64,000 nt of DNA from Octopus sinensis (taxonomy: Eukaryota): positions 65,658,001-65,722,000 of the forward strand of contig NC_043000.1 of the NCBI RefSeq assembly GCF_006345805.1, read 5' to 3'. Shown piece after piece: positions 1 through 64,000 of this stretch. The translations under genes and the position numbers were made by a program. The notes below the pieces were generated by a model. It had not been told where the DNA came from, made no database searches, and saw only the letters and a list, made by a program, of their open reading frames with translations. The first letter of the stretch is position 1, and the number at the start of each line of letters is the position of its first letter.

Positions 1-67
1 GGTTACATGTTATCAGTAGCACTCGAAAGTGACCTGACATATATAGGATATACGTACATATATACAT

Positions 68-110
<43 letters not shown>

Positions 111-147
111 GTACGTTGGACTCCTTATTTGCATATGTATATATATC

Positions 148-491
148 GTGGCACACCGTCGGTTACGACAATGAGGGTTCCAATTGATACAATCAATGGA
201 ACAGCCTGCTGGTGAAATTAACGTGCGAGTAGGCGAGCACTCCACAGACACATGTACGCTTACCGTAGTTCTCGGGGAGATTAGCCAACAGAAACAGGAA
301 GAAAGCGTGAGAGAAAGTTGTAGTGAAAGTGTTGGCGAAAGAATACAGTAGGGATTGCCACCACCCCCTGCCGGAGCATCGTGGAGCTTTAGGTGTTTTC
401 GCTCAATAAACACTCACAAAGACCGGTCTGGGAATCGAAACCGCGATCCGAGGAGTCCGCTGCTCTAACCACTGTGCCATTGCGCCTCCAC
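148..491 (-). mobile_element. tRNA-derived SINE, family A
   Basis: Minus-strand head GGAGGCGCAATGGCACAGTGGTTAGAGCAGCGG...GGTTTCGATTCCC with Pol III A/B boxes; same head as 8412-8715; flanked by (TA)n. Confidence 0.85.
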
Positions 492-523
492 TATATATAT
501 ATATATATCACATCACATATGAT

Positions 524-850
524 GTGCCATACTAATACACACACCAACTAATACATACTAATACGTACTAATACATACTAGTACATACTAATACTTACAC
601 CAACCCTATACATACACACGTCCAGACCCCGCATACGCACTTATACTCTCTCTCACACACACACACATACCTATACATACCAATACGTACTAATACATAC
701 TAATACATACTAATACAAACACCAACCCCATACATACGCATGTCCAGACCAATCTTACGCACTAATACTCTCTCATACACACACACCCTTATACATACTA
801 ATACATACACCAACCCTATACATACACACATCCAGACCCCTCCCACGCAC
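524..850. repeat. ~120 bp degenerate minisatellite, about 3 units
   Basis: Recurrent CATACTAATACATACACCAACCCTATACATACACAC..TCCAGACCCC..CGCACT. Confidence 0.7.
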
Positions 851-929
851 TTTTAGCTGGTCCCTCAACCCGTTTATCAACCCTATTATCTCCCCTTATT
901 TCGCTCTCGCGTCTCATGTTTGATCTTTG

Positions 930-1159
930 ACCTCTGGCCGAAATCAGATCGCCATGTTGATTCGTTAGCTACTGCACGCATTTTTTTTCTCTCCTTCTTT
1001 CTGTGTTTTTCTCTCTCTGTGTATCTTTCTGTTGAAGAGCGTAGGCTCGAAACGTTAAAGACTTGTTTTATTTATATTTCCTGATCGCCATACTAATACA
1101 ATTGTTCGTTTGTTTTCCACCTGCCTTCGTCTTTTGTTTATTTTCATAAAGCTTCCCGT

Positions 1160-1160
<1 letters not shown>
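930..1160 (+). mobile_element. PLE-type 3'-terminal (pLTR-like) fragment carrying a minimal hammerhead
   Basis: Close homologue at 7517-7718; contains HHR motif at 1024-1061; ends at (TA)n. Confidence 0.65.
1024..1061 (+). ncRNA. Minimal type I hammerhead-like motif (CUGUUGA variant core)
   Basis: TCTTT-CTGTTGA-A-GAGC gtag GCTC-GAAACGTT-AAAGA: stem I 5 bp, stem II 4 bp, palindromic ACGU in place of stem III. Confidence 0.65.
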
Positions 1161-1191
<31 letters not shown>

Positions 1192-1293
1192 TAATAATAA
1201 TAATATGACAACAAAAGAATGAAAGAGATATCGATATTATGTAAATAGAAGAGTTTATCTATGATATAATATGTGACAATTAGTCGGTTGCCA

Positions 1294-1356
1294 TAATAAA
1301 ACTCAGAGTTTCGGATATCGAGGCGGAAGTCTGCTCCGGCATCTCGTCAGTTATTA
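1294..1356 (-). ncRNA. Type I hammerhead motif, left arm of cassette 1
   Basis: Minus strand TAATAA-CTGACGA-gat...atcc-GAAACTCTGAGTT-TTATTA; perfect 6 bp stem I, irregular base of stem II. Confidence 0.65.
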
Positions 1357-1819
1357 AGACAAATAAAAATGCTATGAAAATGACCGTTAAATAAAGGGAA
1401 ATTACTATGAAGATGACCGTTAAGACAAAAGAGCTATGAGAATGACCGTTAAATAAAGGAAAATTACCCGAAAAGGGAGAAAGTAAAAATCTTGATGAAG
1501 GTAAACTCACGCTCATAGAATCCGCGTATGCGCGCATGTACGTATATACACACGCGCGCACGCATACCCACGAGCATGAGCATATATGTATATGCTCACT
1601 CACACCCGCGGTGAGCATGTGTGCGTTTCACGTGAGTGTGAGTGAGCATATACATATATGCACAAGCACGTGGGTGCGCGTGCGCGCGTGTGTATGTATG
1701 TACATGCGCGCATACCAGTATTCAATGAGCGCGGGTTTATCTTCGAGCTTTTTACTTTCTCCCTAGTTGGGTAATTTCCCTATATTTAACCGTCATTTTC
1801 ATAGCATTTTTGTTTGTCT

Positions 1820-1865
1820 TAATACTGACGAGATACCCCGACATCCGAAACTCCGAGTTTTATTA
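1820..1865 (+). ncRNA. Type I hammerhead motif, right arm of cassette 1
   Basis: TAATA-CTGACGA-gataccccgacatcc-GAAACTCCGAGTT-TTATTA. Confidence 0.6.
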
Positions 1866-1894
1866 TGGCACCCGACTAATGTCATATTATATAT

Positions 1895-1936
<42 letters not shown>

Positions 1937-1939
1937 TTT

Positions 1940-2245
1940 GCGCGATAAGTAGCTTGCTTATCAACTACAAGGTTGTGGGTCCAGTCCAACTGCCTGGCAC
2001 CTTGGGGAAGTATATATATATATATATATGTTTGTGTGTCTGTGTTTGCCCCCCCCCCCACTATCGCTGGACAACCGATGATGGTGTGTTTACGTCCTCG
2101 TAACTTAGCAGTTCGGTAAAATACCCCGATAGAACATGTGCTAGGCTTACAAAGAATAAGTTTGGTGTCGATTTGTTCGACTAAAGGCGGTGGTCTAGCA
2201 TGGTCGCAATCAAATGACTGGGACAAATAAAGGAATAAAAGAAGA

Positions 2246-2246
<1 letters not shown>
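1940..2246 (+). mobile_element. tRNA-derived SINE, family B (internally deleted)
   Basis: AAGTAGCTTGCTTA..GGCACCTTGGG head and CGACTAAAGGCGGT..CAGCATGGCCGCAGTCAAATGACTGAAAC-type tail shared with many copies in the window. Confidence 0.8.
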
Positions 2247-2278
<32 letters not shown>

Positions 2279-2735
2279 ATTATATATATATTATTATATA
2301 TATATATTAATTATATATACGTACATATATTAATTATATTATATATATATTATTATATATATATATTAATTATATATACGTACATATATTAATTATATAT
2401 ATATATATATAATTATATATATACGTACATATATTATTATATATATATATATTAATTATATATATATATATTATTATATATATATATATTTATTTATTTA
2501 TTTATTTATTACATATATAAATGTATATTAATTACATATACATATTAATCATATATATATATATTATATGTATACATAAATACCAATTAAGGACTGAACA
2601 CGAAAAGTGGACAGTCAACATGCTAGATATAGACGTCAAATCGCCATTCACCACAAAAGATTATGTTCTCAGATCAAACTCAGCACAAAACCATAGCAAT
2701 AAACAAGTGAAAAATATACGAAATAAAATAATTAC

Positions 2736-2799
2736 CCATGTACTAATTAGTTTCGGCTGTTATTTTCCGCAAGGAAAACTGCAGCCATCATCAGCATGG
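2736..2799 (-). ncRNA. Type I hammerhead ribozyme, left arm of cassette 2
   Basis: Reverse complement of the 3247-3308 motif with intact core. Confidence 0.85.
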
Positions 2800-3246
2800 T
2801 CCGTTATAAATGCAATTTGCTGGACTAGATGCAAACACGATACCGAAATATCGCGTGCATGGAGTTCAGCCTATTACATTTGAATATATCTTTCAAATGC
2901 CTTTACTTTGGCGCGTTGAGGCCCGAGAAAACTAGCCTGCAGCTAATAATTAGCAGCAGTCAATTTATCGGTTACAGAACATATTTATTTATATAAAATT
3001 AATTAAGGGTAGAAATTGATTAATTTTATATAATTAATATAAATAAATAATATATAAATAAATATGTTCTGTAACCGATAAATTGACTGCTGCTAATTAT
3101 TAGCTGCAGGCTAGTTTTCTCGGGCCTCAACGCGCCAAAGTAAAGGCATTTGAAAGATATATTCAAATGTAATAGGCTGAACTCCATGCACGCGATATTT
3201 CGGTATCGTGTTTGCATCTAGTCCAGCAAATTGCATTTATAACGGA

Positions 3247-3308
3247 CCATGCTGATGATGGCTGCAGTTTTCCTGCGGAAATAACAGCCGAAACTAATTA
3301 GTACATGG
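3247..3308 (+). ncRNA. Type I hammerhead ribozyme, right arm of cassette 2
   Basis: CCATG-CTGATGA-T-GGCTG..TTTCC tgc GGAAA..CAGCC-GAAA-CTAATTAG-TA/CATGG; perfect stems I and II, palindromic ACUAAUUAGU, predicted cleavage after A3303. Confidence 0.9.
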
Positions 3309-3574
3309 GTAATTATTTTATTTCGTATATTTTTCACTTGTTTATTGCTATGGTTTTGTGCTGAGTTTGATCTGAGAACATAATCTTTTGTGGAAATGGC
3401 GATTTGACGTCTATATCTAGCATGTTGACTGTCCACTTTTCGTGTTCAGTCCTTAATTGGTATATATAAATATTTTAATCTTCGGATTCTTTTTTAATAT
3501 GCTAGACCACTGGTCTTAATTGATAAATATCAATTTCTACCCTTAATTAATTGTATACATAAATATATATTAAT

Positions 3575-3920
<346 letters not shown>

Positions 3921-4065
3921 TCATAAATGAGGGCAAAGGAAAAAAATTCTAATGTCAAATATGCGAAAATTGGACATATTGTCCATTAACCATATAATTT
4001 TTTCACAATACGCACGCTACTCGAAAAAAGGTCGACAGAAATTTCTAAAAAATTCCATTATTACC

Positions 4066-4119
4066 ATATCGGGCCGATTTCAGAGTTAGCTACTAAGAGT
4101 CCTCTCTTCGTCAGTGATA
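4066..4119 (-). ncRNA. Degenerate hammerhead motif
   Basis: Minus strand TATCA-CTGACGA-AGAG..CTCT-GAAATCGGCC-CGATA; stem III/cleavage triplet mutated relative to GAAACCGGTC. Confidence 0.5.
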
Positions 4120-4310
4120 CATGTGGCAGAAGAAATAAATGAGATACTTACTCATACCCATGGAAGAAGCAAATACTAAGTCATGGGCACAACTAAGTAC
4201 CCCAAATACATCCAAAATAGAAATACTCCAGCCCATTCGAGGCACGTGCGATTTGAACTGAGGCTCTCACAGAGTGAGTTAGTTAGTTCGGAAGTGAACG
4301 CTTAAATTTA

Positions 4311-4385
4311 TATCAAATGTGAGGATAAAATTCTTTTCGAAAATTTTTTTTTTTTCCGAAAAGAATTTTATCCTCACATTTGATA
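4311..4385. repeat. Perfect ~29 bp-arm hairpin at a (TA)n edge
   Basis: TATCAAATGTGAGGATAAAATTCTTTTCG..CGAAAAGAATTTTATCCTCACATTTGATA. Confidence 0.9.
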
Positions 4386-4513
4386 TATATATATATATAT
4401 ATATATATTACACAATCTATATATATTACAGAGAACAAACACAAAAATAACAACGCGGGGATGTGGTACATATAAAGTATTAGCAGACGCTCAAGGAAAG
4501 AAAAAAAATATGC

Positions 4514-4547
4514 TTTAACGTTTCGAGCAACACTCCTCTTGAGAAAC
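4514..4547 (-). ncRNA. Degenerate minimal hammerhead of the GAGC/GCTC family
   Basis: Minus strand TTT-CTCAAGA-G-GAGT gtt GCTC-GAAACGTT-AAA; G5 mutated. Confidence 0.4.
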
Positions 4548-4674
4548 AGAAAGAGAAAAGAAGTCGGAGGAAGAATATATATATATATCAATTACACACA
4601 CACACACATACACACAGACGCACATATATATTAATTACGCACATACACACACATATATTATTTACATATATCCT

Positions 4675-4872
4675 TTTATTCAGTTACTCGTTTCAGTCAT
4701 TTGGCTGCGGCCGTGCTGGAGCACCGCCTTTAGTCGAACAAATAGACCCCAAGAGTTATTCTTTGTAAGCCTAGTACTTATTCTATGGGTTTTTTGCCGG
4801 ACCGCTAAGTTACGTAAATATACCAACATCGGTTGTCAACCGATGATAGGGGGACAAACACAGTCACACAAA
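4675..4872 (-). mobile_element. SINE family B, 3' part
   Basis: TTTCAGTCATTTG..GCGGCC..GCTGGAGCACCGCCTTTAGTCG reverse-complements the family B tail. Confidence 0.8.
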
Positions 4873-5125
4873 TACATATGTACATACATGCATATATATA
4901 TATATATATATATAATTATTGAAGTAGATAAATGAATTATCTTATTACGGATAATTCAAATGATAACCGATACCTGGGTAGCAAAAATCACAACAGAAAA
5001 AACACGATTAAAGTTACGACCATGGGGCATAAAAACCGTGCCTTAGTGCGGAAATTTGAAGTTTTATATATTAAGTGTAGGAAGAAATGGAGCTGAACGA
5101 AGATTTAACAAAATTCCTTTATATT

Positions 5126-5211
5126 ATTTTCTACATATGTTTCATAGGCTGCAAAGTCCCTAATTCGGATTGAATAAGGAGTCCATTTTGCAGCTTTCTC
5201 TTCAGGAAAAT
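5126..5211 (-). ncRNA. Type I hammerhead ribozyme, left arm of cassette 3
   Basis: Reverse complement of 6096-6181 with core intact and base of stem II altered. Confidence 0.75.
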
Positions 5212-5806
5212 CCAGGAACTTAATTCTCCAACAAAATGCACAACAAGCTTTTCGACAAACGCTCACGAGGGGCCCATGAAATAAATGACACAAACTGTCT
5301 ATCTATATGCGTTGACGCCAGACTGGGTGAAAGCAGAAGAGATTGTCCGTTGAGATAGTTCAAGGTCAGAATCCGGTTGGCAGAAGGGGGGTACAGGAAA
5401 ATCAAAGAGTGTGAATGTATTCTGTATAACTGGTGTTTATATCTTGAATTATTTTAAGAATGAGTGTTAGAGTGTTTGAGTGTGAGAAAATGCTTTAATG
5501 TATGTGTGTGTGCGTCTATGTATGTGTGACAGTGTGTTTCGAAGGCAGAAAGAGAGAGAGAGATATAGCAGGTATTAATGGTCAAGAAACTGAAAAAACT
5601 GTGTCTGTGTGTTCGTATGTGACCCCTTGATAGAGAGAGGGGGTGTCCACAATGGCCATGGCAGGATACAGTGTTGCTGTCAGGGATGGCAGCAGTTTGA
5701 CAACTATTAGTTCTTATACTAACAGGGAAGGGATAACCCCTTTCAAATTTTATTCAAATTTTTTTCCCTTTTTTTTAGGAAATCCAGGGGTTATCTATAT
5801 TAGACT

Positions 5807-6036
5807 TCATTGGTATGAGAGAAAGGTATGCCGTTTCCAGTGGGGGCATCTGAAAGAATTTTGCACAATCGAGTTAACAAGCTGCCCTCGGGCGAACAAA
5901 ATATGAAAAAGTTCTGAGTTACAAAGAGTACAGATTTTTTTGCCCTTATCAAACGGTAAAGACACCGATAAAATTGACCATTCCAGTCTAAAAGTTGAAT
6001 TCGCGTTCTTCAAACGCTAGACTAATTTGCTTAGCT
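5807..6036 (-). pseudogene. C-terminus of a PLE GIY-YIG endonuclease
   Basis: LKNANSTFRLEWSILS..KKICTLCNSE..LVNS..RCPHWK matches the LK..W.I..CxLC..E..LN..CxH tail of PLE endonucleases. Confidence 0.7.
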
Positions 6037-6095
6037 CCTCGTGAGCGTTTGTCGAAAAGCTTGTTGTGAATTTTGTTGTAGAATTAAGTTCCTGG

Positions 6096-6181
6096 ATTTT
6101 CCTGAAGAGAAAGCTGCAAAATGGACTCCTTATTCAATCCGAATTAGGAACTTTACAGCCTTCGAAACATATGTAGAAAAT
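6096..6181 (+). ncRNA. Type I hammerhead ribozyme, right arm of cassette 3
   Basis: ATTTTC-CTGAAGA-GAAAGCTGCAAA..TTTACAGCCTTC-GAAA-CATATG-TA/GAAAAT; 6 bp stem I, long stem II, palindromic ACAUAUGU, predicted cleavage after A6175. Confidence 0.88.
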
Positions 6182-6230
6182 AATATAAAGGAATTTTGTT
6201 AAATCTTCGTTCAGCTCCATTTCTTCCTAC

Positions 6231-6269
<39 letters not shown>

Positions 6270-6800
6270 ATCATATTATATTAATACAACGGGTTTCTTA
6301 CATTTTCTGTTTACCAAATCCACTCACAGGCTTTGGTCGGCCCGAGGATATAGTAGAAGACACTTGCCTAAGGTGCTATGTACATGTGTGTGTGTGCGTG
6401 CGCGCGTATGTGTATGTGCATATGGTAACATGTTTATATACGTATGCGCATGCCTGAGCATGTGCATATATATGTGTGTGTGTGTGTTTGTGTTTGTGTC
6501 TATGTGCATGTATATGCGGGAAAGCATGTATGTATATATGTGAGTACGTGTTATGTATGTAGCTATGGTGAGATGTGAGTGGATGTATGTATGTATGCTG
6601 GAACGTACATGTACATAGTTGTATGTGCGTGCATGTATGCATCTATATGCGTATGTATTCATATTCATACATATATATGCATGCATATATATACATGTGT
6701 GCGAGGGTGTGTATATATATATGTATATGTGTGTATGTGTATGTGTGTATGTATACATGTGTATGTATATATGTATATGTATATATATGTATATATAATA

Positions 6801-6868
<68 letters not shown>

Positions 6869-7419
6869 ATGTATATATATATGTGTTATTATGTTTGCGC
6901 GTGTGTGCATACGTATCTATATAAGTACATGTGTGTATGTCTGAGTGTATAGGTACGCATGTGCGCATTTGAACTGGCGTAGGTGTGTGCCTATATATAT
7001 ATATGGGTTTGTGTGTGCATAGATGTATGTGTGCATATATGTATATATGTATGTATATGTACATATCTGTATGTATATGTATGTGTATATATCTGTGGAC
7101 ATTTGTTATTTTCACATGTAAATTCAGACATAACACTTTAAGAAACCGTTAAACAAATACACTTCCCTAGAAACGCTATAGTGTAAACATAATAATTCAA
7201 AATTCCACTAACTAATCGACATCAACTGACACACGTGGATCTGTATGGTGATGAGTTAAAAAGTGTAAGCGTGTATATATGCGTGTATATGTATGTATAT
7301 ATAGATGTAGATGTCAATTTGCATGCGTAGTAATTGTATTCGCGCATATGCGTGCATGTAGATAAGTGTGTATATACATATGTGTGATGATATGTGCGGG
7401 TGGATGTATATATGTGTGT

Positions 7420-7515
<96 letters not shown>

Positions 7516-7516
7516 G

Positions 7517-7718
7517 AGAACGCCATGTTGAATCGTTAGCCCCTACACGTAATTTTTTTCTCTCCTTATTTCTTTTCTGTGTATCTTTCTGTCGAAGAGC
7601 GTAGGCTCGAAACGTAAAAGACTTGTTTTATTTCTATTCCTGAGCGCCATACTAATACATTATTTGTTTGTACTCCACCTGACTTCGTCTTTTGTTTATT
7701 TTCGTAAACCTTCCGTTA
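7517..7718 (+). mobile_element. Second copy of the HHR-bearing PLE-type terminal fragment, inside (TA)n
   Basis: High similarity to 950-1160. Confidence 0.7.
7584..7621 (+). ncRNA. Minimal type I hammerhead-like motif (CUGUCGA variant core)
   Basis: TCTTT-CTGTCGA-A-GAGC gtag GCTC-GAAACGTA-AAAGA. Confidence 0.65.
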
Positions 7719-7731
7719 TATATATATATAT

Positions 7732-7827
7732 ATATTACTGACAGTGGGACAGGAAATAAATGCATTATGGGAACAGGATGAATTGTTCCCATAATGCATT
7801 TATTTCCTGTCCCTCTGTCAGTAATAT
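7732..7827. repeat. ~44 bp-arm hairpin between (TA)n tracts
   Basis: ATATTACTGACAG..ATGGGAACA ggatgaat TGTTCCCAT..CTGTCAGTAATAT. Confidence 0.9.
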
Positions 7828-7967
7828 GCTAATAACGTATATATATATATATATATATATGAGAAAAAATGAGGTAATCAGATCGGATGGTTCATATTTA
7901 TAGATATTATTTATATATACATTTTTTACATATAATATCTATCATATCATTCAGATCATATCATTCG

Positions 7968-8012
7968 GATTATTAGCGCTTTCTCCAATCCAGTGGGGTT
8001 TTCAAATCAATC
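7968..8012 (-). ncRNA. Hammerhead-like motif with U3-A8 core, left arm of cassette 4
   Basis: Minus strand GATTGAT-TTGAAAA-CCCCactggattGGA-GAAAGCGCTA-ATAATC; stem II weak. Confidence 0.45.
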
Positions 8013-8154
8013 AATTCCTTTGTGGGGAATTTGAACATTTTATAGAGTTTCGTAGTAGTGGGGAGGAATAAGACAGTATTATACTGTCTTACTGTCTTAT
8101 TTCTCCCCACTACTACGAACTCTATAAAATGTTCAAATTCCCCACAAAGGAATT

Positions 8155-8201
8155 GATTTGATTTGAAAACCCCACTGCATTGGGAGAAAGCGCTAATAAT
8201 C
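8155..8201 (+). ncRNA. Hammerhead-like motif with U3-A8 core, right arm of cassette 4
   Basis: GATTTGAT-TTGAAAA-CCCC actgcatt GGGA-GAAA-GCGC-TA/ATAATC; palindromic AGCGCU. Confidence 0.55.
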
Positions 8202-8411
8202 CGAATGATATGATCTGAATGATATGATAGATATATATATGTAAAAAATGTAATATATAAATAAATATCTATAAATATGAACCATCCGATCTGATTACCT
8301 CATTTTTTCTAATATATAATACCTGTACATCATCTCCAAACCTTCCAATATATATATATATAATATATTATATATATATATATATAATATATATATTATA
8401 TATATATATAT

Positions 8412-8715
8412 CACCGTGACCGACCGGATATCGGATGTTGCTATACATCGCTGGTCACAATGCGCTTCGCATTGTTTTAGCCTTCAAATGACGCCACCCC
8501 GCTGGCTAAGCGAGCAGGCCAACACAAGAAGAGTGAGAGAAAGTTGTGGCGAAAGATACAGTAGGGATCGACACAACCCCCGCCCCCTGCCGGAGCTTCG
8601 TGGAGCATTAGGTGTTTTTGCTCAATTAACACTCACAACGCCCGGTTTGGGAATCGAAACCGGGATCCTATAACCGCGAATCCGCTGCCCTAACCACTGG
8701 GCCATTGCGCCTCCA
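8412..8715 (-). mobile_element. tRNA-derived SINE, family A head with a different tail
   Basis: GGAGGCGCAATGGCCCAGTGGTTAGGGCAGCGG..GGTTTCGATTCCC; 3' part unrelated to that of 148-290. Confidence 0.85.
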
Positions 8716-8748
8716 TATATATGTATATAACATATATATGTATATATA

Positions 8749-8812
<64 letters not shown>

Positions 8813-8896
8813 AAAGACGGTGCTCTCCAGCATGGCCGCAGTCAAAGGACTGAAACAAGTAAAATAATAAAAGAATAAAAGAAGATATATATATAT

Positions 8897-8941
<45 letters not shown>

Positions 8942-9040
8942 CATATTATATATATATAATATAATTATTTATATATATACATACATAATGTACATATATA
9001 TTATATGTATGCATATATATATATGTATGTATATATATAT

Positions 9041-9126
<86 letters not shown>

Positions 9127-9813
9127 ATATAACGCATGTGTGTACACATGTATAAAACCAGTCATTTCGATGTGAAACTATTAATTCAGACAGATATTTT
9201 TTTTCTTTCTCCATTTTCTTTCCTAATTCCTTTCTATCGGAAAGCATACGCTCGCAACGTCTGAGACTTTTCCATATTCCGTGAGTGTCAAACTAATACA
9301 CATTGTTTGTTGTTCCTTCACCTGTCTCTGTCTTCTACTTTTTTGCTTTTTGTACATTTGGTACTTTCACATGTTAACAGAATTCAGGTCTCTTTCGATT
9401 GTATTTGTACAGTTATTCGATAGCATATTGTTTGTGAATTCTAGTTTGAAATAGGATACTAATTTAAGAATAGAATATAACAAAGTGCAATCTATCACAT
9501 CAACCAAAGCAAAATTTGCATAAATGTATAATAGAAAAGATACATATATGGTCGTGTTTAGCAATGTCCACTGCATACAATGTACTGCAGAAAATGCATT
9601 AATATTAATCATGAGGATTTTGTCTGATTCCTGAGCTAATTAAGAACACCAAATATGTTAAACTTTTTGTAATGATTTTTTTCTTGCAGTATCATGATAT
9701 AATCTGGTGGTGACTTGTTTCAAATCTAAAAATACACACTAAAGATATAGAAACTAAATCAAGCTGGAGCCGTATAATATAAAGTTTGCATGTTAATTCA
9801 TATTCCTGAATAG

Positions 9814-9874
9814 TTATTTCAGCACAGTAACATACTCGTGGCAACAACTACCATACGTCACTGCCAACAAATGT
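9814..9874 (-). CDS. Candidate terminal coding exon of an unknown host gene ((R)HLLAVTYGSCCHEYVTVLK*)
   Basis: Acceptor-like TTTCTGTGTATATATATAG; open in the phase set by the 48 nt exon candidate; followed by non-repetitive AT-rich UTR-like DNA. No homology recognised. Confidence 0.35.
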
Positions 9875-10103
9875 CTATATATATACACAGAAATAGCTAC
9901 ATAGCTACAAAATATCAGTTAGAAAATCCTTACTAAAAAGAGCTTCGGATTTCCATTCCGAAAAGATGTTTTACAAAGAGAAAGTAAAAAAATTAAAGTC
10001 TATAACAGTCTTTCGAGCAATTTAGTGAACGAACGTTATACCTAATCATAAACTAACCGAAGGAGATATTACATAGGCACTCGGATTATAAAAAAGAACC
10101 TAC

Positions 10104-10151
10104 CTGTAATCTACTGAACATGGTTCAGAAGAAAGCAAGTCTATGTCTGAC
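10104..10151 (-). CDS. Candidate 48 nt internal exon (SDIDLLSSEPCSVDY)
   Basis: Good acceptor TGTTTTTCGCTCCAG and donor AG/GTAGGT; only one open frame (phase 2-2). Confidence 0.4.
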
Positions 10152-10589
10152 CTGGAGCGAAAAACAACACCGACCACACCCAGAAAATAAAACAGAGGTC
10201 TACAAATGTTATTAGACATAAGAAATTATTGTTTGAAACAGAGAACATAAAGCATTAGTAATAAGAAATGAAATTGCGTTGAAATAGACGGAAACTTGAG
10301 CGCGCTGATTTTCAATGAAACACACAAACACACACACATATATATACACATACATATATGCACACATACACACACACACACACATAGATGCTGTTGGAAA
10401 TAAAGATACCTTCCGTACACAACTTATGTCAAAATCTAAGATAGCTATGCAAGATATTCAAGGTATTTCATAACACACAGGCGCGCGCACACACACACAG
10501 ACACACATATCTATATATATATACATATGTATATATGTGTATGTGTGTGCGCGTGTGTGTGTGCTTATGTATATACATACATGACATAC

Positions 10590-10645
<56 letters not shown>

Positions 10646-10835
10646 GTACCTCTAATCTACTTCATCAAGTTAAACTAAATGTTTAATTACAGCCCAGTAA
10701 CGGAGAAGAAATATTGGCATTAATTATAGTTCTTCTCGAGAGAAACAAGGGAGTGAACCCTGAAGTCTAAAGTGATTTAAAGTTAAATGCGTGTATGTGG
10801 AAAGAAGTCTAATCATTGGTAGTTACAGTGACTCC

Positions 10836-10872
10836 GCTGCACATGTTTCGATCATATTAGACCTCCTCAGCG
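10836..10872 (-). ncRNA. Decayed hammerhead motif
   Basis: Minus strand CTGAGGA-GGTC taatat GATC-GAAACATGT-G; G at cleavage position and no stem I. Confidence 0.4.
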
Positions 10873-11342
10873 AATTGTGCATACACACATACGCACACAC
10901 ACATATATATCCATACTTACCTACCTCCCTACCTTCGTACCTACGTATATACATATACTGTTGCTGCACATGAAATTAACTGCTTGGCTCCTTCTTGTTA
11001 TTACATATCATGTTTATTATATACGTGGGTTATTACATAACCATAATGAATATATAGTAACATTCAAGCCTGATTTACGATAAGTGCTGATGAGATATTT
11101 GTCTACGACGAGGTAATCTTATTTGTAAAGGAGAAAGTATTGCTGATTTAACCGTAGATATGTGTGCCAATCTGCATTCCATGCGGCAGGTGAACTGAGA
11201 ATGTTGAAGAATAATCCTATACTAAATAACATTTATCCGATGCACTACCGTATCAACAAACTTAAATATCGGTCTATAATTAAAGTAGAAAGCATCAAAT
11301 AATGAAACACCTGCCAGGCACCGTCTTGGTAGTCGTTTAAAT

Positions 11343-11900
11343 CAGCGGTTCCTTATCGTTTTCAAACTACCGTCCCCTAGGCTACTACGCTACATTCCAA
11401 GCACTCTCTCATGCACCACCACAAGCATAGAGCTCTTTCCACAGCAAATTCAAAACAACTCAGTTAACTCATTATTTTGCTGTTTTTACTATACGAAAGA
11501 GATTTACATCTCACCTGTAATTACGTTGTTATCATATTTTAATACAATAGATCTGCTGTACTTTGTGCAAGGATATCAGCTTCTCGACATAGTCTCAGAT
11601 TTCTGCGTTCTGTGATTTTCAGTCTGCTTTGCTTTACTTAGATTGCTGTCTTAATTATGGTGTTGAGAAGACAATAAAGTATATCTTGACTTTGTTCCAC
11701 AGTGCAAAGTAGCAGTCAGAAATGTCCTTGTACAATCAAAAATCCTGATAAGAATTTTTGAACTTTGGTCTCAGTTCAAAGTCATTTTAAAGTAAAACTA
11801 GTTCTTCCTGCACTATTTTTGTTTCCTCATTACTAATATCGAAAAGTCATCCAGACTGGTATTTTATGTAGAAATAAATATATTGATGTGATTTGTCTTC
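11343..11900 (-). mobile_element. Decayed hAT (Charlie/Buster-like) transposon, 3' end
   Basis: CAGCGGTTCC terminus; minus-strand remnants LWNKVKIYFIVFST and SRLKITERRNLRL resemble the hATC dimerisation region. Confidence 0.55.
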
Positions 11901-12277
11901 ATTTTCATACCCGAGGGGATGTGCATTCTTAATTGTAACAAATGGTGAACCCGTATATAGGTGAACCCGTATATACATGCAGATACGTGTGTGTGTGACA
12001 GAAAGGTTTCGAAACAGTGAGTCTTATAGAAAAATGGAATTGATTTTCGATATCTGCGTCCTAAGAGGAAGGATTTTGGTTATTTGTAAACGAAAAAATG
12101 TATTTATGCCTATCTGTCTATCGGTCAGTCTGGCTCTCTGTCTTTTATGCTTTTCTCATTGTAAACTTCCCCCCTCTATGTATATATTTACCAAACTCTC
12201 TTCCTCCCACTTTCTGTTATATGTATATCTCTCAAACATGCTATTTCCCACTCTCTCTCTCTTGAAATGACATGTAA

Positions 12278-12395
12278 TTGAAGTCAGTCACGTATCCATC
12301 TAATTAAATTATTTACATGCCTATTCGACCATTCTTTGAAGTGGTCGAATAGGCATGTAAATAATTTAATTAGACAGACACGTGACTGACTTCAA
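12278..12395. repeat. ~54 bp-arm hairpin
   Basis: TTGAAGTCAGTCACGT..GCCTATTCGACCA/TGGTCGAATAGGC..ACGTGACTGACTTCAA. Confidence 0.9.
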
Positions 12396-12659
12396 AAAAT
12401 GGACTGACTCCATTAAAACTTTTGAAAACTTCTTACAGCTTCCATCGTCATGTTTTTATTTTCATATTGTAATAGACAGCTACCACACAGAAAACACTAG
12501 CTGCCAAATCCTGTTTTCTGATTGGGGAAAAAATCGCCAAACTTTAAATCTCTGTAACATTTTACTAACATTTTTCTGGAATAGATGTATCGAAATCAGA
12601 TTCAGCGTGATTAATTACATCAATAAAGCAAATTTGAATTTTCACTTAATTTTCAAATT

Positions 12660-14406
12660 TCCAAGTCTGTGACATCGTTCAGCTGGATTTCACAGCTAGT
12701 AAATAATCCAAAATGTTCTATTTGAAATCTTGATTGTTTTCAGCGGCTGCTAGTCGTCGGCCAGTTAATATTCTTCTGTAGTGGAATTTCAAGTTCTTTA
12801 TAGTTCCTGCGTCCATAGATTGCATTACAGACATGGTATTTGGAGGGAAGAAGATCAGCTCGACATTTTCCAGTTCAATTTGTGGATGGGCTGAGCAGTT
12901 GTCGACGATCATAGCAACTTTTCGATTTTCGTTTCTCATGCGACGGTTAAAATTTCTCATCTCAGATTCGAAAATGTCACTACGCATGCAAGCTTTTTTA
13001 TACGCCTGGTGCATAATAGAAGGATTTTTGAACGCACGCAGTTTTGTACTTTTACCTATTGCGAGAAGCGGCATTTTTCAGACCCGTCCATGTTGGAGAC
13101 GACCAGTAAAGTTATTCTCGTTTGGGGTTGGTTTTTTCCATTTATTCTGTTCACCAATAAACTCGAGGCTTCTCTCAGGTAACATTTGCCAAAATAGACC
13201 AGTTTCGTCACAATTGAATATGTTACGTTCTTGATAGCGTGTCAGAACGTCGTTCGTCACACCTTCTCTCCATTCCTTAACCATATCCAAGTCCACACCT
13301 CCGGATTCACCTGAATTCAGGACCTTTCCTACATTCCAGCGTTTCTTCCACCTTTCAATCCATACAGTACTCGGCATGGTTTCACAGTTGAATTCCTTCG
13401 CAAAATATGCAGTTTTCTGTATCAGCATTTCCCTATCAATCCATAAATTCGGCTTGGAGTAATATTGTCTGAATCAAAAAATGAGCGCCTGGTCTACATC
13501 ATCATAATTTGTCGCGCGGATTCGCTTTCTAGAAGTGTCTGGTCTCGCGTCCTTCTTTCTCGATTTCTCTCTAATTTTGTTCTTGTTTTTAATAATGTCA
13601 CTAAGTGTCTGCTTTGGAATTTCAAAGTGTGAGGCGATAGCTGTCTTTTTCATCGAGCTATTTTTGTCACAGTATTCTAAAATTTCCAACTTTTTATCGG
13701 TGTTAGAGCATTCCATTTCCGTTTGAATGGAAATGGAAAGTTCAACATGAAAAAATACAAATTCGCACAACAAAAGGACGGGAACGTGACAAAAACGTAT
13801 GGATCTTTGTGGTTTTCGTCACTGCAAGTGGAAATCTTCAAAAATATTCTTTAATGTAGCATTTAGATGTAATTTGTGATGCTGAATCTGAATTTGTTAT
13901 TCATCTATTCCAGAAAAAAATTGCGAAAATGTTACAGGTGTTCAAGGTTTGATAGATTTCAGAATTTTCAGCCAATCAGAAAGCAGCGCGTTCATTGCCT
14001 CTTCTATTGTCTGTCACAGTAGCAAAAAGATGGTGGGGGGCATGTAAAAGCATTAGAGATAACAGTTAAAATATTAAAATATACAGGAGCAAAGTAAACA
14101 GTGTAAAATATTAAAACATACGCGAGCAAATTAAATATTTAAAAGCTACGAGCAAACCAACTAGATTTGCTAGAAATAAGTCAAAACCTTGCTTAAAACA
14201 AACATTTATCAGTGAAAAAATAACCGAGGAAATTTACGTTGTTTTTGACCATTTGGGTCGAGAAAAATTGTCCGTTATGAGTGAATCTCAGTTATATCCG
14301 AGTCCGTTATAGGAACCGAAATCTATATGAAATTTCTATTACGAAAATCCGGACCGGACTATTTTGTCAGTTATAAGCGATTGTCCGTTATATTCAAAGT
14401 CTACTG
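12660..14406 (-). mobile_element. pogo/Tigger DNA transposon, frameshifted and 3'-truncated
   Basis: TA+CAGTAGAC terminus at 14408-14399; psq HTH (IASHFEIPKQTLSDIIKNK), CENP-B HTH (WIERWKKR), DDE motifs IFNCDETGLFW, IVDNCSAH, FFPPN..QSMD across three broken ORFs. Confidence 0.92.
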
Positions 14407-14810
14407 TACATACATATGTATACATGCACACTTTCTTCAATGTCTCCTAGATTTTTCTGCCGTGGGAAACACAGATTTAAATCGTTAGACCTTTTTAAAA
14501 TAGCCAACAAAACGTTTTCCAATTTCACTCTACCTTTTTTAAAGCTGTCTAAAACGATGAGACAGCTAGAAGGCCCTTTATCGTAGGACCTCTTGTTTAG
14601 TACTGGTTTCTGTGGCTTAACAACAGCAACAAAAACAACAACCGCAACAGCAGCAAACGCGAATTTTGTCTTATAGAAACATACAATGGATTAACATTTT
14701 TAATTCTGAAGAAATTTTGTTTCTTCCTTTTTGATTTTTTTTTTTTTTTTGGCAGCATGAATGTGGTCTAATCTGAAAATATATCCATCCGGATAAAGAC
14801 TGCTTTTGAA

Positions 14811-14841
<31 letters not shown>

Positions 14842-14922
14842 AATCGATTAAAATACCATGATGTGATCAATTTATGAGTTGACCAATTGAAGACACCATA
14901 GCTTACTTTTTGCTGCTTGTCA

Positions 14923-14953
<31 letters not shown>

Positions 14954-15711
14954 TTTTTGCCAAACCCGCTCCTATTCCTGTTGTATCTGATGTATAAGCA
15001 GGAACTAAAATGATACATCATCTTGATTTGCTGGCCTGTTTGAAATCCGGTATAAACCGTATGAATAATATAATTATATTTTATGTCAATAAACTAAACA
15101 TTTCAGCTTATATTATTGAAGCTGTTTATATCTTTAAATCTGTTCGACGTATGAAAATCATTTAAAGATGAGTTAACAAATGTAATAAAATAATTAAAGT
15201 TGAGTTTATTAAGTACGAAATTGATATCATATGACTTAGTTAAATGAGTGCATGACCTTTGATCTCTATGGCGGCAAGAAGATACCGAGAAATGAAAAAA
15301 GGAAACAAAATTTTAGCAGGGACGTATGTTCTGGGTATGTTAGCTGTATGCTGTACAAATAACAAAAGACAGCATATTCTTTATCACAAATATTAAGCTC
15401 ACTCAATAATTACAATTATGAGTCATAGGGGAAGGGTAAATTTTCTGTTATGAAATATTGTGGTTGTTGACAGATGGCGAGATAATGCGAAAGTATCGAA
15501 GCTTCTGTGTTATTTAAGCTTGTATGCATGAATTCGTTAAAAATTCGTCAAATCTAAATAATTAATTCTTAAATTGATTAACTATAGCTGATTTTTCTTT
15601 ACTTGTAATATCATGCATGATATAATCGAGTCATAATTTGCTGTAAACTTTTGTAATATAAACACAAAAGAAAAGAAAAGATGAAATCTTGAACAGGTTG
15701 CACAACGCATA

Positions 15712-15872
15712 TCCTGAGGCTGTGTGGTAAGAAGTTTGTTTCACAACAACATAGTTCCAGGTTCAGTCCCACTGTGTGGCACCTTAGGCAACTGTTTTCT
15801 AATTTAACGTCGGCCTGACCAAAAGCCTGTGAATGAATATGGTAGGCAGAAACTGAACGAAACCCGTCGTAT
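15712..15872 (+). mobile_element. SINE family B, 5' part
   Basis: GGCTGTGTGGTAAG..GGTTCAGTCCCACTG.GTGGCACCTT head. Confidence 0.75.
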
Positions 15873-15881
15873 ATATATAGC

Positions 15882-15955
<74 letters not shown>

Positions 15956-16369
15956 TTCCGCTTTTGTATTTGGTTTCAAGATTCATGTGAATTCGTGTGT
16001 TGAAGCATATTTTATTGTGTCTGGGGACATTCAGTCTGGTTTTAATGCCCTATTAATTAACACTCATTTACACTTATTTACTTATTTATTTTTTCTAACA
16101 TTTTCTTCGCTTCTTGCAACATTTTCAATAGTCGTTGACTCTGTCCGTTTTTGTTTGTCCGCTTGTATGTGTGCGTCAGTGTGCATGTGTGTGTATGTAT
16201 GCGTGTATGTACGTATGTATGTATGTATGTATGTATGTATGTATGTATGTATGTATCCATGTGTGCGTGTGTGTGTATGCAAATATATATGTGTATGCGT
16301 GTGTGTATGTTTGTATGTATTCTGCATATTCATGTGTTTGTGCGTTCATATTTGTGTGTTTGTATGTGA

Positions 16370-18230
16370 TGCAACATACTCAAACCCAAGAATCAGACTG
16401 CACAAAATTTCCAAGCATTCAACAACGATATTCCTACGCTATACGGGTTATGTAAAGACCAAAAACCCTGCGTAAACCCTGTTATGGGGCCCCCAACACA
16501 GCCAGTTTGCGGAGCGAATATCTCCAGCAATTACAGGCTATTCTACTTCTTCTCACATGTGTTACAACCGACCACTCATTGAAATGTCCCTGGATGTCTG
16601 TGTGAGGACGGAGCATCTCCTCAATAGAATCAGTAGTTAAACCACTCCAACGACCTCACAGGTTGTGTAGTGGGTAGTATGAATGTAGTTTCAATCCGCC
16701 TATCTATAGACATAGATTTTGCTGTAGAAAAATACATTGAGATTATTTGTGTGAGTGAGGTAGAGTCCGGCAAAGTCATACGAGGGAACTGGGCCTCCTC
16801 CTTAAACTAAGCTATGACTGTAACTACCTAGACAAGCATGACCTTAGTGGATTCTGCCCCACCAGGTCACAGAGAAGAAGGCCACACACCATCACCTCGG
16901 CAGTGAAGAAAAGCACCGCAGAGTGCTAGAGTGGCTGGACCATACCCACCCAGGACCCTGAGAACAACAGTCAGGTGAAAAGAATGATTGCACATGCAAT
17001 AAGAACTGCCTTGAAGGACAACATAGTAAAGTTTAAAAGGAAACTATAGATGCAAGTTCAAGGTGCAGCCATTGGTGTCGGTGTGACTGGAGATGTGACG
17101 GTTTTCTTCATGACGTGATGGGACAGAACACTTAAGCAATCCTTAGCTGAACAGTACACAACTGTGTTGCTTTACTGTAGGTATGTAGATGACAATATTT
17201 TAGTTAGGACAAACTCTAGTAACAGTAATGTAGAAACCGAGAGGAGCATAATGGAGAACATCCAACTCATAGCTAACTCCATCCACCAAAGTATCAAGGT
17301 AACTATAGATTACCCCACTAGGCAACCTAACAATAGACTCCCTGTTCTTGATACTGAACTTTGGTTAGAGACAGTGAACAACGGAGTGCAGCCCCTCCAT
17401 TCCTATTACATGAAACCCATAGCTTCTAAATATGTTGTTCACAAGAACTCAGCTTTGTCACACAACATGAAAATCAACATGATAGCATTCTTAGGATAAT
17501 GAACAACGTGCCACAACCCCATGCGAACCCTATGAAACAAAGAAACATATACAGAACTTCATGCGCCGCATGTAATTCTCTGGATATGAGCAGAAAGATA
17601 GGGCTCGGGTTTACAGGGGAGCTAGAAAGAAGTTAGCATTATATGTAATTAAACCAGTGGTACCTGCTCTAGATACAGAAGTAAAGACTGGAATAGGATA
17701 CAGAGGGTTTGTAACAAATCAAACAGGACGAACACTTTGTACAAGGCCGACAAATATCAAGGAGTGATGTTTGTAAAAGCCACAGCCCATGGAGAACTAG
17801 CCCGAAAATTTAGGATAGCTTTGAAGGAGGCCAAACTCAATATTAAGATGGTTGAAAAGTCAGGGAGCCCCATTAGATCACAATTATGTAGGACGTACCC
17901 CTTTGAGAATACAACATGCACCAATGAGAATTGCATGGTATATAAGATTAACCCTGGCATTAAATGTAGAACTAGAAATGTAGTCTACAGCATAAGGTGC
18001 TTGTAAAGACAAGAATATGACATACATTGGTGAGACATCTAGAAACATTGCGGAAAGACAAAAAACAGTCTTTCATACTCTACCAACATGCCAAAGATGA
18101 ACATGGAACCGTACTGGGTCGACTTGACACCCGCATTTTATCCAAGCACCCGAAGGACCCAACACTCAGATAATAACAGGTGTACGTTCTCATAAAGGAA
18201 ACATCCCCAGTACTAAATAGGAGATATACA
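16370..18230 (+). mobile_element. Decayed Penelope-like element (RT + GIY-YIG)
   Basis: IPTLYGLCKDQK..GPPTQPVCGA, VGSMNV, QGAAIG, RYVDD, DYP..RLPVLD, CRTRNVVYSIRC..YIGETSR; many stops and frameshifts. Confidence 0.85.
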
Positions 18231-18306
18231 TAGAAGGTAGTGATACTCCAATACCTACAGTTTATACATACGCAGGTAGATTTGTTAGTAGGTTATTATG
18301 TAGACG

Positions 18307-18401
<95 letters not shown>

Positions 18402-19073
18402 CTATATAAGTAGATAAATGGATATGTAAGTAGCTTGTGAGCTGAAACTAGATAAATAAATAAATAAAAAATATGTAGATAAGTACATAGGTAATACGGA
18501 CAGACAAGCGCACACACCATACACATGTAGATACATGTGTAGATACATATGCTAAGCATTTCGTCCGATAAGCTGGCGATTTTTTATAATTTCACAAAAA
18601 TGGAAACGGAAATCGCAGTTGTAAAAAAAATTATTTTCCAAAATTCCAATTTTTAAGTGAACAAAATATATTCAATCGAAATACGGTGTCAGAACATCTA
18701 TTGTTCTTCACAATGGTATGTTCCGTGTGTTTCAAATATTTTCGTTTTTAGGATAATTTTAAAGTTTAAAAATGAAAATTAGTCAACCTTAACATCAATG
18801 ATAGAATAACAGAACACAAGACTCTTTACTACTCAATGTACGTATTGTCTGAATTCTAACAAAAGGGAAAGCGTTTACTTCAGGAAATGTGTAGAAACAT
18901 AAAAACGATAAGTACATTTGAATGACTAGCCTTCGGCGCCATAATTCTGTTAGACCTTCAACGGCCGGAGAAAGTTCAAAAGGTCAACTGATTCTCATTA
19001 ATCTGTAAGTGCTGAGAGAAGAAAAGAGAAGACTTTGAATATATATTTTAAAATGCTGATTTTTCTGCGGCCA

Positions 19074-19535
19074 AAAATTCTTCAAGCTGGTGCCCCAGTA
19101 TTGCCGCAGTCCAATGACTGAAACAAGTAAAATAACTTTTAGAAAATAAAAAAAAACCGAGGGGCTTATAAAAAAATTCAAGAGATTTGGCTGTGATTTC
19201 TAGCATGTGGAGATACCTTCTAGGCTTAATTTCATGAGGCGGTTGAAAATCATTAAAAAAAATTCTGGGGTCGATACATTCGACTAAAAATTCTCCAAGG
19301 TGGTGCCCCATCATGGCCGCAATCTAATAACTGCAACATGTAAAAATAAAAAAAAATTCCAGCGTCGATACATTCGACTAAAATTTCTTTAAGGTGGTGC
19401 CCCAGCGTGGCCGCAGTTTAATAACTGCAACAAGTAAAAGGAAAAAAAATTCTGGTGTTGATACGTTCAACTAAAAATTATTCAAGGCGATGCTACAGCA
19501 TGGCCTCAGTCTAATGACTGAAATAAGTCAAAGGT
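19074..19535 (+). repeat. Tandem array of four diverged SINE-tail units
   Basis: AAAATTCTTCAAGGTGGTGCCCCAGCATGGCCGCAGTCTAATGACTG-like unit recurs 4 times. Confidence 0.8.
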
Positions 19536-19669
19536 GAAGCAATAAAAAAATAATAGAAAACTATAACCGTGTGGCTTTTTCCTAGGAGGCTTTTCTCCTG
19601 CACTTGAATTTAGAACAGATAAGGAACTTTGTTTCTTATTTTCAAACTTAGAGGATTACATCCATCCGA

Positions 19670-20025
19670 GTTAATTTGTGCTTATTTTATCGACCCCGAA
19701 AGAAGGAAAATCGATATCGGCGGCATTTGAATTCAGAACGTATAGAGCCAGAAAAAATATCGCATGACTTTTTGCCCGACATGCTAACGATTCTTATTTC
19801 TTTATTGCCCACAAGGTGCTAAACATAGAGGAGACAAACAAGGACAGACAAAGGGATTAAGTCGATGATATCGACCCCAGTGTGTGACTGGTACTTAATT
19901 TATCGACCCCGAAAGGATGAAAAGCATAGTCAAACTCGGCGGAATTTGAACTCAGAACGTAGCGGCAGACGAAATACCGCAAAGCATTTCGCCCGGCGTG
20001 TTAACGTTTCTGCCAGCTCGCCAGC
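19670..20025 (-). mobile_element. SINE family C (full copy 19797-20025 plus older partial copy)
   Basis: Minus strand GGCGAGCTGGCAGAAACGTTA..GAGTTCAAATTCCGCCGAG tRNA-like head. Confidence 0.85.
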
Positions 20026-20960
20026 TTGCTCTTTACTGCAGAAAACAGTTTTATATACCAATCAGTCTTTTGTTGAGGAATGTCGTGTTTGATACTATTT
20101 TTTCGCTGAGATGTGTCAAGTTTATCGGATTAACGTGACCTGCAGACAATACTAAATCTGGGGGGTTTTTTGTTTGTTTTTTTTTTGATAGATATCGTTT
20201 CTGGAATAATCATAAAATTTAATTTTGTAGTGAATGAGTTAAACTTTTAAAAACAATATAATTTTATATCTTTATTGGCGTAGTAAACACCTATTTCGGA
20301 ATATTCGTTTGGAAATGTTAAAAGTTGATACTGAACGCCCGAATACAACACTATCTCAACTAAGCATCAAAACTATCTTGCCACTTATATTGTGTCCTTG
20401 ATCTCAGACAATACACAAAGCAATAATTGTTCAAACCTATCTAGAACTACATTTACAGGGAACTTCACTTCCTATAACTCATCGAAAAATAGTCTATGCT
20501 CTTATATTGCACACGCAGTAACAATATTGCGGCTTCTATTAACCTATTTAAATGTAAGCGACTCGTGTGTGTGTGTGGTAATGCAAAAGTATAAAATATG
20601 TTAAAATATATTTTACATAATGCAAATATTTATCAGATATAGGCCTCAGTACATTGGGTAGAGTGAATAGATATGTTTATTATATCAAAAGTTGGCAGTC
20701 TACTCTTGAGTTTCACTGTCGATTGAGGTTGTTAACAACTGTCGTGAACAGCCCAGCCAAGAGTGAGAGTCAGAGCTAACAGTCAGTTGTTTGAAGTTAC
20801 ACACACACACAATAATTACGTAAGCAAAAATATTATCATAAAATCACGAAACAAAAAAAAAACTTTTTTTTTTTTTTCACAAATTTGTTTTGTGTTACAA
20901 ATAAACAATTTCAAATACATTTCCGCAGTTTTGCAATAATATCGAGGGAAAAAAATCAAA

Positions 20961-21204
20961 GGTCTTTTCCGAGCCCATCGGATGATAAGGCCAGCTTTCC
21001 AGATACTATAGCGTGTATATGCCTTCTATGGACGGGACGTCGATCCGTCACAGGGTTACTCATTTTTGCCAACTGAGTGGACTGGAACAACGTGAAATGA
21101 AGTGCTTTACTAAAGAACATAACGCATCACTTGGACCAGGAATCGAAAGCACAATCTTACGATCATTAGTGCAACACCCTAACCAATGAGCTACGCGCCT
21201 CCAC
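20961..21204 (-). mobile_element. tRNA-derived SINE, family D
   Basis: GTGGAGGCGCGTAGCTCATTGGTTAGGGTG..TTCGATTCC head followed by a central domain unlike families A-C. Confidence 0.7.
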
Positions 21205-21218
21205 TTTGCAATAATATA

Positions 21219-21395
21219 CTTTTCTACTCTAAGCACAAGCCCCGAAATTTGGGGTGGGGGAGTCGATTAGATCGACGCCAGTGTTTCACTGGTACTTAAT
21301 TTATCGACCCCGAAAGGATAAAGGGCAAAGTTGACCTCGGCGGAATTTGAACTCAGAACGTAAAGAGCCGAAAGAAATGCCGCAAAGCATTTTAG
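21219..21395 (-). mobile_element. SINE family C
   Basis: TACTTAATTTATCGACCCCGAAAGGAT..CGGCGGAATTTGAACTCAGAACG. Confidence 0.8.
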
Positions 21396-22631
21396 CATCA
21401 AGTCAATATGCTTTCGTATTTTTTCAGCTGCTACTGAGGCTTTTGTTTACAATTACACTTAATTCCTTTAAAAATAAAAGACACGAATTTTAAAAATTAA
21501 TGATAATTTTAAAGAATGAATCTTGCATCTTGAACTCATAAAACTATATAGATCGCGATGTGTCGATAATACGCCGATTTTAATTATGATCATATAACAA
21601 CACTCCGTTTGTCCCTTCTTTAATATGGAAAGCATTATGACAATTATTCGACCTGCAAGAAATATCAGCTCGATTTCCCAAAAAATCGTATCCAACATTT
21701 ACGAAAAGAGCTAGGAGGCACTGAGAAATGTAGTTAATGTAGTTAAAGATACACTCAAACAGGATGGTCATGACAGGAAATCCTTTGATTGTACTTTTAC
21801 CAAATCCATGTGTCTCTTCATTTGCTATTCTCAGATCAGCTAGAAGCAAATGAATACCATAAATGTTTTTTTCCATACAGCCTAGTAAATGAGCTTGCTA
21901 TATACAAAGTAACAAAGTAAGCAGTTGGGTTTTTATATATTTTTTTAATGATTAACTTCAAACAATAATCGTTCTTTTTTTTCCAGACTTTCTATATGAA
22001 GAGCACCACTAGTCTTCAACTTTCTTTACGAAATGTGCCAATCGTTTCTTTTTTTTTTTTTTGTAACTTCCAACGCGACACGAAGTAAAAACAGATTGAC
22101 AACCATTGTCGTAAACTATTAACTCCATGTCAACAATGATGTTTTGATTTGCTTCAAAATAATTTAGTTAATTTCTTGGATAGAGAGAATGCGATACTCG
22201 ATACAAATAGTTCAGTTTTTGTTTTAAACATCAAACACGACTAGCGCACATATCCGATACATGACTAAACCTGCTAGTGGTTACATACAAGGCATATTCC
22301 AGAAGTTTCGATGCTTTTTTAAGAGAGGCAGTTACAACTGTCCTAGATTATTGTAACTTTTGTATTTCATTAGTAGGCTGACCTGTCAACTTTTATTTTA
22401 CCAGATTGAAAGAGACGGCTGTAAGACATCTTGGTCATCCACTGCATCTGTCTCTATCCTCATTCACCTTGACATGGTCTTCTCACACAGAATTGAATAT
22501 GGTCGCGGACGAGAGAACGAGGCTGACAGTGCGCAATTCTTCCTCACTTTAAACAATCAATGCACAAACCATCAGTCATCTTTAAGATGACTTGATGATC
22601 TTCGTCGCTCCGACGGACGAACACGAATATA

Positions 22632-25145
22632 TGTCGGGGACATAGTGCCAAGATCAAATATGAGATGTTGCTCCTTTCGTTTCCAAGAGAAGTAGGGTCC
22701 GTGGTGCAAGGTCATGCCACACACTGATAAATCTGCAATAGAATTATTCACAGGGTTAAACTGGGTGGCTGGGTGGCGACAGGTTGGCCTGGCATACGTA
22801 GCATTATGCCTCTGATGTGTTCGCGTAAGCGATCCCCAAGGCATCGCCCTGTTTCTCCAATGTAAAGAGCACCGCAGAGTTTGCATCTGATACAATATAT
22901 GAGATTTGACGAAGTGCAACAGAAGTGGTGTATTATGTGATATTGCTTCTTGGGCCCCGTGATGGTGGTAATATTGTTGATGTAGGGGCGAGAACATTTA
23001 AAGGTGCCTGATTGTGCGGAGCTGGGAGCTGGGAAGCTTCTAACAAGGAAATTTCTAAGACTCCTATCTTATTTAAAAGACAGGAGTGGCAGTGTGGGAA
23101 AGTCATAAAGAAGAATACGAAAGTTGTGGGTGAGTTTGTATTTTAGAGGGAGGATGGAAGGGAGGTTGGTGAGAGAGGGTGGAATACAGTTGGCGGAAGT
23201 GCGTGAATATCGGAGGAAAGCTGCAGTGAGGTTGATGGCTCGGGCTCGATGGAGTGTCGGGTCGACAACTGAAGGAGGATACCCTCGATTTAGAAAAAAC
23301 TGTTGCATTGTTTTGCAATGGGATTCGGAATCCGAATCTATGCTGCAAAGTCGTCGAAGGTGAAGAAATTGAGAGAAAGGTATGGCAGACTCAATGTGTT
23401 TGGGGTAAGAGGAAGAGTAGTGGAGGTAGGAGTAGGAGTCGACAGGTTTGTAGTAGACAGAGGTGGAGAGGTGGGTATTGTATATTTTGACGTAGTTATC
23501 CAGAAAGCAAACAGAAGTATCAGATATGGTGTAGGTGAATTCCAAGGCTGGGTGAAAGGTATTAACGAAAGAAATAAAATCATTGATCTGTTGTCTGTTA
23601 AGGGTTGTGGGACCAATGCAGTCGTTAATGTAACGAGCATAAAGCTCTGGAATGGGTCCAGAGAAGTGAGCAAAAATTTGCTCCTCTACATAACTTACAA
23701 AGAGATTGGCATAATTGGGGCCCATCCTGGTGCCTACAGCAACACCGCTGTAATGCTTATAGAATTCACCAGAAAAGGAAAAGCAGTTGAGTGTTAAGAC
23801 GAGCCCAGCTAGGCGGAGGAGTGTATTAGTGCTGGGTTCAGGTACAGAACGACGGTCTAAGAAATGTTTAAGTGCTAGTAGACTGTCATTGTGAGGGATG
23901 ACTGTGTACAAAGATTTAATGTCCACGGGGAAACGGAATTTGAATTCACCAGGTGGAAAAGAGAATGCGTTAAAGAGGTGTAGTACATGGTTAGTGTATT
24001 TGATATGTGAAGGTAGGGCAGCGACGAGAGGGGATAAAAGTTTGTCGAGGTAGGAAGATAAAAGTTCTGTGGGGCAATTGCAAGCAAAGACAACAGGGCG
24101 TCCGGGCTTATCTTGTTTATGTATTTTAGGGACGAAAGTTAGTGGAAGTTGGGGGGTGTTGTGACAATGAGGTTGACGGCAGTGCGTGGCAGTGAACCAG
24201 AAGAGATCAGCTGATATACAGTGGTCGAAACATTCCTCTGGTAATGGTTGGTGAGATCTCTTGGTATTTTCATGTAGTATCTGGGGTCGTTGAGTTGGCG
24301 GAGTGCTTCTTTTCTGTAAAGATCGACTCTCCAAACAACAACGGCGCCCCCTTTGTTGGCTGGCTTAATAACACTGTCCTTATGTTGGCGGGGATTCTTG
24401 AGGGCGTCCAGTTCTGATGGGGGGATGGTTCGAAATCCTTGGTTTTCTATCGAAAGTGAAGGTACCGAGGTCGAAATGGCATTTATTAATGAATATATCT
24501 ACCGAAGGGTGTAATCCTAGGTTTGGTGTCCAGGAACTGGGCTTCTTTTGTAGAAAAATGCCCTGAGTTGGATCTGACGGAGGAATGAAATTAAGACCTC
24601 TGCTAAGTAAAGCTCGTTCGGCACGAGTGAGAGGTAAATCGCTCGGAATGGTATAGACGGTGGAGGTGTTGAGCGAGGCAGGAGAAGTGGGACCGTGGGG
24701 GATGAGTGAGTGAATTTTGCGTGTCTTTTGTGCAACAAGGAAGTAGTACAGTTTGCTATTGAGGTGGCGTGTCTGAAGGAGTATGGCCTGAAGTTGTGTG
24801 GTCGAGCAAAGAGAGGTGAGTAGAGAACTGTAGGGGGTGATTTCTTGTGTGACATGGTCGCGCTGGGCGCAGAGGGTGCAGGTGGTGGCTCTCATAAATT
24901 GTTTAGAAGTAGAAGTGAGAATGTTGATGATGTTCAGAGGATATTGAGTAGAGTTGTGCTGTCTAAAGGAAGGATGGAAATTCAGGTTGAAGCCAGATGG
25001 TATGACGTTCAAATGGCGCAGACAGCGTCCAATAAAGTTCAAATGGCTGCAATAGCGAAAATGGAATTAGAATATCAAGTTCACCTTCTACTTTTTCTAT
25101 ATTTTTTCAAGTCTTGCCGACGCAGAAATACTAGATTATTGCCTG
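22632..25145 (-). mobile_element. Penelope-like element (Neptune-like), near full-length but broken
   Basis: PKIHK..GRPVV, DIKSLYT.IPH, GVAVGTRMGPNYANLF, RYIND, FLD, YKP in the 421 aa ORF; downstream GIY-YIG IYCIRCKLCGALYIGETGR; 5' end abuts (TA)n. Confidence 0.92.
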
Positions 25146-25149
25146 ATTA

Positions 25150-25211
<62 letters not shown>

Positions 25212-25704
25212 TATATATGGGGTCACATTCCACTTCCTATTTATACATATAAGTTATATTTAGTTTTGTTCTAAATAAAGTTTTTCGAATAGCTATTGAC
25301 GTGTAGACATCAGGCATGTTGAATTCAGGCAGCTATAACCAAAGAAGTATGTGATCTAACTGCCTCGAAATCAAGGTTTCTGCGTGCTTTTTCCAGTTAC
25401 TTTAGCTTTAAAATATTTTCGAAAATCAAGAAATACATGCATACAAACAATACGTTCATGGAGACATGCCATAATGCATGTATGCATGTGTGTTTGTGTG
25501 GGTATATACAGGGTCTGTATATGTATGCATGTATGTATGTATGTATGTATGTATGTATGTATGTATGTATGTATGTGTGTATGTATGTTTGTTTGTATGT
25601 ATGTATGCATGTATGCATCTATGTATGAATGTATGTATGTGTGTATGAGTGTATTTATGTAGGTGGGTGTGTGTATATGTGTATGTATACAAATAGCTAG
25701 CTAG

Positions 25705-25757
<53 letters not shown>

Positions 25758-27444
25758 ATATATATTATATATATATATATATAGATATATATATATATAG
25801 ATATATATATATATAGATATATATATATATAGATATAGATAGATAGATTGCTCTATCTTCACAAATTATTACCGCCTCTCTGTGTGTCTCCGTTGTCAAA
25901 AACATTTTTGACTTTCCGTCCATGACCTTTCAGATGAATATTCAGTCCGGTTGTATTCATACATACATACATACATACATACATACATACATACATACAT
26001 ACATACATACATACATACATACATTTGTGATGATGGCTGTCCACTCGTGACCAAAGAAGGCCACCACTGACGGTTCTCCATGCCAAATGCCAGCAATACC
26101 TGTGCATGAGGTTACTGCACCCGCAGTAGGCTTTGCCCGACTTCATGCCCGCAGCTTCTAATGCTCGCCATGGCGCCCTCCAACTCGACCGGCCATCGGA
26201 AAATCGCCTCGCTGGCAACTGCACAACATAAAATATTAAGTCCAACAACGTTTGCACAACACCTAACAGACCCAACCCGCTATTGACATGATCAAGATAG
26301 AAGTCGGGGCAAATATAATATGGGTTGCTGGCTCCGGAATGTGGGAATGCTATGATTTCAAATGCAGGCAAAAAATTCAGTGACATTTCCTGGACATCTG
26401 GTTTTATATTCGAGAGACCTTCTCCTAGAGACACACTTTAACAAGAATCGAAAGGTGCCTCACTCCCAACCCGGAATCTCTGAGGATCCGTGATATTGCT
26501 AGACAGTTGTTGAACCTATACTAGGTTCATCTGTTCTTTTGACAGGTTTTGCTTTTAGTCCTGCTGGCTTTTATGACAACCCTCCTCACTAGCCAAGCCC
26601 AGTGGGGGTGTCGGTTGAGTCTCCAACGACCCGACCATGTAACAAGTTGTACTGGCTTCCATGTTACCAGTAACACTCATGAAAGACCTCAAAAGTGACC
26701 CCATACATACACATATACCTACTTATATAAATGCATGTATACACACACACATGAACGAGCTGATAAAGCTAAACTCGAAGTCTCAGTGTCTAACAAATTT
26801 TACTCTACTAAATCAGTTGAGTCCCACTATCATTAAATGCTTTGCTTTCTCCAACTTGATCTACAATATCAGATAGATAAATAAGCAGACAGACAGATTG
26901 TTTAGTAGGTAGATAATTACGAAAATAACTTTAAGGTTAGATACAATACGCTGAGAAAGTATGCAAATAACCCGGAATACTTATTTCTAGCAATTTGAGA
27001 AGCATTTCAATTCGGTGCATTCATAATGTGTAGATATTTGAATTTAACACGCGTGATGTATATATGACAATGACTGTTCGAAAACTTAATGTAGATCAAG
27101 ATTACATATAACCTTTATATGTCCTGTCTTCAAAGCGTCTCTCTGCACAGAAGTGTTTGCACCTAACTATTTTCTAGCGTATCAAAACAAGACGAAACAC
27201 GATCTATCTGAAAAGCACTGACTAGTGAAATCAAATAAATGAAATAAGTATTCACATATATATGTTGCCAGCACGAGAACTTTAATTAATCGAGATTATA
27301 TCTGTATTTAGAACAGATAAACATTGCTGAATAATGCTTTACCCAACCGAACAAAACCATGAGTGAGAACTCAGAATACAAAATTTTAAAAAATTGTTAA
27401 AAGCTGTGTTAGAGTTTCAATTAACTGAAATTTGACATAAATAA

Positions 27445-27594
27445 TCCTTTCTACTAAAGGCACAAGGTCTGAAATTTTGGGGGAGAGGACTAGTACTTAA
27501 TTTATCGACCCCCCCCCCCAGTGTTTCACTTGTACTTAATTTATCGACCCGAAAGGATGAATGGCAAAGTCGACCTCGGCGGAATTTGAACTCA
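27445..27594 (-). mobile_element. SINE family C, truncated at a (TAA)n tract
   Basis: Family C body; head missing beyond GAACTCA. Confidence 0.75.
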
Positions 27595-27595
27595 C

Positions 27596-27645
<50 letters not shown>

Positions 27646-30600
27646 CCCCGACACCAAACACCATGTACAAAGGAACTACGAAGAAATTAAATACCACCGA
27701 TATTATTCAACCCAAGAATAACAATCGGGAGGTACGTACTTTAAACTTACAACACAAAACGTACGAAAAACTACACGTGCAAAACAATGTGACAACAGAA
27801 ATGAACGGACCGGTACCCTACGAAAATGACGACCGTCAAAATAATGGGCCGGACGTTGTTCCTCATGTCCCGCAAATAAAACCCAAAAGACATAAATGGA
27901 CACGTGAGGAATACATTTCTATCCTACACGCATACTTCACAGCAATGCTCTACCCAAAAAATGAAAACACAACAACACATACATATAAAATATGGAAAGA
28001 AAATAACATAAATATAGACTTGGATACAGCAATGAACCCTAACGTACGAAGATACATTCTCAACGCAAAAAAATATCAGAAATAGAAATAGAACACCTTA
28101 AAGAAAAAATACACCAGGAAAATGTAGATAGAAGCCACACAACAATGCCCAATAATATAAAAACTGAAACAGTAAAACACGAAGACAAACGTAACATTCC
28201 CAACAAACACGATGTAAATAAAAAACAACAAACCCAGACCGTAAGGATGCATAATAATACACGACAAACAGCAAGTCAAAACACGGCAAACAAACATATA
28301 AATAAGAAAGAAAGCGACACAAATCTAAAACCTGGAAACAACGAAGGGGAGCCTAATGATTATGATAATATAAAAAGTAAAATAGTCAAAGAACTGAAAA
28401 ACCCCAGAGCTCAAAATGGACCACCGACCATACCTCCCAAAAATCAAAATAGACGAAACAACAACACCAATTATAAACAACATAAACCTAGCCGTCACGG
28501 AACTAATAGCCACTGAAACAAAAAGCGATATCACTGAGCTAAATGACTTAGTATACGCAGCAGCCACTGCAGCTACAAAAGAAGCTGGATACTCACTCAA
28601 ACCCATCCAAACAGGAGTACCACCACCCAAACAAACCTTGTGGATAAATAACATCCAAAACAAAATACAAAAAATGAGAAAAGATCTGTCGATTCTTAAT
28701 GAAATCAGAAGACAATCAACGCTACTGAGCAACAAAAAGAAAACAAAAATACTCCGCAAATATAACATCACAGAAAAAGATTTACCTGAGATAAAAGAAA
28801 AGCTGAAGCAAGATATCCTTGCCAAAGCACAAAGGATCCGCCGGTACGAGAAACGCCAGCGCTTCTTTGAACAAAACAAAAAGTTCAACTCCAACTCCAA
28901 AAAGTTCTACCAAGAACTTGGCAAAAATAAAATAGAAATCACTGCAGCACCAACGGCAGAAGAAGTGGAAGAATTCTGGAGAGAAATATGGTCGGCGAAC
29001 GAACAACAACAAAAAAAGGAGTATTAAAACAACAAACTCAGCATCTGAACAACTTTGGACCCCCATAACAACTGAAGAGGTCACCCAGGCACTGCAAAGA
29101 CTAAGCAACTGAAAGGCACCTGAGCATGACAAGATCCCCAACTTCTGGTTGAAATATCTAACAGGAATGCACAAAAAGCTGGCTGAAAACTTTAATAACA
29201 TACTGGCAGAGCCAGAGACAATGCCTGAATGGCTCACGAAGAGGAAAACCATCTTAATTCCCAAATCAAATGAGACAGCAAAACCAGAAAACTACAGACC
29301 AATAACCTGTCTCCCTACAATGTACAAGGCACTTACTTCAGTGATATCGCAAAGGTTGAACAAGCACCTGGACGAAAACAACCTGTTTCCAGAAGAGCAG
29401 AAAGGATGCCGCAAAGGCTCATATGGCTGTAAAGATCAACTAATGATTAATAAAGCCATAACTGAAGACAGCCACAGAAAGAAGAAAGGTCTCAGTATGG
29501 CCTGGATCGACTACAAAAAGGCGTTTGATAGCATCCCCCACACATGGATCCTCGAAACACTAGCCATTAACAAAGTAGCACCAACAATTATAAAATTCAT
29601 AGGGCACTCTATGAATAAATGGCAAACAGTGCTACAGCTCCAAGCAAAAGAGGGACTCATGAAAACCAAAGCCATCCCCATTAGAAGAGGAATATTCCAG
29701 GGAGACACGCTCTCTCCACTCCTTTTCTGCTTGGCACTGTCACCTCTATCTGATATGCTAAATAGAACTGGATACGGATATAAATGTTACGGCAAAACGA
29801 TCAGCTACCTTTTATATATGGATGACCTACAACTATACGCTGCAAATGACAAACAGCTGGAAACACTATTAAAGACAGTTCATGGATTTACCAAAGAAAT
29901 AGATATGAAATTTGGATTAGAAAAATGGGCCAAAGTAACCATGAAAAGAGGAAAACTAGTTAAGAGTAGCAACATCACACTAGATAAAACCAATGAAATA
30001 AAAGAATTAGACCAAAGCCAAACTTACAAATACTTAGGAATCCATGAACTAGATAAGACACAACACACACAAATGAAAGAGAAAATAAAAAAAGAATATT
30101 ATAGACGAGTTAGATCAATACTAAAAACAGAGCTCAATGCTAAAAACAAGATAATAGGTATTAACACTTTAGCTGTCCCAGTTATAAGTTACAGCTACGA
30201 TATCCTTAACTGGACACTAAATGAACTGACCAAAATAGATAGGAAAACAAGAGAAATATGACAGGATCTAGGATGCATCACCCAAAATCTGACATAGAAA
30301 GACTATATATACAACGTATAGAAGGTGTAGAGGCCTTATACAGCTGGAAAACTACTATAAAATAACCACCATAGGACTGCAAAAAATATCTACTTCAGAA
30401 GGAAGGAAAACTGATACAAATAGCGGCAAAACACGAGCAAAACAAAAACTGTTCTCAGTATTTAAGGAAGCTGACAAATACAAACAAGAAATCATACCAC
30501 CTAATAAATAAGAAGAAGAAGAAGAAGAAGAGAAGAAGAAGAAGAAGAAGAGAAGAAGAAGAAGAAGAAGAAAAGAAGAAGAAGAAGAAGAAGAAGAAGA

Positions 30601-31561
30601 AGAAGAAGAAGAAGAAGAAAAGAAGAAGAAAAACAACAAAAGCTATAAAACAAATGAAATCCAAACTAAAAATAGAACAGCAACGAACCATGCTAAAACG
30701 ATGGCAAGAAAAGCCCCTTCATGGTAAATACTGGACTAAACAAATCGCAAAAGAAATAGACAAAGAAAAATCCCAGCAATGGTTGAGAAGCTCAGGACTC
30801 AAAGCAGAGACAGAGGGGTTTTTAATTGCAGCACAAGACCAAAGCCTTCCCACCAGAAATTACCAAAAACATGTAATGAAAAGAAATATAACAAGTAACT
30901 GCAGAATATGTGGAGATGGACAAGAAACAATAAATCATATTATCTCTGGCTGCCCAGTCCTGGCTAAGAAGGAATATATTCACAGACATGACAGAGTTGG
31001 AACCTACATACACTGGAAGTTATGCCAATATTATGGAATAACAACAGAAAAAAGATGGTATAGGCACACACCAGAAAAGGTCACAGAAAACGAGAAAGCA
31101 ACCATACTCTGGGATATGCCGATACACACAGATAGAGAAATTAAGGCCAACAGACCAGATATAGTTGTCAGAGATCATGAAGAAAAAAATGCTTTCTAAT
31201 TGGTGTATCAATACCGGCAGATGACAACGTATCTCTAAAAGAAATGGAGAAACTTTCAAAATACAAAGACCTGGAAATAGAGGTAACCAGAATGTGGAAT
31301 CTAAAAACAGAAACAATTCCTATCATAGTAGGTGCATTAGGCATGATAAAAAAATATTCAGACAAATACAAACAAAAAACACCAGGACTTACAACACATA
31401 TAACATACAGAAAATTGCACTACTAGGCACTGCACACATCCTACGCAGAACACTTTCCATACAATAACCATCAGAGCATCACAACAAATTACAGCACATA
31501 CCTAAGGCACAGAGAGCTGCGCTCGGTAGTGAAGTGAAAGCACGCTATAAAAATAAAACTA

Positions 31562-31564
<3 letters not shown>
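27646..31564 (+). mobile_element. R4/Dong-type non-LTR retrotransposon (RT + CCHC + restriction-like endonuclease), near full-length, frameshifted
   Basis: KWTREE N-terminal motif; YRPITCL, WIDYKKAFDS, QGDTLSPLLF, YMDD; CRICG..H...GC; RHD; RPDIVVRD; flanked both sides by (TAA)n. Confidence 0.93.
30510..30632 (+). repeat. (GAA)n tract inside the LINE coding region
   Basis: About 40 GAA-like units between RT thumb and Zn-knuckle coding segments. Confidence 0.95.
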
Positions 31565-31610
<46 letters not shown>

Positions 31611-31620
31611 TTAATAATAA

Positions 31621-32727
31621 CGAAAGAAGCTTCATTCTATCATCAAGGAAAGCAAAAAATTTGCTATTGATCTCGTGCAGGATACCCAAACTGAACAACC
31701 CGAGGGAAGTACGGCAACTATTGTTGCAAAGAAGGTGAAAATGATGGCAATGAAAAAAGCGCACGAGCAATTGGCTGATAGGTGGGAGGAGAAACCTCTG
31801 CACGGCAAATATGTGACCCTCAGCAAACAAGCTGATGTTGACCAGAAGCAAACCCATCAGTGGCTGCGGAGCTCAGGGCTAAAAGCAGAGAGCGAAGGTT
31901 TCATCCTGGCTGCTCAAGACCAAAGCCTATCAACCCGGAACTACCAGGCCAATGTGATGAAAAATGAGCAGACCCAAAATGCCGATTCTGCAACGACATG
32001 ATTGAAACAGTGGACCACCTAATCTCTGGATGTAAAGTCTTAGCACCAGTGGAGTATAAATTAAGACATGACAGAGTTGGCCAATATCTCCACTGGCTAA
32101 TAAGTCGGCATTACAATATCAAAACTGCCGACAAGTGGTATAATCACCACCCTGAGGCTGTAACTGAAGGAGAAAATGTAACCATTCTGTGGGACTTTCC
32201 AGTACATACAGACCGAACCATCAAGGCCAATAAACCAGATATTGTTGTGAAAGACCAAAACAATAAAGTTTGCTTATTGATCGACATGAGCATCCCCTGT
32301 GATCATAATATCTCAGCGAAAGAGTTTGACAAGCTCAGAAAATATAAAGACCTACTCATTGAATTGAGAAAATGTGGCATCTCAAGGCGGTTACAATACC
32401 AGTGATCGTAGGAGCACTAGGAATGATCAAGAAGGGAACCGAAATTATATGAGAATGATCCCTGGCTTACCATCCCTGCAAGAAGTGCAAAAGATTGTCT
32501 TAACTGGTACATCACACGTATTGAGAAGAGCATTGTCGATGTGAGAGCTGTTGCTGCTCATGCATTTTAATTTAACTTTAAAAAAAATAAAAATAAAAAA
32601 ATAAAAAAATTAACGAACTACTGAGTTTGGTTTAATGGCCTACCAATACACACTATGAGTTTCTTTGCCCTAGGAGTCGGGAAGACACTCGGCAAGAAAT
32701 GGAAGAAAATTTGAAAGAAGAAAAAAA
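31621..32727 (+). mobile_element. Second, 5'-truncated R4/Dong-type LINE of a different subfamily
   Basis: KPLHGKY, GLKAESEGFILAAQDQ, HLISGC..RHD, KPDIVVKD; (TAA)n on both sides; distinct 3' UTR. Confidence 0.9.
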
Positions 32728-32804
32728 TAATAATAACAATAATAATAATAATAACATCGAAAAATACCTTAGGAATGAGAACCCAGGTTCGAAATTTCTC
32801 CAAG

Positions 32805-32840
32805 ACACCTGATGAAGGCTGGAGAGTATATCAGCCGAAA
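32805..32840 (+). ncRNA. Half hammerhead (core + stem II, no stem III or cleavage site)
   Basis: ACAC-CTGATGA-A-GGCTG gagagtatat CAGCC-GAAA followed by non-matching sequence. Confidence 0.5.
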
Positions 32841-33093
32841 GATGAGGACAAAAATCCGTCAACTGTAAATAATGTAAATAATGTACATAATTCCTCATCT
32901 CTTAAAGTTTGTAGAGTGTATTTCCCCACTGTTGTCCTTCAATAATTTCATATTTTCATATTCTCTAAAAGAGACGGTGTGAATTTTGATATATTTAGTA
33001 ATAGAAATAGAAGGGACGATTTTCGGCTGTATGTGTGTATATCATTATTTTATCACTATCGTTATTAGATATATGTGTTATTAAATGTGCGTA

Positions 33094-33310
33094 AGGCGGC
33101 GAGCTGGCAGAATCGATAGCATGCCGGGCAAAATGCTTAGTGACATTTTATCCGTCATTACGTTCTGAGTTCAAATTTCACCGAGGTCGACTTTGCCTTT
33201 TATCCTTTCGGGGTTGATAAATTAAATACCAGTGAAACACTGGGGTCGATGTAATTGACTAGTCCCTTCTCGCAAAATTTTCAGGCCTGTGCATTTGGTA
33301 GAAAGGATTA
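33094..33310 (+). mobile_element. SINE family C
   Basis: GGCGGCGAGCTGGCAGAATCG..GAGTTCAAATT. Confidence 0.85.
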
Positions 33311-33713
33311 TTAAATATGTGTGCTGTTAAAGACATGGAACGTTTTCCAAATCTTTATTTCAAATATGAACATTTCTAAACGTCTCTGGAAATATTTTGA
33401 TACTTAAGTCCATCTATGTATATATGTTACAAACTGTAAGAAACAGTTTTGCACCTAAGCGGCAAGAATTTAGCATAGGGTCACATCTTTTCTATGAGAT
33501 ACAAGGCTATGTGTTTATTAAGAAAAATATTATTAATGTTTTTGTATTTTTAAACACTTATTGGTCAAAACTTCACTTTTTGTTTAGTATTCACTTCCAT
33601 TTTGTATGTGCGTGTATGTATTAAGACAATGATTTCTTTTATCGCCAAGTAAAATATTATTAGCCACTCATATTTTTTTATAGTATTCATTGCATTCAAC
33701 ATGTCATGTACAT

Positions 33714-35374
33714 TAGAGTAGAGCGAAAAAGGTACTTTTTACACAAATTTTCGAAATATGTTTTTAAGAATATATTTTTCATTGCAGAATCCTTTAGAAA
33801 CAACCGCGTCAAAATCTGACATGCTTAGGTTTAATTCTCCAGGCTCCCGCAGCCCACTTAAAATTTTGAATAATGAGCAAAAAATCAATTTATAACACGT
33901 TTGCCGTTCCTCATTTAATTTTTACTTTCAGTGTTACGAATTGATTTTCTTTTGTGAAATTTTTAAAAAAACAAGAGTATTAAAATTTTAAGCTTTAAAA
34001 TTTATATCTTCAAGCTCCGCAACGAACTTGAAATTTCGAAATTATCTGAAATAAATAGACTTTTTAACTTTGTTTTCTTCATTATTTTTAATACTAGGTC
34101 ACCAAATATATGTGTGACATGAGGTCTAGATTACACACACATTAAAATAAAATTACGTATAAACCAATTTTTGATTCTTGACACATTTTGGTGATAAAAA
34201 TAATTAACATTTCCAATTTATTCGAAATAATTCATTCCTTTTCGTTCCAGTTATAAAGCCAATCAATTCTTTTCGTAGACGAGAATTAGCATCTCACTCT
34301 CAAATAAAGAATGGAACAGTCAAAGTTTTGTTGTTTTGGAAATTCCTAAAACGACATAATGCTAATTGTTTGTTATGTTCAAAATAGCAAAAACTCTCTA
34401 ATCAACCTCTGAACGTTCTGTTTAGAAACTGCCAATGATAATTTTCGATTTGTCTATTAATCCAGTAAAAAATCTTGCTCTCTCTGAGGTACTTTTTTGC
34501 CTCTACTACAACCGCAGTTTTTAAAGGAGTTGCACTTGTCACAGGAAATGTTAAATAAATCTTTGGTTGTATTGTTTTTAAATACATTACAATTTGTTTG
34601 AATCAATGGCACATTTTTTTCTATTTTTCTCAGATTTTAATAATGCTTGGTACTTTAGACAAAAGTTTAGGATTTTCGGTTTAACTGACTCAATCGTAAC
34701 ACAAGCGATGGGTGCCTTTTGCCAAAGAAGAATTAATTTTTTCTGCTACAATCTTGACAATTTGTTTAATTGAAGGATCTTACATTCTTTTCTTTTTCTC
34801 GTTCAAATAAAACGCATTTTAGTACGTCGTTGTAAGTTGGCAAAACTCACTTGCTAAGAGCACATGGAATACCAAATATTGGGCATTCAGTATCATGACG
34901 CGTTATTGTAAACAACATTAAATTTAACATGATCATTAATGTTAATACAATGGCGTAAAGTCAAGGTACAAAGCAGGGAATTTCACACGCGTATGACGTA
35001 CGTCCACACGCAACGATCGTTGCAGCGGCATTGGAGAGAAGGTCACACTCCTGTTCTCTTTATAGTCAATACGGAACCTCAAGATATTAGTTAATTGCAT
35101 TGACACTTGGTATGCAACCTCTTAAAGATACTATATATACTGTACTGTTTTGCATTCTGCTATGTAGAAATATATATTTGTTATGACTAATAATCCGTGA
35201 AATCCAAAATTCGACCAAAAATAGTGATGTTTAAAATTTTCAATTGCGTTACGGAGTCTACAAAACATATTTAACCGCAAAGTTATTTATATACCTGTCT
35301 TTTAATCCTAATTCGCGACAAAATATCGATTCTTGGTTACCAATTTCGAAAGTTGCATTTTTCGCTCCAACCTA
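33714..35374 (-). mobile_element. Internally deleted hAT-superfamily (hATm-like) transposon
   Basis: TIRs TAGAGTAGAGCGAAAAA / TTTTTCGCTCCAACCTA; 8 bp TSD ATGTACAT/ATGCACAT; minus-strand remnant CPIFG..LPTYNDVL..LWQKAPI..LFNISCDKC..CGC..KVP..FLLD at ~34400-34900. Confidence 0.75.
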
Positions 35375-36692
35375 ATGCACATGTAATGTACTTAAAAGGT
35401 ACACACAATTGTTATTTAATTTTTAAAATTTTAATTACATGTAACTTCAAAAAATTTAATGTTGAAAGGTAAAAATCCTATTGAATATCATATTTAATTA
35501 TGAACTAAGTAAATTAGAAGTGAGCTTGTCCATGTTACTTTCATGTACTTATGTAAATATCAAAATGTATTTCTCAAAGTATATTTTGATTAACGGCAAT
35601 TAATTCTGTGCGAGTCCTTTTAAAAACAATTTGTTTCATTCCTTTAAAACATGTTATAACCAATTGGTTATAAACAACTAATTTTGGCTGGAATGTTTGC
35701 ATAATAGTTAGAGCGTTGTTGAAATGCCTTACAGCATTTCTTCATGCTCGCTGAATTCAAATCTCACCGAGACCAATATCTACCACTTAATCTATCTCAT
35801 AAAACACTAACAGATTAAGCATCTAGAACAGCTAAATATTTGATGCATTTATTTTAATGGCATTCCCAATATGCTACATTGAAGATTTCTCAATGGTCAG
35901 TTAGCGCGTAAATATATAGATATATTATTTTCTTTTACTCTACTCAAGGTCATGTAATGCAGTGGAAGACTTTTACTAGATCAGTTCGATCTAAATAGTA
36001 TCACTGGCACAAAATTAATTTAGTGGAACACACAATAACTACCATTTAAATTTAAAGTAAGATAAACCTACAGTTACAGACTTCAGGAAGAAATTCAACA
36101 TAATGGATACTGCAACAAACGTAGCTGAGACATAGAATGAATTGAAAACCTCAATTTTGAATGATGCTTAGAAAAATATATTGCCTGACTGCCTTCGTGA
36201 CTTTACAAGTTTTCTACAAGCTGTTAAGAACAAGAGCAAGCTGAGAATATAGATGACAGTGCGGAAAATTTATCAACTCCACTTAAACTAAGCTAACAGA
36301 ACATTGCTAAGGGTTGGCACTTATAGAGGAAGTTCTGCAAGTTATTGCTGATAGGAGACCTAATCGTGTATATAACATGAAATTATTGAAAAAGGAATTT
36401 ACAATGAAATGTTCCTACACTGAAGAGCTGACACACTGTAAACAATACTCAAGTAGATGTTCATGATGATGGACTATAAGATAAGAGGCAGTGTCCTTCT
36501 TGCTCCCAGTAACCACTCATTCCACTCCCCTCCCTCAAACAGTTGTCAACCTCTTTTGTGGTAAGAACGTACTCTGTTATGATATGATTCTTCTATATTC
36601 TTAACGTATTTCTCATCGAATGCTTTTATATATATATATGAAAAAACAAGTCAAAAATAGAAAATGCTAAGATAATTTTATAGTGAATCTTT

Positions 36693-36730
36693 CAGTACCG
36701 GTTTCGGTCATTTGGAGACCTTTTCAACTG
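36693..36730 (-). ncRNA. Minimal hammerhead with U3-A8 core, left arm of cassette 5
   Basis: Minus strand CAG-TTGAAAA-GGTC tccaaat GACC-GAAA-CCGG-TA/CTG; palindromic ACCGGU. Confidence 0.75.
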
Positions 36731-36901
36731 TAACGATTAAATAATTAAATTTAGAAAAATTAGAAGAAAAGTTTTTTTAAAAGAATATTTCTGTAGTAGT
36801 GTTCAGATATAAGTAGCATTCTGCCTTTCACTGACTCCCTTGTTTGCACTTTTAAAAAAACTTTTCTTCTAATTTTTCAAAATTTAATTATTTAATCGTT
36901 A

Positions 36902-36939
36902 CAGTTGAAAAGGTCTCAAAATGACCGAAGCCGGTACTG
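36902..36939 (+). ncRNA. Minimal hammerhead with U3-A8 core, right arm (A15.1 to G)
   Basis: CAG-TTGAAAA-GGTC tcaaaat GACC-GAAG-CCGG-TA/CTG. Confidence 0.6.
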
Positions 36940-37034
36940 AAAGATACACTATAAAATTATCTTAGCATTTTCTATTTTTGACTTGTTTTTTCATATATAT
37001 CAACTCGTGTGTTCCTTTCCACCCTTATACATAT

Positions 37035-37074
<40 letters not shown>

Positions 37075-37076
37075 CA

Positions 37077-37110
<34 letters not shown>

Positions 37111-37290
37111 CATATATCATAATAATATATATATATAATAATATATACATATATATATAAAATTATATATATATATATATATATATTTTATAATATAATA
37201 TTTTTTAACCAAACGGAAACAAAAAACAACAACAATGGAACAATTACAGTATTATTATTAATAGGCGCTCAGGAAAAGGAAGCAGGGAGG

Positions 37291-37327
37291 TATGACGTTT
37301 CGAGCGGAGCTCTTCGTCGGAAACATA
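37291..37327 (-). ncRNA. Minimal hammerhead-like motif, GAGC/GCTC family
   Basis: Minus strand CCGACGA-A-GAGC tcc GCTC-GAAACGTC; U4 to C, stem I irregular. Confidence 0.45.
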
Positions 37328-38049
37328 AAGAAGGAAGAGAGAGGAAAGAAAGATCCAGAGCGGGCAACAGGGAAAGAGAAAAAGACGACTGGTGTTTACG
37401 AGTTGCACATGGTGAAAGGCGGATGTTTACGAAAACAGAGCAAAGTGGGTTTTTAAAGGCAAAAGAGTGGAGACAAGGTTGGTAACGCAGCAGAGGTGTG
37501 TGTATGTGTGAGTGTGTGCGTGTGCGTGTGTGTATGTGTGTGTGTGAGGCGAGATGAAAAAACAAAAAATATATATGTGTGTGTTAGTGTGTGCGTCTGT
37601 GTGTAGGCGTGTGAGGTAGGGCGAGATAGTGGTCAGCTTAGCAGACAAAGGTCAGTAGTAAGAAAAAGAAGGAAGGAGGAAGGGAGGGAGGGGAAGGGGT
37701 GGGGCGTATGTAGCGTGCCAGCGTGTGTTGAGTAGTAGTGTGTGTGTGTGTCCAGTGTCGTGGTGGTATAAATGGCGAGTAGATTGAATGTGTGTAAGAG
37801 TAATGTATATATTTAAGCAATGTGTGTATATGTGTGCGCGTGTGTGTAACGGAAAAGGGGGGGGGTTAAGGAGAAAGGACTCCAGCTGAGGGGAAGATGG
37901 AAGAGTGGTCCCGCGGAGGCGGACGTGAGAAAACCCAACGACACGCGACGGTCCCAGGGACGGGCGGGAGGTCTTGTCGGTTCCAAGAGCGAGGTGCCTG
38001 CGGAGCGTATGCGTACGCGAACCGGCGCAAGCGCGTGCGTGCGCGAGCC

Positions 38050-39550
38050 TGCGAGTGTGTGCGTAAGTATGTATGTGTGTGGATGTGTGAGTGTGTCTGT
38101 GTGTATGTCCGGGTGGCAGTGTGTCCGATGAATGTATGTGAGTATGTGTGTATGTATGTGTGTGCATAGATGTATGTCCGTGTGTGTGTGTGTGTGTGTA
38201 TGTGTGTGAGTGTGTATGTATGTACGTGTGGGTGTGGGGAAGTGTGTGTATGTGCATGTGTGTGCGCGTACATACAGGTGTGTGAGTGAGTGTGTGTGTG
38301 TGTATGTATGTGTGAGTGTGTATGTATGTGTGTGTAGGATGCATGTATGTGTATGGGTGTATGTATGCGTGGTGTGTGTGTATGGTGTACGTGCGTGTGT
38401 GTGTGTGTATGCGTGTAGGTGTGCGCGTGTGCATGCATGCATGCATGCATGTGCGTATGTGTGTGTGTGTGCATGTGTGTGGGTATATATGTATGTGCGT
38501 ATATGTGTGTGTGTGTGCGTACATGTGTGTTGTGTGTATGCATGTGTGTGTATGTAGGTGTGTAGGCGTGTGTGTATAGGTGTATGTATGTAAGTATGTA
38601 TGGGTGTGTCCGTGTATGTGTGTGTATGTATGTGTGTGTATGTAGGTGTGTGGGCGTGTGTATATGTGTGTGTATGTAGGTGTGTGGGCGTGTGTATATA
38701 GGTGTATGTGTGTATGTCTGGGTGTGTCCGTGCATGTTTGTGTGTGTGTGTATGCATGTGTATGTAGGTGTGTGTGTACGTGTGTAATGTATGTGTGTAT
38801 GCGTGTGTATGCGTGCGTGTGTGTATGTAGGTGCGTGTGTATGTGTGTGGGAGTGTAGGTGTGTGTGTGCGTGTGCGTGTGCGTGTTTATGTTGGTGTGT
38901 GCGTATGTGAGTGTGAGTGTATGGGTGTTTGTCATGCATGTGTGTGCGCGTGCAGGTGAGTGTGTGTGTAAGTATGTGTGTGTGTATGTTTGTGTGAGTG
39001 TGTATGTGTGTATGTCTGTGTGTATGTATGTGCGTATAGGAGTATGTGGGTATGTGTGTGTGTATGTATATGGGTGTATGTATGTATGTGTGTGTGTGTG
39101 CATGTGTATAAGTATATGTGTGTGTGCGTATGTGTGTATATGTGTATGTGTGTGTGTTTATGTATGTGTGTATGTATTGTGTAGACGTGTGTGTGTAGAT
39201 GTATGTATGTATGGGTGTGTGTCCGTGTGGTTGTGTGTGTGTTAGGTAGATGTGTGTGTCTGAGTGAGGGTATGGCTGTGTAGGTGTGTGTGTGTATACA
39301 AGTGTAATGTATGTATGTGTGTGTGTGTGTGTGTATGTGTACGTGTGCGTGTGTATGTGGTGTGTGTATGCGTGTGAGTGTGAGTGTATAGGTGTATGTC
39401 TGTGTGTGTGTATGTCTGAAGTAGGTATGTATGTGTATGTATGTATGTTGTGTGTGTGCAGGTATGTGTGTGTATGTGTGTGTGTGAGTAGGTGTGCGTG
39501 TATGTATGTGGGTAGGGATGCATGCGAGTGTGTGGGTGTGTATGCATACA
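38050..39550. repeat. 1.5 kb degenerate (TG)n/(TATG)n tract
   Basis: Direct inspection; source of the 483 and 603 aa His/Thr ORFs. Confidence 0.95.
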
Positions 39551-39899
39551 TACGCACGCGCACATCCGAAGCAAGCCCACACACACGAAGCGCGCCCCCA
39601 CGCACAACGCCACTCAGTACAACGCAAGCCCAGGGGCCGACCAAGCCCCCAGCGCGCGCCAAGGCGCGCGAGCGCAAAGGCCCTCGAACGCCCCGCTACG
39701 CGGGAACCGAGGATCCATCAGCCAAAACCGGAAAGCAGAAAAGAGGGGGTGCTGCCTGGATGCAAAAAGGTGTATGTGTGTGTGCATTCAGTGTAAGGGT
39801 GTGCATGTGTAGGTATGTATGTATGTAATGCATATATATACATACATACATACATACATATATATATATACACACACACAAACACACACATATATATAT

Positions 39900-40095
39900 A
39901 TTCTTTTACTTGTTTTAGTAATTTGACTACGGCCATGATGGAGCACCGCCTTTAGTCGAGCAAATCGACACAGGACTTATTATTTGTAAGCCTAGTACTT
40001 ATTCTATCGGTCTCTTTTGCCGAACCGCTAAGTTACGGGGACGTAAAAGCACCACCATCGGTTGTCAAGCGATGTTGGAGGGACAAGCACAGAAG
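39900..40095 (-). mobile_element. SINE family B, 3' part
   Basis: Family B tail; near-identical copy at 40783-40930. Confidence 0.8.
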
Positions 40096-40681
40096 ACAAA
40101 CATATACACACACATACATATATTTATACAAAGAGAACAGTGAGGGGGAGGAGAAGACAAACAGAAAGAAAGAAAAAATAATAGAGGGAGAATAGAGATA
40201 GTTGTAGAGTGCGCATCATAATTATTAAGATAAAACATACTTGGAAATGGATGCATGGCGTTAGATCATATAATATTATAAATAATATATATATATATAT
40301 GCATATATACAACCATATATGTACATACCTACATACATATGTATATATACATGCATATATGGGTACACGACGTAAAAAAAATCGTGAACAAAATGAAAAG
40401 CGAGAATATAAAAAAAACAAAAACACGGAAAACGAATAATTTTTTCGAACAACGAAAGAAACAAATAGAAAAATGAGACAGGCAATATAAAGAACAATTC
40501 CTTTCTTCAGTTGTCCCTTGTTTTATCTACTCCGCATTTCGAACGTTGGAACAAGACGCGACTTCGTTAAAACAGTCGATCCCGCAAAGCAAATTAAATA
40601 TAATTTGGGATTTTGTGGAGGGCTAAAGTGGCAACAAAAAAGGTCAGTAAGAACAAAACAGTAAAAACAAACGGTAAGGGT

Positions 40682-40783
40682 TGTTAAACCATAACGAGGT
40701 GAAGTGATGAACGCTGGTATATATATATATATATATATATATTATACCAGCGTTCACCACTTCACCTCGTTATGGCTTAACAG
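40682..40783. repeat. Short inverted duplication centred on a (TA)n tract
   Basis: TGTTAAACCATAACGAGGTGAAGTGATGAACGCTGG-(TA)n-CCAGCGTTCACCACTTCACCTCGTTATGGCTTAACA. Confidence 0.9.
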
Positions 40784-40939
40784 CCTTTAGTTGAGCAAAT
40801 CGACCCCAGGACTTATTCTTTGTAAGCCTAGTACTTATTCTATCGGGTCTCTTTTGCCGAACCGCTAAGTTACGGGGACGTAAAAGCACCAGCATCGGTT
40901 GTCAGTGATGTTGGAGGGACAAGCACAGACGCAAAACAT

Positions 40940-40986
<47 letters not shown>

Positions 40987-41062
40987 ACATACATACATAC
41001 ATACATACATACATACATAATACATACGTACTTACGTACGTAAATACATACATAATCAATAA

Positions 41063-41325
<263 letters not shown>

Positions 41326-41330
41326 ATATA

Positions 41331-41548
41331 TTTCTTTATTGCCCACAAGGGGCTAAACATAGTGGGGACAAAGAAGGACAGACAAAGGGATTAAGTCGAT
41401 TACATCGACCCCGGTGCGAAACTGGTATTTTATTTATCGACCCGAAAGGATGAAAGGCAAAGTCGATCTCGGCGGAATTGGAACTCAGAACGTAGCGGCA
41501 GATGAAATACCGCTAAGCATTTCGCCCGACGTGCTAACGATTCTGCCA
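41331..41548 (-). mobile_element. SINE family C
   Basis: Matches 19797-20025 and 49259-49491. Confidence 0.85.
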
Positions 41549-41697
41549 ATACATGTATATATATGGGCAACACACACACAGACACACACACACATACACA
41601 CACACACACACATACACACACGTACATACGTACACCTATTGCAAACATGTTTTTTGTACGCATACATGTTCGTGTGTGTGTATGTGTGTATGTGTGT

Positions 41698-41755
<58 letters not shown>

Positions 41756-42212
41756 GTGTTGTGTTGTGTTGCCCGTATATCAAGAAAACACTTTTTTCTT
41801 CGATGAGTCTTAACAAAAACTTACTCGTTGCTAGAAGGGGACTTAAATCCTGTTTGCAAACAATGGTGATTTCTCCAACTTGAAAATCGTTAAAAGTTTT
41901 GGTTGATAATTTATTTTTACTGCTATTCGCTGGTGCCTCTAGTAAATATAAATTGTCGAAAATATAGCTAGGGTCATGACGAATGTCATTAGAGCGACGT
42001 GCGTGCTAATTTTTAAATTGGTCTTTTAGCTCGTAAAAGTGGTGACGTTGTACTTTTTATTAATATTTATTTATTTTTCGAAAATTTTGTGGGAATGCAT
42101 TATCACTCTATAACATAATAATTAATGAGAAAATTATTTTCACATAGGGGTAAGTTTACTCGTTATTTTCACAACACGAGAATATTCTCTCTCTCTCTCT
42201 CTCTCTCCTCTC

Positions 42213-42247
<35 letters not shown>

Positions 42248-42451
42248 ATAATATATAATATATATATATATAGTATATATATATATATTATATTAATTAG
42301 AGATAAATTTTTATATTATACAAATATATATATATATAATATTGTATGTATATATTTTTATATTTATATATTATTTTTTTTTTATTAATTAATTAATTAT
42401 TAATTTTTTTTTTTTTTTTTTTAAATATCAAAAGTATTAAATTATAAGTTT

Positions 42452-42491
<40 letters not shown>

Positions 42492-42511
42492 ATATATATT
42501 ATATATTATAT

Positions 42512-42922
42512 AGGTGGCAGGAGTGGCTGTGTGGTAAGTAGCTTGTTTACCAACCACATGGTTCCGGGTTCAGCTCCACTGCATGGCACCTTGGGCAAGT
42601 GTCTTCTACTATAGCCTCGGGCTGACAAAAGCCTTGTGAGTGGATTTGGTAGACGGAAATTGAAACAAGCCCGTCGTATATATGTATATATATATGTATG
42701 TGTGTGTGTTTGTGTGTCTGTGTTTGTCCCCCTAGCATTGCTTGACAACCGATGCTGGTCTGTTTATGTCCCCGTCACTTAGCGGTTCGGCAAAAAGAGA
42801 CCGATAGAATAAGTACTGGGCTTACAAAGAATAAGTCCCGGGGTCGAGTTGCTCGGTTAAAGGTGGTGTTCCAGCATGGCCGCAGTCAAATGACTGAAAC
42901 AGGTAAACGAGAGTAAAGAGAG
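42512..42922 (+). mobile_element. SINE family B, full length
   Basis: GCAGGAGTGGCTGTGTGGTAAG head, internal TA/TG tract, TAAAGAG tail. Confidence 0.9.
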
Positions 42923-43440
42923 TATATATATATATATAAGAAGAAATATACTATACTAGCTTTCAATTTAACATTCATAGATGACTAAAGAAACTTCACT
43001 ACAAACTTGAAATTGGAATTTTTTTCTAAATTTAATCTAGCTTTAAAATTTATAAGGCTTTCCCCCAGTTAAAAAATACTATGCCTACTCATAATAATAA
43101 GTGATAGATTCTTTTCCCCTTTTTTCTCTAAATTACACTCTCTGTGAATGGGTGGTGCTCCAGCATGGCCGCAGTCAAATGACTGAAACAGGTAAAAGAG
43201 AGTAAAGAGAGTATATATATATATATATAAGAAATATACTATACTAGCTTTCAATTTAACATTCATAGATGACTAAAGAAACTTCACTACAAACTTGAAA
43301 TTGGAATTTTTTTCTAAATTTAATCTAGCTTTAAAATTAATAAGGCTTTCCCCTAGTTAAAAAATACTATGCCTACTCATAATAATAAGTGATAGATTCT
43401 TTTCCCCTTTTTTCTCTAAATTACACTCTCTGTGAATGGG
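42862..43440 (+). repeat. ~290 bp tandem duplication (SINE tail + flank)
   Basis: GGTGGTG.TCCAGCATGG...CTCTGTGAATGG occurs twice head-to-tail with few differences. Confidence 0.92.
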
Positions 43441-43948
43441 ATTAGGACCATTTGACATTGACCTAGTTTCTCTCACCAAATAGCAGTAATTGGCATTTAT
43501 TAGTGGCAATTGCTGTCTTCGACATGAATTCCTTTTATGGAGTTCTGAAACCTCCTTTACCCCATTTCTACAATTAAAAAAATCTTTATTGCTTCTAACC
43601 TTACAGCAGTTAGGAACAGCCATATCTTAGTCAGTCAGTGGAAGGACTTCACTACCTCATATGTTCTTAAAATTTAAATCCACATCTTTGTCTGTATATC
43701 TACTTTCTCTATAATGTTGCCACTTGATTTGAAAATTTTTGTATTAATGGAAACCCTCTATATTGGCTGATGAGTACTCAGCATCTTAAATCTGTTGTAC
43801 CTTACAACATTTAATAAAATGATGTAGTACGAAACGATCGTACCAAATTACCGGAGTCATTCTTGTTGCTTATTTTGATGCATATATATATATATATGTA
43901 TATAACATCGTCATTATTATTATCATTATTACTATTACTATTACTATG

Positions 43949-44016
<68 letters not shown>

Positions 44017-44021
44017 CATTA

Positions 44022-44537
44022 TCGAGTGAGAGATCAGTAAATGCCATCAAAGTGACACTGGGGTGAAATATACGAGGCCCAGTATACCCATCATGACAGC
44101 CAGTCTGATAAGGGTACACCAGGCGCATGTATCACAACCATATGTACGCGACATGTTGACCTCATATCAAGATAAACAGCACATGACCTTGCATGTGGGG
44201 CCCAGTTACAATTTTCTTCTGGTCGAGTAGCCCATCCCGCTCAAAAGGTCTCTGAATAAGGATTGTTTAAGGATGTTGAGCGAACCACCCATGTTTCGAA
44301 AAGTGAATTATCCAAACCTCCAAGAATTCCTCTCAACACACGGCTATGATGCTCCCTCACTATTTCTGCTCATGATCAGAGATGCACATATCGTCAGCCA
44401 CTAAGGGACCTCAACTGGTTAAGGTCAAACAACTGACAAGCAAATCTGTGGTATTGAGCAGAATATTTGCTGCAGCCCATCTTTTATGCCAAGACAAAAC
44501 AATGTACATGATAACACTTCCAATCAGTTAAGATCAT
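44022..44537. mobile_element. Non-coding ~515 bp element embedded in (TTA)n
   Basis: Complex sequence sharply bounded by (TTA)n on both sides; no credible ORF or Pol III boxes seen. Confidence 0.55.
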
Positions 44538-44571
44538 ATTATTATTATTATCATTAATATTATTATTAGCG

Positions 44572-44635
<64 letters not shown>

Positions 44636-44856
44636 GTGGTAAGGCGTCAACAAGTAGGATAGCACGCAATCAGCTGAGGGCGTAAGTATGATATTACAAT
44701 GAAATTTACAAGTCTTGTTAACTACAGCCACTCAGGGTTTCGTGGTCGAAATACTTATTTCGCCAATTGAAAAATGGCAGAATAAATGGATAGCTGTACT
44801 TAACACGACTTGTGGTTTTTATTATTACATTGTGTGTGTATGTGTGTGCTTACTGT

Positions 44857-44914
<58 letters not shown>

Positions 44915-46506
44915 GGCCTGTAGTGTGAGTTCCGCACATAATGTTTCTTTGTTGTTGTTTTCTTAAGAAACGTTTTACAGGTTTCTATAAATCTTACAGT
45001 TAAATGTTAGGGTTTGAGACAGTAGATTTAGGAGTAAGGTTAAAAGTTAAAAAAATAGAATTTATGAATGTTCTTTCTTTCTTTTTTTTCCAAAAAATCA
45101 TATTTAAATCAGAATCCGAATAAATTTTCTTTGCAAAAAGGAAAGAAAGAAAGAAAGAAAGAAAGAAGGACTGTAGCAGTGAAAGTCTTTCATTGTACAC
45201 TTGGATTATATATTTTAAATTTAATGAAATTTTAGTTTGAATTTTCTTTCTGACACAATCCGTTTCATTTTATAACGCATTTTGAATATTTAAAAGAAAT
45301 TGATTTGTCAACCTTTTGTAAAGCGAATGATTTTATTCCCCACCCCCACCCGTTATTTCATGTTTTTCTCATTTCTTACCCAAAAGATGTGATTGTATTT
45401 ATTTTACAAAAGGTGGTGAGCTGGCAGAATCTTTAACCCATCGAGGAGCACAATACTTGCCGACTTTTCTTCTGGCACATTACTTTCTCAGTTCGAGTCT
45501 CACCGCTGTTGGTTTATTTGTTTTTCATCCCTTCGAGGGGAAGATAAAATACAATACTAGTCAAGTGCTGAGGTCGATGTAATCGACTTGCTGCTACCCC
45601 TGAAAATTGCTGGCCTTGAACACTGAAACGGACCGGTATCCTTTTCAGGGGAAATGTTGTTATCTCGGTCACTTATACGCCGTGAAACCCAGGTGACTGG
45701 CCTTATGATCTCAATAAAAATATATTACGTATTAATATGACCAAACGAATGCCAAGTGCTGCAGCTAGCTTAATCACAGTTTTATTTTAATCTCTAATGA
45801 ATTTGTTTTTATTTTAATATTTTCATTTTTGTTTCCTTCCCCCGAATTTGTTTTTCTAACTTAAGATTTTTGTGAATTGTTAATTTCCATTCGAGATTGT
45901 ATTTGAGTTCAAATCTAACAGAGGTCAACTTTATCAATCATCCTTTCAAGATACAACACCAATGAAGTACTGGGATCGATGTTATTAACTGACCTCCAAT
46001 CAAAATCTCAGGCCTTATCACCGTGTTAAAAAGTATAGCTCCACGGTTTACAGCAAACACGTGCAAATCCTGCAGACGGTGTAACAAATTTTTCTGAGCG
46101 TTTGATTTTCAAAATCATCGGAGCGTCGGATAAAATGTCATGTGAAAGTTCTAATAGTTTGAGTTCAAATTCCGCTAAGATCAGAATCAACCTTCATCCT
46201 TTTGAGGTTCATAAAATGTTGTAGAGGTCAAGTACTGGGATTTATGGTATCGACTAACTTCCTCCTCCAAAAATTGCAGGCTTTGTGTCTAAATCAGGAA
46301 CCATTTTCATAGTTTTCTGATGTTATTAGAAAGTGTAAGCTCTCTATATTTAATGGCCACAGGAAGTAAATGCTTATCACCGTCGAACACAACGTGGATT
46401 TGTTTTAGCTGGCGATATAAATACCGGACAATTAAAACAATGACTGAAAGACACTGCAGATGTCATTTACAATGTAGGACTTTACAATACATGAAATAGT
46501 GAGTAG

Positions 46507-46746
46507 AAAAAAGGGTTCTGACAGAACAAAAAAAAAACCTTGGCTTTAAGAATTAAAAGAAGTTTCACAAAACAATCTATTAATGAAAAGAAAATCGTCA
46601 ACTCCTTTTAGAATAATCTCATTTCAAGAGAAAACGGTTCTGACAGAGCAAAAATCCTTGGATTTAAAAGAAGTTAAAAGAAGTTTCACAAAACAATTTA
46701 TTAATGAAAATAAAATCAACCCCTTTTGGAATAATCTCACGTCAAG
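46507..46746 (+). repeat. Diverged ~120 bp tandem duplication
   Basis: GGTTCTGACAGA..TTAAAAGAAGTTTCACAAAACAAT..GAATAATCTCA twice. Confidence 0.85.
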
Positions 46747-48589
46747 TAAGCGGAAGAAACATACATAGATTAGCTTGAGAAAGTCTTTGAAATAATCTGA
46801 AATTTACACTGATGCTTATATCAACGTAACAAAAAGAATGTTATCAAAAAGCGATTACTGGGAGCTGTGCTGAGAAAATGAGTATTTCTTTTCAAATGAA
46901 TAAGGCTTCCCACTCTACCAGTTGAGTGTTACACTCTACCAGTAACACTCTACCAGTTGAGTGTTACACAAACGCGCGCGCGCACGCGCGCGCACACACA
47001 CACACAATATAAAGTAATGATTCGAATTTGTGATACTATTTATATTTCATAATTAACTGTTGTTTGAACAATTCCGTAGTAATCATGAGTCATGTCTGTT
47101 ATGAAGATAAACGCAATGCAGTTTATCTTCATAGCATCCACGGAAATTGTTTTAGCAGAGCTTTTTATAGAAACAATACCAGTCCTCCTTAATAAGATGT
47201 AGGTTCTTTAACAAAGACAGTATACTCAATTTGGATTTTCATAGCTTTAAAAAAAAATTTTCCGTTGCTTCTTCCGTTTTTATTTGCATTTTTTTTTTTA
47301 GGAAGTGTGTGTATCCCCATCGACTGGTTCTCATCCTTATAAGCGATTGAGGTTGTACTGCTATAAGTGGTACTTCCTGGTCGTTTAGTACTAGCTATTA
47401 TTTTTGTTGCTGTAGGTGACTCACCTTGTCCTGGCTGTTTGTGGTTGGGCGAGGGGTTTAGGGGGACTTCATGGTTCGCTCCTGGTCATGAGAACGAAGA
47501 AATATTGTTTTCGACTCACGAGTTGTGCTTGACATCGCCTTAGGAGTGATTTAATGCTGTTGCTTTTATTCCTTTAGAATTTCTGTGCATAAATTCCTTA
47601 AATTGGTTTTGCTCCAGCTTTTATAGTAGCGTTGGATGATGAATTTTAAGATCTTCATTTTAGTGCCCTCAACAGGACACATTTCTGGTGTAGTTTTGTG
47701 GAGTCATGCATACTAATATGTTTATGGTAAACTTACCTGACCACACATCACCCAATATTATATCTGCACTAACTACATGGCAACAGTGTGCTACAGAGGT
47801 GACAACTAGCACTTGTTAGGGGTCGACTCATCACTGATGTCCCTGACAGTGACCCTTGTGTTCCTCCTTTCCAAGTACTGCGGAAACAGCTTCTGGGCCG
47901 GTGTGTTGCATACTTTTGGGCTTGTGCTTTTACTCGTTCTGTTTTAAAGATGACACATGTAACGCCAAATATCTTCCCTTTCCCAGTGAAGGATATTTTA
48001 CATAAAATATCTGTCCAACTTTACTTGGATGAGACTAGAAAGCCTTCTAGTTATTGATAAGGCATAGATATCTTAGTTTTTTTCCTCTCTAGAGCTACTG
48101 TGATTGATTGTAAGCTAGCACCAGTCCGATTAACAAAATACTACCAGTCTTTAGATCTTTCAGCAAGTTATTACATATTGAAGGTCTTTAAATAGTATAT
48201 ACTGAATGTTACAAATTGACGTACTTCAATATTGAAAGCTTTTAAAGAGGTTTTTGTGAAGGACAAAAAGCTCGGTCGAAGCAGTACGTGTATGCATATT
48301 GTTCTCGTGATTGTTGTTCTTGCTGTTGACATTTCTAGTCGGTTTTGTCAAAATGCTCGTATTTTCTTTTAGGCCGTGGTTACTATTTATATCTTGCATT
48401 GCAAATAAAACAGTATCCTGTTTGTTTCTTTTGTAGGTTATTCTTTTGCAAGTTTTCTGTGGGAAATGTATTATTTTGTTCATTTCGTTTTTCTTTTCTT
48501 TTTGTGGGCAAGGAAGAACTTGGATAAAAAAACTAGGAACGTAATGGCTATACATGGTTGCCTTTATGCTAGAAGTAATGTAGCAAGGC

Positions 48590-49799
48590 TATACTTAGGA
48601 AGGTAAGGTTGAAGAGGACCGGTTGGCATAGAAGATAATGTTGTGAAGGAGATCGAGTCCTTGCATGCCTCTCTGAAGAATAGTGATGAAAGAATGTTGC
48701 AAGCTGCACTTAGTGAGAAAATGATCAGCGAAAAAGGTGAGATCCTCTATTCAACTGAAAAAGAAAAGTTCTACGTGGAGAGTTTTTTCAACAAACAGAA
48801 TTCTGGAGATGGTTAAGACACAGTTTTTTTTTAAAGAAGGAGACGGAAGGACTGGTTCTTGATGCTCAAGAAGAAGCTTTACGTACTATCTCAATCAAGT
48901 ATAGAATTGATAAAACAGTCGCATCACATTTGTATAGACTATATGGAAAATCATCTGAGATAATTATACATATAATTAGCGGATACACAAAACTAGCCTA
49001 AAAGGAGTACAAAAATGTTACGACAAAGTAGTAGTGCGAACACACTGGGAGTTCTGGAAGAATTTTGGGTTAGAATGTTCCAACAAGTGGTAGTAGCACC
49101 AATCTTGGCTAGTAGCAGAGAACGATCATGTGAAATTCACATGGGGTATGCCAATATACACAGACAAAAAGCTCCAACATAACTTACTAGATACCACCCT
49201 CTCAATGAAGGAATTCAAAGAATGGACCTGCATTGACGTAACTATACCTGCAAACCAAGGCGGCGAGCTTGCATAATCGTTAGCACGCCGGGCGAAATGC
49301 GTAGCCGTATTTCGTCTGCCGCTACGTTCTGAGTTCAAATTCCGCCGAGGTCGACTTTGCCTTTCACCCTTTCGGGGTCGATAAATTAAGTACCAGTTAC
49401 GCACTGGGGTCGATGTAATCGACTTAATCCGTTTGTCTGTCCTTGTTTGTCCCCTCTGTGTTTAGCCCCTTTTGGGCAGTAAAGAAATATATATACCTGC
49501 AGACCAAGATATTATTAAGACAGTGGACGAGAACCTCGAGAAGTACCAAGACCTAGGATTGGAAGTGAAAAGAATCTATAGAACCTCAGAAGTGAGCTTG
49601 GTACCTATTGTAATCGGGCCACTTGGGACCATCTGAAAAAGAGCAATATTCTAGCATCAAAAGCTGCGAATACCAAACTTCTAAGTAAGTATTCGGCAAC
49701 AATACTTGAAACAGCTCATGTGTTGAAGAAATTGTTTCATCTCTAAGCTGGGGAATGGAACTGAGACGTAACTTAGACACAGATAAATCATAAGTTAAG

Positions 49800-49802
<3 letters not shown>
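48590..49802 (+). mobile_element. Old decayed R4/Dong-type LINE 3' part
   Basis: ETEGLVLDAQEEALRT, IDV..P, EKYQDL remnants; ends in (TAA)n 49803-49870. Confidence 0.75.
49259..49491 (+). mobile_element. Young SINE family C insertion with 17 bp TSD
   Basis: TATACCTGCAAACCAAG (49243-49259) / TATACCTGCAGACCAAG (49492-49508). Confidence 0.92.
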
Positions 49803-49870
<68 letters not shown>

Positions 49871-50572
49871 TCTTTCTAATTTAGTTTAGAGAAAGGGCAA
49901 GGCGATTACATCGCCTTCAGTATTTGACTGGTGATTATTTTATCGAGCTCGAAAGGATGAAAGACAACGATTCCCACAAATCGAAGATCTTGACTACCAA
50001 GTACAACTACGATTTCCCAACTCTCATCTCCAACTTAAAGGCGCATGTTGAGGGTAGATCCAATCACATGTGCCATGTACTCTCTGTCACGCTAACCTTT
50101 GAAGAATTTTACTGAAAGAGAGCACATCCTGCTTCTTCTCCCCTTTCTTTCCATGTGAATCTTGGAAAAGTCGATGAGAACTTTCGGCCTCGTCTACCAC
50201 ACAACCTCTTTTGCCATAGTCAACAGACAGGGAAAAACTTGCTCCAGTTTTCTCTTGCCAGAGTGAAGATTTTCGTGGAAGGGACGCGTACCATTAGTCA
50301 GAAAAGGGTGTTGGTGCCTGGCAACATTCCCGACGCCAGACGCCTAGCCTTGATCTTTGCCTAATCTAGACTGCAGAGCAGTGGGAAAACGTGACACGTC
50401 ATACATACGTAATAACATTATGAAAGCAATGGCTAAAACTCTATTATTTCGGATAAAGGACAAACCCCAATATAATGACAGTATCCATATACATACATAC
50501 ATACATGCTTATATACACTATATGTGTATGCACGTGTGTATGTATGTACGTGTGTATGTATGTGCGTGTGTG

Positions 50573-50648
<76 letters not shown>

Positions 50649-50716
50649 TGTGTATATGTATATGTTTATATATATGGATGAATAGATGGGTATTTGTGTG
50701 TTTGCGCGCGCATGTG

Positions 50717-50950
50717 CATTCTACTATAGCCTCGGGCCGACCAAAGCCTTCTGAGAGGATTTAGTACATATGTGTGTGTGTATGTATGTGTTTGTTCCAC
50801 CATCGCGTGGTGTGTTTACGTTCCCGTAACTTAGCGGTTTGGCAAAAGACCGATAGAATAAGTACTAGGCTTACAAAGAATAAGTCCTAGTATCGATTTG
50901 TTCGACTAAAGGTGGTCCCCAAGTATGGCCGCAGTCAAATGACTGAAATA
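50717..50950 (+). mobile_element. SINE family B, partial
   Basis: TTCTACTATAGCCTCGGGCCGACCAAAGCC and family tail. Confidence 0.8.
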
Positions 50951-50969
50951 AAAAAAAAAATGAAAAAGA

Positions 50970-52254
50970 AATAAATTGCCTAAATTACGCAAAAATGAAA
51001 ATAACACTAACATCTCATTTTAACAGATATATTTACTAAAATTTCATAAAAAATCTTGAAATACTAAAGAGTAAATTTATTCAATAAAATCGCCATTGGC
51101 TTAAACCACGGCATCCACGCGACTTCGGAATCTCTTGCAATTCTTGTAGACGGTCTCCTTGTTTAAGTTGGTTTCCTTGTTTAAGCTGACGTAATCCTTG
51201 CCTTCAGTTCATATTTGGTGTTACAGGGAGTTTTGTTGGTCTCTCGCTCAACTGCGCCCCACACATAATAATCAAAGGGGTTGCAGTCTGAGGAGTTTAG
51301 GTGGACAGATATTAGGAACGATGTGGTCGCAGAAATTGTCTGTCAGCCATGACTGGGTTCTCCTGCTTGCGTGACATGGTGCAGAGTCCTGTTGCCAGAC
51401 ACAAGGTTTTCCAGCAGCCACCCTCTTGACCCAGGGCAGTACTACATCCCCCAAGTACTTGATGTAGGCCTTCTGTTGAGACCGAAGCAGTGTGGGAAGA
51501 TGAAATGAGGCATAACGTCACCATCACTAGTGATCAGTCCAAACATGATGTCGACTGGATGTTTGATTTTTTATTACTCTCGGTACATATTTTGGGGACA
51601 CGGCAAGCCAACGGTTGTTCTATGTTCACCATCTGATCCTGGCAGAAATTTTTCTCGTCTGAGAAAAACCAAAGTATGTTCGGTTGGAGGGTATGTTTGA
51701 GTTTGTTCATAAGCTTCGTAGCGCGGTCTTTCTTCTTGTCCTTGATAGCTTAGGATAAGAATTGGTCCTTTTTCATCTTGTTTGAGGAATACCGAATGTC
51801 TTCATGCACTATCTGCCTGATAAGAAACTCAGACACTCCCATGTTCTTGGCGATAGACCTGATTGACTTGGAGGGATGGTTGTCAATCATGGCCTGGCTC
51901 TCACCAACAAATTCAGGAGTTCTTTTATCAGAACGATCAGAGTGCGTTTTCTGATCTGCCGTACCTTCATAATCACCATTAGACTCACCCAAGTCTTTCT
52001 GAATCCTCTGCACTCTCTTCAGATTGACACCCAAACACTCTGAAATGTTCGTATTGGAGTTTCCGGCGCGAATGCAAAGCAGCACAGCATGTCATTTCCA
52101 AATTTTTGGCAGACTGAATTGCGTCATGGCGCTGTTTTTCTCACAGGCGGTACCCAACTGACCCTACTACATTGTGTAGTCTACAAAATCAAAAACAATG
52201 CACAAACACGAAATTAAAAGTATAAGATGGCGACAATTTACCCATCGCACCCTG
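50970..52254 (-). mobile_element. Tc1/mariner superfamily transposon, DD37D (maT-like), frameshifted
   Basis: TA+CAGGGTG terminus; paired-like HTH ORF; WFFSDEKNF, WQQDSAPCH, and after a 1 nt shift PPNSSDCNPFDYYVWG giving 37 residues between the last two Asp. Confidence 0.88.
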
Positions 52255-52418
52255 TATATAAAAGTAGTTTCAATCGGCAGCCTTAGCACAACACTTTTTA
52301 GTTGCAGCTCAGACCGTAGTTTTAGTGGTAAACCAAACTGAGCAACCATAGTACATAGCTACTACATTATTACGTCAGTTGACTAAAACTCCTTGTACAT
52401 CCTCTCTCTCTCTAAATT

Positions 52419-52455
<37 letters not shown>

Positions 52456-53848
52456 ATACATGCGTACATACATACATACATACATACATACATGCATGCA
52501 TATACATACATACATACATACAACATACATACATACATACATACATACATACATACATACATACGTACATACATACATATGCAAATGTATGTATGTATGT
52601 CATTGTATGTTTATTGTAATATTTATTAAACATTAAAAATATTGGACTCTTTCAATACAATTTGACGCAAGTAATAAAAAAAAAAAAAAACAGAAAAGAA
52701 ATTTCGCCGATGGAACACATCCTCGTACATTAATAAATAATTCTTACAAAAAAAATTAAAAAATGAGTAAACTAAAGCTTAAACTTGTGTGTGTGTGTTA
52801 GGGACAGAGAGAGAAGGGGGGGAGAGAGAGAGAGATGTAGTTTGGAAAGGAAAGTTTGCTAAAAATATCGAAGAGTTATGAAAATGAAATGGTGCTTGGA
52901 GGAAATTAGACTTGAGTAGTGGTTTCTGTTGTTGGACTATATTATGCACGAATCCAACATGAGGAAAGTTTGTCTACTATTTCTAACAGGTCAAGCGATC
53001 ACCGAAGGAGAGAAATGGTGGTAGATAGCACTTCGTAAGTAGGTAGTGAAGAGAGAGGTTGATTGTTCGGTGGGTGATAAAGACAGACGGACGGAATGTG
53101 TGAAATAGAGAGGGACAGCTTGCATTGCAAAGAAAGAGCCATTACGAATGAGAGGTATAGTGTGAGGTAAATGAGAGCAAGACAGTCGCATACGTGCAGA
53201 AAAAGGGAAAATTAGTCTATATAACGAGAGACAGCGGGGTAAAGGAAAAAATAGTGTAACTGCTCTTAGAAAAAGATATAAGATAGGAAGGACGTAATTT
53301 AGTAGAGTAGGAGGTAGATAAAAAGTGTGACAATGAGTAAAGTCGAGGTCTGTATTTATAGAGTGTGCGTGTGTGGTGATAGTGAGAGGAAGATGTAGTG
53401 AGGGGGAGTGTAAGCGAGAAGGGAAAGAGATAGTTTTTAAGAGAGGCGGTGGGAAAGTAAGACAGAAAAACATACAGAGACCGTGAGTAGAACAGGAAAA
53501 TCTAAAGAAAGAATGAAACAACTGATGTACGTGTGATGTATTACGAAGAAAGACAGACAGATTTATCGAGAAAGTAAAGCAGTCAGACATGAAGAGATAA
53601 ACACGTTAGTTTTACACATAGAGAGAAACACGTAGACATACTACGTATACAGACACAAAGGCATAGAGAGCATGAAGAAGGAGATACGAACTGAGTAAAG
53701 AGGAAAGAGATAGAAAGATAAAAGCAAAAGTGAGATAGAGGGATACACGTGCTTGAGAGTAAGACATCAATAAAAGAGAGGAGGTAGATATGAACCAAAG
53801 GACGGCCTATCACACATACGCACGCGCACACGCACGCACACACACGCG

Positions 53849-53914
<66 letters not shown>

Positions 53915-54050
53915 GATTGATAGAGCGGGGTAGAGCCAGGGGGAGGAAAGATCGAATAGTTTTTCTACAACCATACCAGTAACAACAGCTAAACAGAAGC
54001 TATATTTCGAAGATATCAAAATAAATCTTTGATATCGAAAAATGTATCTG

Positions 54051-54125
<75 letters not shown>

Positions 54126-54242
54126 TTCTTTTCAGTCTTTCTGGCACAGGACCAATCAAGGAACCCCACAAATCCAAGATCACCCTTGAAAACCAAGGGC
54201 AAATGCACTCGTCACAACAGTCGTTTTCCGACTTTTAGACGC

Positions 54243-54463
54243 TTTCTACCAAAGGGCACAAGGCCTGAAATTTTGGAGGAGGGGGCTAGTCGATGACATC
54301 GATCCCTGTATTTAACTGGTACTTATTTCATCGACGTCGAAAGGATGAAAGCAAAACCGACCCCGATAGAATTTGAATTCTGAACGTAAAGATGAACGAA
54401 ATGCTTAGCGGCACTTCTTCCGGTGTGGTAACCAGTCTGACATTTCACCACCCTAATAATAAT

Positions 54464-54509
<46 letters not shown>

Positions 54510-54707
54510 TAATAATGGTTTCAAATTTTGCCTCAAGGGCAGCAATTTTGGTGGAGGGGATGAATCGATTACATCGACCAGTGTTCAACTGGTACTTATT
54601 TTATCGATCCCCAAAGGATGAAAGGCAAAGTTGACCGCGGCGGAATTTGAACTCAGGACGTGCAGACAGACGAAACGCCGCTAAGCATTTCACCTGGCGT
54701 GCTAACG

Positions 54708-54758
<51 letters not shown>

Positions 54759-54769
54759 TAATAGTAGTA

Positions 54770-54838
<69 letters not shown>

Positions 54839-55025
54839 GTTTCAAATTTTGCCTCAAGGCGCAATTTTGGTGGAGGGGATGAATCGATTACATCGACCAG
54901 TGTTCAACTGGTACTTATTTTATCGATCCCCAAAGGATGAAAGGCAAAGTTGACCGCGCGGAATTTGAACTCAGGACGTGCAGACAGACGAAACGCCGCT
55001 AAGCATTTCACCTGGCGTGCTAACG

Positions 55026-55027
<2 letters not shown>
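54243..55027 (-). mobile_element. Three tandem SINE family C copies separated by (TAA)n; last two nearly identical
   Basis: 54515-54708 and 54838-55027 differ only by small indels. Confidence 0.85.
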
Positions 55028-55082
<55 letters not shown>

Positions 55083-55127
55083 GTAGTAGTAATAATAATA
55101 ATAATAATAATAATAATAGTAATAATA

Positions 55128-55164
<37 letters not shown>

Positions 55165-55169
55165 TAATG

Positions 55170-55206
<37 letters not shown>

Positions 55207-55776
55207 TGATGATGATAATGATAATAAAAATAATAATTAAAATAATAACAACAACAACAACAATAATTGTTTTAAATTTTGGCACAAGGCCAGCAATTTC
55301 AAAGACTGGGGTTTAGTCAATTACGTCGACCTCCAGTATAAGACTGGTATTTCATTTAATCGCTTACGAAAAGGTAAACAATGATTTCTTTCTTTTTTTC
55401 TTTATTTTCTTAACCAGAAAGATTGAAAAACAGTTGAGAACGGTACAAGAGGATAGTAGGGAATTAATTTAAAATGCGTTCACAAGGGAAATAAAAAAAA
55501 ACAAAGGAAAAATTTTTTTTTTAATCGCCAAAAGGTGATAGATGTCCTAGGATTACCCGTGGAAACCTTACGAGTCTCATGGTTACCTAAACAACTAAAA
55601 TAATATCTCTTTCCAGTAATCTTTCTCTAATTTAATAATGATAAAGAGAATGTTTTATGATTTCCACACAAATTGCAATCGGCTGTCTACTTTTCAGATA
55701 TCAATATGGCATCGTATTATAGCGGAAATGACGTCAGATCAATCGTGCACATAATTTGAAAGAACATGAGAATTCG

Positions 55777-55849
<73 letters not shown>

Positions 55850-56332
55850 TTTATGAAAAACAATGAGCCTAACAAAATACGTCTGGTTTCGCTCGAAAGC
55901 ACATCAAGGATTGAATTAATAAATATAGCAAGGCTCCTTTTTTACAGTTAACTAGCGAAGAGAATTTACACAGAAGTATAGAAAGACAACTATACCGTTA
56001 AAGGCAGGGTTGTTTTCATTAATTATCTCCATCAACATCATCATTGTACGCCCGGTTTCTATTACCATATATAATCTCCCATCCCACGACTTTCTCTTTC
56101 CGGTATAGCTATCTTTGTGCTGGCTATGTTTATCTGTATTTCTCTCCAGATATTTGCATATAAGAAGCCCTCTCTTCTTTACTAATTTTACCCCCTGATG
56201 CACCTTTGGGCTCATTGTTTTTGATAAAACGTATAAATACTCAGAATTTCCACAATGAGTTCCTCGTTCTAAATTTACTAACCGTGTTCTTATGAACTGG
56301 TAACACGAGGAATACTCATATTTAAAATATAG

Positions 56333-56397
<65 letters not shown>

Positions 56398-56535
56398 GTA
56401 TGAGTGTATATCTCTGTGTGTGTATGCGTGTGTGTGTGTGTCTGTATGTATGTATGTATGTATGTATGTATGTGTGTATGTATGTATGTATGTATGTATG
56501 TATGTATGTAGTGTATGTATGGTGTGTATGTATGT

Positions 56536-56569
<34 letters not shown>

Positions 56570-56580
56570 ATATATATTAT

Positions 56581-56632
<52 letters not shown>

Positions 56633-57499
56633 ACATACATATATATTACATACATATATTATAATATATATATATATATATCTATATATATATATATATA
56701 TACATATATACATATATATATAATATAAATATTAATAGCTGAAAATTATCATTACGCTGTGCGTATGTTAATGCATGTCTGTGCGTGTGTACGAGTATAT
56801 ATCCCTGTGTGTATGCGTATGTGTGTGTGTGCGTGCATGTGCGTGTGTGAATGCACGCGCGCGCGTCTGTATGTGTAACAGGTTTCTGCAGGCATAAAAT
56901 GCTCGATACATAGATTGTGATTTAGTTTTATTGTCAAACTTACTAAAAATCATGTGACAGTGGAGATATAAAATATTACTTCTGTATGTTTATTTCACTA
57001 CTACATATCGGTATATCTTAAATTCCCTCAACATTAGTCAAACTTTGTACAGCTTGTCTATATTTTAAGTAACAATGCGCTCATACATTCATTCATAACT
57101 TCAACGCATTAACTTTCTCAAATCACTTTTGCCTGTTTTACCATATTTGGACAAATTTCGTAAAACCCTACACAATTTATTTTTAACTAACACAAAGAAA
57201 ACAGTACCCTCGATACAATATATGCATGTTAGCATTTTTCTATTTCGTTCAGCTTTATTCGTCTAATGACTATTCATCAAACCCTATGTACTAAACTTTT
57301 TGTCATGATATATTATCATTAACTACTCAATATCATTATATGTATGTAATTTGTATGTATGTATGAATGTATGTATGTATGTATGTATGTATTTATGTAT
57401 GTATGTATGTATGTATGTATGTATGTATGTATGTATGTATGTATGTATGTATGTATGTATGTATGTATGTATGTATGTATGTATGTATGCATGTTTGTA

Positions 57500-58050
57500 T
57501 GTTAAACGGTACAAAGACTGCAGAAAAGGCAACCTAAAGGAATGGCAGATCAATGTAAAGAACTGGGAAGAACTAGTTTTAGAAAGAGCTGAGCGGAGGA
57601 AACGTATAATGGAAGGGTGTTAAACTTTTGAGGAGGGTCGCCTAGAGCACGAAAGCTTAGAGCTTCGGAGGGGCTGTCATCAGAACCTCTATGGAGCATA
57701 AAATGTTGGCAGTGTAAAACACGTAGCCAGGTACTCTCTTCCAAACATGGGTATGTCAACTATCTGAAATCGCATAAAAGATCAACTGTATGCAATTTCA
57801 TCGACGTCATAGACTGGGTAATGCGACGGGTGTGGCGTGTGAAAGGGCTTGCAAGTCGATTTCGATTCTGAAGAGACGTATGACGGTTCGTTTAGATCAT
57901 ATCTCACAAAACATTCCAGTCAATCCAGTTGAAGTTTCAACTTCCGTGTGCTACCAATGCTTCAAAGCATGCAGATCAGCAACAGGATTGAATAGTCATA
58001 TGAGAGGTCATGGACGGACTGTCAGAAATGCCATTGACTACGAGGAAGCT
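57500..58050 (+). mobile_element. RTE-type LINE 3' end with C2H2-like zinc-finger remnants
   Basis: KRYKD..NLK..I...WEEL...R...R..I..G and CYQCFKACRSATGLNSHMRGH. Confidence 0.75.
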
Positions 58051-58299
58051 CTGTGCGATTTCTTTTATTCTTTTATTTGTTTTAGTCATTTGACTGCGGC
58101 CATGCTGGAGCACCGCCTTTAGTCGAGCAAATCGACCCCAGGACTTATTCTTTGTATGCATGTGGTTGGTAAGCAAGCTACTTACCACCAGCATCCACCA
58201 TGCACGTATGTATGCATTGTAGTATGTATGCAAGTATGCATGTATGTATGTATGTATGTATGTATGTATGTATTATGTATGTATGTATGTATGTATGTA

Positions 58300-58662
58300 T
58301 AGGAGTGGCTTTGTGGTAAGTAGCTTGCTTACCAACCACATGGTTCCGGGTTCAGTGCCACACAGTGTCTTCTACTATAGCCTCGGTCCGACCAAAGCCT
58401 TGTGAGTGGATTTGGTAAACGAAAACTGAAAGAAGCCCGTCGTATATATATGTATATGTGTGTGTGTGTGTGTTTGTCCCCCACCCACCATCACTTGACA
58501 ACCGATGTTGGTGTGTTCACGTCCCCGTAACTTAGCGGTTCGGCAAAAGAAACCTATAGAATAAGTACTAAGCATACAAAGAATAAGTCCTGGGGTCGGT
58601 CTGTTCGACTAAAAGTGGTGCTCCAGCATGGCCGCAATCAAATGACTGAAACAAATAAAAGA
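58300..58662 (+). mobile_element. SINE family B
   Basis: Head and tail match 42512-42922. Confidence 0.85.
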
Positions 58663-58710
58663 ATGTATGTATGTATGTATGTATGTATGTATGTATGTAT
58701 GTATGTATGT

Positions 58711-58779
<69 letters not shown>

Positions 58780-59959
58780 GGGGGTTACAAAGTTGTTTTT
58801 GTTATTCAAAATACCCTGATATTGTGTAGTTTTTGGATGGAAAAGTAACTAGACAATCGTTGATTCATAATTTTTGAACTTAAGTTGAACAAATCTATCC
58901 TAGTACTTATTCTTTTAGAATTCTGGTACTTATTCTCTCTGTCATATTTGCTGAACAGCTATGTTATGGGGACAGAACATAAGTTAAGTATGTTATATCG
59001 ATGAACATTTTAGTTTTGAGCGGCTTCTATTGAAGAGAGTATATTTTATTTATCTTGCTCATGCAACCCAATTGCAAACCACTGTGTTATTTTTACTTTA
59101 TTCTATATAATTCAAACTACCGAATTCGATCTCCTTTCGGAAGTGACACGAGTATGTGACATTGACAAGCTAGCAGAATATGTATCTGTCGCTCTTGTAA
59201 TCACTTCTGGGACGATTTCGTTGTACCTAGTTCTGAAGTATATTGTATTTTTAATACAATGTGTCTGTAAAGGGATTTTTCTCGGACGATAAACGGCAGC
59301 TTTTGGTTTTTCAGCGACACGTATACGTTAAGTATACATGTGTATACGTTAAGTATACATAAAGATTTTACTATAGTTCTACTTCGATTGCATAATACAA
59401 ATACATACACACATATACACACTAACCAATATATTGAGTACTCTTTCTCTTATGTTGTAAAATCAAACTTACCCACTTACATATGTTGTGCGTTTATTCT
59501 TCTATTTCACTTAACCATAACTTTACTTATACCGTGAGTTGTATGTAGGTAGATGAACAAGTGGCCTTTCGTTCTTTGTCCAAATATATGTTGTTAGGAT
59601 TATAGAAACAAACGTAGTATTATCTTATCAAAAGCCGGTATGTTATTTAACATTGTTAGAAATATAAACGTGTAATTTTATTTTTCAACACTAAGCGGTT
59701 AAGAGTGGTACTGCTTTCACTTAATATCAAAGAATGCTGCAACTGTCTGTTTTTAGTTAGATTTCACTTTGCCACCATCATTCTCTCTCCATTTCTCACC
59801 GTGATTCTCTCTCACTCCATTTCTCTCTGTCTCTCACGCAGTCTTTCACTTTCTTTATGTATGTATACACACACAAACACACACACACGTATATAGTTAT
59901 ATATATCTATGTATGTGTAGTTATATATACACGCATACACATACATATGTTATATATGG

Positions 59960-60012
<53 letters not shown>

Positions 60013-60054
60013 ATATACATACATACACAAATGTATACACATGCATACAGTGTG

Positions 60055-60430
60055 AGGGGTGGCTGTATGGTAAGAATTTGCTTCTCAACCGCATGGTTCC
60101 GGGTTCAGTCCCACAACGTGACACCTTGGGCAAGTGCCCTCCACTATAGCCTCGGGTCGACCAAAGCCTTGTGAGTGGATTTGGTAGACTGAAACTGAAA
60201 GAATCCCATCGTTATATGTGTTTGTCTGTCTGTCTGTCTCTTTGTGCGTCTTTGCATCTGTGTCTGTCTCCCACCTCCGCTTGATAACCGGTGCTGGTGT
60301 GTTTACATCCCCATAACTTCGTAGTTCGGCAAAAGTAGACGATAGAATAAGTACCAAGGTGAAAACAAATATTGGGATCGATTCATCCGACTAAAATTCT
60401 TTATGGTAGTACTCCAGCATGGCCGCAGTG
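60055..60430 (+). mobile_element. SINE family B
   Basis: Head and body match 42512-42922. Confidence 0.8.
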
Positions 60431-61127
60431 TTGGTGTGTGCATATGTGTGTGACTCTCAATGTGTGTCTCATATTCTGTCTGTATTCCATTATTCCAGAG
60501 AGAATAGAAAGAGAGAATGGCAGAAAAATAGAAGGATTGAAGAGAGACTGTACAAGGAAGAAAAACAGATCATAACGTAACACAAACGTACCGCCACTGT
60601 CATCAATATTGCTTCTCCCTCTCTCTTTCTCCCTCGCTTTCCCTCTCTCTGTCTCTCTCTACACACTCACTCACACACATCCACAAACATACACATAATA
60701 TTCCTCTCTTTGTATGTATCCTTCATTCGCTACCGTCTCTAGTCTATTAATTCTTAAAAGGCAGACAAAGACAAAGAAAGAGGGGGAGAAGAGAAGAGGT
60801 CGAAGAGAGGGAGAGGGGGAGACAGAATGTGAAGAGGAAAAGAGACAGAAGGTGAGAGATGAGAGAGAGAGAATACTAACTATTCCATTTCAACTTTGTC
60901 TTTCTACATCTTCCTTCTTTATAAACATTAGGGTGTTGTCTAAGGAAAATTTGAATATTATTTCTTTAAATAAATGTTATATGAACCCGCATTATGAGGT
61001 GACGGATATTAATATATAAATATGGTTTTCTGGGTGTTTATTTTGTAGTTTCTGAAAATTAGGCGGCCGTGTATATGCATGTATGCTTATTCGGATATAT
61101 TTATGCATATATATATGGGCGTGTGTC

Positions 61128-61185
<58 letters not shown>

Positions 61186-62214
61186 CATACATATATATAT
61201 ATATACAGAGAGGGAGAGAGAAAGGGAGAGGGAGCGAGACAGACAGACAGATAGGCAGGCAGGCAGATAGATAGATAGATAGATAGATATAGATAGTGCC
61301 GTCAACATCCCAGAACGACCAGTCTACCCTCCGGGTCTACGAATATCGTCTTGATCTTCGAGATCCAGGCTCTTGTGAAAAAGTACCGCGGTGCCACTAC
61401 CGCCCATCCTCGGAAACGGGAGCGAAATAAATGTTAAACTGTCCGCCAAACATGGACTTTAGGGCCCGTGGCTCGTGGAGTCTGTTCTCACTTATGGCTA
61501 TGATTCCCAAATCATGTGACTTGAATGTCATTTAGGAGGTATCCCTTGTTTCCAAGGAGACCCCAAGCCACGCGCAAGATAGATAGACATGTATATGTTG
61601 TGTGTTTGTGTATCGTGTGCCTATGTATGTATGTATATATGTATTAACGTATATTTCATATATTAAAGACAATTTAAGATCAAACAGAAGGACTGTTCAA
61701 TACTCTTCGTAGAATACAAATTTATTGTTCTTTAACAAGAATAGTATAGACACTGACTTCGAAGTTTCGGTGAGCTAAGCAGTTTTGGCGAAAGAGACCG
61801 TTAGAATAGTACTAGGCTTAAAAGTAGTTCTAAGGTCGATTTCTTCGACTATCTCCTTTTAAGGTGGTGCCGTGCCCCATCATGGCCACAATAAATGGCT
61901 GAACAAGTAATATACATATCATCTATCGATCTATTCTATCTATCTATCTACTATCTCTCTATCTATCTATCTATCTATCTATCTACATATCTATCTTTAT
62001 ATATATATATAGATAATATATATAGTAGGCGCAGGAGTAGCAGTGTGGTAAGTAGCTTGTTTACCACCACATGGTTCCGGGAAAGAAGCCCGTCGTATAT
62101 ATGGTATATATTATAATGTGTATGTGTGTGTGTTGTGTGTCTGTGGTTTTTGTCCCCCTAGCATTGCTTGACAACCGATGCTGGTGTGTTTATGTCCCCG
62201 TCACTTAGCGGTTC

Positions 62215-62314
62215 NNNNNNNNNNNNNNNNNNNNNNNNNNNNNNNNNNNNNNNNNNNNNNNNNNNNNNNNNNNNNNNNNNNNNNNNNNNNNNNNNNNNNN
62301 NNNNNNNNNNNNNN
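62215..62314. other. 100-N scaffold gap with overlapping contig ends
   Basis: 61231-62214 is repeated as 62315-63284. Confidence 0.95.
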
Positions 62315-62379
62315 GGAGCGAGACAGACAGACAGATAGGCAGGCAGGCAGATAGATAGATAGATATAATAGATAGATAG

Positions 62380-62657
62380 TGCGTCAACATCCAGAACGAC
62401 CAGTCTACCCTCCGGGTCTACGAATATCGTCTTGACTTCGAGATCCAGGCTCTTGTGAAAAAGTACCGCGGTGCCACTACCGCCCATCCTCGGAAGACAG
62501 GGAGCGAAATAAATGTTAAACTGTCCGCCAAACATGGACTTTAGGGCCCGTGGCTCGTGGAGTCTGGTCTCACTTATGGCTATGATTCCCAAATCATGTG
62601 ACTTGATGTCATTTAGGAGGTATCCTTGTTTCCAAGGAGACCCCAAGCCACGCGCAA
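62380..62657 (-). pseudogene. APE endonuclease fragment of an L1/Tx1-like LINE (duplicate at 61296-61577)
   Basis: ARGL..IIAISETRL..GSGTAVLF..D.EGRLVVLDV; bounded by (GATA)n. Confidence 0.8.
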
Positions 62658-62999
62658 GATAGATAGACATGTATATGTGTGTGTTTGTGTATCTGTGTGC
62701 CTATGTATGTATGTATATATGTATTAACGTATATTTTCATATATTAAAGACAATTTAAGATCAAACAGAAGGACTGTTCAATACTCTTCGTAGAATACAA
62801 ATTTATTGTTCTTTAACAAGAATAGTATAGACACTGACTTCGAAGTTTCGGTGAGCTAAGCAGTTTGGCGAAAGAGACCGTTAGAATAAGTACTAGGCTT
62901 AAAAAGTATGTTCTAAGGTCGATTTCTTCGACTATATCCTTTTAAGGTGGTGCCCCAGCATGGCCACAATAAAATGGCTGAACAAGTAATATACATATC

Positions 63000-63067
<68 letters not shown>

Positions 63068-63096
63068 GTATATATATATATATATATATATATAGT

Positions 63097-63174
63097 AGGC
63101 GCAGGAGTAGCAGTGTGGTAAGTAGCTTGTTTACCAACCACATGGTTCCGGGAAAGAAGCCCGTCGTATATATG

Positions 63175-63205
<31 letters not shown>

Positions 63206-63417
63206 TTGTGTGTCTGTGTTTGTCCCCCTAGCATTGCTTGACAACCGATGCTGGTGTGTTTATGTCCCCGTCACTTAGCGGTTCGGCAAAAGAGAACGAT
63301 AGAATAAGTACTGGGCTTACAAAGAATAAGTCCCGGGGTCGAGTTGCTCGATTAAAGGCGGTCCTCCAGCATGGCCGCAGTCAAATGACTGAAACAAATA
63401 AAAGAGTAAAAGAGAGT
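63097..63417 (+). mobile_element. SINE family B, internally deleted
   Basis: GGCGCAGGAGT head joined to AAGAAGCCCGTCG body and full tail. Confidence 0.85.
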
Positions 63418-63526
63418 AATATAGTTAATCCAAACATGAAAACACAAAGAGAAAACACAACAACACGAGGACGTGGAACAAGTATAGTGTTATTGGACGC
63501 TCAGGAAAGGAAAGAAAGAAGGAGGC

Positions 63527-63559
63527 TTTAACGCTTCGAGCGGAGCTCTTCGTCAGAAA
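63527..63559 (-). ncRNA. Minimal hammerhead-like motif, GAGC/GCTC family
   Basis: Minus strand TTT-CTGACGA-A-GAGC tcc GCTC-GAAGCGTT-AAA; canonical CUGACGA, A15.1 to G. Confidence 0.55.
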
Positions 63560-63627
63560 CATATAAAAAGGAAAGATTCAAGGAAGGGAAGACGGAGGAA
63601 AAAAATCGCCAACGATACACACGCGGT

Positions 63628-63658
<31 letters not shown>

Positions 63659-63791
63659 CTACAAGAGTTGAGAAATGAAGTGAGAGAATAGACATTTATT
63701 CCATTCGTTTACAGTTGTTTCATAATCTTGTAAGTTATATAATAGATATTACATCATCCTTCGCATGTACATAAAATATGCAAATAAATAC

Positions 63792-63851
<60 letters not shown>

Positions 63852-64000
63852 ACAACCATATCAACAGAAATGATAAGAAATTTAACAGACCTATTTTTAG
63901 AAGGATTCACTGAAGTTGAAAACATTAACACACACACACACACACACATACACACACACAGTATACCGTAATCAGAAATGGAGAAGTATATAAGCTGTGG

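Follow-up and report, generated by a model that had tools for sequence, protein, structure and literature searches.

A 5'-truncated Penelope-like element of probable Hydra-clade origin with an inverted copy of its own end in Octopus sinensis

A dead copy of a Penelope-like element (PLE), by its sequence very probably a 5'-truncated member of the Hydra clade, lies between two (TA)n runs in the window, by which we mean the whole 64-kb stretch of Octopus sinensis DNA analysed here, and carries at its truncation point an inverted copy of its own terminal repeat (Table 1). We give a probability of about 60% to the whole account, in which two target-primed reverse transcriptions were joined head to head to produce this insertion. 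The element is a new family within a known clade, in a known arrangement: a truncated copy with an inverted 5' copy and a one-sided tail has already been described (PMC8557442, File S1 and the legend of Fig. 2), and the same layout is in PMC2377424 (Fig. 1C legend), PMC3846280 and PMC4209133. The locus itself is of little weight, since its family seems to be abundant and this is a single decayed member of it.

Table 1. Features of the insertion and its flanks, in window positions.
Feature	Position	Strand	Remarks
(TA)n run, left end	4892-4913		likely one half of the target microsatellite
One-sided 3' tail, ~158 bp	4914-5072	-	high contig depth in 4/4 runs; bridging contigs; X2 joints
Terminal repeat (pLTR-like arm), element orientation, 201 bp	5073-5273	-	
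Type I hammerhead	5211-5126	-	descriptor match; cleavage predicted after 5132
Rest of 3' UTR	5274-5806	-	family repeat; contig depth declines with distance from the 3' end
Endonuclease end: last 74 codons plus stop, in-frame TAG at 6019-6017	5807-6034	-	
Head-to-head junction	6034 to 6037		1 nt (6034) to 4 nt (6034-6037) possibly common to both segments
Inverted arm copy with second hammerhead motif, tail absent	6034-6234	+	
Mirrored hammerhead in inverted arm	6096-6181	+	descriptor match; G-C closing pair of helix II intact
(TA)n run, right end	6235-6262		

The window is microsatellite-rich and holds many repeats. At the locus (4892-6262), blastn and a repeat finder detected a single inverted pair of arms which, trimmed to the TA runs, measure 201 bp each (5073-5273 and 6034-6234) and agree at 194 of 201 positions, the seven mismatches corresponding to a difference of 3.5%; no further copies of either arm were found within the 64-kb window. 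An earlier note on this DNA had described a 5'-truncated PLE with an inverted terminal copy, which these arms and the Penelope-like relatives of the encoded peptide confirm, and had seen in the structure a record of the insertion reaction, a view that we share, the layout itself being already published. The same note had placed the truncation, and with it the junction, at 6037 and had proposed a 9-nt junction microhomology, CCTCGTGAG. At the mirror position 5271, the contigs of all four public sequencing runs used here (X1, X2, X9 and X14, placed on 4890-6288; X9 and X14 are possibly RNA) have the letter of the right arm; of 11 tblastn queries, eight place the start of protein homology at 6034 and the remaining three begin within the homologous stretch; the junction is therefore moved to 6034. 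Read in the frame of the ORF, CCTCGTGAG encodes H-E where relatives have x-T/S (among 22 motif matches in 27 relatives, T or S stands at that position in 20, the two exceptions being misplaced, and neither E there nor the preceding H occurs in any of the 22), and it is thus arm sequence only. The preceding glutamate codon at the junction corresponds to an E in 8 of the 22 matched relatives, and the overlap between the two segments amounts at most to 1 nt, or to 4 nt if this codon is parental. The copy is dead and not recent, since it has an in-frame stop, a 3.5% difference between its arms and a weakened base of the left helix II.

The assignment to the Hydra clade comes from the coding remnant and its surroundings. 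On the minus strand, the reading starts at 6034 with LSKLV, meets the in-frame TAG (6019-6017) at the position where relatives have W, and continues from 6016 for 69 aa to the stop at 5809-5807, with the pattern ...LEWSIL...CTLCNSE...LVNS...CPHW.... A phmmer search of 1.84 billion representative proteins returned 30 matches at E<=0.001 (best 2.1e-10), 27 of which make up alignment A1; the alignment omits P0006, P0008 and P0013, which are long and match over short cysteine-rich stretches. The 27 aligned relatives have in common W, I, CxLC, E, I, N and C, and the string over them reads T-x-LS-xx-W-x-LK ... W-x-I ... C-x-LC-xx-E ... LN ... C-x-H. The relative P0017 (658 aa) combines the reverse transcriptase (RT) motifs DKT and YRDDGL with the same end and is 35% identical to the peptide (pairwise E 9e-13), and Pfam GIY-YIG appears below cut-off in P0012 and P0019, two of the 18 proteins scanned. 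A profile built from the 27 relatives, with the window row excluded, has the peptide site as its sole significant match in the window (2.4e-27). PMC8557442 defines the Hydra clade by an endonuclease at the C-terminus in which CxxC and CxH surround conserved E and N, by canonical hammerheads and by (TA)n targets; the octopus peptide has the corresponding residues (C29-C32, E35, N48 and C57-H59), and TA runs lie at both ends of the insertion. Other marks of the clade, namely a CxCX5C linker, the RWK and DKT motifs, the lack of CCHH and the position in the RT phylogeny, belong to regions that this copy has lost. By eye, the motif string of the peptide is present in four Hydra-clade rows in the last block of the Fig. 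S7 text of that paper and missing from the Penelope, Poseidon, Nematis and Neptune rows of the same figure; also by eye, the coral consensus Hydra-2_Amil (PMC8557442) has GAATTTTGT, TCTTCGTT and CTACACTT downstream of the ribozyme, in the order found in both arms.

Of the minus-strand GIY-YIG C-terminus claimed in the earlier note, the CxLC..CPH peptide and its stop (5809-5807) stand, while the GIY-YIG motif itself is absent from the fragment, which keeps only the last 74 codons. Pfam recognised no domain in the peptide; a weak KDM6 GATA-like match (E 0.016) was rejected. Searches of proteins and metagenome contigs recovered no RT, GIY-YIG core or full-length member of the family, and the clade assignment therefore rests on 74 codons plus their context. 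Word-indexed protein searches, which count as weak evidence, found nothing that matches the peptide in proteins of near or greater length, and nothing that matches residues 55-150 of P0004 in longer ones. The metagenome contigs held no exact match to a ribozyme motif, and their 170 pattern matches yielded no confirmed relative for alignment A2.

Each arm contains a type I hammerhead motif, and the descriptor search returned exactly the coordinates that had been proposed for the left one (5211-5126), mirrored at 6096-6181. The left motif consists of a 6-bp stem I (5211-5206/5131-5126), CUGAAGA (5205-5199), a 55-nt helix II (5198-5144) and GAAA. The length of about 55 nt previously given for a stem II insert is right, but it is that of the whole helix II region and not of an insert added to it. 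In both motifs helix III is palindromic and GUA occupies the predicted cut site; the closing pair of helix II is weakened in the left copy (5211-5126). The type I descriptor found 7 motifs in the window, compared with a mean of 0.02 (maximum 1) in 100 shuffles. Rfam gave no hammerhead match for 4900-6300 at E<=10 and none among the matches listed for the whole window (the best 150 of 181, microsatellite-driven), and unconstrained folds of the two motifs are unremarkable (z of -0.52 and -0.14). According to PMC4209133, helix III is unstable in metazoan PLE ribozymes, which likely act as dimers. In our model the ribozyme would be a passenger of the repeat, whose predicted cleavage would not be required to explain this copy. 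A long helix II is not unique in the window, with one of 57 nt at 43767. At an X2 contig joint (5145-5176), a variant of the family appears without 32 nt of the distal helix II, which suggests that the long helix II is dispensable or variable.

How the two segments came together was approached through the head-to-head joints of the family that public contigs show in other genomes (15 of the 18 rows of the joint table were listed, plus the joints of a further table). In run X2, the inverted arm starts at 5265-5273 in 8 of the 10 joints listed, one of these starts extending to 5275 if two intervening letters are counted. The partner segment stops in these eight joints at 4947, 4972, 5043, 5118, 5160, 5180, 5237 and 5281, and in the window's own copy it ends at 6034; the other two X2 joints start at 5194 and at 5942 or 5474. 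Six of the eight clustered joints begin at 6039-6042, inside the reference arm, and are therefore not clipped by the arm edge. All of these joints come from short contigs with 20-28 letters on the short side, seven of the eight are flagged 'between: not known', and they need not be independent insertions; a binomial calculation for the cluster gives ~3e-9 after 23 bins, a post hoc value computed on 8 of 9 joints under assumed independence and indicative only. Among the four runs, the cluster at ~5270 is seen in X2 only. Three of the four joints listed for X1 start at 5122-5123 and one at 5151, and the single joint listed for X9 starts at 5149; the X1 cluster lies 8-9 nt beyond the predicted cut (5132/5131) and may stem either from cleaved RNA or simply from a subfamily that has diverged. 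In all four runs contigs cover the arm region much more deeply than the remainder, and summed contig depth, which is not copy number, drops 4- to 21-fold across ~5270, a step that window-private differences at 5271-5288 may deepen. The sequence near 5270 has no TATA box and only common Inr-like words.

The X2 joints, the depth step and the double-strand priming at two internal sites observed in vitro for the anole PLE PAc make twin priming the simplest model; the anole protein cuts and extends both strands, and its two internal start sites delimit the tail (PMC11167929). In the octopus, the GIY-YIG domain of the element would have nicked both strands of the (TA)n. A first primer would have begun at the tail's far end (~4914), copied ~1120 nt and stalled at 6034, while a second would have started at an inner site (the equivalent of 5073), 59 nt beyond the cut predicted for the ribozyme, and been extended over 201 nt. 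The tail starts right after 5073 with a TA-like stretch, AATATATAAAA, which could, as a speculation, anneal a (TA)n primer to the RNA. The second cDNA would then have halted at a preferred stop, probably the RNA 5' end inside an upstream pseudo-LTR, and the two cDNA ends would have been joined through a microhomology of no more than 1-4 nt, or through none. The RNA 5' end is proposed as the stop because transcription of Penelope in D. virilis begins within the pLTR, a short way upstream of the ribozyme and 46 nt ahead of an intron whose end is at hammerhead helix I; in the octopus element the arm boundary lies 62 nt before helix I. An inherited pLTR boundary would probably explain the stop nearly as well. 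The tail, which at ~158 bp is about four times as long as the usual 30-40 bp of PLEs, counts against the proposed account, as do the lack of a TATA box near 5270 and the variable size of the inverted repeats in D. virilis (PMC2377424).

The start of the arm could indeed have been inherited, from a master copy with an upstream pLTR 5'-truncated at ~5270 or from an amplified non-autonomous derivative, and the unit appended in inverted orientation by a template jump, although we hold this to be unlikely. The much greater depth of the arm region in all four runs and the preferred starts that differ between runs would both suit such an origin, as would the A. vaga PLEs, which have pLTRs of set length (193-218 bp) and one 181-bp inverted copy (PMC3846280). 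However, the tail is present on the partner and absent from the inverted arm, which fits two initiation sites, and the length of the partner is free to vary whereas that of the arm is not. Distinctly unlikely, in our view, is self-priming or fold-back, in which the nascent strand, possibly on an antisense template, folds or jumps onto itself and copies the element end. In seven of the eight clustered X2 joints the arm is missing, wholly or in part, from the partner, which was therefore unable to template it; fold-back and copying of the nascent strand are thus excluded in those joints. For the octopus copy, fold-back is disfavoured, as the arm copies a region 760 bp from the truncation point and no hairpin is found at the junction. 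Palindromes at inverted junctions have nonetheless led to the proposal of such a route for A. vaga PLEs (PMC3846280), and the near-perfect palindromes of other window cassettes (2583-3460) and the X1 joints at 5122 would agree with it. Arm starts that cluster while the partner length varies freely tell twin priming apart from fold-back, and any long-read assembly that contains the family would allow them to be counted.

The account set out above also counts the tail as part of the element, which had been taken to end at 5073. The tail region 4914-5072 is deeply covered by contigs in four of four runs; two X14 contigs (records 9 and 10) bridge tail and arm across 5073, with 10 differences in 127 positions and 28 in 193, and in three X2 joints tail-only segments are fused straight to the arm start. 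Since TA runs lie outside these features, the insertion most likely extends over 4914-6234 with the tail on one side. It is improbable that the tail is a separate repeat in the same TA run, given these divergent bridging contigs and joints, even if it has a TA-like start, is longer than known tails and in run X1 is partly (4937-5030) deeper than the arm. This X1 depth, together with a variant continuation before 4964 in all four runs, may mean that the tail is shared with a more abundant subfamily. No convincing ORF start was found on translation of 4914-5072. Both flanks of the insertion are (TA)n, and any target-site duplication would be hidden in the microsatellite. Finally, a DNA transposon or MITE with 201-bp TIRs and a TA duplication, which would have captured a PLE fragment or been mobilised secondarily by a transposase, is very improbable: its long inverted ends would adjoin TA and a TA duplication is possible inside the microsatellite, but the arm runs colinear with the 3' UTR of the PLE (which is ~730 nt long; X14 contig record 13 covers 5122-5728), the arm holds a hammerhead, the left arm is followed by the family tail and not by target DNA, inner lengths vary on one side only, and there is no transposase in the unit. 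The TIR transposon with a target-site duplication, which the earlier note had kept as the competing identity, and the MITE class are rejected on the 158 bp of family sequence between the left arm and its TA run.

More generally, and tentatively, the inverted PLE arm might be a run-off cDNA, primed from the other target strand at the inner initiation site and stopping at a fixed RNA 5' end; this end would be the transcription start for arms of ~200 bp, and for those of ~50 bp in X1 it may be the hammerhead cut. If this were true, arm length would be a genomic read-out of the template 5' end, high-copy Hydra families would hold thousands of natural records on the formation of PLE inverted repeats, and the same records would bear on ribozyme cleavage of the transposing RNA in vivo. 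PMC8557442 names as an open question how the tandem and inverted repeats of PLEs are formed. The run-off reading was not found in the largely open-access literature searched.

Other cassettes of the window had been read as the same product with shorter cDNAs. This did not hold, as none of the 14 other regions compared with the focal element at word size 7 matches it beyond one 24-bp hit (E 0.005); shorter versions of the focal family are present in public contigs. The cassettes 1256-1899 and 2583-3460 have the same geometry, with outward-facing hammerhead motifs near (TA)n, and are probably the same kind of product from other PLE families. The second is a 99%-identical 398-bp palindrome with outward Hydra-type hammerheads (2794 on the minus and 3252 on the plus strand); its centre is rich in AT and its flanks in TA, and it is probably young and produced by another family. 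By eye, its ribozyme resembles Penelope-HM entries in File S2 of PMC8557442. The first is an older palindrome (~80%) between TA runs, with hammerhead-like motifs at 1350 (-) and 1825 (+) and unequal helix II lengths. Single type I hammerhead motifs at 4114-4067 (-) and 43767-43842 (+) represent two further families, with (TA)n after ~45-150 bp, and minimal-type hammerhead-core hairpins lie at 63556 (-), about 37310 (-) and 32809 (+); the regions 37221-37336 and 63452-63573 are related (73%). Long TA-flanked palindromes without a canonical hammerhead core are found at 36632-37000 and 7862-8310, the former of which contains a degenerate stretch resembling a core and matches the 2583 cassette over 19 bp. 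The window also contains a decayed DNA transposon (12511-13986) with imperfect inverted ends of ~120 bp and a minus-strand transposase-like reading, which we take to be of the pogo/Tigger type, and a non-LTR retrotransposon remnant (28043-31196, +) in which 29113-30258 matches Pfam RVT_1 (E 9e-34); on the minus strand from 25066 to about 22300, Pfam gave no match for the two longest open stretches. For annotation, it is a warning that ribozyme-bearing palindromes in (TA)n resemble MITEs and are likely retrotransposon products.

In L1 twin priming, two primers provided by the target strands yield an inverted, head-to-head product with a short microhomology at the joint; its segments are adjacent, non-overlapping parts of one RNA, and the second priming is variable. 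In the octopus element, by contrast, the second segment duplicates the element end and has a preferred length. Among PLEs, inverted pLTRs of ~200 bp are found on truncated copies in A. vaga (PMC3846280), Penelope-13_HM has a 5'-truncated inverted copy at its own 5' end (PMC8557442), and the inverted repeats of D. virilis are of variable size (PMC2377424). The A. vaga elements Pen2a/Pen2, for which the authors favour self-priming, differ from the octopus element in that they belong to the Penelope/Poseidon group and have a 31-bp tail and discrete target duplications of 8-10 bp (PMC3846280). The Anolis Poseidon element PAc would resemble it in the cutting and extension of both target strands, in two internal initiation sites flanking the tail and in an AT-rich target, whereas it belongs to another clade, its ORF starts inside the ribozyme and its tail is 30-40 nt; its ribozyme is dispensable for insertion in vitro, and the available part of that paper offers no explanation of inverted arms (PMC11167929).

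Opposite-strand pairs of PLE-derived hammerheads, 100-700 bp apart, were described in Schistosoma in 2014 (PMC4209133), and non-LTR retrozymes have been proposed to derive from PLE pLTRs (bioRxiv 10.64898/2026.07.22.740005). Unlike such retrozymes, which are head-to-tail non-coding hammerhead tandems and were rejected as a class, the octopus element has two inverted copies with coding sequence between them, and its ribozyme, in which helix III is present and helix II is long, is not of the minimal form. A Naiad/Chlamys PLE, with an N-terminal endonuclease followed by RT and no canonical hammerhead, was likewise rejected, the endonuclease end here preceding a stop, the UTR and a canonical hammerhead motif. 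Compared with Hydra-1_Obim, also from an octopus (PMC8557442), the UTR and ribozyme do not match by eye, which makes it a different family. The Hydra-clade PLEs of PMC8557442 share with the octopus element the endonuclease end CxxC..E..N..CxH, a type I hammerhead with a short palindromic helix III inside the 3' UTR as well as the (TA)n target; helix II measures roughly 11-25 nt in the Hydra ribozymes of that paper against 55 nt here, and the spike-moss PLE described there has a similarly long one.

Follow-up and report, generated by a model that had tools for sequence, protein, structure and literature searches.

Head-to-head copies of an abundant repeat in Octopus sinensis, likely the end of a Penelope-like retrotransposon, with U3-A8 type I hammerhead motifs predicted to be weak and dimer-dependent

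In several natural hammerheads the C3-G8 pair of the core has covaried to U3-A8, the first natural report being that of Perreault 2011 (PMC3088659), where it is also noted that U3-A8 hammerheads had previously been shown to be active in vitro. The swap itself is not new: it has been known from nature since 2011 and from Penelope-like elements since 2014, when Cervera and de la Pena (PMC4209133) obtained about 1,300 U3-A8 hits in the Cercyon Penelope-like elements of S. mansoni with an adapted descriptor, and described dual motifs in S. mansoni that lie on opposite strands 100-700 bp apart. Penelope hammerheads are explained by a dimer model, and their measured activity is low even as dimers (PMC4209133; dimer review PMC6765202). 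Penelope-like elements also leave inverted 5'-truncated copies with a 30-40-bp tail at one end, and some of their clades show a bias toward (TA)n targets (Craig 2021, PMC8557442). The 56-row hammerhead alignment of PMC4209133 includes no cephalopod, and its two molluscs have C3-G8.

The locus described here lies in a window of 64,000 nucleotides of Octopus sinensis (the whole stretch of DNA that was analysed), rich in AT and of animal type, in which microsatellites and remnants of retrotransposons occur. A 152-nt inverted repeat, with arms at 36632-36783 (minus) and 36849-37000 (plus) that differ at four letters, contains in each arm a type I hammerhead in which U3-A8 replaces C3-G8. We consider it probable that the locus is made up of two short copies, back to back, of one repeat of very high abundance, which is likely the truncated end of a retrotransposon of the Penelope-like kind; both copies contain a type I hammerhead whose U3-A8 is fixed in the family and for which weak cleavage, in the dimer only, is predicted. 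Its features are as follows.

36627..36639, no strand: (TA)n run at the left end, a likely insertion target that overlaps the 3' end of the left copy (from the sequence and the rise in depth)
36632..36848, minus strand: left copy, 217 nt, the 5'-truncated 3' end of a high-copy repeat, with the 65-nt 'spacer' as its own 5' part
36693..36730, minus strand: left type I hammerhead, with U3 at 36727, A8 at 36722, G10.1-C11.1, G12-A13-A14, A15.1 at 36702, palindromic stem III CCGG, U16.1 and A17 at 36696; predicted cut between 36696 and 36695
36848..36849, no strand: point at which the two truncated copies meet 5' to 5' (head-to-head), a junction that probably exists only in this insertion
36849..37000, plus strand: right copy of 152 nt with 97% identity to the left one; it has letters private to it at 36879, 36930 and 36946
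36902..36939, plus strand: right type I hammerhead, with U3 at 36905, A8 at 36910, a private A15.1G at 36930 and A17 at 36936
37001..37030, plus strand: one-sided 'tail' of about 30 nt, likely part of the element, recurring as a contig loose end in run X4
37031..37190, no strand: (TA)n microsatellite at the right end, a likely insertion target (from the sequence)

Read on the minus strand from 36730 to 36693, the left hammerhead is CAG UUGAAAA GGUC UCCAAAU GACC GAAA CCGG UA CUG, and the right one, on the plus strand from 36902 to 36939, has the same letters except for the loop UCAAAAU and GAAG. The left loop-2 C at 36714 is private, the family letter there being A (99% in the contigs of four runs). 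Within the core N3-U4-G5-A6-N7-N8-A9 the required Watson-Crick pair of positions 3 and 8 is U3-A8 in both arms; G12-A13-A14 and the G10.1-C11.1 pair that opens helix II are likewise present in both, and A15.1-U16.1 is present in the left arm and the family, with G15.1 in the right arm alone. Helix I has 3 bp and an open end, helix II has 4 bp, and helix III reaches 6 bp only between two molecules. By sequence definition the left arm and the family are type I hammerheads, cleavage being a prediction; the compensatory U3-A8 pair in a type I fold, which the first-pass annotation had proposed, was confirmed base by base in both arms.

The closest described motifs are Penelope-associated. The S. 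mansoni(4) row of the 56-row alignment has the heptamer UUGAAAA, identical to that of the octopus family, and the Cercyon U3-A8 hammerheads further share with it the type I arrangement, a short helix I, opposite-strand pairs and a dimer-dependent design (PMC4209133). Unlike S. mansoni Cercyon, the octopus family has no base after A9, a helix II of 4 bp (6 bp in S. mansoni(4)), a CCGG palindrome and A17. The three U3 rows of the alignment have U, G and U at position 17, thus A in 0/3, which are too few for a rule, and A17 occurs in six C3 rows (PMC4209133). In shape the closest row is the Penelope hammerhead of Marsupenaeus japonicus (Fig. S3, PMC4209133), which shares the lack of a base between A9 and 10.1, the 4-bp helix II, a 4-nt helix III palindrome and UA at 16.1/17, but differs in its canonical C3-G8 (CUGAUGA) and its helix I of 5 bp. 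The variants of Perreault 2011, unlike this family, were apparently not tied to a high-copy animal repeat in that report (PMC3088659). No report of this family was found in the literature search, beyond which lay Lunse et al. 2017 (on Penelope hammerhead dimers, and possibly listing U3-A8/A17) as well as the supplementary material, possibly relevant here, to Perreault 2011 and Craig 2021; the main text of the O. vulgaris repeat annotation (PMC13282606) has no mention of hammerhead or ribozyme.

How far the motif is a property of the family was read from contigs assembled from 4 of the 23 public runs listed (four coded organisms, three studies), aligned on 36560-36848 with thresholds of 80% likeness and 2% letter share (2813, 905, 861 and 468 records aligned). 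None of the listed runs was of RNA. A contig survey of this kind loses rare variants, leaves letters unphased and is blind below 80% likeness, hence also to any C3-G8 sister families. Across the element the contig depths add up to about 1e5-9e5, compared with 3-180 on the flank, in 4/4 runs, and in run X1 the sum climbs from about 150 to more than 500,000 across 36620-36639. Relative to a unique-flank contig the depth is about 17,600-fold in X1 and about 42,000-fold in X2, ratios that are not a copy number; as a rough figure, the repeat family is very abundant, on the order of 10^4 copies.

Fifteen positions of 36560-36848 have an alternative letter at 2% or more in the four runs. No other letter reaches that share at position 3 (36727), 8 (36722), 15.1 (36702) or 17 (36696) in 4/4 runs, and because none does so at 3 or 8, U3-A8 is the family state; a family consensus of CUGANGA, which the first-pass annotation had named as the contrary case, did not occur. 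The covariation at 3 and 8 that it had proposed to look for is visible only between families, the per-position letter shares giving no 3/8 variation within this one. C11.1 is the only core base with a family variant (C to U, at 2-7%, the G-U pair being kept), and inside the hammerhead the variant rows are C11.1U and the loop base 36714 only, the window letter at the latter being private. Diverged relatives with another 5' flank retain U3-U4-G5 (loose-end consensus at 36750 in X1, X2 and X9). The A15.1G of the right arm is private and reads as neutral decay; mutants at 15.1 and 16.1 were at least 10-fold slower (Perreault 2011, PMC3088659), in agreement with the earlier suspicion that this arm may be dead.

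The variant rows are also strand-biased, with seven G>A and no C>T on the plus strand, equivalent to C to U in the sense of the hammerhead, and this holds within the motif as well as beyond it. The reading of this bias as a sign of G12A being purged and C11.1U tolerated was rejected, because the same asymmetry is found outside the hammerhead.

At all 10 of the 10 family-polymorphic sites that fall within the arm, the two arms have the identical letter, and the shared letters at 36671, 36688, 36689 and 36763 are the minority in most runs. The four differences between the arms are all private, one on the left and three on the right (A15.1G among them); the right-arm positions 36879, 36930 and 36946 correspond to 36753, 36702 and 36686 of the left arm, where the family has no variant row. 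Since the arms agree at 10/10 polymorphic sites, they represent one template and one observation, and the earlier argument that a double change in both arms speaks for selection is not supported, the arms not being independent. The hammerhead, which makes up 38 of the 217 nt, holds 1 of 12 variant sites, no significant depletion (P=0.35); this weak test used 12 of the 15 variant rows, those at 36714, 36793 and 36815 having been dropped as the window letter there is private. A function in the ancestor is indicated by the matched double change, which sits in a core that is canonical in other respects. When the window was scanned with a relaxed descriptor open to all 16 letter pairs at 3/8, six sites were recovered, all of them Watson-Crick (four C-G, two U-A); these six hammerhead-shaped sites represent four independent loci, and 6/6 Watson-Crick pairs despite 16 allowed combinations again points to ancestral function.

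What such a function would look like is suggested by folding. The monomer is unable to close helix III, and its hammerhead fold for that reason has a probability of about 1e-7. When two copies are folded together, the minimum-energy structure is, unprompted, a dimer with a 6-bp ACCGGU stem III at -22.9 kcal/mol, which matches the published Penelope dimer model, and the whole-locus hairpin is worth about -220 kcal/mol on either strand. In the mechanism proposed here, RNA of a master element would carry the hammerhead, cut after A17, about 64 nt from its 3' end, and in a tandem transcript two motifs would pair through the self-complementary ACCGGU to give a 6-bp intermolecular stem III, with U3-A8 replacing C3-G8 as the tertiary core pair. 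Cleavage after A17 would then release or circularise a unit-length RNA, by analogy with Cervera and de la Pena 2014, and a putative Penelope-type RT/GIY-YIG protein would write the 217-nt copy, the inverted 152-nt copy and the tail into a TA microsatellite in one event. On this modelling the family motif is likely a weak, dimer-dependent ribozyme. The genomic copy is likely inert, because its motifs are on opposite strands, a read-through transcript would bury the motif in a 152-bp hairpin, and A15.1 is lost on the right.

The residue at the cleavage site, whose complementarity to U3 was not remarked in the first-pass annotation, complicates this model. A17 fits the NUH rule, and U3-A17 pairing would extend helix I over the cleavage site; in ViennaRNA calculations that ignore the energy of the tertiary core, the monomer forms this pair with a probability of 0.73 and each core of the dimer with one of 0.44, and the pair is worth about 1.1 kcal/mol per core. 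U3-A17 would thus compete with U3-A8 and likely lower the extent of cleavage. The impairment of minimal hammerheads by G17 has been proposed to come from a C3-G17 pair, and G17 is reported to make a G3-C8 variant more active than C17 does (Kalweit and Hammann 2013, PMC3884650); the U3-A17 of the octopus family is the analogue of this inhibitory C3-G17 trap. The literature search found no instance of U3-A17 in connection with a hammerhead. As modelled, the pair could mean that the motif is trapped, attenuated or dead.

The first alternative to be weighed accepts the same origin and holds that the family hammerhead is dead or nearly so, owing to the U3-A17 trap and the 3-bp helix I, and that the motif is a one-founder fossil or a structural signal that spread without cleavage. 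The U3-A17 pair is indeed in the minimum-energy fold of both monomer and dimer, its C3-G17 analogue strongly impairs minimal hammerheads (PMC3884650), variant sites show no depletion within the motif, Naiad elements lack canonical hammerheads and yet amplify (PMC8557442), and Penelope minimal hammerheads show low activity in vitro, even as dimers (PMC4209133). Yet an A-U trap of about 1.1 kcal/mol per core is weaker than a G-C one, and G17 variants still cleave when given helpful tertiary contacts (PMC3884650); furthermore, U3-A8 requires two matched changes, and the remaining core bases are all canonical, with less than 2% variants in four runs except for C11.1U at 2-7%. We regard a dead family motif as unlikely. 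A self-braking core fixed in the family, in which U3 would belong both to a catalytic U3-A8 and to an inhibitory U3-A17 pair and the motif would stay off until dimerisation or a protein flips it, is a tentative suggestion that is itself rather doubtful.

Membership in the Penelope-like elements is argued from layout and motif, with no part played by any ORF. An inverted 5'-truncated copy adjoins the other at its 5' end between 36848 and 36849, a tail of the 30-40-bp kind occurs at one end together with a (TA)n target, and a terminal-repeat hammerhead with minimal or palindromic helix III is present (ACCGGU, with its dimer fold). The extra nucleotide between A9 and 10.1 that belongs to the Penelope minimal hammerhead consensus (Cervera 2014) is absent, as it also is in 2 of 56 published rows, those of M. 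japonicus and S. kowalevskii(2) (PMC4209133). Pfam searches gave no GIY-YIG match in 62 frames near hammerhead sites (of 288 candidates) or in 10 long frames; the left copy has a 28-aa frame at its 5' end, which had no Pfam match of any kind. No RT linked to the family was found, the sole RT match (29113-30258) lying 6 kb away and having no DNA in common with the repeat.

That match belongs to a broken non-LTR retrotransposon at 29113-32405, with RVT_1 at 29113-30258 (E 9e-34) and zf-RVT at 30654-31196; a second, similar C-terminal non-LTR remnant is found at 31621-32405. Within the family itself, 36763-36848 (minus) and a sister subfamily with loose ends at 36790-36797 could encode a degenerate C-terminal endonuclease piece, which has no Pfam match; the translation has what we take to be a likeness to the endonuclease motif Cys-x-Leu-Cys-Leu-Asn.

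A non-autonomous repeat of the non-LTR retrozyme type, with a canonical-like type I motif and a circular RNA intermediate, is a second candidate in place of an autonomous Penelope end, although an improbable one. Retrozymes share with the octopus family the type I arrangement, a 4-bp helix II, a short palindromic helix III, high copy number and non-coding character (Cervera 2020, PMC7229834), and the 4-bp helix II with its A-rich 7-nt loop, the lack of a base between A9 and 10.1, the very high copy number without a visible coding frame and the best Rfam match, to Hammerhead_HH9 (RF02275), all agree with this alternative. They are, however, defined by head-to-tail tandem repeats and have a 6-bp helix I with loop 1-loop 2 contacts (PMC7229834), whereas the octopus locus is head-to-head with a tail, and has a helix I of 3 bp, and no joint going back is listed in four runs; relative to RF02275, helix I here is 4 bp shorter and the core has U3-A8. 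On the argument of a 2026 preprint, retrozymes would descend from Penelope ends in any event (10.64898/2026.07.22.740005).

The same inverted repeat could be taken for a DNA element of MITE or foldback type, inserted at TA and bounded by terminal inverted repeats of 152 nt, the hammerhead likeness being a passenger, as the long and near-perfect inverted repeat, the TA at both ends and the lack of a coding frame would allow. Such an element would be expected to give a family-wide spacer-to-right-arm junction in the form of a strand-changing joint, but no strand-changing joint is listed in 4/4 runs, an absence from contigs that is not proof. The boundary between the left arm and the 'spacer' is moreover bridged at full depth, with depth unbroken across it and pieces 8, 16, 24 and 32 spanning 36783/36784; the 65-nt 'spacer' belongs to the family and continues the left arm in the 5' direction. 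Since the 'spacer' is family-wide and no strand-changing joint is listed, a 217-nt and a 152-nt copy are joined 5' to 5' between 36848 and 36849. The 3' ends of both copies sit in TA runs, and the ends are asymmetric, with a tail on one side: the reverse complement of 37001-37030, with one difference in 20 letters, hangs off 36632 in four contigs of X4 (1/4 runs). A foldback element is on these grounds very improbable, and the arrangement agrees with the Penelope-like reading preferred here.

Chance likeness to a hammerhead is scarcely credible: although Rfam scores are below the cut-off and the fold z-scores of the single arms are not significant (-0.15 and -0.98), a strict type I descriptor (G10.1-C11.1, GAAA, palindromic stem III) had no match in 60 block-wise dinucleotide shuffles of the window, the same heptamer is published in a Penelope element (PMC4209133), and the palindromic stem III yields the dimer fold unprompted. 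The relaxed descriptor gave 0.083 U-A sites per shuffle. As the first-pass annotation had expected, standard searches miss the motif, with no Rfam match at gathering score across the whole window; Hammerhead_HH9, the best Rfam hammerhead match, is weak (19.5 bits on the left and 15.2 on the right, against a gathering score of 52). Viral contigs searched with the family motif and metagenome contigs searched with the strict motif gave no matches. A looser motif returned 18 metagenome loci, none of which ends in CCGG-UA-CUG as the family does, and these were set aside as chance or coding sequence.

Other hammerhead-bearing repeats occur in the window. A second head-to-head pair of the same layout occupies 2571-3560, with arms at 2571-3004 and 3042-3472 (about 430 nt, 98% identical) and canonical CUGAUGA type I hammerheads at 2794(-) and 3252(+) whose A9 is followed by an additional U and whose helix II is long; a stretch of about 29 nt from the right end of the pair (3529-3557) is found again, in inverted orientation, at the central junction (2992-3020). 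In the region 4050-4420 (minus), a short inverted repeat at about 4303-4393 is followed downstream by a canonical type I hammerhead, CUGACGA, at 4114(-); this is likely a third Penelope-type family. A fourth hammerhead-bearing repeat at 63505-63570 (minus) has a CUGACGA core at 63556(-) with G15.1; its 73%-identical copy at 37221-37336 (minus), 220 nt to the right of the main locus, has the core CCGACGA at 37320(-) (U4C), and further decayed copies were found by blastn at 4435-4561, 7582-7646 and 980-1107. Two GC-rich, non-repetitive islands at 37860-38030 and 39600-39800, within a long (CA/TG)n tract, are possibly the ends of another repeat family.

With the octopus repeat, U3-A8 hammerheads of very high copy number extend to a further animal lineage, in a family that is missed by Rfam and by CUGANGA descriptors and that sits beside canonical C3-G8 families in the same 64 kb. 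If the suggestion of a self-braking core were true, its presence in tens of thousands of copies would provide a natural test of whether selection on Penelope hammerheads acts for low, gated cleavage or for shape only.
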